NCBI RefSeq assembly: GCF_023734095.1
Contig: NZ_AP024620.1
Location: forward strand, 3,259,570 to 3,283,569
Source: Moorella sp. Hama-1
Lineage (GTDB): Bacteria; Bacillota; DSM-521; Neomoorellales; Neomoorellaceae
Reading direction: 5' to 3'
DNA: 24,000 nucleotides
Shown here: positions 1 through 24,000 of the stretch, one piece after another
Layout of the letters: each line of letters starts with the position of its first letter
Numbering within the stretch: the stretch's first letter is position 1
Translations under genes and position numbers: made by a program
The notes under the pieces: generated by a model
Told to the model about the DNA's origin: nothing
Databases searched by the model: none
Seen by the model: the letters and a program-made list of their open reading frames with translations, nothing else

Positions 1-2035
1 TGGGCACCTCGTCATAATGGTCAAACTGCATGACATAGGTGCCGCGACCCTGGGTTCGTGACCGCAGGTCAGTGGCATAGCCGAACATCTCGGCCAGGGG
101 TACCTGGGCGCGAATGATCTGGGCCCCGGCCCGGGGTTCTATGCCCTCTACCCGGCCCCGGCGGGAATTCAGGTCGCCGATGACGTCGCCCATATACTCA
201 TCGGGCACGACGACCTCGACCTTCATTACCGGTTCCAGCAGGACTGGCTGCGCCTTCCGGGCGGCATCCTTGAAGGCCAGGGAACCGGCGATCTTAAAGG
301 CCATTTCCGAGGAGTCAACCTCGTGGTAGGAGCCATCGACCAGGGTCGCCTGGATATCTACCACCGGGTAGCCCGCCAGGACACCGTTGGCCATGGCTTC
401 CTGAATGCCGGCGTCGACTGCCGGGATGTATTCCTTGGGAATGACACCGCCGACAATCTTATTAACAAATTCGTAACCCTGGCCGGGTTCCTGGGGCTCG
501 ATCTCAATGACCACATGGCCGTACTGGCCGTGGCCGCCGGTCTGGCGAATGAACTTGCCCTCTGCTTTAACAGGCCGGCGCACAGTCTCTTTGTAAGCCA
601 CCTGGGGCCGCCCGACCTTGGCGCCGACTTTAAACTCCCGCAGGAGGCGGTCGACGATAATTTCCAGGTGCAGTTCACCCATGCCGGCGATAATGGTCTG
701 GCCGGTTTCCGGGTCAGTATGCATCCTGAAGGTCGGATCTTCTTCCGCCAATCTTTGCAGGGCGATGCTCATCTTCTCCTGGTCGGCCTTGGTTTTGGGC
801 TCAATGGCCACGTCAATAACCGGTTCCGGAAATTCCATAGCTTCCAGGACAATGGGATGCTGCTCATCACACAGGGTATCCCCGGTGGTCGTTTCTTTCA
901 AGCCCACGGCGGCGGCAATATCACCGGCATAGGCTTCTTCAACCTCTTCCCGGTGGTTGGCGTGCATGCGCAAGATCCGGCCGACCCGTTCCCGGCGCCC
1001 TTTGGTAGAGTTATAAACGTAAGAACCGGACTTCAACGTCCCGGAGTATACCCGGAAAAAGGTTAATTTACCCACATAGGGGTCGGCCATGATCTTAAAG
1101 GCCAGGGCGGCAAAGGGTTCCTTATCGCTGGAATGGCGCTCGTCCTCGGTGCCGGTTTCCGGATCGACGCCCTGGATGGCCGGGACATCGGTAGGGGCCG
1201 GGAGAAAGTCGACAATGGCATCCAACAGGGGCTGCACGCCTTTGTTTTTAAACGATGAACCGCAGAGAACCGGTACCATCTTGACGGCTATAGTTGCCTT
1301 GCGAATCCCGGTTTTAATCTCCTCCGGCGTCAGTTCCTCGCCTTCCAGGTATTTTAGCATTAGTTCTTCGTCACTCTCGGCGACGGCTTCTAGGAGCTTT
1401 TCCCGGTATTCCTGCACCTGGTCCTGCATGGCGGCAGGAATGGGTTCCTCATCGATGGTGGTCCCCAGATCGTCTGTGTAATAAATGGCCCTCAGGTTAA
1501 TTAAGTCAACTAACCCCTGAAAATTATCCTCAGCGCCGATGGGTAACTGCACAGGTACCGGATTGGCTCCCAGGCGTTCGGCGATCATCTGCACGCCCCG
1601 GAAGAAATCGGCGCCGACGCGATCCATTTTGTTAATGTAAGCAATCCTGGGCACGCCGTACTTGTCGGCCTGGCGCCAGACGGTTTCTGACTGGGGTTCT
1701 ACCCCGCCAACGGAACAGAAAACGGCTACGGCTCCGTCCAGGACCCGCAGGGAGCGTTCCACTTCGACGGTGAAATCCACGTGGCCAGGCGTGTCGATAA
1801 TGTTAATCCGGTGATCCCGCCAGAAGCAGGTGGTTGCCGCTGAGGTGATGGTGATCCCGCGTTCCTGTTCCTGAACCATCCAGTCCATGGTAGCATTACC
1901 ATCATGGACCTCGCCCATACGGTGTACACGGCCGGTATAAAAAAGTATCCGCTCGGTGGTAGTAGTCTTACCGGCATCAATATGGGCCATGATGCCGATG
2001 TTCCGCGTTTTTTCCAGTGGGTATTCTCGAGCCAT
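1..2035 (-). CDS. fusA: Elongation factor G, N-terminal 678 codons; the 3' end runs off the left edge
   Basis: Absent from the ORF track because it is open at the window edge. Translating the reverse strand from ATG (2035-2033) gives [63 protein letters not shown]..., with the [16 protein letters not shown] and NKMD GTPase motifs. The frame is still open at base 2 (...[14 protein letters not shown]). It follows rpsG as in the str operon. Confidence 0.95.
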
Positions 2036-2124
2036 GGTTTCATCCCTTCTGTTAATCAGGTTGCCGGTCACCGGTGGTCACCCTGTGGCGAGCCCCCGGT
2101 CCCCCGGGCCCCTGACCCCCACGC

Positions 2125-2595
2125 CTACCACCGGTAATGAGCAAAGGCCTTATTGGCTTCTGCCATTTTATGGGTATCTTCCCGTTTCTTTACGGCACCG
2201 CCGGCATTATTGGCGGCATCCATTAATTCGGCAGCCAGTTTTTCCTGCATGCTCTTGCCGCTCCGGGCGCGGGCGTAATTGACCAGCCAGCGCAGGCCCA
2301 GGGTCTGGCGGCGTTCCGGCCGCACCTCTATGGGCACCTGGTAGTTGGCGCCACCCACCCGGCGGGCCTTAACCTCCAGGACCGGCATGACATTTTTTAA
2401 AGCCTGTTCAAAAACCTCTACCGGATCTTTGCCGGTTTTGCTTTTGATGGTGTCAAAGGCCTGATAGCAAATCTCCTGGGCCGTTGACTTTTTGCCGTCC
2501 AGCATGATCTGGTTAATCAGCTTGGCAACTTTGGTATTCCCGTACAGCGGGTCCGGTAAAACGGCCCGTCGGGGAACTCTGCCGCGACGTGGCAA
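2125..2595 (-). CDS. rpsG: 30S ribosomal protein S7
   Basis: 156-aa [42 protein letters not shown]...AFAHYRW, typical of S7. The start codon is TTG (plus-strand caa at 2593-2595), preceded by AAAGGGGGGATAAGA. Confidence 0.97.
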
Positions 2596-2615
2596 TCTTA
2601 TCCCCCCTTTAACTG

Positions 2616-2990
2616 CTATTTCTTCGGCCGTTTGGCCCCGTATTTGGAGCGGCCCTGGTTACGATTCTGCACCCCGGCAGAATCCAGGGTACCCCGTACG
2701 ATATGATAACGGACACCTGGCAGGTCCTTGACCCGGCCGCCCCTTACCAGGACTACCGAGTGTTCCTGCAGGTTATGCCCAATGCCGGGGATATAGGCGG
2801 TTACTTCAATGCCATTGGTCAAGCGGACCCGGGCGACCTTACGCAGGGCAGAATTCGGTTTCTTGGGGGTAGTGGTATAAACACGGGTACATACACCGCG
2901 TTTCTGGGGCGATTCCTTGAGGGCCGGGGCCGTTGACTTGACCGTGACTTTTTCCCTCGCCTGCCGCACCAGTTGCTGTATTGTCGGCAT
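2616..2990 (-). CDS. rpsL: 30S ribosomal protein S12
   Basis: [57 protein letters not shown]...; 124 aa. The true ATG is at 2990-2988, behind GGAAGGAGGTGGAAGGG. The 145-aa track ORF (to 3053) is an upstream extension that overlaps ybxF. Confidence 0.97.
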
Positions 2991-3012
2991 CCCTTCCACC
3001 TCCTTCCCCGGT

Positions 3013-3264
3013 TTACTCTTCCAGAATAGCGGCTGAGGCAGAGCCGACTTCAATGGCGCAGGCCTGCCCCAGCTCTTTCATAGAATCTACTTCGACTACT
3101 TCCACACCCCGTTCACGGCAAAGCTGGTAGAGCGGCCTGGTTACATGACCCTCGGCATCCCGGGCGATATAAACCACCCGGGCCTTTCCCTGGCTGACAG
3201 CCTTAGTTACCTGTTTGGTACCCACGGCCCGCTTTTTAGCTGTCCGCAAACGTTCGTAGGGCAT
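3013..3264 (-). CDS. ybxF: L7Ae-family K-turn-binding protein (YbxF-like)
   Basis: 83-aa [41 protein letters not shown]...AILEE. It has the size and sequence pattern of the L7Ae/L30e family and occupies the Firmicute-specific slot between rpoC and rpsL. ATG at 3264-3262. Confidence 0.85.
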
Positions 3265-3302
3265 AAATCAACCCCCCAGGGCAGTCACACTAATAGATAT
3301 TA

Positions 3303-6797
<3,495 letters not shown>

Positions 6798-6823
6798 GGA
6801 ACCAGCCCCCTTAAAGACCAGGA

Positions 6824-9800
6824 TTATTCGTCATCACCATAATCATCGTCCGGTACGGCCCGGTCATCGCCTACACCGACATCCAGTTCCAATTCTGCAG
6901 GATCTAAATCGGAGGGATCGAAGTCCAGGTCCTCATCCCTCTCCTCCTCGTTCTCGCCCTCGCTTTCAGGTACCGTCTCTGGCTGACCGTGGACATCCAG
7001 TCCCAGTTCATGGGCGGACTCGCCGACGTCGTCGTCGTCTTCTTTAATCTCGATCTCCTCATTCTCCTCGGAGAGAACCTTGACGTCCAGCCCCAGGCTC
7101 TGGAGTTCCTTAATCAGGACCTTGAAGGATTCCGGAACGCCGGGTTCGGGGACATTCTCCCCTTTGACAATGGCCTCGTAGGTCTTCACCCGGCCGACGA
7201 CGTCGTCCGATTTTACCGTCAAGATCTCCTGGAGGGTATAGGCGGCGCCGTAGGCCATCAGCGCCCAGACCTCCATTTCCCCGAAACGCTGGCCACCAAA
7301 CTGGGCTTTACCGCCCAGGGGTTGCTGGGTTACCAGGGAGTAGGGCCCGGTAGACCGGGCGTGGATCTTATCGTCCACCAGGTGGGCGAGCTTAAGCATA
7401 TACATGTATCCCACCGTTATCGGCCGGTCAAAGGGTTCTCCTGTACGGCCGTCATAGAGGATTGTCTTACCGTCCTCAGGCAGGCCGGCTTTGCGGAAAG
7501 CCTCTTTAATCTCTTCCTCCGTAGCCCCGTCAAACACCGGTGTGGCCACGGTAATCCCCAAGGCCTTGGCCGCCCGGCCCAGGTGGGTCTCCAAAATCTG
7601 GCCCAGGTTCATCCGCGAGGGGACACCCAAGGGGTTGAGGACAATCTCGATGGGGGTGCCGTCGGGTAGGAAGGGCATATCCTCTTCCGGCAGGATCCGG
7701 GAGATAACACCCTTATTACCGTGCCGTCCTGCCATCTTATCGCCTACTGATATCTTGCGTTTCTGGGCGATATAGACCCGCACCAGTTCATTAACCCCTG
7801 GCGCCAGCTCGTCGCCGTTCTCCCGGGAAAAAACCTTGACATCAACAATGATGCCGGATTCCCCGTGGGGGACCCGCAGGGAGGTATCCCGGACCTCCCG
7901 GGCCTTCTCGCCGAAGATGGCCCGCAGGAGCCGTTCCTCGGCTGTGAGCTCGGTTTCCCCCTTGGGGGTTACTTTGCCCACCAGGATATCGCCGGGTCGC
8001 ACCTCAGCGCCGATGCGGATAATGCCCCGCTCGTCCAGGTCCTTTAGTACGTCTTCGCTGACGTTGGGGATATCGCGGGTGATTTCCTCGGGGCCCAGTT
8101 TAGTGTCCCGGGCGTCACACTCGTATTCCTCGATATGGATGGATGTAAAAACGTCTTCTTTGACCAGTTTTTCACTGATCAAGATGGCGTCTTCGTAATT
8201 ATAGCCCTCCCAAGTCATAAAGGCTACCAGGATATTGCGGCCCAGGGCCAGTTCGCCCTGGTCGGTAGAGGGCCCGTCGGCAATAGCTTGGCCGGCGGTT
8301 ACCTGCTCGCCCTTGCGGACAATGGGTTTCTGATTAATGCAGGTGCCCTGGTTAGAACGGATGAACTTCTGCAGGCGGTGGGTCTCCTGCTGGCCCTGAG
8401 CACTGCGGATAACGATCTCGCGGCCGGTAACCCTTTCAACGACGCCGTCATTCTTGGCCAGGACCACTGTACCGGAGTCGCGGGCCGCCCGCCACTCCAT
8501 CCCTGTTCCCACCACCGGGGCCTCCGTCCGCAGGAGGGGTACGGCCTGGCGCTGCATGTTGGCGCCCATGAGGGCCCGGTTGGCATCGTCGTGTTCCAGG
8601 AAGGGGATCATGGCTGTGGCCACACTAACCATCTGTTTGGGGGAGACGTCCATATAGTCTACCTGGCCGGCCGGCACTACCAGGATCTCGCCGCCCTGGC
8701 GGGCGTTGACCCTCTTCTCTAAAAAGCGGCCTTCGTCATCCAGGGGGGCATTAGCCTGGGCGATAACATACTTGTCCTCTTCATCAGCAGTCAGGTAATC
8801 CACTTGATCGGTAACAATGCCCTTTTCCTTGTCCACCCGGCGGTAAGGAGTTTCGATAAAGCCAAACTCATTAATCCGGGCGTAGGTACTTAAGGAGCCG
8901 ATCAGGCCGATGTTGGGGCCTTCCGGAGTTTCAATGGGGCACATGCGGCCATAGTGGGAGGTATGCACGTCCCGGACTTCAAAACCGGCCCGCTCCCGGG
9001 AGAGACCACCCGGACCCAGGGCCGACAGCCGGCGCTTATGGGTCAGCTCCGCCAGGGGGTTAGTCTGATCCATAAACTGGGATAGCTGGCTGGACCCGAA
9101 AAACTCTTTAATCGCCGCTACTACCGGCCGAATGTTTATTAAAACCTGGGGGGTAATGACATCAACGTCCTGGATGGTCATCCGCTCCCGCACGACCCGT
9201 TCCATCCGCGCCAGGCCGATGCGGAACTGGTTCTGCAGGAGTTCGCCCACGGAACGCAGGCGCCGGTTGCCCAGATGGTCAATATCGTCGGGTTTAACTT
9301 CGCCGTCCATGAGGCGCAGGAGGTATTTGATGGTATAGATAATATCTTCTTTCGTCAGGGTTCGGATGTATTCTTCCCGGCCGTCGACCTCCTGGGTTAG
9401 AATGCCATGGCCGAGCTTTTTATTCAACTTGTAGCGGCCGACATTGCCCAGGTCGTAACGCCGGGGATCAAAAAACAGGGATTCTAGTAAATTCCTGGCG
9501 CTGTCTACCGTCGGCGGTTCTCCGGGGCGCAGGCGCTTGTAGATTTCTACCAGGGCTTCTTCATCGGATTCGGTGTTGTCTTTTTCCAGGGTGTTCTGGA
9601 TACGCCCGTCGTAATCAAAGAGCTCCAGAATCCGGGCATTGGTGTTATAGCCCAGGGCCCGCAGGAGGATAGTCGCCGGGATCTTCCGGGTGCGGTCAAT
9701 CCGGACGTAGATGCTCTCGGTATTATCCGTTTCAAACTCCAGCCAGGCGCCGCGGTTGGGAATCACCGTCGCCCCGTAAACCCTGGCACCATTGGCATCA

Positions 9801-10243
9801 ATACCCACGGCATAGTAAGCCCCCGGGGAACGAACCAGCTGGCTGACAATAACCCTTTCGGCGCCGTTGATGATGAAGGTGCCTTTATCGGTCATTAAGG
9901 GGAAATCCCCCATAAAGACCTCTTGCTCTTTAACCTCGCCCGTTTCCTTATTAATCAAGCGCACCTTGACCCGCAGGGGGGCAGCGAAGGTCATGTCCCG
10001 CTCTTTACATTCATCTTCTGAGTACTTGGGCTCGCCCAGGGAATAGTCCACAAATTGCAGGATCAGGTTGCCGGTGAAATCCTGGATAGGTGAGATATCC
10101 CGGAAAATTTCCCGCAGGCCGGTGTCAATAAACCACTGGTAGGAGTTACGCTGAATTTCAATGAGGTTAGGTAACTCCAGTGTCTCTTTAATTTTGGCAA
10201 AGGTCCACCGTTCCCTGGTCCCGACCTTGACTGGATAAGCCAA
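6824..10243 (-). CDS. rpoB: DNA-directed RNA polymerase subunit beta
   Basis: 1139-aa ORF with [28 protein letters not shown] (rifampicin cluster region) and [26 protein letters not shown]. The start is TTG (plus-strand caa at 10241-10243), behind a GGGGGGGA purine run. It has an acidic C-terminal tail. Confidence 0.98.
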
Positions 10244-10380
10244 AGTTCAAGTCCCCCCCACAAGAAATTCAAAAGCAAGGTACTAAAAAACCTCGCTTTT
10301 GTAATCTAGAGTTCCTGTTACCTATTATTTCCGTATAAGGCAGAGCTTAATCCCCCGCCCATAATTAATGGCATTGTAGT

Positions 10381-10409
10381 ATGTTAGCACAAGGGCCGGA
10401 GGATGTCAA
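10381..10409 (-). promoter_or_regulatory. Candidate sigma-A promoter for rpoBC
   Basis: The minus strand reads TTGACA (10409-10404), then a 17-nt spacer, then TGcTAACAT (extended -10; hexamer 10386-10381). It lies just downstream of the rplL terminator and about 135 nt upstream of the rpoB start. Confidence 0.45.
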
Positions 10410-10418
10410 GAATAATTT

Positions 10419-10446
10419 TATAAATAAAAGCCAGGGAACCCTGGCT
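10419..10446 (-). terminator. Rho-independent terminator/attenuator after rplL
   Basis: The minus strand reads AGCCAGGG-TT-CCCTGGCT (10446-10429) followed by TTTATTTA. It begins 19 nt after the rplL stop codon. Confidence 0.7.
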
Positions 10447-10464
10447 CCCTGGCTTACGGCTTGG

Positions 10465-10845
10465 TTATTTAATCTCGACGGTGGCCCCGGCTTCTTCCAG
10501 TTTGGCTTTAATACTTTCGGCCTCTTCTTTGCTGACCTTTTCTTTAACCGGCTTGGGGGCTTCGTCAACCAGGGCCTTGGCTTCCTTCAAGCCCAGGGCG
10601 GTAATCTCGCGGACGACCTTGATGACGTTGATCTTCTTATCGCCGGCCGCCTTCAAGATGACATCAAATTCGGTCTGCTCTTCTGCCGGGGCTTCCGCCG
10701 GGGCAGCAGCACCCGGGGCTACGGCCATGGCCACAGGGGCAGCGGCACTGACGCCGAATTCCTCCTCCAGGGCCTTGACCAGCTCGGATAGTTCCAGAAC
10801 CGTCAAGCCTTTGACGGCTTCGATGATCTCCTGCACCTTGCTCAT
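10465..10845 (-). CDS. rplL: 50S ribosomal protein L7/L12
   Basis: [37 protein letters not shown]...[14 protein letters not shown]; 126 aa. ATG at 10845-10843, behind AAAGGAGGAATTTCCATT. The 194-aa track ORF (to 11049) is a spurious extension into the upstream repeat element. Confidence 0.97.
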
Positions 10846-10856
10846 AATGGAAATTC

Positions 10857-10871
10857 CTCCTTTGAAAATAG
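10857..10871. repeat. Left copy of the 15-nt perfect direct repeat flanking element copy A
   Basis: Plus strand CTCCTTTGAAAATAG, identical to 11212-11226. On the minus strand it reads CTATTTTCAAAGGAG and provides the rplL Shine-Dalgarno. Confidence 0.9.
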
Positions 10872-11211
10872 ACTTCTGCCAAAAATGGTTACAACTTACA
10901 GCAACCGCTGCGGGGCTGGCGGTACAGGTCTCCAGGCTCCGTGGTTCTCGGCGAGCAAACTTAGCGCTCAGCCTTCCTCGGCGGCGGGGGTGGCTCGGCT
11001 GTATCCCTTTGAATAAACGCAGCGGGGAGCGGAACTCTTCGTTCCTCAACTTACGTTACGATCCCCATCCCGTTCACCGCCGCCTCGGTGCGGCTTCGCT
11101 GAGTTTGCTCTGCGCCTCAAACCAAGTCGCCTTCCGCCTGTACTCGCCAGCCCCTTCCCTCAGCCTACATTTTCATTGTTCGCTGGCGGGGGCGTCAGCC
11201 CCCATGAGGGG
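10872..11211. repeat. Unclassified non-coding repeat element, copy A (conserved core about 10872-11175)
   Basis: Homologous to 22412-22701 in the same orientation. A 60-nt block is identical (10912-10971 = 22454-22513), and there are further long identical blocks such as CGATCCCCATCCCGTTCACCGCCGCCTCG. No ORF with a start codon and RBS is present. The strand of any RNA product is unknown, but the element must be co-transcribed on the minus strand within the rplJL mRNA. Confidence 0.85.
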
Positions 11212-11226
11212 CTCCTTTGAAAATAG
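11212..11226. repeat. Right copy of the 15-nt perfect direct repeat flanking element copy A
   Basis: Plus strand CTCCTTTGAAAATAG, identical to 10857-10871. It starts 8 nt beyond the rplJ stop codon. Confidence 0.9.
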
Positions 11227-11233
11227 CGTTCTA

Positions 11234-11764
11234 CTAAGCGGCTTCTTCTTTTTGTTTGCGGATGGCCTCCAGGGCGTAGACCAGGTTGCGGATGTTCCCG
11301 GCCAGGACGTTGACCAGGCCGGCCAGGGGTGCCTGGAAGCCGCCAACCACCCGTCCAAGGAGCTGTTCGCGGGATGGTAGATCCGCCAGGGCTTTGATGT
11401 CACCGGCGCTGATGACCTTACCCTGCAGGACGCCGGCTTTGATCTGGAAGGTCTTGCTGTTACGCACTACCTCATTCAAAATTTTAGCCGGAGCTACCGG
11501 ATCAGTGGCGCTGAAGGCGATAGCTGTGGGACCCTCCAGGTACGGTTCCAAGCCCTCCAGGCCCAGTTCCCGGGCTGCCCGGGCCGTCAGGGTATTTTTG
11601 ACTACTTTGAATTCCACCCCGGCTTCCCGCAGCTGCCGGCGGAGTTTGGTCATCTCCGCTACATTGAGCCCCCGGTAATCCGCCAGGAGCGAGACTATGG
11701 AGGCGCCCAACTTTTCTTTTATTTCATTGGTAGCTTCTACCTTGGCTGCGCGCTGTTTGTTCAC
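11234..11764 (-). CDS. rplJ: 50S ribosomal protein L10
   Basis: 176-aa [62 protein letters not shown].... GTG start (plus-strand cac at 11762-11764) behind GACAGGAGGTGGTAAC. Confidence 0.97.
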
Positions 11765-11934
11765 GTTACCACCTCCTGTCTGCTAAAAAAATTTAAGCCC
11801 CCGCAGACAGGCGAGGGCAATATGCAAGCAACCGTTGGGAACGGTTAACTCCCTTCACCTCGGCAGGCAATTTTAAGCCCCTGGGCACCTGCTGTCTCCG
11901 GTAAAAACGCTATTTAGCTAGGCAGTTTGCCGGC
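11765..11934 (-). promoter_or_regulatory. Probable ribosomal protein L10 leader (autoregulatory 5' UTR of rplJL)
   Basis: A 170-nt structured spacer between rplA and rplJ, where Firmicute L10 leaders sit. On the minus strand it contains two GGGGCTTAAA(A/T)TT motifs, an AACCGTT-CCC-AACGGTT hairpin, and a 9-bp helix CCTGTCTGC...GCAGACAGG. The 3' arm of that helix overlaps the rplJ SD. Assigned from position and motifs only; no covariance model was run. Confidence 0.5.
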
Positions 11935-12630
11935 TTATTTCACAGCCCGTAAGGGGTTGACATTGATACCCGGCCCCATGGTCATGGCCAGGCTGATACT
12001 CTTTAAATACTGCCCCTTGGCTGCCGCCGGTTTGGCCTTTACCAGGGCCTCCATGAGGACCCGGAAGTTTTCCTTCAATTTATCAGCATCAAAGCTGGCC
12101 TTGCCGATGGGGGCATGGATAATAGCCGTCTTATCGACCCGGAACTCGATTTTACCGGCCTTTACCTCTTTGATAGCCCGGGCCAGGTCCATGGTCACCG
12201 TCCCCGCTTTGGGGTTGGGCATCAGGCCCCGGGGACCCAGGATACGTCCCAGGCGGCCGACCACGCCCATCATATCCGGCGTGGCTATGGCTACATCAAA
12301 ATCCAGCCAGCCGCCCTGGATCTTCTCTACCAGGTCTTCCGCCCCGACAAAGTCGGCCCCGGCCTCCTCGGCCTCCCTGGCCTTGTCCCCCTTGGCAAAA
12401 ACCAGGACGCGCCGGGTCTTACCGGTACCGTGGGGCAGGACCACCGTCCCCCGCACCTGTTGATCGGCATGGCGGGGGTCGACGCCGAGTTTAACCGCTA
12501 CTTCCACCGTCTCATCAAATTTGGCGCTGGCCGTCTTTTTTAAAAGTTCAATGGCCGCATCGAGGTCATAGAGTTCCTGGGGGGATACCAGTTTGCTAAT
12601 TTCCCGGTATCTTTTTCCATGTTTGGGCAC
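11935..12630 (-). CDS. rplA: 50S ribosomal protein L1
   Basis: 231-aa [64 protein letters not shown].... GTG start (plus-strand cac at 12628-12630) behind AAGGAGGAATAACAA. Confidence 0.97.
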
Positions 12631-12682
12631 TTGTTATTCCTCCTTGTGGTGCTAACGGATTGCTCCTCCCACCGGATAATTA

Positions 12683-13108
12683 TTAACCTTCTACTTCCAC
12701 GCCCATGCTCCTAGCAGTACCTTCGATCATGCGCATGGCTGCCTCTACGCTGGCAGCATTGAGGTCCTTCATTTTCAACTCGGCTATCTCCCGGACCTTT
12801 TCCCGGGAAACCTTACCTACCTTTTTCCGGTTGGGCTCGCCGGAAGCCGTCTCAATACCCAGGGCTTTTTTCAGCAGCACAGCAGCCGGCGGCGTTTTGG
12901 TGATGAAGGTAAAGGAACGATCCTCAAAAACGGTAATCTCCACCGGAATAATCAATCCGGCCTGGGCCGCCGTCCGGTCGTTAAATTCCTTAACAAAGGC
13001 CATAATGTTAACCCCGTGCTGGCCCAGGGCCGGGCCTACCGGGGGGGCTGGCGTTGCTTTACCTGCTGGTACCTGCAATTTAACTATCGCTGCTACCTTC
13101 TTGGCCAT
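12683..13108 (-). CDS. rplK: 50S ribosomal protein L11
   Basis: 141-aa [46 protein letters not shown].... ATG at 13108-13106 behind GCAGGGAGGTG. Confidence 0.97.
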
Positions 13109-13125
13109 CTCTAAGCACCTCCCTG

Positions 13126-13653
13126 CTAACCTATTTTTTCAATCTGATTAAAATCCAGCTCAATGGGTGTTTCCCGGCCGAACATGGATACCAGTACCCG
13201 CAGCTTGCCTTTATCAGGCAGAATCTCTTCGATGGAACCAATAAAATTTTCAAAGGGCCCACTGGTCACCCTGATATTTTCGCCCACGGCGACATCAATA
13301 CGCGGCCGCGGTTCCTCGACACCCATCTGCTGTAAAATCTGTTCGACTTCGTTTTCCTGCAGGGGAATGGGTTTGTTTCCCGTACCCACAAAACCGGTGA
13401 CCCCGGGGGTGTTACGTACCACATACCAGGAAGCGTCGGTTAAAACCATTTCCACCATGACATAGCCCGGGTAAACCTTGCGTTTGACTATTTTACGCTT
13501 GCCGTCCTTGATCTGGACTTCATCTTCCATGGGAACGACGATCCGGAAGATCTTATCGCCCATATTCATGGACTCAACGCGTTTTTCCAGGTTGGCCTTG
13601 ACCTTGTTTTCATAGCCGGAATAAGTGTGGATGACGAACCATGCCTTGTCCAT
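13126..13653 (-). CDS. nusG: Transcription termination/antitermination factor NusG
   Basis: 175-aa [31 protein letters not shown]... with a C-terminal KOW region ([21 protein letters not shown]). It sits in the conserved secE-nusG-rplK position. Confidence 0.97.
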
Positions 13654-13669
13654 TTTTAACCTCGCAGCC

Positions 13670-13903
13670 TTAGCGCAGGATCAATTTACTCAGCAGAAAG
13701 CTGAAGGCTGAGTCAAAAATAGATAATAACACGGCCACAATAAGTACTGCTACCAATACCACCACGGTATAGGTTCCCAGCTCCCGGCGGCTCGGCCAGT
13801 GGACTTTCTTGAGTTCGGCCCAGGAACCCTTGAGGAACCTGGTAACCCGCTCAGAAAAGGCTACTTTGTTGGCGGTCGGTTTAGCCACACTCTTGGTTAC
13901 CAT
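13670..13903 (-). CDS. secE: Preprotein translocase subunit SecE
   Basis: 77-aa ORF with ...FLKGSWAELKKVHWPSRRELGTYTVVVLVAVLIVAVLL..., a single C-terminal TM segment. It lies between rpmG and nusG. ATG at 13903-13901 behind TAGGAGC. Confidence 0.9.
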   Translation of the reverse strand: MVTKSVAKPTANKVAFSERVTRFLKGSWAELKKVHWPSRRELGTYTVVVLVAVLIVAVLLSIFDSAFSFLLSKLILR

Positions 13904-13920
13904 TAATGCAAGCTCCTATC

Positions 13921-14070
13921 TTATTTCGTTTCCTTGTGGACAGTATGCCTGCCGCAGAAACTGCAATACTTCTTCAGCTCGATGCGATCGGGGTCATTTT
14001 TTTTATTTTTGCTGCTCATATAATTACGCCGTTTGCACTCGGTACAGGCAAGGGTAATTCCCACCCGCAT
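13921..14070 (-). CDS. rpmG: 50S ribosomal protein L33
   Basis: Not in the ORF track because it is under 60 aa. Hand translation gives [49 protein letters not shown] (49 aa, with two CxxC zinc-ribbon pairs). ATG at 14070-14068 behind GGAGGAGGTGG; stop TAA at 13923-13921. Confidence 0.9.
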
Positions 14071-14103
14071 GGCCGGCCACCTCCTCCAACAGACACTCAA
14101 GTT

Positions 14104-14132
14104 AATTTAGCATAAATATAAAGCCCTGTCAA
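14104..14132 (-). promoter_or_regulatory. Candidate sigma-A promoter for rpmG-secE-nusG...
   Basis: The minus strand reads TTGACA (14132-14127), then a 17-nt spacer, then TAAATT (14109-14104). This is about 35 nt upstream of the rpmG ATG. Confidence 0.55.
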
Positions 14133-14250
14133 TGTCTGTTTGTTGACGCATTCGGGCCAGATAGGGCCTGAAGTTATATTCTACGCCTGCGGGGCTCTTT
14201 CCTGCTTGTCCGTCTATATTATTGCCGGCTGCCTGGAAATTAACTCCTGC

Positions 14251-14316
14251 GAAATGAGATATGAGATGTGGGAGGTGAGAAGTGGGATTCCTGTAGAAAC
14301 TGGCTGCGCCAGTTTT
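14251..14316. repeat. Heptamer-array/hairpin repeat, half copy (family shared with 16790-16898)
   Basis: Six tandem degenerate heptamers GAAATGA GATATGA GATGTGG GAGGTGA GAAGTGG GATTCCT (14251-14292), followed by the hairpin AAACTGGC-TGC-GCCAGTTT (14297-14315). There is no matching inverted right arm. Confidence 0.7.
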
Positions 14317-14419
14317 AGATTAAAGCTTGCCTGCCTCTCATTTTTTCCCTTCGTTGGTGGTCCGCCGGTTCGTGGATCGGCCCCAGCACCCATGAATGAC
14401 TTCTAATGCTCCAAGGGGG

Positions 14420-14447
14420 TTGCTTATGACCGGCAATGAGTTATATT
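14420..14447 (+). promoter_or_regulatory. Weak candidate promoter for the plus-strand membrane-protein gene
   Basis: TTGCTT (14420-14425), then a 16-nt spacer, then TATATT (14442-14447), about 50 nt upstream of the ATG at 14496. Based on the motif match only. Confidence 0.3.
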
Positions 14448-14495
14448 AGATTAGTACGGCCGGTTTAATATTTCCATGGGAAAGGAGGCAGGGTC

Positions 14496-14849
14496 ATGCC
14501 TGTCCTGTTTTTCATTCTTCTGTCGGTATTCCTGGGTGCCGCGGCCCAGGTCCTGTTCAAGGTCGGCGTCCAGCATTTGGACGGGGTAGTTTTTGACCTG
14601 CAGGGATTTATTCGCCTGGGTCTCAGTCCCTTTATCCTGACCGGGTTGGTGTCCTTCGCCGCCAGCTTTATCCTGTGGCTGAAAGTCCTGGCCGAGGTTC
14701 CCCTGAGCTACGCCTACCCCATGGTCAGCCTGGGCTATGTCCTGGTCTTCCTGGTTTCCTGGTTATTCCTGGGGGAAAGCCTGCCGCCCCTGCGCATCCT
14801 GGGTCTGGTTCTAATCATTGCCGGTATCCTGGCTATCGCCCGCAGTTAA
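14496..14849 (+). CDS. Small four-TM membrane protein, EamA/DMT-like (SMR/ArnE-size)
   Basis: 117-aa ORF, the only convincing plus-strand gene. It has a strong RBS (GGAAAGGAGGCAGGGTC-ATG) and four hydrophobic segments (FFILLSVFLGAAAQVLF, FILTGLVSFAASFILWL, PMVSLGYVLVFLVSWLF, ILGLVLIIAGILAI). The family assignment is made by resemblance only. Confidence 0.7.
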   Translation: MPVLFFILLSVFLGAAAQVLFKVGVQHLDGVVFDLQGFIRLGLSPFILTGLVSFAASFILWLKVLAEVPLSYAYPMVSLGYVLVFLVSWLFLGESLPPLRILGLVLIIAGILAIARS

Positions 14850-14872
14850 AAGGGGGCGCCGGTGGCGCCCCC
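14846..14872 (-). terminator. GC-rich hairpin between convergent genes; terminator for the minus-strand small ORFs, possibly bidirectional
   Basis: Perfect 9-bp stem GGGGGCGCC-GGT-GGCGCCCCC (14852-14872). On the minus strand it is followed by TTTTAA. On the plus strand no U tract follows it. Confidence 0.55.
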
Positions 14873-14893
14873 TGGCAATAGCCTCTTCTAAAG

Positions 14894-14971
14894 CTAATTG
14901 CCGAAGAAGAGCAGGATCAGTACCAGAAAGAGGATAAAAGCCCAGTTACCAAAAACAAAACCGTCCGCCAT
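14894..14971 (-). CDS. Candidate 25-aa hydrophobic micropeptide
   Basis: Hand translation gives MADGFVFGNWAFILFLVLILLFFGN, stop TAG. ATG at 14971-14969, six nt after GGAAAGGGGGG. It is below the ORF-track size cutoff, and no homology could be checked. Confidence 0.35.
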   Translation of the reverse strand: MADGFVFGNWAFILFLVLILLFFGN

Positions 14972-15057
14972 AGTTGGCCCCCCTTTCCAATCTCCCCAGG
15001 TTTTAGTTTAATCTATGCCGCAGGCTGGGAGTTGGTTACTGTACGGCCGGCGCCGGG

Positions 15058-15168
15058 TTATATAAAGATAATCAGGCCGATAAGCAACAGGAGAAAAAGA
15101 AAGAGCAGGCCGCCGTCGGCAATAATATCCCGCACTTCTACTTCCGGTAGGCTCTGAACTTCGACCAT
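15058..15168 (-). CDS. Candidate 36-aa peptide with a hydrophobic C-terminal segment
   Basis: Hand translation gives MVEVQSLPEVEVRDIIADGGLLFLFLLLLIGLIIFI, stop TAA. ATG at 15168-15166, six nt after GGAGGGG. Confidence 0.35.
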   Translation of the reverse strand: MVEVQSLPEVEVRDIIADGGLLFLFLLLLIGLIIFI

Positions 15169-15300
15169 GGATATCCCCTCCGAAAATGATTCTTGCGCCC
15201 TTATGGTATTTTATGTCGCTCCTCCGAAACAGGTTACCCTTGCAAATCTATGTCGCCCTGGCTACATTTACGCGGTCAGCGGCCAGGCCGGCCCGAACGA

Positions 15301-15326
15301 CAAAAAATCCCCCGTAAGCACGGGGG
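15301..15326 (-). terminator. Rho-independent terminator after ychF
   Basis: The minus strand reads CCCCCG-TGCTTA-CGGGGG followed by ATTTTTTG. It begins about 18 nt after the ychF stop codon. Confidence 0.75.
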
Positions 15327-15344
15327 CTGGTGGTTAAAGGTCAA

Positions 15345-16418
15345 CTAAACATTAAAGCGGAAGTTGATAATATCACCATCCTGAACTATATAATCTTTAC
15401 CCTCCAGACGGGCCAGGCCCTCTTCCTTAACTTTATTCATATTGCCGCACCGCTCCAGGTCGGCAAAGTTGACTACCTCGGCCCGGATGAAACCCCGTTC
15501 AATATCGCTATGGATCTTACCGGCCGCCGCCCGGGCGTTGGTGCCGGCCTGGATGGTCCAGGCCCGGACCTCATCTTCGCCGGCAGTCAAGAAGGAGATC
15601 AAACCCAGGCGGTGATAGATCGCCCGGGCCAGGCGGTCAATGCCCGGTTCGGCGATGCCCATCTCCCGCAGGAAGTCTTCCCTGTCGCCCGGCTCCAGGC
15701 GGGCAATCTCGGCTTCCAACTCCGCGCAAAGGGTCAATACCGGTAAACCTTTTGGTTCAGCATAGGCCTTGACCTCTTCTTCCCCAGCATAATGCCCGGA
15801 GCGGAGCTGGTCTTCATCGATATTGACCACTATAATCATGGGCTTAGATGTCAAAAAGCCCATATGCCGCAGGTCCTGCCATTCGTCCGCCGTCAAGCCG
15901 GCTTCCAACAGGGGCTTTTCGGCTTCCAGGGCCTCCCGGCATTTCTCCAGGGCCTCCCGTTCGGTCTGCATTTCCGGCTTTATTTTCTTACTGGTGGCAA
16001 TCCGCTCCAGCCGGGTTTCCACCAGCTGCAGATCCGCCAGAAGCAGTTCCGCATTAATTGTCTCCAGGTCCCGTACCGGATTGAGATCGCCTTCCACATG
16101 GATTACTGCTTCATTACGGAAGGTACGGACGACATGGATCAGGGCATCTACTTCCCGGACAGCACTCAAGAAAGCCGCTCCGGAGCCCCGCGTCAAGCCC
16201 GGGACATCGATAATCTCCAGGGTGGCGGGGGTGACCTTGCGAGGATGATAAAGGGATACCAGGAAATCCAGGCGGGCATCGGGTATGGGAGCCGTGCGGA
16301 TGTTGGTCTTGGTACGGCCGGCAAAGGCCGAGGTTTCCGCCTCAGCCTGGGTTAGAAGGTTAAACAGGGTTGTTTTGCCTACCAGGGGTAAACCGATAAT
16401 ACCGCAGGTCAGGGGCAA
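15345..16418 (-). CDS. ychF: Ribosome-binding ATPase YchF (Obg-like)
   Basis: 357-aa ORF with the P-loop GIIGLPLVGKTTLFN, DVPGL, and a C-terminal TGS-like end (GKDYIVQDGDIINFRFNV). TTG start (plus-strand caa at 16416-16418) behind GAGGTG. Confidence 0.93.
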   Translation of the reverse strand: MPLTCGIIGLPLVGKTTLFNLLTQAEAETSAFAGRTKTNIRTAPIPDARLDFLVSLYHPRKVTPATLEIIDVPGLTRGSGAAFLSAVREVDALIHVVRTFRNEAVIHVEGDLNPVRDLETINAELLLADLQLVETRLERIATSKKIKPEMQTEREALEKCREALEAEKPLLEAGLTADEWQDLRHMGFLTSKPMIIVVNIDEDQLRSGHYAGEEEVKAYAEPKGLPVLTLCAELEAEIARLEPGDREDFLREMGIAEPGIDRLARAIYHRLGLISFLTAGEDEVRAWTIQAGTNARAAAGKIHSDIERGFIRAEVVNFADLERCGNMNKVKEEGLARLEGKDYIVQDGDIINFRFNV

Positions 16419-16585
16419 TGCACTTCACCTCAGCCTAAGTATAGCAGTTTCGCCAGCAAAAGGGAAGGCCAATCCGACCTTCTCGGAGTGGGCAGGGGGG
16501 ACAGCGGGCCACCGGGCTGTAATTACGCGACGATAACTGCTATGACCGTTCCTTTCGACCGAACCTGGTTTTACGGTATCGGAGC

Positions 16586-16616
16586 ATAAAAAAGAACCGG
16601 CTTTATTATCCGGTTC
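16586..16616 (-). terminator. Rho-independent terminator of the tRNA operon
   Basis: The minus strand reads GAACCGG-ATAATAAAG-CCGGTTC followed by TTTTTTAT. It begins 15 nt after the tRNA-Thr CCA end. Confidence 0.75.
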
Positions 16617-16631
16617 CAGTTATAATCCAGG

Positions 16632-16707
16632 TGGAGCCCATAACCGGGATTGAACCGGTGACCTCCGCCTTACCAAGGCGACGCTCTACCTACTGAGCTA
16701 TATGGGC
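16632..16707 (-). tRNA. tRNA-Thr (anticodon GGU), CCA encoded
   Basis: Minus strand GCCCATATAGCTCAGTAGGTAGAGCGTCGCCTTGGTAAGGCGGAGGTCACCGGTTCAATCCCGGTTATGGGCTCCA. It folds as a cloverleaf with anticodon loop TTGGTAA. Confidence 0.92.
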
Positions 16708-16708
16708 A

Positions 16709-16784
<76 letters not shown>

Positions 16785-16789
16785 ATATG

Positions 16790-16898
16790 GATATGGGATG
16801 TGAGATGTTAGAGGTGAGATACTTGTTGGAATTGGCTGCGCCAATTCCTATCTTTATAATCCCACTTCTCATATCTCACTTCTCACTTCTCACTTCTC
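16790..16898. repeat. Heptamer-array/hairpin palindromic element filling the tRNA-Tyr/tRNA-fMet spacer
   Basis: The left arm is five heptamers GATATGG GATGTGA GATGTTA GAGGTGA GATACTT (16790-16824). The central perfect hairpin is GGAATTGGC-TGC-GCCAATTCC (16828-16848). The right arm is five inverted heptamers CACTTCT CATATCT CACTTCT CACTTCT CACTTCT (16863-16897). 16795-16821 is complementary to 16872-16898 at 22 of 27 positions, counted by hand. Confidence 0.8.
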
Positions 16899-16901
16899 AA
16901 A

Positions 16902-16987
16902 TGGTGGAGGGGGCTGGATTTGAACCAGCGAAGGCTGCGCCAGCAGATTTACAGTCTGCCCCCTTTGGCCAACTCGGGAACCCCTCC
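16902..16987 (-). tRNA. tRNA-Tyr (anticodon GUA), long variable arm, CCA encoded
   Basis: Minus strand GGAGGGGTTCCCGAGTTGGCCAAAGGGGGCAGACTGTAAATCTGCTGGCGCAGCCTTCGCTGGTTCAAATCCAGCCCCCTCCACCA. The anticodon loop is CTGTAAA and it has a class II variable arm. Confidence 0.92.
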
Positions 16988-17029
16988 ATATTACCTTTAC
17001 AACCTGGCTTCTTCCGAAGCGCGAAGATT

Positions 17030-17058
17030 ATTGTACCACCCTTTGTGGCCGACGTCAA
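17030..17058 (-). promoter_or_regulatory. Candidate sigma-A promoter of the tRNA operon
   Basis: The minus strand reads TTGACG (17058-17053), then a 17-nt spacer, then TGgTACAAT (extended -10; hexamer 17035-17030). This is about 40 nt upstream of tRNA-Tyr. Confidence 0.6.
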
Positions 17059-17076
17059 GGTCTATTTTGCTGTAAT

Positions 17077-17730
17077 TTACTGGGTGTCGCCGTCCCGCCG
17101 CTCCAGATAGCGCTCCAGTTTGCGCTTAACCCGCTGGAGGGCGTTATCAATGGATTTAACATGGCGTTTCAGGTCCACGGCAATCTCCTGGTAGGATTTG
17201 CCTTCCAGGTAAGACATCAGGACCTTCCATTCCAGGGAGCTCAGGATCTCCCCCATCTTCTCCTCGATATCCCCGAATTCCTCCCGGCTGATAATCAATT
17301 CTTCCGGGTCGGTAATTCTGGTGCCGGAGATAATGTCCAGCAGGGTCCGGTCGGAATCCTCGTCATAAATGGGTTTATTCAAGGAAACATATGAGTTCAG
17401 GGGGATATGTTTCTGCCGGGTGGCCGTCTTGATGGCTGTGATAATCTGGCGAGTAATACATAACTCCGCAAAGGCCCGGAAGGAAGAGAGTTTATCACCG
17501 CGGAAGTCGCGAATGGCCTTGTACAGGCCAATCATGCCTTCCTGGACGATATCCTCCCGGTCGGCACCGATGAGAAAATAGGACCGGGCTTTAGCCCTGA
17601 CAAAGTTACGATACTTATTAATCAGGTACTCCTGGGCTATTTCATCGCCCTCCTGGGCCTGGTAAACAATATCCTCATCGCCCATTAACTCATATGGTTG
17701 GAAGGATTCCTGCTGCACATTAACGCTCAT
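17077..17730 (-). CDS. sigH: RNA polymerase sigma-H factor (early sporulation/stationary phase)
   Basis: YLINKYRNFVRAKARSYFLIGADREDIVQEGMIGLYKAIRDF...FAELCITRQIITAIKTATRQKHIPLNSY...HVKSIDNALQRVKRKLE closely matches the B. subtilis SigH sequence as I recall it. The start is placed at ATG 17730 (MSVNVQQ...) because GGTGGAGG lies 7 nt upstream. The track ORF starts 9 codons earlier, at 17757. Confidence 0.92.
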   Translation of the reverse strand: MSVNVQQESFQPYELMGDEDIVYQAQEGDEIAQEYLINKYRNFVRAKARSYFLIGADREDIVQEGMIGLYKAIRDFRGDKLSSFRAFAELCITRQIITAIKTATRQKHIPLNSYVSLNKPIYDEDSDRTLLDIISGTRITDPEELIISREEFGDIEEKMGEILSSLEWKVLMSYLEGKSYQEIAVDLKRHVKSIDNALQRVKRKLERYLERRDGDTQ

Positions 17731-17802
17731 GTCAACGCCTCCACCATGGATTTCCAAAACATCAACTGCAGGAGGCCGGTATCTTGTCCAATGACAGTTC
17801 TA

Positions 17803-17831
17803 ATTATACAAGAAACCACCGTCAACCGCAA
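17803..17831 (-). promoter_or_regulatory. Candidate sigma-A promoter for sigH
   Basis: The minus strand reads TTGCGG (17831-17826), then a 17-nt spacer, then TATAAT (17808-17803), in the yacP-sigH spacer. Confidence 0.4.
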
Positions 17832-17851
17832 GAGTTAACCATCCGTCCCTG

Positions 17852-18364
17852 TTAGCGCCGGCGCCACCTTTCCAGGATCTGACGTGCTGCCTGGTGAATC
17901 CGCGTATCCAGTCGTCCTGTTGGGGCATCATCCTGACCAACCCGATTCATTTCCTGCCGGGCCTGTTCCACATAAACCCTTAATTCGCGGACCGGTATAC
18001 GCAGGGCCCCTTTTCCCAGGATTATCCGTTGTTCGGCCTGATCGGAAGTGGCGACGTAGACCTGCCCCTTAATATTTATATTACCTACCAACTTTTCAAT
18101 GACCGCATCGGCTGTTTCTCCCTCGCGGCTGTAAATTACCTCCACTTCCCCTACCCGTTCCCTCTTTTCTGTGGCCCCGGGGACTTTATGGGCGTCAAAG
18201 ACGATGATGACGCGCCCGCCCCAGTAGGCCTGATAATTGCTTAGCTCTCTTATTAGTTTATCGCGGGCGTGGTCAAAACTTGCCTCCTTTAAGCGGGCTA
18301 ATTCCGGCCAGTTATAGAGCAAATTGTAGCCGTCCACGATCAGCACGTCAGGCACAGGTTCCAC
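17852..18364 (-). CDS. yacP: NYN/PIN-like ribonuclease YacP (Rae1 family)
   Basis: 170-aa ORF starting VLIVDGYNLLYNWPEL, with ...VIIVFDAH...ETADAVIEKLV...VYVATSD.... It sits in the conserved rlmB-yacP-sigH position. GTG start (plus-strand cac at 18362-18364). Confidence 0.88.
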   Translation of the reverse strand: MEPVPDVLIVDGYNLLYNWPELARLKEASFDHARDKLIRELSNYQAYWGGRVIIVFDAHKVPGATEKRERVGEVEVIYSREGETADAVIEKLVGNINIKGQVYVATSDQAEQRIILGKGALRIPVRELRVYVEQARQEMNRVGQDDAPTGRLDTRIHQAARQILERWRRR

Positions 18365-18370
18365 CCCGCT

Positions 18371-19111
18371 CTAAGGCCGGACCCGGCCGCGCTGGCGCAA
18401 CACTTCGTACATCAGGACGGTAGCTGCCGAGGCTACGTTAAGGGAGTTAATCCGGCCGCGCATGGGCAGGCGCACCGTTAAATCGCAGCGGGAACGTACC
18501 AGATGGGAGAGGCCCCGGCCTTCACTGCCTAAAACCAGGACCAGGGGCAGGGTAAAATCAGCGGCAAAGGCCTCTTGCGGGGCGTCGCCGGCAGCGCCGA
18601 CGGCCCAGATACCCTGGCCTTTAAGATCTGCCAAGGTCAGGCCCAGGTTGGTCACCCGGGCCACCGGGACGTATTCCTGGGCTCCTGCCGCCGTCCGGGC
18701 TACGGCAGCCGTTAACCCTACCCCCCGCCGCCGGGGGATAATGACCCCATGGACGCCGGCGGCCTCGGCCGAACGGAGAATAGCCCCCAGGTTGTGGGGG
18801 TCCTCCACCCCGTCGAGCATAACTAAAAAAGGGGGCTCCCCCTCTTCCCGGGCCCGGGCCAGGAGATCCTCCAGTTCAGCGTAGACTGCAGCCGCAGTCA
18901 GGGCTACGACCCCCTGATGATGGGGGCCGGCCATTTTATCCAGGACGTCCCTGTTTACCCGCTGCAGGGGTATCCCCTGCTCTCGGGCCAGGTTGATAAT
19001 GTCGGCTATGATCCGGCCCTCCAGGTGGGGGGCCAGGAGAAGCTTATTCAAAGGACGGCCGGCCCGGAGGGCTTCCCGGACCTGGTTCCGGCCGGCCAGG
19101 ACTTCAGTCAT
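18371..19111 (-). CDS. rlmB: 23S rRNA (guanosine-2'-O)-methyltransferase, SpoU/TrmH family
   Basis: 246-aa ORF with an N-terminal SpoU-substrate-binding-like region and the motifs LDGVEDPHNLGAILRSAEAAGV, LVLGSEGRGL and INSLNVASA. ATG at 19111-19109 behind GGGAGGAAAACCA. Confidence 0.9.
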   Translation of the reverse strand: MTEVLAGRNQVREALRAGRPLNKLLLAPHLEGRIIADIINLAREQGIPLQRVNRDVLDKMAGPHHQGVVALTAAAVYAELEDLLARAREEGEPPFLVMLDGVEDPHNLGAILRSAEAAGVHGVIIPRRRGVGLTAAVARTAAGAQEYVPVARVTNLGLTLADLKGQGIWAVGAAGDAPQEAFAADFTLPLVLVLGSEGRGLSHLVRSRCDLTVRLPMRGRINSLNVASAATVLMYEVLRQRGRVRP

Positions 19112-19157
19112 TGGTTTTCCTCCCTGCCCCGGGCCGCGGCTACCCGCGGGGTTCCGA

Positions 19158-19850
19158 TCAACAGTCTACCTCCTGGCAGCGAAAGAGATCATCGGTGATG
19201 ATCACCCGGGCGTAGTGTTCCCTGGGAAAGGTTTGATCAAAATTGATATCGTTGAACAGTACTGGTAACTTTTCCTTGAAGAGCAGGAGAAGGGGTATGG
19301 CTATCTGCCGCATCTGGGGATGGGCGGTGCTGGCACAACGCAGGCGGAAAAAGTGGCGCCATTCCCGTAAATTATAGGTAACTACCAGCTCGGTTTTGAG
19401 GGAGGTAGGCAGGACGGAACGCGCCTCCTGGGGGGAGTTGGTCTGCAATAAGGCCAGGTAGCCTTTCTCGGCGGCCAGGCAGGCCTCCCGCCAGGCCTCA
19501 TAGGCCCTGCCGGTAAAGAAAAAGGGTTCAATGACCGTTATCTGGCTGCCGAAGCTGTCTTTGCTGTAGTTACAGTACCTGGTTGATTCCTGGCTGTAGG
19601 AGCCGATACGGTGCCGGACAATCTCGTGGGATATACCCCGGTCGGCAATAATCAAGGCCGTGATCTTCTCATGCTCAATAACCGATTCGTGCCCCCGGGC
19701 CAGGATCGACTTTAAAAAGGAAGCCGCCGAACCGCCCTTTATTTTATTCTCGGATTTGTAGCAAACCCGGGCGTAACGTTCCAACCTGGCCAGCAAGCCG
19801 GCGTCCAGGGCCCTTTCCGGTACCAGGACCCTGGGTTGCTCAATTAGCAT
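19158..19850 (-). CDS. thyX: Flavin-dependent thymidylate synthase ThyX
   Basis: 230 aa from ATG 19850-19848 ([10 protein letters not shown]...). It carries the ThyX signature in [18 protein letters not shown]. The 286-aa track ORF is an upstream extension through mrnC in another frame. The start overlaps the mrnC 3' end by 11 nt. Confidence 0.92.
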
Positions 19851-20244
19851 GATTCGTCTTCTCCTCCTTCCCTGCCAGGGTAAAAAGCAGGCTGGCAATC
19901 TCCGCCAGCCGGGTCTCATTGCCCTGGAGGTAGAGATAACCCAGGAGGCTTTCCAGAGCGGTACTGGAGTGATACTCCGCCGGTGCTGCGGTGCGGGGCA
20001 GGTGCCCCGGCCGGGCATTACGACCCCGGCGCAGGACGTCCCTTTCGGCGGGCGTTAAATACTCCTCCAGGGCTGGGACCAGCCGGGCCTGGGCCGTGGC
20101 CCGCACGTATTTCATAGCCTCCCGGTGCAGTTGCTCCGGCCGGGCCGGTCCCCGGCGGACCAGATAAGTCCGGACCAGTAACTCGTAAACAGCGTCCCCT
20201 ACATAGGCCAGGACCAGGGGTGAGAGATCAGCAGCAGGATCCAC
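19840..20244 (-). CDS. mrnC: Mini-ribonuclease III
   Basis: 134-aa ORF with [17 protein letters not shown] (RNase III catalytic signature), ...RRGRNA... and ...[13 protein letters not shown]. It sits in the conserved position after cysS. GTG start (plus-strand cac at 20242-20244). Confidence 0.88.
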
Positions 20245-20292
20245 ACTTAACCCCCTTAACTTCTTTTCCTACCTAACCGTTCCAGGCTTACC

Positions 20293-21729
20293 CTAACTTC
20301 TCTTCCAGCGCGAGCCGCGGGGGGTGTCCTCCAGGGTGATCCCCAGTTCCTTAAGGCGGTCGCGAATGGCATCGGCTGTGGCCCAATCCCGACGCTGGCG
20401 GGCCTCCTGGCGTACCTGGAGGATGAGGTTCATCAGGCCGTCGAGGAGTTCATCGTCCACCTGCCCGGCAGTCCGGCCAAAGAGGCCCAGAACCTCTCCC
20501 CCCAGCCCCTCAAAAACAGTAGCTGCCGTCTTCAGGGTTACCGGATCAATGGCCGCCGTCCCGTTCAGGTAGGTGTTAATCTCCCGGGCCAGGTCATAAA
20601 GGGCGGCCAGGGCCCGGGCCGTATTAAAGTCGTCATCCATGGCGGTCACAAACTCCTGGCGTAATTCTTCCACCCTGCCGGCCAGGGTGGCCCCCCCGGC
20701 CGGGGTCGCTGTTCCCGCCCCGCCGCCCGTTATCTGGCACCGGGCTTCCCCCAGGAGGCGGCGGGTATTCTCCAGGCGCTCCAGGCCCTTTTCGGCTGCT
20801 TGCAGGCCGTCGTCATCAAAGTCAATGGGGCTGCGGTAATGAGTGGCCAGCAGGTAGAGGCGCACCGCCAGGGGGCGGAAACGGCTGCAAATATCCCTCA
20901 CCAGGAAGAAGTTGCCCCGGGATTTGGACATCTTTTCCTGGTTAATGGTTATAAAGCCATTGTGGAGCCAGTAACGGGCAAAGGTGCAACCTGTCTGGGC
21001 CTCCGCCTGGGCTATCTCATTCTCGTGGTGGGGAAAAATGAGGTCGGCACCGCCACCGTGGATATCGAAACCCGGCCCCAGGTATTTAAGGGCCATGGTC
21101 GAGCACTCAATATGCCATCCCGGCCGCCCCGGTCCCCAGGGGCTCTCCCAGGATGGTTCCCCCGGGCTGGCCCCCTTCCACAGGGCAAAATCCAGGGGAT
21201 TGCGTTTGCAGGTATTGACCTCCACCCGCGCCCCGGCCCGCATCTCCCCGGTGGTCCTTCGGGACAGGCGGCCGTAGGCCGGAAATTTAGCCACCTCAAA
21301 ATAAACGTCCCCCCCGGCGGGATAGGCAAAGCCACGCTGGACGAGGGTGTCGATAGCGTCGATAATAGCGTCGATATGCTGGCTGACCCGGGGATACAGG
21401 GTGGCGCGCTTGACGTTCAGGGCGTCGGCGTCCGTAAAGAATTCCCCAATATACCGTTCGGCAATGGTCAGGGGGTCCTGTTGCTCCTCCCGGGCCCGGT
21501 TGATTACCTTATCGTCGATGTCGGTGAAGTTCTGTACATAGAAGACGTCATAGTTACGGTACTCCAAGTAACGGCGGATGGTGTCGAAAACCACCATTGG
21601 CCGGGCGTTACCCAGGTGGATATAGTTATAGGTTGTCGGACCGCAGACATACATGCGCACCCGGCCCGGTTCAGCCGGTATAAACTCTTCCTTGCTTCCC
21701 GTCAGGGTATTGTAGAGATAAATGCCCAT
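20293..21729 (-). CDS. cysS: Cysteine--tRNA ligase
   Basis: 478 aa from ATG 21729-21727 ([44 protein letters not shown]...). It has the HIGN (HIGH-type) and KMSKS motifs and ends ...GSRWKRS. RBS TGGAGGCCGAAAAGG. The 511-aa track ORF adds a spurious 33-aa N-terminus. Confidence 0.96.
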
Positions 21730-22405
21730 CCTTTTCGGCCTCCAGTTCTTCAACCCTTTGCTCCAAACGCTGGATTTGGCGTTGCAGGCAGAGGAGCATC
21801 TCCGCCACCGGGTCCGGCAGTTCTTCATGGCGGAGGTCTACGGCACTCACTTCGGCATCGGCAATTTTGCGGCCGTTACGTACCACCACTTTCCCCGGCA
21901 CGCCGACCACGGTGCAGTTGGGTGGTACATCCCTAAGGACGACGGAACCGGCGCCGATCTTGACGTTGTCACCGATGGTGATGTTGCCTAAAACCTTGGC
22001 CCCGGCGCTGATTACTACGTTATTACCAATGGTGGGGTGGCGTTTACCCTTCTCTTTGCCGGTGCCCCCCAGGGTAACCCCCTGGTAAAGGGTAACGTTA
22101 TTGCCCACTTCAGCTGTTTCGCCAATGATGACACCCATACCGTGATCGATAAAGATCCCTTCTCCCAGTTTGGCCCCCGGGTGGATCTCAATACCCGTCA
22201 GGAAGCGATTGATCTGGGAGATAATCCGGGCCAGCAGGATCAGGCCCCGGCGGTAACAGGCATGGGCCAGGCGATGGAGGATCAGGGCATGGAAACCCGG
22301 GTAGCAGAGGATGACCTCCAGGAGGCTGTGGGCCGCCGGATCCCGCTGGAAGACAACTTCAATATCCTTCTTTAACCGCCGCCACAAGGTCTTCATCTCC
22401 TCCAA
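21671..22405 (-). CDS. cysE: Serine O-acetyltransferase
   Basis: [30 protein letters not shown]...[60 protein letters not shown] shows the hexapeptide repeats typical of CysE. The start is ambiguous: TTG at 22405, as in the track, or ATG at 22396. The GGAGGAG purine run abuts the ATG. The 3' end overlaps cysS by 59 nt. Confidence 0.92.
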
Positions 22406-22411
22406 AAATAG

Positions 22412-22701
22412 GGTTCTGGCAAAAATGGATTCTTATGGTAAGCATTTGGCTAGGGGGCTGGCGGTACAGGTCTCCAGGCTCCGTGGTTCTCGGCGAGCAA
22501 ACTTAGCGCTCAGTTGCTTAAGCCGCGGGGGTGGCTTTACATTATTTCATAAGAATAAGCGCAGCGGGGAGCGGAGCTCTTCGTTCCTTAATTTACGTTC
22601 CGATCCCCATCCCGTTCACCGCCGCCTCGCTTCGGCTTCGCGCAAGTATCTAGCGCCTCAAACCCTGTACCGGCCAGCCCCTTCCCTCAGCCTGCATTTC
22701 G
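22412..22701. repeat. Unclassified non-coding repeat element, copy B
   Basis: Homologous to and co-oriented with 10872-11175. It has the identical 60-nt block 22454-22513 and the same inverted-repeat pair (22454-22470 / 22664-22681). It occupies the gap between the T-box terminator and the cysE start codon. Confidence 0.85.
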
Positions 22702-22711
22702 CCGGGCAGGC

Positions 22712-22972
22712 TAAAATAAAAGCCCCCTCTCCGGTCAGGGACGAGGGGTTCTCGTGGTTCCACCCTGGTTGAGGATTGCTCCTCCACTCAACGGGTAATA
22801 ATTTCCCGGGCCGTAACGGGGCCTGCCGGCAGGACCTACTCCCTCAAAAATTTCAGCCCTGCAGCTCCCAGGTGCATTTCAACGCCCGGTGTATCCAGGG
22901 CCACTTCCAGCCGCCGGTGGTCCCTCTCTGGTGATTCCCGGTACGCTTACTCTCCTGTTCCTCGCTATTAAT
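22712..22972 (-). promoter_or_regulatory. T-box riboswitch leader with Cys (UGC) specifier, including its terminator (hairpin 22723-22748 plus U tract)
   Basis: The minus strand shows Stem I elements (AGCGAGGAACAGGAGAGTA, CCAGAGAGGGACC...GGCGGCTGGAAG). The specifier-loop sequence is GAAATGCA, with the UGC codon at 22876-22874. The conserved T-box sequence is AACCAGGGTGGAACCACGAG (22770-22751). The terminator is CCCCTC...GAGGGGG-CTTTTATTTT. A Cys T-box upstream of cysE-cysS is the known Bacillus arrangement. Confidence 0.85.
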
Positions 22973-22980
22973 ACAGGGTA

Positions 22981-23010
22981 ATTATAAACCGGGGGCGACT
23001 GTACTGTCAA
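22981..23010 (-). promoter_or_regulatory. Near-consensus sigma-A promoter for the T-box/cysES transcript
   Basis: The minus strand reads TTGACA (23010-23005), then an 18-nt spacer, then TATAAT (22986-22981). The -35 lies inside the ispF coding sequence and the -10 overlaps the ispF stop codon. Confidence 0.6.
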
Positions 23011-23473
23011 GGAGCAATACTACGGCCTGGGCGGCGATACCCTCACCCCGCCCGGTAAAGCCCAGCCCCTCGGTAGTAGTGGCCTTGACGCTTATTTTAC
23101 CCGGATCTACACCCAGGGTGGTGGCGATACGGGTTCGCATGTCGGCGATATAGGGTGCCAGGCGGGGTTCCTGGGCGATAATAATGGTATCGGCGTTGGC
23201 CAGGGAATAGCCCGCGGCGCGGACGTGCCGGTAGGCCTCCTTTAACAGGAGCAGGCTGTCGGCGTCGCGATAGCGGGGGTCGCCGGGGGGAAAATAGTGG
23301 CCAATATCCCCCAGGGCAGCCGCCCCCAGGAGGGCGTCGGCCAGGGCATGGAGCAAAACGTCGGCGTCGGAGTGCCCCTCCAGTCCCCGGGTGTATGGAA
23401 TAGTCACGCCCCCCAGCACCAGCCTCCGGCCGGGAACCAGGCGATGAACGTCATAGCCACAGCCAATCCGCAT
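22982..23473 (-). CDS. ispF: 2-C-methyl-D-erythritol 2,4-cyclodiphosphate synthase
   Basis: [58 protein letters not shown]... is a classic IspF sequence. ATG at 23473-23471 overlaps the ispD TGA stop (TGATG). The track ORF starts one codon earlier, at TTG. Confidence 0.95.
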
Positions 23474-24000
23474 CAACCGGCACCCCCCAGGAGGGCCCCG
23501 GCCAGGACCAGGTCACCGGGGGTGGTGATTTTAATATTCGTTTCCTCTCCAGGAACCAGCTTGACGGGGTAACCCATCCTTTCTACCAGGGTAGCGTCGT
23601 CGGTTGCCTGCCAGCCCCTTTGCGCCGCCTCATGGTAAGCCTCATCCAGCCATTCACGGCGGAATACCTGGGGGGTCTGGACGGACCAGAGGCCGCGGCG
23701 ATCCAAGGTAGCTGTCACCAGCCCGTCTGCCCCCCCCTGCTTGAGGGTCTCCTTGACCGGCAGGGCCACAATAGCGGCCCCCGTGGTCCGGGCCGCCATA
23801 ATCACCCTCTCCAGCAATGCCGCCGTTAAAAAAGGCCGTGCACCATCGTGCACGGCCACCCATTCTGCTGCCGGCGCCACGGCTTGGAGGGCTGCGGCGA
23901 TGGAATCCTGGCGTTCGGCGCCGCCGGCAACTATCGCCCTGACTTTGTCGCCCCCGTCCCTGGCCGCCACCTGCCGGCAGCGGGGGATATCCTCCGGCCG
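23473..24000 (-). CDS. ispD: 2-C-methyl-D-erythritol 4-phosphate cytidylyltransferase; the 5' end lies beyond the right edge
   Basis: ...[22 protein letters not shown]...[10 protein letters not shown]...ALPVKETLK...[13 protein letters not shown]...[19 protein letters not shown] are typical IspD motifs. The frame remains open from 23970 to 24000, so the GTG chosen by the track is internal. Confidence 0.9.

Follow-up and report, generated by a model that had tools for sequence, protein, structure and literature searches.

BOX elements of Streptococcus pneumoniae and the BIMEs of enterobacteria are mosaic, modular intergenic repeats. BIME and REP elements are clustered at the 3' ends of genes and linked to RAYT transposases; the REP sequences are palindromes of 20-40 nt with a conserved GTAG head, which alternate in orientation and usually lie downstream of genes. 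The Correia elements of Neisseria and the ERIC (IRU) elements of enterobacteria are co-transcribed, processed MITEs (PMC10969869). Correia elements duplicate a fixed TA, end directly in terminal inverted repeats of 26 nt and are found in either orientation; the text of this 2024 MITE review mentions neither a ribosome-binding site nor an RBS (PMC10969869). Our literature searches for Moorella repeats, for MITEs and for MITEs combined with a Shine-Dalgarno (SD) sequence gave no description of the family reported here, which is thus previously undescribed, while its kind (MITE/BIME/BOX-like mosaic repeats) is already known.

The window, a stretch of 24,000 nt from Moorella sp. Hama-1, carries on its minus strand the genes for ribosomal proteins L10 (rplJ, 11234..11764; NCBIfam NF000955 equivalog, E 5.7e-57) and L7/L12 (rplL, 10465..10845; TIGR00855 equivalog, E 6e-50). 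Between the rplJ stop codon TAG (11236-11234) and the rplL ATG (10845-10843) lies a spacer of 388 nt. The same spacer is 20 nt long in M. thermoacetica and 33 nt in M. naiadis, where it reads TAG-GAGAAGTCTATTTTCAAAGGAGGAACTCTGATT-ATG and contains CTATTTTCAAAGGAG once; a second relative (97% L10) likewise has 33 nt. A sequence-only reading of this DNA had described the spacer as enlarged from a normally compact form and had predicted a 33-nt empty site with a single 15-mer, and both points are borne out by these relatives. The 15-mer, CTCCTTTGAAAATAG, occurs exactly twice in the window as that reading had noted (10857-10871 and 11212-11226), with no further site even at 2 mismatches and a chance expectation of 0.00 matches (100 shuffles); the similarity extends imperfectly to 21 nt (19/21) or 26 nt (85%). 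The filled site is also present in the MAG GCA_030445735.1 (397/400 and 302/302 identical) and in Logan contigs of run DRR289397, which excludes an assembly artefact. Altogether, the rplJ-rplL element is a genuine insertion/deletion polymorphism. The autoregulatory L10 leader of the rplJL operon (11782..11919, minus strand; Rfam RF00557, 64.9 bits) is intact, so transcription of rplL is expected to run through the element.

The inserted cassette comprises 355 nt of non-coding DNA (340 nt plus one repeat) and, read along the minus strand as are all features of the window below, follows a four-part plan of 5' module, cargo, pre-tail and tail box. The tail box is a T-rich tract followed by GGAGG, often with AGAAnnC in front. 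On the left, the cassette is preceded by one such box (11212..11232), in which the perfect repeat at 11212-11226 (sense CTATTTTCAAAGGAG) is continued by imperfect similarity up to 11232; this box holds a duplicated SD (GGAG) and is similar to the c2-type tail AGAACCCTATTTTC found in other copies. The 5' module CCCCTCATGGGGGCTGACGCCCCCGCCAGCGAACAATGAAAATG (11159..11211) holds a conserved CCAGCGAAC box as well as GC hairpins that overlap one another, and is common to large and small units (nhmmer profile matches in 13 units); its hairpin is 86.5% paired, compared with 50-71% in slid controls, and covariation is weak. The cargo (10912..11154; nhmmer E 6.9e-84) is an imperfect palindrome of ~240 nt that forms a rod-like long hairpin, with inverted termini GGGGCTGGCGAGTACAGG / CCTGTACCGCCAGCCCC. 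These termini enclose the ~240-nt core only, and the inserted segment runs ~55 nt beyond it on the 5' side and ~40-55 nt on the 3' side. A 60-nt 3' arm and the central 28 nt are nearly invariant; elsewhere the copies differ by 10-20%. The pre-tail (10872..10911) includes a weak terminator-like hairpin (10887-10906) followed by ATTTTT. Finally, the right tail box (10856..10877) consists of the 15-nt direct repeat at 10857-10871 with AGAAGT before it, agrees along 24 nt with the native spacer of M. naiadis and holds the functional rplL SD GGAGG (10856-10860).

The earlier view that the element has no ORF with a start codon and RBS needs correction, since a 10-codon mini-ORF (MGADAPASEQ*, 11173..11205), read from the sequence, starts with an ATG 6 nt after the duplicated SD. 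Neither its peptide sequence nor its length is conserved between copies: the length in c3 and c4 is as in the rplJ-rplL copy (c1), c6 has 3 codons, c7 has 14, and c2 and c5 have none. In c1, c3 and c4 the stop codon stands 7 nt ahead of the base of the extended hairpin. Coding-type substitution is absent in every frame of the element, and no transposase ORF was found in it. The antisense ORF, annotated as "hypothetical proteins" (P0001-P0003), has only 3 matches in 5.8 billion proteins, each of them a copy of the element; we rejected it as a real gene because its codon-phase counts (23/14/15) are not significant and its synonymous fraction (0.22) is unremarkable beside the 0.11-0.27 of the other five frames.

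At the RNA level, the whole spacer folds at -174.9 kcal/mol (z = -6.2), and the core at about -135 kcal/mol whichever strand is used. A strand-specific RNA gene was rejected, since sense and antisense minimum free energies are about equal and none of the 94 consensus pairs in the core is compensatory. The element has no Rfam match either at gathering threshold across the whole window or at E <= 10 within 10800-11300, as the sequence-only reading had left to be checked, and none was obtained at E <= 1 for a four-unit locus (L018:2850-4900); Rfam matches elsewhere in the window are limited to the L10 leader, a T-box and tRNAs. A tRNA-like minihelix ("hairpin + GCCA") is unsupported by any tRNA or Rfam match, and a hammerhead-like CUGAUGAG in c6 is taken as a coincidence, being absent from other copies and matched by no model. 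A promoter within the element driving rplL was rejected for want of a consensus match, and the element contains no strong terminator, as had been noted before. The predicted accessibility of the rplL RBS is 0.52 in the filled allele vs 0.49 and 0.54 in empty ones; by this prediction it is unchanged by the element.

The second copy that had been reported in the window is real, with its core at 22454-22680 and an inserted segment, relative to M. thermoacetica, of 22412-22710. This copy (c2) is 5'-truncated and lies between the terminator of a Cys T-box leader (22734..22971; Rfam RF00230, 99.8 bits) and the native cysE tail box and SD, CTATTTTTGGAGGAG (22397..22411). The native box is also found in M. 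thermoacetica, which has no element: its T-box-cysE interval contains 8 nt (CCGAAGAG) where copy 2 has 299 nt, with the native CTATTTTTTAGGAGGAG directly downstream. The annotated start of cysE differs from the start of the first ORF read here. Two smaller features belong to the same strand. A small unit of the same modular system (14244..14412) combines a degenerate 5' module, a cargo of AACTGGCGCAGCCAGTT plus a CCCAC/CTCAC-rich tract, and the tail box TCATTTCGCAGGAG. In addition, a solo tail remnant (15175..15232) consists of a tail box, ~30 nt of pre-tail-like sequence and another tail box, after which an ATG opens a small hydrophobic ORF.

Full copies number six, five in Hama-1 (at rplL, cysE, an AAA_30 gene, glmM and glnA) and one in M. 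naiadis (cmk-plsC). Besides these there are several mini- or small units, a partial relative and, in a thermoacetica-like metagenome assembly, one diverged copy that is partial. The element is ~300-355 nt in size, occurs in several copies in Hama-1 and is polymorphic in presence. Copies share variants in mosaic fashion; for example, the c5 tail at glmM carries AGAAGTCTATTTTC, which is native rplJ-rplL spacer sequence. A 19-mer taken from the invariant 3' arm retrieved only M. naiadis, besides 2 chance matches, when used to scan a genome collection; this is because the source genome does not serve as the representative of its species. Plasmid and phage collections (blastn) gave no element match, and viral contigs gave one chance 19-mer match only, with flanks lacking similarity. 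In the ~157 kb of DNA examined we found neither a recombinase or transposase nor an autonomous partner, and an autonomous IS with the same termini was not seen there or in the plasmid or phage collections. As judged from these comparisons of DNA sequence, the copies are a mosaic, modular repeat family that is low-copy and Moorella-restricted.

The position of the copies follows a rule, drawn from nine arrays within the same ~157 kb. In 8/9 resolved arrays, the units have the orientation of the downstream gene and end <=13 nt before its start codon, which indicates that the tail box acts as a Shine-Dalgarno sequence. This holds for c4 and c6 too: they lie on opposite strands with ~1 kb between them, and each points to its own gene. 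The box is absent at the starts of rplJ, rplA, rplK, nusG, secE, rpoB and rpoC; therefore, it is not generic RBS context.

The direct repeats flanking the copies measure about 6, 14, 13, 15-21 and 31 nt and share the T-rich + GGAG motif, and a tail-like box pre-exists at both empty sites examined (rplJ-rplL and T-box-cysE of relatives). A repeat that varies in length, is alike at every site and is already present when the site is empty is no classical target-site duplication, and the earlier proposal that the 15-mer is a duplication of the transposase type falls with it. Instead, the flanking box fits the behavior expected of a shared recombination or attachment (att-like) box. The other origin proposed at the time, microhomology-mediated joining, holds better for part of the family, namely the 5'-truncated c2 and c5, whose left junctions lie at microhomology. 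Precise deletion between boxes in the relatives would give identical "empty" sites, and the polarity of the event is to that extent not proven.

We consider that the element is a Moorella-specific, non-autonomous mosaic-repeat cassette, gained at a tail box with the SD kept and near-neutral to its host, and we give this reading as a whole a probability of roughly 60%. Cassettes would sit between two tail boxes, one native (the T-rich/SD region before a gene) and one cassette-borne. Gain would most likely occur by recombination at a tail box, whether a unit is first excised or copied and then integrated or is copied in through short homology, and loss by recombination between the two flanking boxes. 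Recombination at tail boxes would yield similar repeats of variable length, head-to-tail arrays, mosaic copies and an orientation that follows the gene. The tail box at the end of the cassette supplies an SD at the usual distance, so that rplL retains a ribosome-binding site, and the upstream duplicated SD would be left before the short mini-ORF, partly buried in a hairpin. The element would be co-transcribed with rplJ-rplL, its palindrome folding on itself so that the rplL RBS is as accessible as in the empty allele. With its RBS kept and accessible, the element may be tolerated as near-neutral selfish DNA; thus the cassette-borne RBS probably explains why an insertion in an essential operon is tolerated. 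What the sequences show directly is the polymorphism, the family with its modules and mosaic copies, the rule of position and orientation, the boxes already present at target sites, and the missing coding and strand-specific RNA signals; the recombination step, co-transcription and neutrality are inferred. The near-invariant 3' arm and centre hint at sequence selection or ongoing gene conversion, beyond pure neutrality.

RecA-type recombination would have to work with 15-31 nt of homology, a short stretch for this pathway, and a dedicated enzyme may therefore be needed. In an extension of our reading that we consider rather unlikely, Moorella would have a new cassette-type mobile system that uses the ribosome-binding region itself, with its T-rich tract and GGAGG, as attachment site. 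Non-coding cassettes would be placed immediately before start codons, in gene orientation, by a putative dedicated enzyme, which could be a recombinase (site-specific or HUH-type) or a reverse transcriptase that works on read-through mRNA; each cassette would regenerate the Shine-Dalgarno sequence. Essential, highly expressed operons such as rplJ-rplL would thereby be open to colonisation and to stacked arrays, and the mini-ORF, long hairpin and SD might also pass ribosomes over the insertion.

The left junction GGAG/CCCCTCATG (slash marking the boundary) is exact in c1, c3, c4, c7 and L022u2, as well as at array-internal junctions, and such precision, seen in no fewer than five units, is easier to reconcile with endonucleolytic or transposase action than with homologous exchange. 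It also speaks for an alternative that we regard as unlikely, in which a single-strand, HUH-type (IS200/IS605- or IS91-like) non-autonomous element inserts 3' of a coding-strand GGAG; as its right end also terminates in GGAG, the SD would be regenerated with no true duplication. Strictly strand-specific insertion with no need for inverted terminal repeats, the subterminal GC hairpin kept across unit types (with weak covariation) and the formation of arrays, each unit supplying a new GGAG, would all follow. However, no TnpA/TnpB-like gene adjoins any copy, the similarity between left flank and tail reaches 15-31 nt, well past GGAG, and the extended tail-like box is already there at both empty sites. 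Nor does this alternative accommodate the truncated, microhomology-joined c2 and c5, or a right end that has no clear adjoining hairpin, the pre-tail hairpin being weak and non-conserved.

To a similar degree we doubt that the long spacer is ancestral and the 33-nt sites of relatives are solo-tail-box footprints of precise deletion between the repeats. The 33-nt spacer of the Hama-1/naiadis clade does exceed that of M. thermoacetica by 13 nt and contains AGAAGTCTATTTTC, also seen in the c5 tail at another locus; a solo tail remnant exists at 15175-15232, and direct repeats of 15-31 nt favour deletion. Yet this history requires at least two independent precise losses (in the 97% relative and in M. 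naiadis), as opposed to one gain in the Hama-1 lineage. Moreover, a crossover inside the perfect 15-mer leaves TAGAACG upstream of the box, whereas GAGAAGT is observed, so that the crossover would have to lie further upstream, in AGAA.

Less likely again is a site-selected, functional cis-acting RNA, whether a hairpin for RNase III processing or insulation that uncouples rplL from rplJ, or a combination of mini-ORF, hairpin and SD that hands ribosomes on to rplL and raises L12 output. The very stable fold (z = -6.2), the mini-ORF stop at 7 nt from the hairpin base in three copies, the nearly invariant 3' arm and centre, and the stoichiometry-sensitive host operon are consistent with such a role. 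But the closest relatives, which lack the element at this site, have an identical L12 protein, and the element precedes unrelated genes (cysE, plsC, glmM, glnA and an AAA_30 gene). Compensatory pairs and strand asymmetry are both missing, the mini-ORF varies in length and is lost from c2 and c5, and predicted RBS accessibility does not change.

A classical MITE moved in trans by a DDE transposase, with the 15-mer as target-site duplication, is very improbable and already largely refuted. The small, ORF-less element with its inverted palindrome termini, flanking direct repeats, multiple copies and disruption of short-read assemblies has the look of one, but the repeats range from ~6 to 31 nt, are alike in sequence at all loci and pre-exist at unoccupied sites; the ~55-nt 5' module and ~40-nt pre-tail stand between them and the inverted termini, and the searches described above found no related IS. 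We give least credence to RNA-mediated (retro) copying of the element from host mRNA into DNA where its 3' tail (T-rich + GGAGG) anneals: it would yield the truncated, microhomology-joined c2 and c5, the variable repeats, the co-orientation of all copies with transcription (divergent pair 1 kb apart included) and the 3'-flanking rplJ-rplL spacer sequence in the c5 tail at glmM, but none of the copies has a linked reverse transcriptase, a defined RNA 3' end and an untemplated tail are absent, the equal folding of both strands and the mosaic copies suit DNA recombination, and the rplL-rpoB element of relatives, with its core arm on the other strand, represents a DNA-level rearrangement.

Returning to the mosaic-repeat cassette, if the position rule applies genome-wide, selfish DNA would colonise the most constrained non-coding sites, the few nucleotides between an SD and neighbouring cistrons in essential operons, by bringing a replacement ribosome-binding site. 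The rplJ-rplL junction is a natural test of how much extra structured RNA can be tolerated where L12 is needed in excess over L10. In practical terms, the element lengthens the 5' UTRs or intercistronic spacers of rplL, cysE, glnA and glmM in a genus of industrial acetogens, disrupts Moorella short-read assemblies and yields spurious "hypothetical protein" annotations from its antisense strand, and its presence/absence polymorphisms are usable as strain markers.

Among described systems, the Correia and ERIC elements resemble the Moorella family in being small, ORF-less and palindromic, with strain-variable presence, transcription in operons and long hairpins that RNase III could plausibly cleave (PMC10969869). 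Unlike the flanking duplication of Correia elements, the Moorella repeats are variable in length but conserved in sequence and lie outside extra modules, and the orientation is fixed. PATEs derived from IS200/IS605 are likewise non-autonomous and strand-specific. They insert 3' of a fixed tetra- or pentanucleotide with no true duplication and have imperfect subterminal hairpins at both ends, features to which the GGAG junction and the conserved left hairpin of the Moorella units may correspond in part. The Moorella family differs in its extended flank-to-tail homology and 5'-truncated copies, has no right-end hairpin, and has no TnpA/TnpB partner next to any copy. Integron and other att-site cassettes (e.g., pdif modules) share with it units that have copies of a single recombination box at their boundaries, a head-to-tail and fixed orientation, one box pre-existing at the target, and gain or loss of whole units. 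However, the Moorella boundaries read GGAG/CCCC with no GTTRRRY core or attC fold, neither an integrase nor an Xer-type site was found near the arrays, and the cassettes are gene-free and scattered before many housekeeping genes, not gathered in one platform. The BOX and BIME repeats are similar in that short non-coding modules of varying number and order form stable hairpins, are intergenic and co-transcribed with their neighbours, encode no transposase and are lineage-restricted. They have no sequence similarity to the Moorella family, and, in contrast to REP/BIME units, those of Moorella lack a GTAG-headed palindrome and are arranged head-to-tail upstream of start codons. The boundary of a Moorella unit is a T-rich + GGAGG box that also serves as a Shine-Dalgarno sequence, and the units strictly keep the orientation of the gene that follows and lie right against its start codon.

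The rplJ-rplL spacer of Hama-1 lies on the minus strand within the conserved cluster ispD-ispF-(T-box)-cysE-cysS ... sigH-tRNAs-rpmG-secE-nusG-rplK-rplA-rplJ-rplL-rpoB-rpoC (the window is also placed in assembly GCA_003116935.1, contig BFFN01000009.1). It spans 388 nt between the rplJ stop TAG (11236-11234) and the rplL start ATG (10845-10843). The sequence-only reading had proposed an insertion flanked by a 15-nt direct repeat, and both copies of the 15-mer CTCCTTTGAAAATAG are present, at 10857-10871 and 11212-11226, with no further site at ≤2 mismatches and none expected by chance. The 33-nt empty site with one 15-mer that it predicted is matched exactly by M. naiadis (L10 identity 94%; TAG-GAGAAGTCTATTTTCAAAGGAGGAACTCTGATT-ATG). 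Likewise, the spacer is exactly 33 nt (TAG-GAGAAGTCTATTATTAAAGGAGGAAATCTGATT-ATG) in a relative with 97% L10 identity (“97% relative”), whose contigs encode an identical L12. The more distant M. thermoacetica and M. sulfitireducens have spacers of 20 nt (CATAAGGAGGAATTTACATC) and 29 nt, respectively. An independent MAG also has the filled site (397/400 and 302/302 identical), as do contigs from a separate sequencing run. Short-read contig ends recur at or inside the element, which is typical for a dispersed repeat.

A second copy, noted earlier near 22412-22701, proved real: upstream of cysE, 299 nt (22412-22710) replace 8 nt (CCGAAGAG) of M. thermoacetica, where the site after the T-box terminator reads ...TCTTTTATTTT-CCGAAGAG-CTATTTTTTAGGAGGAG...ATG. 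The cysE start itself is ambiguous (22385-22405, minus strand). The annotated ATG (241 aa) directly abuts the SD. A TTG located 9 nt downstream is normally spaced from the SD and gives 238 aa, the annotated CysE length in M. glycerini and M. sulfitireducens; this start would match the usual CysE N-terminus, MxxRLKxDI.

We searched for the family with a translated-ORF probe and a single scan each of genomes and metagenomes. Five large copies were found in Hama-1 (upstream of rplL, cysE, an AAA_30 gene, glmM, and glnA), one in M. naiadis (cmk-plsC interval), and one partial, diverged copy in a thermoacetica-like metagenome assembly. The 97% relative carries a partial relative of the element in its rplL-rpoB spacer, just after the rplL terminator (contig stretches L008, 2925-3104, and L011-L016); these contigs all end inside the element and lack the rplJ-rplL insertion. 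No related element occurs in the rplL-rpoB spacer of Hama-1, M. naiadis, or M. thermoacetica.

All aligned units share a four-part plan: a 5' module (CCCCTCATGGGGGCTGACGCCCCCGCCAGCGAACAATGAAAATG), cargo, pre-tail, and a tail box, (AGAAnnC)TATTTTynnAGGAG. The cargo of large copies is an imperfect palindrome of ~240 nt, that of mini-units is almost nil, and units are stacked head-to-tail into arrays, e.g., [remnant]-[large]-[small]-glnA. Small units (14244-14412, minus; 2872-2961, minus, 4795-4884, plus, and 6362-6448, plus, in stretch L018; 2976-3065, minus, in stretch L020) carry a second cargo type on the common 5' module and tail box, namely AACTGGCGCAGCCAGTT followed by a CCCAC/CTCAC-rich pyrimidine tract whose anti-SD-like CACCTCC repeats might base-pair with the neighbouring SD. 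A full palindromic small-unit cargo, with ~35-nt arms GAGAAGTGAGAAGTGAGATATGAGAAGTGGGAT and ATCTCACCTCTAACATCTCACATCCCATATC around AATTGGCGCAGCCAATT, lies at 16781-16909 inside the tRNA cluster (tRNA genes 16712-16784 and 16905-16987), without 5' module or tail box. In metagenome contig JAALLR010000566.1 (3060-3230 of stretch L022, minus), two tandem mini-units precede an rsmE-like gene; in the second, all that is left of the palindrome is its 3' terminus, CCTGTACCTCCAGCCCCC, and the unit looks like a derivative after loss of most of the core.

The 5' module hairpin is kept across unit types despite sequence change (86.5% paired, versus 50-71% in slid controls; covariation is weak). In the JAALLR01 assembly (L021, 5540-5585, minus), the hairpin AGCCCCTCATGGGGCT stands alone between two convergent genes and resembles a standard bidirectional terminator, hinting that the 5' module hairpin may be of terminator origin. 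A chance match to the 5' module hairpin occurs in Ga0182018_10013499 (L024, ~4500-5300), inside an unrelated GC-rich array of ~90-100-nt repeats, each with GGATCGTTTCG.

The census comprises nine arrays in ~157 kb. Where the 3' end is readable, a start codon follows within 13 nt in 8/9 arrays, so that the SD comes from the last tail box; the small unit at 14244-14412 alone departs from this. The genes so preceded are rplL, cysE, plsC, the AAA_30 gene, glmM, glnA, a GATase_2 gene, the rsmE-like gene, and a small ORF (15168). For small units, the start codon lies ~10 nt beyond the end in four of five. Every array is co-oriented with its downstream gene. Since copies c4 and c6 lie on opposite strands ~1 kb from each other and each face their own gene, the gene, and not the direction of replication, sets orientation. 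The tail box is not a general RBS context, as nothing resembling it occurs at the starts of rplJ, rplA, rplK, nusG, secE, rpoB, or rpoC. A solo tail remnant (15175-15232, minus) has two tail boxes ~30 nt apart; directly downstream, an unannotated 36-codon hydrophobic ORF (~15058-15168, minus; MVEVQSLPEVEVRDIIADGGLLFLFLLLLIGLIIFI, then stop) follows ychF.

Every full-length copy has a left flank similar to its own tail, over a variable length: 15 nt perfect (19/21 extended) for the rplL copy (c1), 12/14 for c3, ~13 nt for c4, 31 nt perfect for c6, and only TATTTT for the cysE copy (c2). In addition, one tail-type box is already present at both empty sites (rplJ-rplL and T-box-cysE), and the tail of the glmM copy (c5), GGTAGAAGTCTATTTTCGGAGGAG, has 14 nt in common with the native rplJ-rplL spacer. 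The target-site duplication suggested earlier is thus an unlikely reading, since a transposase making a fixed staggered cut would not give similar-sequence repeats of varying length with the box pre-existing. The pattern agrees with recombination at a common att-like box, through which copies would be gained by integration or copy-in and lost by deletion between flanking boxes. This box-recombination reading also fits c2 and c5, whose 5' modules are missing their beginning and which join the host at GGGGGCT/GGAGGCT microhomologies, and the mosaic copies, whose 5'-arm, loop, junction, and tail variants assort independently (the 5'-arm variant of c2 is common to the copy from another species). 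It further fits the rplL-rpoB element of the 97% relative: for the arm beside its 5' module, the match to the Hama-1 core is on the opposite strand (score 81 versus 38), so that, on this scoring, the core is either inverted or symmetrised.

A functional RNA or protein would be another explanation for the element. The predicted fold of the whole spacer is very stable (-174.9 kcal/mol, z = -6.2), and the search of Rfam that had been proposed returned no matching family. The core folds equally well on both strands and compensatory changes occur at 0/94 consensus pairs, leaving a strand-specific RNA structure unsupported. Contrary to the sequence-only reading, an ORF with start codon and RBS does exist: in c1, c3, and c4 the duplicated SD lies 6 nt upstream of an ATG opening a 10-codon mini-ORF. 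The other copies have it in varying length and frame or lack it, which argues that the peptide itself is not under selection. The antisense frame, open through all copies and annotated as hypothetical proteins of 129-175 aa (P0001, L018 3001-3462; P0003, L020 3001-3528; P0002, L019 1-392), is probably spurious, given a synonymous fraction of 0.22 (0.11-0.27 in other frames) with no coding-type pattern and database matches to other element copies only.

With regard to rplL expression, the L10 leader is intact and no promoter-like site was found inside the element. The absence of a strong terminator also held up, the pre-tail having nothing beyond a weak 6-bp hairpin with ATTTTT after it, so we infer that transcription of rplL must pass through the element. 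Between the rplL SD and the ATG, bases are unpaired with a mean probability of 0.52 in the filled site, 0.49 in M. naiadis, and 0.54 once the empty Hama-1 site is reconstructed. Read most economically, the insertion is tolerated and near-neutral, surviving because the element restores the RBS. RNase III may plausibly cleave the long duplex, as for Correia elements (PMC10969869).

Among known systems, whose membership features we compared with the Moorella cassettes, MITEs differ in having terminal inverted repeats at their ends and a fixed duplication, and the features of REP/BIME and integron cassettes are likewise not those of the Moorella family. In the comparison with IS200/IS605 PATEs, the left junction is GGAG in five or more units, but flank homology reaches beyond it and two copies are truncated. 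In the literature searched, a bounding box that is the ribosome-binding region itself, an orientation strictly that of the downstream gene, and cassettes abutting start codons all appear undescribed. The census is nine arrays, and no mobilising enzyme was found in the ~157 kb; we give a genuinely new RBS-targeted cassette system a chance of roughly one in five. The closest systems by design are the mosaic intergenic repeats BOX and BIME and the co-transcribed MITEs Correia and ERIC; by logic, they are the att-bounded cassettes of integrons.

Follow-up and report, generated by a model that had tools for sequence, protein, structure and literature searches.

What is the long foldback sequence that separates rplJ from rplL in Moorella sp. 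Hama-1, a structured RNA that serves its neighbouring genes or a piece of mobile DNA that happens to fold? The question was raised by a first-pass annotation of a window of 24,000 nt (positions 3,259,570 to 3,283,569 of the single 3.32-Mb contig, NZ_AP024620.1), which noted that two related elements, here copies A and B, can each close a domain of about 230 nt with the same 17-bp helix, and which read this as either a structured RNA or internal inverted repeats. The window contains the rpoC-rpoB-rplL-rplJ-rplA-rplK-nusG region on the minus strand, and in all descriptions of the elements below the minus strand is the gene-sense strand. An Rfam 15 scan of the whole window at the gathering threshold returned an L10 leader, three tRNAs, one T-box and no other families. 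A permissive scan (E ≤ 10) of 10800–11300 was empty.

A non-coding foldback module of ~245 nt, which we call the core, has the 17-bp helix as its closing stem or, put differently, as its terminal inverted repeat. The core behaves as selfish mobile DNA rather than as a regulatory RNA of the adjacent genes. Of the original alternatives, the inverted-repeat, mobile side is supported, as is a selected fold, and the evidence argues against a host regulatory RNA.

The closing helix and the fold of copies A and B

The core of copy A is a 245-nt rod-like foldback hairpin (10912–11157, minus strand) that matches the covariance model of the family (R1, see below) over its full length with 279.7 bits. 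One strand of the core is laid out as a rod comprising a P1 helix of 17–18 bp, a P2 helix with a tandem G.A, a P3 helix, a G/C-rich P4 helix and a variable tip. P1 of copy A is formed by a 5' arm in the gene-sense direction (11137–11154, minus strand), which is the left terminal inverted repeat of the core, and a 3' arm (10912–10928, minus strand), which is the right terminal inverted repeat; both arms are defined by sequence and by covariation. As annotated, 10912–10928 is the reverse complement of 11137–11154 save for one extra T, and in copy B 22454–22470 pairs with 22664–22681 save for one extra G. The single bulged nucleotide described for each copy is present and corresponds to a 1-nt difference in arm length in this subfamily; other copies have a perfect 18-bp closing helix, some with a compensated G-C to C-G swap.

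The nested helix is also present. It is P2, whose 5' arm (11113–11123, minus strand, with the tandem G.A inside) and 3' arm (10943–10953, minus strand) are likewise defined by sequence and covariation. The tandem G.A is held by P2 on the minus strand, as CGAG/CGAG in the family consensus. A 65-nt block (10907–10971 versus 22449–22513) is near-identical (97%) between the two copies. Two further pairings reported for copy A are less general. P3, the GAGCAAACT/AGTTTGCTC helix, persists in 54–64 of 68 copies; a 10-copy subfamily that includes copy B has lost it with no compensating change. The apical GGAAC-GAAGA-GTTCC hairpin does exist in copy A and is subfamily-specific.

The predicted fold of the copy A core (10908–11158) has a free energy of -134 kcal/mol (z = -8.8), and none of 200 shuffled sequences folds as well. 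The opposite strand is equally stable (-131 kcal/mol, z = -8.7) because the core is near-palindromic. The core of copy B (22454–22684, minus strand), defined by its match to R1 (198.7 bits), by alignment and by its fold, is decayed. It carries a 14-nt deletion in the 5' internal loop, its P3 is broken, and its fold reaches -98 kcal/mol (z = -3.4).

Modularity, copy number and distribution

A blastn search with copy A against its own genome gave 156 HSPs and 51 near-full composites, and many of the matches were confined to the stretch bounded by the 17-bp helix. Alignment of the 51 near-full copies together with their flanks fixed the boundaries of a composite element, in which the core is enclosed by a second repeat, the shell. 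The composite of copy A is 355 nt long (10857–11211, minus strand), comprises the shell left end, the core and the shell right arm and right end, and lies between the rplJ stop codon and the rplL ATG (10845–10843). Its left end (11188–11211, minus strand) starts with CCCCTCATGG right behind a host GGAG and forms a GGGGGC-TGAC-GCCCCC hairpin; across the aligned copies, the composite starts with CCCCTCATGG immediately 3' of a host (A/G)GGAG. The right end (10857–10888, minus strand) is a conserved 32-nt module with the final bases GGAGGAG, followed a few bases on by a start codon in most copies, and its terminal Shine-Dalgarno (SD) sequence now serves rplL. The right end of copy B (22397–22428, minus strand) has its terminal GGAGGAG abutting the ATG at 22396–22394; copy B is without the left-end hairpin and starts just 3' of the T-box terminator.

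The rplJ-rplL spacer is 381 nt long here, compared with 13–31 nt in seven related genomes. Just past the rplJ stop codon, the element's final 21 nt recur as a direct repeat (11212–11232, minus strand; 19/21 identical), which is either a long target duplication or an older right-end-like site. Three distinct relatives of the element occur in this spacer in different Moorella species, at lengths of 381 nt (this genome), ~290 nt (G003/G007/G011) and 207 nt (G009). The 'empty' spacers of G002, G004, G001 and G005 already resemble the last ~20 nt of the element, and so may be footprints of lost elements rather than naive sites.

The shell ends are shared with a second, shorter family (~135 nt) with a different interior. 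Members of this family have a left end of CCCCTCATGG, a hairpin and CCAGCGAAC, a right-end SD module as in the shell, and an interior that consists of a GAAACTGGCGCAGCCAGTTTC hairpin and CT-rich heptamer repeats. Fragments of the second family lie at 14248–14314 and 16790–16899 of the window, and at least 23 near-identical left ends occur genome-wide. At shell left ends (11188–11215 in copy A), the host GGAG is located 6 nt upstream of a conserved ATG that opens a mini-ORF of 3–11 codons, of which neither frame nor length is conserved. Two mutually exclusive hairpins are possible there (CCNC-TCAT-GNGG and GGNGGC-loop-GCCNCC), and both appear, by eye, to vary compensatorily among variants. The terminal motif CTATTTTCGGAGGAG has 162 genome-wide occurrences at two or fewer mismatches. 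A looser scan found 41 right ends followed directly by another left end (stacked elements) and 90 followed directly by a start codon and an ORF of at least 60 aa. Leaders of the right-end-module kind are absent from the ordinary genes in the window.

The long open frames that cross the element at 10481–11380 (plus strand, antisense to rplL) and 10465–11049 (minus strand, an upstream extension of rplL) are artefacts of a G+C-rich non-coding repeat. A protein-coding core was rejected, since subfamilies are separated by single-base indels; one frame is open through most cores (median 80 codons), which is unremarkable at 60% G+C.

Iterated nhmmer searches with the core gave 138 matches in the genome, 77 of them full length, spread over 3.3 Mb. 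These 77 cores fall into three classes by context. In the first, 59 cores lie forward in a shell; in the second, six cores are inverted in a shell, at the same position as the forward ones; the third contains 12 solo cores, whose flanks are unrelated to the shell. Every full-length core is bounded by the 17–18-bp arms, and the solo and inverted copies end exactly there. On a maximum-likelihood tree of the cores the inverted and solo copies are scattered, and well-supported branches force at least four separate events per class. The suggestion of a MITE-like mobile element, initially offered as speculation, is thus supported on its mobile side: the repeat is multi-copy, dispersed, found in both orientations and found also outside its usual carrier. 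The composite of core and shell, rather than the bare core, is the form amplified in this genome.

Matches to the repeat were found in all 12 genomes of the genus searched. Outside the genus, the core occurs in a sister genus (G014) and in one distant genome of another order (G029), with no shell in either, and in G018 the match is confined to the shell left end (the initial ~50 nt of the composite) and does not include the core. Because the core stands alone in G014 and G029, and the shell end alone in G018, the module that the helix bounds as terminal inverted repeat is a separable one. In 46 of 47 cases the core is accompanied by the shell's right inner arm, so the copies offer no clean 'shell minus core' for an empty-site test. 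The G014 core is co-oriented between two genes, and three G029 cores lie 8–13 nt past stop codons on the strand opposite the neighbouring genes. The orientation of the core relative to host transcription is therefore not conserved, which argues against a strand-specific function as a host RNA. A metagenome scan with a conserved 18-mer and an anchor yielded 13 loci, of which seven are true homologues; all seven are Moorella-like, so little diversity was gained. Plasmid, phage and IMG/VR collections gave no matches to the repeat.

Orthologous loci record inversion, decay and loss. The inverted copy at 2,272,936 has the same orientation in G002, the nearest relative (94% identity over 1.2 kb). 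Where this genome has the inverted copy at 703,975, all that is left in G002 is a 3' half in forward orientation, which is explained either by in situ flipping of the core or by two hits on one site. Inverted copies occupy terminal branches of 0.05–0.2, which we describe as long, the median for all 77 cores being 0.064. At the 3,014,321 locus, a deletion between two TACCCG microhomologies in G002 has removed the left end and most of the core and has retained the right arm and the SD (ribosome-binding-site) module. The 123,644 locus has a right-end-like remnant in G002, coreless shells in G006 and G008, and a plain native leader in G011. These comparisons indicate that elements are lost by deletion and leave the replacement ribosome site behind.

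Covariation and strand bias

Within Moorella the cores are 76–82% identical column by column, most pairs are invariant, and the RNAalifold covariation term is small. Divergent homologues (G014, G029 and the family in the rplJ-rplL spacer of G003/G007/G011) form the same rod from different P1, P2 and P3 sequences. For example, the inner seven pairs of P1 change from GUACAGG/CCUGUAC to AUGUAGG/CCUACAU, and P2 changes from GGUUC/GAACC to GGCUC/GAGCC or GGUCC/GGACC. P3 changes from GCAAACU/AGUUUGC to GCAGCCU/AGGCUGA with 6/7 pairs kept, and P4 is altered too. The loop sequences are conserved across orders.

We built the covariance model R1 on 49 copies (245 positions, 42 pairs) and counted pairs in 68 sense-strand copies from several genomes aligned to it. 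Paired cells made up 96.4% of the total, compared with 93.6% in shuffled controls and 34–49% in controls with the pairing slid. Changes on both sides were seen in 21 of the 42 pairs (6.9 ± 1.8 shuffled, with 0/500 shuffles reaching 21; 4–11 slid) and in 71 cells (14.4 shuffled; 4–18 slid), figures that are not probabilities, since the model structure guided the alignment and the copies share ancestry, so that the shuffle control overstates significance. By helix, both-sided changes affect 9/12 pairs of P1, 5/7 of P2 (model helices 4–5) and 3/8 of P4. Covariation had been judged weak from copies A and B; with 68 copies it is clear for the outer helices, and a selected single-strand fold is supported.

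The two strands of the core can be told apart by the mismatches they tolerate. On the gene-sense strand of forward copies, G.U outnumbers A.C on model pairs by 100:34. Within this genome the ratios are 82:29 for forward, 11:2 for inverted and 19:8 for solo copies. The bias is equal in direction in the inverted and solo copies, and it therefore tracks the strand of the core itself rather than the direction in which the host transcribes. Variant types present in more than two copies comprise 17 G.U and 4 A.C (12:3 in this genome alone), ~20 variant types in all, whereas private variant types (two or fewer copies) give 22:24 and 25:21, with no bias. An initial count on a looser set of predicted pairs, in this genome alone, gave 207:188 and likewise no bias; the strand bias emerges only on the conserved pairs of the model and only among shared variants.

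Private variants arose after insertion and look neutral. Shared variants are those carried by copies that multiplied further, and among these A.C mismatches are avoided on one strand. The absence of strand bias from private variants indicates that resident copies are not under purifying selection for pairing. On this sequence evidence, selection for pairing appears to act on propagating and not on resident copies, which speaks against regulation of the host by an RNA. DNA hairpins accommodate G.T as RNA does G.U, and the pairing data therefore fit DNA and RNA alike as the relevant single strand.

Competing explanations and known systems

The best explanation of these results, to which we assign a probability of roughly 60%, is that the core is a selfish, non-autonomous element of Moorella and a few relatives, that its fold is needed for propagation, and that resident copies decay. 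The shell is placed right behind the GGAG of a host Shine-Dalgarno sequence and ends in its own replacement. One strand of the core folds into a long, irregular rod, and this single-stranded fold would be required in cis during copying or movement, most likely as a strand-specific hairpin substrate for an unlinked enzyme. Once inserted, copies would decay neutrally, and the 17–18-bp inverted repeats would allow a flipped core within the carrier. Inserted copies might also affect the host mRNA.

A more specific proposal, which we consider a long shot, is that the core is the cis single-strand substrate, or a guide-like RNA, of an unlinked, strand-specific and as yet unrecognised mobilisation system that acts without target duplication. 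Such a system would have to recognise a rod of 245 nt with conserved internal loops. If true, the core and the SD-regenerating shell would constitute a mobile cassette of two layers that could insert into operons, a ribosomal-protein operon included, and cause no polar damage.

Candidate movers are few. A Y1 (HUH) transposase (PF01797) was not found in this 99.6%-complete genome; Y1 transposases are present in 4/12 genomes of the genus and the repeat is present in all 12. The single tnpB-like gene (295 kb) has its closest copy ~2 kb away and is unlinked to the other 76, and one IS110-type gene adjoins no copy. The only intact reverse transcriptase is of the group II intron type (RVT_1 + GIIM; 624,508–625,836), ~7 kb from the nearest copy; a second, degenerate reverse transcriptase fragment is located at 2,570,906. 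The HEARO/omega-RNA relationship floated in the first-pass annotation is not supported: neither strand matches an Rfam family at E ≤ 10, and the repeat is not linked to tnpB, to iscB or to a reverse transcriptase. A retron msr-msd was rejected as well: the closing inverted repeat is present but there is no adjacent reverse transcriptase. In G001, a 1730-bp IS200/IS605-type element that encodes a Y1 transposase is present three times with 100% identity, which makes it probably active, and two of the three copies lie directly 3' of ...TCAT. This element was rejected as the mover, its left and right ends being unrelated to the repeat.

A classical MITE would account for the 17–18-bp arms as double-stranded binding sites of a DDE transposase and for the internal complementarity as a relic of a palindromic origin; the two arms would change together only because both fit the same protein. 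The core has the exact terminal inverted repeats of such an element and is small, non-coding, multi-copy and dispersed in both orientations. The Chunjie MITE of Geobacter uraniireducens, with 21-bp terminal inverted repeats, 9-bp direct repeats and folding energies of -98 to -130 kcal/mol, is comparable (PMC3184786). We nevertheless regard this origin as rather unlikely. No consistent direct repeat flanks the solo cores, as a target-site duplication would. No longer, autonomous element sharing the core ends was found, and no 5'-partial/3'-partial pair encloses a coding segment (a limit of 6 kb admits only three partial pairs: two fragments that adjoin each other, and two pairs at ~4 kb that are spurious). 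Compensatory changes occur also in the internal helices P2, P3 and P4, and the one-strand G.U preference of shared variants is not predicted by a double-stranded binding site. No clean empty site for the core alone was recovered among orthologous loci, because solo copies are common to G002 and the spacers of farther relatives have diverged.

A cis-acting structured RNA with a host function in mRNA leaders might be a processing or stability element, or an insulator in which the insert is folded away while the upstream and downstream ribosome sites still work. The setting has some of the expected features: 59 of the 77 cores point the same way as the downstream gene and fall within transcription units, copy A lies inside the rplJ-rplL operon, copy B separates a T-box from its gene, the gene-sense strand tolerates G.U, and the loop sequences persist across orders. 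However, the downstream genes are mutually unrelated, the insert is missing at the same sites in related species, and no Rfam family matches; private variants have no strand bias, the bias stays on the core's own strand in inverted copies (11:2), and the three G029 cores oppose their neighbouring genes in strand. We consider a host function of this kind quite improbable. A riboswitch or leader was rejected because of the unrelated downstream genes and the lack of the insert at the same sites in related species.

An inverton, in which recombination at the inverted repeats would flip the ~210-bp interior and so alter the expression of the downstream gene, would suit the six inverted cores, which share one shell position and are scattered on the tree, and the orthologous locus with an inverted core here and a forward 3' half in G002, but is very improbable: a consensus scan found no promoter-like site on either strand of 10780–11300 and hence none inside copy A, the inverted copies are on long terminal branches with one fixed in the same orientation in G002, and the arms covary freely, unlike the sites of a dedicated invertase.

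The repeat system has practical consequences. As thermophilic acetogens, Moorella species are used both as models and as engineering hosts; some 5% of Moorella genes appear to be translated from a ribosome site of this repeat system, and a very stable 245-nt hairpin is present in the leader or intercistronic spacer at roughly 77 loci. The repeat is relevant to annotation (spurious long antisense frames), to models of 5'-UTRs and operons, and to construct design. It also provides a clean case of modular nesting, a foldback unit within a ribosome-binding-site cassette, a signal by which selection on propagating copies can be told from the decay of resident ones, and a tractable entry point to a possibly new route of single-strand mobilisation.

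Among known systems, the hairpin-forming MITEs (Chunjie, Correia, ERIC and Nezha) resemble the core in being 100–400 bp long, non-coding, multi-copy and dispersed, in having ~20-bp terminal inverted repeats and a stable hairpin that spans the whole unit, and in that they can sit in operons. The core differs in that it has no detected target duplication or cognate insertion sequence, its internal helices covary, it shows a one-strand G.U bias, it is usually nested in another repeat, and it is G+C-rich rather than A+T-rich.

REP/BIME sequences, with their RAYT (Y1) partners, are described as palindromes recognised as one-strand hairpins with no DDE signature of inverted repeats and duplication, and BIMEs as mosaic composites with units in alternating orientations (PMC2817692). 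REPs are ~35 nt long, whereas the core is 245 nt long with conserved internal loops in a genome with no Y1. Strand-specific selection of a hairpin, as indicated for the core, fits the chemistry of REP/RAYT and IS200/IS605 systems. IS200/IS605 elements insert next to a fixed tetranucleotide, and the position of the shell right behind the fixed tetranucleotide GGAG resembles this targeting.

The closest parallels to the shell are the REP2 repeats of Neisseria and the IR repeats of Borrelia, which lie immediately upstream of ORFs, supply a ribosome-binding site and contain internal stem-loops (PMC3184786). The shell likewise supplies a ribosome-binding site just upstream of genes. REP2 in addition has a promoter and an ATG, about 25 copies and no nested foldback module, whereas the shell has no detected promoter-like site, sits right behind an existing SD sequence and regenerates one.

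Integron attC sites and the attP site of CTX phage conserve a one-strand structure over sequence, with a variable tip and tolerated extrahelical bases; they are 57–150 nt long, are tied to XerCD or integrase systems and are found in phage genomes or cassette arrays. Their likeness to the core is by analogy only, the core having no cassette, phage, integrase or XerCD context.

The core is therefore a previously undescribed foldback repeat that behaves like MITEs and REPs and fails strict membership of both. Strict membership fails equally for REP/RAYT or IS200/IS605 elements, omega-RNA/HEARO, retrons and invertons, which places the core as a separate variant among the small palindromic non-autonomous repeats, set apart by its size, its conserved internal loops, its one-strand signature and its nesting within an SD-regenerating cassette.

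Follow-up and report, generated by a model that had tools for sequence, protein, structure and literature searches.

The 24,000-nt stretch of Moorella sp. Hama-1 DNA analysed here (the window) carries the cysE-cysS operon on its minus strand. Read in the direction of transcription, a promoter-like site, a T-box leader and the T-box terminator are followed by about 315 nt of non-coding DNA, then by GGAGGAG (22403-22397) and the ATG of cysE at 22396. The features of this locus, including the repeat described below, are listed by position.

22981..23010, minus strand: promoter-like site of the cysE-cysS operon, TTGACA, 18 nt, TATAAT, with 12/12 matches to consensus
22734..22971, minus strand: T-box leader, specifier UGC (Cys), Rfam RF00230
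22713..22741, minus strand: T-box terminator, stem 22741-22724, T tract 22721-22713, conserved in relatives
22700..22712, minus strand: junction segment AGCCTGCCCGGCG, 13 nt, not present in relatives
22397..22699, minus strand: copy B of the repeat family, model positions 44-356, nhmmer 246 bits, E 6.6e-74
22454..22681, minus strand: quasi-palindromic core of copy B with the inverted repeats GGGGCTGGCCGGTACAGG (22681-22664) and CCTGTACCGCCAGCCCC (22470-22454)
22397..22428, minus strand: conserved tail of copy B, CCATTTTTGCCAGAACCCTATTTTTGGAGGAG, a degenerate unit followed by a unit resembling a ribosome-binding site (RBS-like unit), with the Shine-Dalgarno (SD) sequence GGAGGAG at 22403-22397
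21671..22396, minus strand: cysE, start candidates ATG 22396-22394 and TTG 22387-22385

The leader matched the covariance model of RF00230 over its full length (1-219) with 99.8 bits against a gathering score of 93, and the features of T-box membership are present, namely a score above gathering, a terminator hairpin with its T tract, and a specifier codon. The specifier-loop alignment, GAAAUGCACC, was read from the sequence as UGC for Cys followed by A, and the specifier region is consistent with a Cys (UGC) T-box. At the other end of the leader, GGAGG stands only 2 nt before ATG 22396, so the SD does abut this codon, as had been remarked in the preliminary description; in M. thermoacetica, GGAGG lies 8 nt ahead of the cysE ATG. 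TTG 22387 stands 11 nt past GGAGG, coincides with the start position of the 238-aa CysE orthologues and is a credible alternative start. It takes the place of TTG 22405, which had been proposed earlier and is an ORF-finder artefact with no SD upstream.

Two copies of one repeat in the window

The repeat in the cysE leader (copy B) was scored with an nhmmer profile built from eight full-length copies, among which copy A, the second copy in the window, was included and copy B was left out. Copy A lies in the ribosomal protein operon.

10856..11215, minus strand: copy A, full length (model 1-357), between rplJ (11234-11764) and rplL (10465-10845)
11154-11137 and 10928-10912, minus strand: core inverted repeats of copy A
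11212..11226, minus strand: 5' copy of the 15-nt direct repeat CTATTTTCAAAGGAG flanking copy A, a perfect repeat
10857..10871, minus strand: 3' copy of the same 15-nt direct repeat CTATTTTCAAAGGAG, which acts as the rplL SD region

Copy A scored 381 bits over model positions 1-357 of this profile, and the E value of 6.6e-74 for copy B confirms the earlier proposal that a second copy of the element sits between the Cys T-box terminator and the cysE start. When the two copies were aligned pairwise over about 300 nt, identical-rich runs of 65 nt at 97%, 89 nt at 92% and 36 nt at 92% were found, and several indels separate the two copies; the stretch sharing these runs in the rplJ-rplL spacer is 10857-11237, on the same strand as copy B. 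This similarity is far beyond chance. Both copies lie on the minus strand, which is that of their genes, and so have the same orientation relative to the host operon, as had been described; the junctions quoted at that time, CTTTTATTTTAG and CCCTATTTTTGG, and the 3' ends of the two copies, CCATTTTTGGCAGAAGTCTATTTTCAAAGGAGG and CCATTTTTGCCAGAACCCTATTTTTGGAGGAG, were likewise recovered from the sequence.

The boundaries of copy B, formerly placed at 22406-22711, needed correction. At the 22406 side the homology continues through the SD to 22397, and at the other side clear homology begins at 22699, so that 22711/22712 holds only if AGCCTGCCCGGCG is a remnant of the element. This segment (22700-22712) pairs in the predicted RNA fold with GCAGGCT of the element as a 7-bp hairpin and may be a degenerate remnant of the 5' module of the family; copy B probably extends as far as 22712. 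The element had been described as ending just 5' of the SD, but the SD is not purely the host's, as the conserved 3' end of the element includes or regenerates a U-rich stretch and the SD. Missing from copy B are the 5' GC-hairpin module and 14 nt of the left arm. No other core of the set has diverged further (84% identity to its nearest relative), and copy B thus looks old and partly decayed.

Empty sites in relatives

For cysE, we compared the window with two M. thermoacetica strains (CP017237 and CP017019), M. sulfitireducens and one JGI metagenome contig, whose CysE proteins are 92% (M. thermoacetica) or 86% (M. sulfitireducens and the JGI contig) identical to that of the window. The ispF-cysE spacer is 585 nt long in the window as against 320 nt in both M. 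thermoacetica strains and 297 nt in M. sulfitireducens. In the leader alignment the extra stretch of about 300 nt occurs in the window alone; the leaders of all four relatives, the JGI contig included, have the same promoter, T-box and terminator without it. The rplJ-rplL spacer is 388 nt in the window and 33 nt in M. naiadis and in contigs encoding an identical RplL; CysE and RplL of the window map to contig BFFN01000009.1 of assembly GCA_003116935.1. Because relatives have empty sites, the element is an insertion at cysE and at rplJ-rplL, which agrees with the preliminary description in its choice of an insertion over a lineage-wide part of the cysE leader.

The relative whose rplJ-rplL site is empty has a copy directly past the rplL terminator instead (locus L047; loci of the family are numbered in this way), a spot that is the rpoB promoter region both in the window and in M. 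naiadis. Among the fetched loci, no insertion site was common to the copies of M. naiadis and those of M. thermoacetica DSM 21394. The empty rplL site of M. naiadis and the empty cysE site of M. thermoacetica each already hold one tail-like unit, which in the latter reads GAAGAGCTATTTTTTAGGAGGAG and which M. sulfitireducens does not have. Judged from these sequences, such a unit could be either a preferred target or the scar of an earlier copy. The ancestral joint that had been reconstructed from the flanks of copy B fits only in part: it resembles the leader of M. sulfitireducens, in which the T tract is followed directly by AGGGGGAGG, but the closest relative, M. thermoacetica, has an extra 27-nt RBS-like unit there.

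Size and range of the family

An exact 20-mer of the core matched 45 stretches in the representative genomes of 185,579 species. Thirty-six of these are Moorella loci (29 in M. naiadis, 6 in M. thermoacetica DSM 21394 and 1 in Neomoorella sulfitireducens), and the remaining 9 had no further similarity to the element. Extra copies in the flanks of the loci point to roughly two more per 100 kb, a rough figure that comes from few events. A metagenome scan for the tail returned four loci, two with family sequence (tail plus partial modules) and two chance-like. In the searches made, the multi-copy family was thus seen only in Moorella/Neomoorella.

Several origins were considered for the repeat. 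Against Rfam 15, the interval 22300-22800 gave no match up to E 10 beyond the T-box and chance-level ones, the variant copy L035 gave nothing, and no match reached gathering score over 18 loci (144 kb); a known RNA family was accordingly rejected for both element types and these loci. Phage or plasmid origin was rejected after blastn against phages and plasmids returned no match, and viral contigs contained no exact match to the core, tail or 5' module patterns. Protein coding was rejected as well: both strands have long ORFs running through the copies, but indels of 1-14 nt are frequent between copies, and these ORFs cluster solely through their overlap with the repeat. In about 300 kb of loci, the copies had no recurrent ORF, transposase or recombinase as a neighbour, and an autonomous partner, sought through 5' modules or tails without their counterpart and through ORFs recurring next to copies, was not found. 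Full-text literature searches found no account of such a repeat in Moorella. The family is previously undescribed; it is in neither Rfam nor the searched literature, and belongs to no named family.

Anatomy of a full member

A full copy measures about 300-360 bp and consists of five parts, given here 5' to 3' on the strand of the downstream gene.

Part 1: RBS-like unit, (A)GAAnnCTATTTTCGGAGGAG, also written AGAAnnCTATTTTCGGAGGAG
Part 2: 55-nt 5' module, GAGCCCCTCATGGGGGCTGACGCCCCCGCCACGAAG.ATGAAAATG
Part 3: core, a 245-bp imperfect palindrome closed by the 18-bp inverted repeats GGGGCTGGCGGGTACAGG / CCTGTACCCGCCAGCCCC
Part 4: spacer, hypervariable in length and sequence
Part 5: tail, CCATTTTTGGYAGAAnn plus a second RBS-like unit, CTATTTTCGGAGGA

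The outer ends are therefore direct RBS-like units, and the 18-bp inverted repeats bound the inner core alone. The 5' module comprises two mutually exclusive GC hairpins (GAGCCCCTCATGGGGGCTGACGCCCCC), as its GGGGGC is able to pair upstream or downstream, followed by ACGAAG.ATGAAAATG. In the second RBS-like unit GGAGG lies a few nt ahead of the start codon of the host gene, and from its sequence the tail reads like two tandem 17-nt units, the upstream one without its SD. Across 36 copies, the stretches GGCGACTTGGTTCGAGGCG and GCTGAGCGC.AAGTTTGCT.GCCGAGAACCAC are near-invariant and a tandem G-A mismatch in the stem is conserved. Deletion derivatives also occur, in the form of solo units, core-less frames and one internally deleted copy, and the 5' start points of copies vary (model positions 1, 5, 9, 10, 15, 22, 28, 30, 31, 40, 41, 44 and others).

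Three candidate functions within this frame were tried and rejected. No sense-strand promoter-like site was found in either window copy, which speaks against an element-borne promoter. In copy A the tail had been flagged as holding a conserved hairpin or intrinsic terminator, but the spacer folds of 17 copies were no better than shuffles (mean z = 0.09). An ATG or GTG stands 6 nt past the upstream GGAGGAG in about 15 of the 19 5' modules; a leader peptide was rejected because frame and length past this codon are not conserved.

Position relative to start codons

When ORFs of at least 60 aa were counted, 24 of the 28 tails had a same-orientation ORF start within -6..+30 nt, mostly at 2-13 nt, compared with 30% of random positions in the same DNA. 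The site preference suggested in the preliminary description is thus borne out by the other copies, whose placement is non-random. The distance from tail end to start codon ranges from 1 to about 18 nt, and given this variable spacing between SD and start, the start codon belongs to the host and not to the element. The downstream genes are functionally unrelated, with rplL, cysE and a gene for an Lrp-type regulator among them, and others which, from their N-termini read by eye, we take to be thiI-, hisG-, glyA-, ogt- and rseP-like. The order of T-box, element and gene recurs once more in M. naiadis, where a full copy lies between a second T-box (79 bits, E 2.5e-17) and its gene (L014); this case is independent of that at cysE.

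The palindromic core

Because the element always lies in sense orientation with its gene and ends in an SD, it could be regarded as a functional cis-acting structured RNA, that is, a leader acting in translation, stability or processing (an RNase III module or a thermosensor, for example) that is selected upstream of many genes and is not selfish. The near-invariant stretches and the conserved tandem G-A mismatch of the 36 copies would suit this explanation, as would the fold of copy A, which differs strongly from shuffles (z = -6.95), and the fact that an essential ribosomal operon tolerates the element. There is also a slight bias towards the sense strand: over 85 consensus pairs, G-U was counted 187 times and A-C 148 times, and 25 of the 36 copies were predicted to be more stable in sense. 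Nevertheless, this asymmetry is weak (ratio 1.26; mean difference 4.6 kcal/mol), copy B folds equally well in sense and antisense, and only 10 of the 85 pairs show two Watson-Crick types, so that strand-specific RNA selection on the core was rejected. The downstream genes have no common function, close relatives differ in the presence or absence of the element, and at least five copies have an inverted core, others a replaced one or none, with the gene context unchanged. We therefore consider a selected structured RNA unlikely. The core behaves as a separable DNA palindrome and not as a strand-specific RNA. In the cysE leader, the predicted fold energy is about -98 kcal/mol for the core alone and -121 kcal/mol for a 326-nt region.

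The exchange of cores is seen in several forms. Four copies (L002, L015, L024, L030) have an interior inverted precisely from one 18-bp repeat to the other, with the 5' module and tail still oriented like the gene; L001 and the rplL-rpoB copy of L047 look likewise inverted. The inverted cores are most closely related to cores in standard orientation, so that inversion must have happened independently at least three times. Some copies, with L006 as the example, contain another palindrome type of about 190 nt, closed by GGGTGAGGCAGGTTCCCGG.GGGCGCC. A single hybrid, in which the left half of core A is joined to core C, occurs at four loci (L026, L032, L035, L044), and four hybrids of one architecture at four loci indicate that the whole frame, and not the core alone, gets copied. 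Some copies have no core at all and keep their gene context regardless. A core-less frame at cmk-plsC in a metagenome contig appears to occupy the site of the full copy L033, a placement made because the start of the downstream gene is similar.

These inversions raise the question of whether the core is an invertible DNA segment that a site-specific recombinase flips between the 18-bp repeats, so that each copy would act as a switch. The exact inversions and their independent origins are what such a segment would produce, but rare homologous exchange between the 18-bp repeats, or a nested palindrome that inserts either way, would fit equally well. Both orientations were seen at different loci only and never at one; for the window strain, the public contigs that contain rplJ or rplL all break inside the element and are uninformative on this point, as an inversion at one locus would not be visible there. 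Moreover, neither orientation holds a promoter-like site, the interior is nearly palindromic so that a flip alters little, and no invertase gene recurs near the copies. A recombinase-driven switch is in our judgement very unlikely.

Junctions and flanking repeats

The 5' junctions of full copies are T-rich and mostly end in GGAG, and copy B and the L047 copy lie directly past a terminator T tract, with four further copies (L014, L016, L020, L031) within about 30 nt of one; this is in line with the T-rich target inferred earlier from the two window copies. The preliminary description had also found that the junctions of copy B share only TATTTT. This is correct as a reading of copy B, in which the 5' module has been lost through decay, but it is not typical, as copy A is flanked by the perfect 15-nt repeat CTATTTTCAAAGGAG. 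This repeat deviates from the family consensus CGGAGGA and equals the native rplL RBS region, which reads GAGAAGTCTATTTTCAAAGGAGG in M. naiadis and AACAATTTTTAAAGGAG in M. sulfitireducens, and it looks, from these sequences, like a long target duplication. In three other copies (L040, L042, L023), atypical unit variants are common to both ends of the same copy. Over 13 full copies, however, the similarity within a copy's own pair of flanking repeats was barely above that across pairs (permutation p = 0.046), and a simple target-site duplication is thus not established for the family. An AGAAnn prefix is common to many upstream units and the tail, and solo units also occur at other places. Three origins are thus conceivable for the flanking units: duplication of the target, a site at which the element prefers to land, or a scar that remained when the body was deleted between direct repeats.

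The asymmetric ends, the constant orientation and the missing terminal inverted repeats would be explained if the element were derived from a palindrome-associated transposable element of the IS200/IS605 type, mobile as single-stranded DNA and inserted strand-specifically 3' of a short target such as GGAG. A GC hairpin lies at the very left end, GGAG closes the left flank of most full copies, and the window copies are all on the strand of the genes. On the other hand, direct repeats of 13-22 nt flank the copies, a feature that this IS family does not generate; the spacer folds given above lend no support to a right-end hairpin, and no TnpA or TnpB gene adjoins any copy. The orientation also tracks the start codon at single-nucleotide scale, which a replication-strand bias alone would not produce. 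This origin seems to us highly improbable.

Transposition through an RNA intermediate, in which target-primed reverse transcription would start from a U-rich, SD-containing transcript tail annealed to RBS-like DNA, would account for the constant 3' end and variable 5' start points, for the sense orientation in transcribed leaders and for the resemblance of both the long direct repeats and the empty sites to the element tail, but it is exceedingly improbable, as many copies that seem 5'-truncated keep the upstream unit and are internally deleted instead (L023, L039, L031b), which removes truncation as a sign of reverse transcription, about ten copies begin at one discrete point, the core boundary, and no reverse transcriptase is linked to the family.

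Discussion

The element is a multi-copy, non-coding and promoter-less insertion that occupies different sites in different species and stands in sense orientation before unrelated start codons. It is tolerated even between rplJ and rplL, and the host operons should keep working. Taken together with the empty sites, the modular anatomy and the exchangeable core, these findings make it probable that copy B belongs, as an old and partly decayed member, to a non-autonomous, modular, MITE-like and RBS-tied repeat family that is restricted to Moorella and whose copies are co-transcribed with the gene behind them. The insertion proposed in the preliminary description is supported, with corrections to its boundaries, its flanking repeats and the alternative start.

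The closest functional analogue is the class of the Neisseria REP2 repeats and the IR sequences of Borrelia plasmids. Both are described as multi-copy sequences with internal stem-loops and no terminal inverted repeats, which lie directly upstream of varied ORFs and supply the RBS that the gene uses, in the treatment they receive in Delihas (2011, PMC3184786). The Moorella element resembles them in lying directly upstream of ORFs (24/28 tails against the 30% control) and in holding GGAGG within its conserved tail. REP2 further includes a promoter and the start ATG and is associated with a set of co-regulated genes, whereas the Moorella element has no promoter-like site and uses the ATG of the host. 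It also differs from REP2 in its 245-bp invertible or exchangeable palindrome and in its location inside operons and behind T-box terminators. REP2 is about 120-150 bp in size, and the Moorella element, at 300-360 bp, is about twice as long. No sequence relation is expected because the phyla differ.

Palindromic intergenic repeats that are co-transcribed with genes, such as Correia/NEMIS, ERIC, RUP and Nezha, have been described in other bacteria (as outlined in Delihas 2011, PMC3184786). The Moorella element is similar to MITEs in having no transposase, tens of copies, stable long hairpins, filled and empty sites and a transcribed intergenic location, and probably also in its effects on mRNA processing. 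Classical MITEs have inverted repeats at their very ends, make short target duplications of fixed length and insert in either orientation; in contrast, the Moorella element has outer direct RBS-like units of about 15-22 nt and an orientation fixed to the downstream gene. It is therefore not a textbook MITE, as its ends are not inverted repeats.

Invertons of Bacteroides and Clostridioides are invertible promoter segments bounded by inverted repeats upstream of genes. The Moorella core is comparable in that homologous repeat-bounded segments lie upstream of genes and occur in both orientations within the family; it is unlike invertons in having no internal promoter and a near-palindromic interior, with no invertase found and the two orientations never seen at one locus. 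Strand-specific insertion at a structured or T-rich landmark is also known from class C group II introns and from IS elements homing to terminators or REP sequences. Here the position of copy B and the L047 copy directly past a terminator T tract, with four more copies within about 30 nt of one, is reminiscent of such targeting. In contrast to class C introns and IS110-type elements, the Moorella repeat has no corresponding sequence signature, no Rfam match and no encoded protein. REP sequences are named as the targets of IS621 and IS1397 in Delihas (2011, PMC3184786).

For the RBS-tied repeat family that we favour, we propose the following course of events. An enzyme supplied in trans would place the element in T-rich DNA beside an SD or a terminator tail, and the element would either duplicate the RBS region, as the 15-nt repeat of copy A suggests, or recombine at a unit resembling its own tail. 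Since the 3' end of the element is or regenerates the U-rich leader and SD, the downstream gene would keep both right past the insertion and stay translatable, and the element would then be co-transcribed passively with it. At cysE, tRNA-Cys-dependent read-through would still decide transcription, and T-box control should be unchanged because the promoter, T-box leader and terminator are intact and conserved. Read-through transcripts would cross a long stable hairpin before reaching the SD that abuts ATG 22396, and because the SD now abuts this ATG, translation may begin at TTG 22387 instead. By analogy with Correia and ERIC elements, the long duplex in the cysE leader would be a likely, or at least plausible, RNase III substrate.

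A bolder version of the same idea is that the members are mobile RBS cassettes spread over the whole genome, which home by tail similarity and replace the sites they disrupt, and that their core is actively flipped or exchanged between the 18-bp repeats. We think this decidedly unlikely; if true, the 5' leaders of housekeeping genes, T-box-controlled and ribosomal operons included, would contain heritable switches by the dozen.

The insertion accounts for the odd 585-nt cysE leader and the 388-nt rplJ-rplL spacer, and corrects the annotation of the leader and of the cysE start. The family also breaks short-read assemblies of Moorella, as several public contigs end within the element. Moorella is an industrial acetogen, and the engineering of expression and the interpretation of transcriptomes in this genus have to take account of elements placed between a regulatory leader and a start codon. 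The family further offers a natural experiment on three points: how a carried or regenerated SD renders an insertion harmless, how a riboswitch-type leader tolerates 300 nt of hairpin past its terminator, and whether nested palindromes flip in vivo.

Full copy within the ribosomal operon

The repeat element that we describe here, a Moorella-restricted intergenic sequence, has a full-length copy (copy A) inside the essential rplJ-rplL ribosomal operon:

10857-11226 of the window, minus strand, full copy A, 360 nt

Copy A begins 8 nt past the rplJ stop codon and its 3' end is the Shine-Dalgarno (SD) sequence of rplL. The L10 leader (RF00557, window 11782-11919) lies intact upstream of it. Because a full copy resides in this essential operon with the rplL SD at its end, there is strong evidence that the element in sense orientation neither terminates transcription nor blocks translation.

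A relative represented by an ENA contig (ERZ3623612, L047), whose RplL is identical, lacks the element at the rplJ-rplL site. It carries an inverted-core copy (3382-3604) immediately 3' of the rplL terminator T tract, with the junction TTTTATTTATAT|CACCGGAGCC..., and the contig terminates within this element; the same arrangement was found at L050 and L052-L055. In the window and in M. naiadis, this position is occupied by the promoter-like TTGACA region of rpoB.

Core types and the 5' module

A second palindromic core, which is closed by GGGTGAGGCAGGTTCCCGG.GGGCGCC and is about 190 nt long, occurs in the same frame of 5' module and tail, and Rfam gave no match for this core type (core C):

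L006 25-330, minus strand, core C
L026, L032, L035 and L044, hybrids of core A (left half) and core C
L041 5640-5829, core C

Hybrid cores, in which the left half of the standard palindrome (core A) is joined to core C, were found in these 4 copies (L026, L032, L035 and L044). The frame also occurs without a core in the cmk-plsC spacer of a metagenome contig (L071 1525-1640, minus strand), where about 30 nt lead from the 5' module to the tail, and this appears to be the same site that holds a full element in M. naiadis (L033 6267-6626).

In full copies, about 15 of the 19 5' modules contain an ATG (or GTG) 6 nt past the upstream GGAGGAG, as at window 11200-11170 (minus strand), and the short ORF that follows varies in length, reading MGADAPASEQ* in copy A. 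Since this ATG is also within the loop of a GC hairpin, the cause of its conservation may be structural.

T-box and cysE leaders

In M. naiadis (L014 2891-3520), a full element separates a T-box leader (79 bits, under the gathering score; E 2.5e-17) from genes for an Lrp-type regulator and an aminotransferase downstream. This is a second instance in which the element comes after a T-box terminator and before the associated gene. The "empty" cysE leader of M. thermoacetica (L057/L058 1440-1500) holds an RBS-like unit on its own, together with tandem SD-like repeats (GAAGAGCTATTTTTTAGGAGGAGGAGAAGGAGATG). Both are absent from M. sulfitireducens and may mark either a landing site or the scar of an earlier copy. 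In the window genome, the last part of the cysE reading frame and the start of cysS share 59 nt (window 21671-21730, minus strand; L056 3668-3726), and relatives are annotated with the same overlap.

Repeats and genome assembly

The window also contains a purine-rich repeat (GATATGAGATGTGGGAGGTGAGAAGTGGGATT...) unrelated to the element (14248-14314 and 16790-16899), whose copies, both direct and inverted, are separated by about 2.5 kb and lie beside a tRNA cluster (16635-16987).

In public assemblies of the window strain or its near relatives, contigs end within copy A (L048 1-146, L049 1-67, and the 3' ends of L074/L075); thus, this repeat family fragments short-read assemblies of Moorella.
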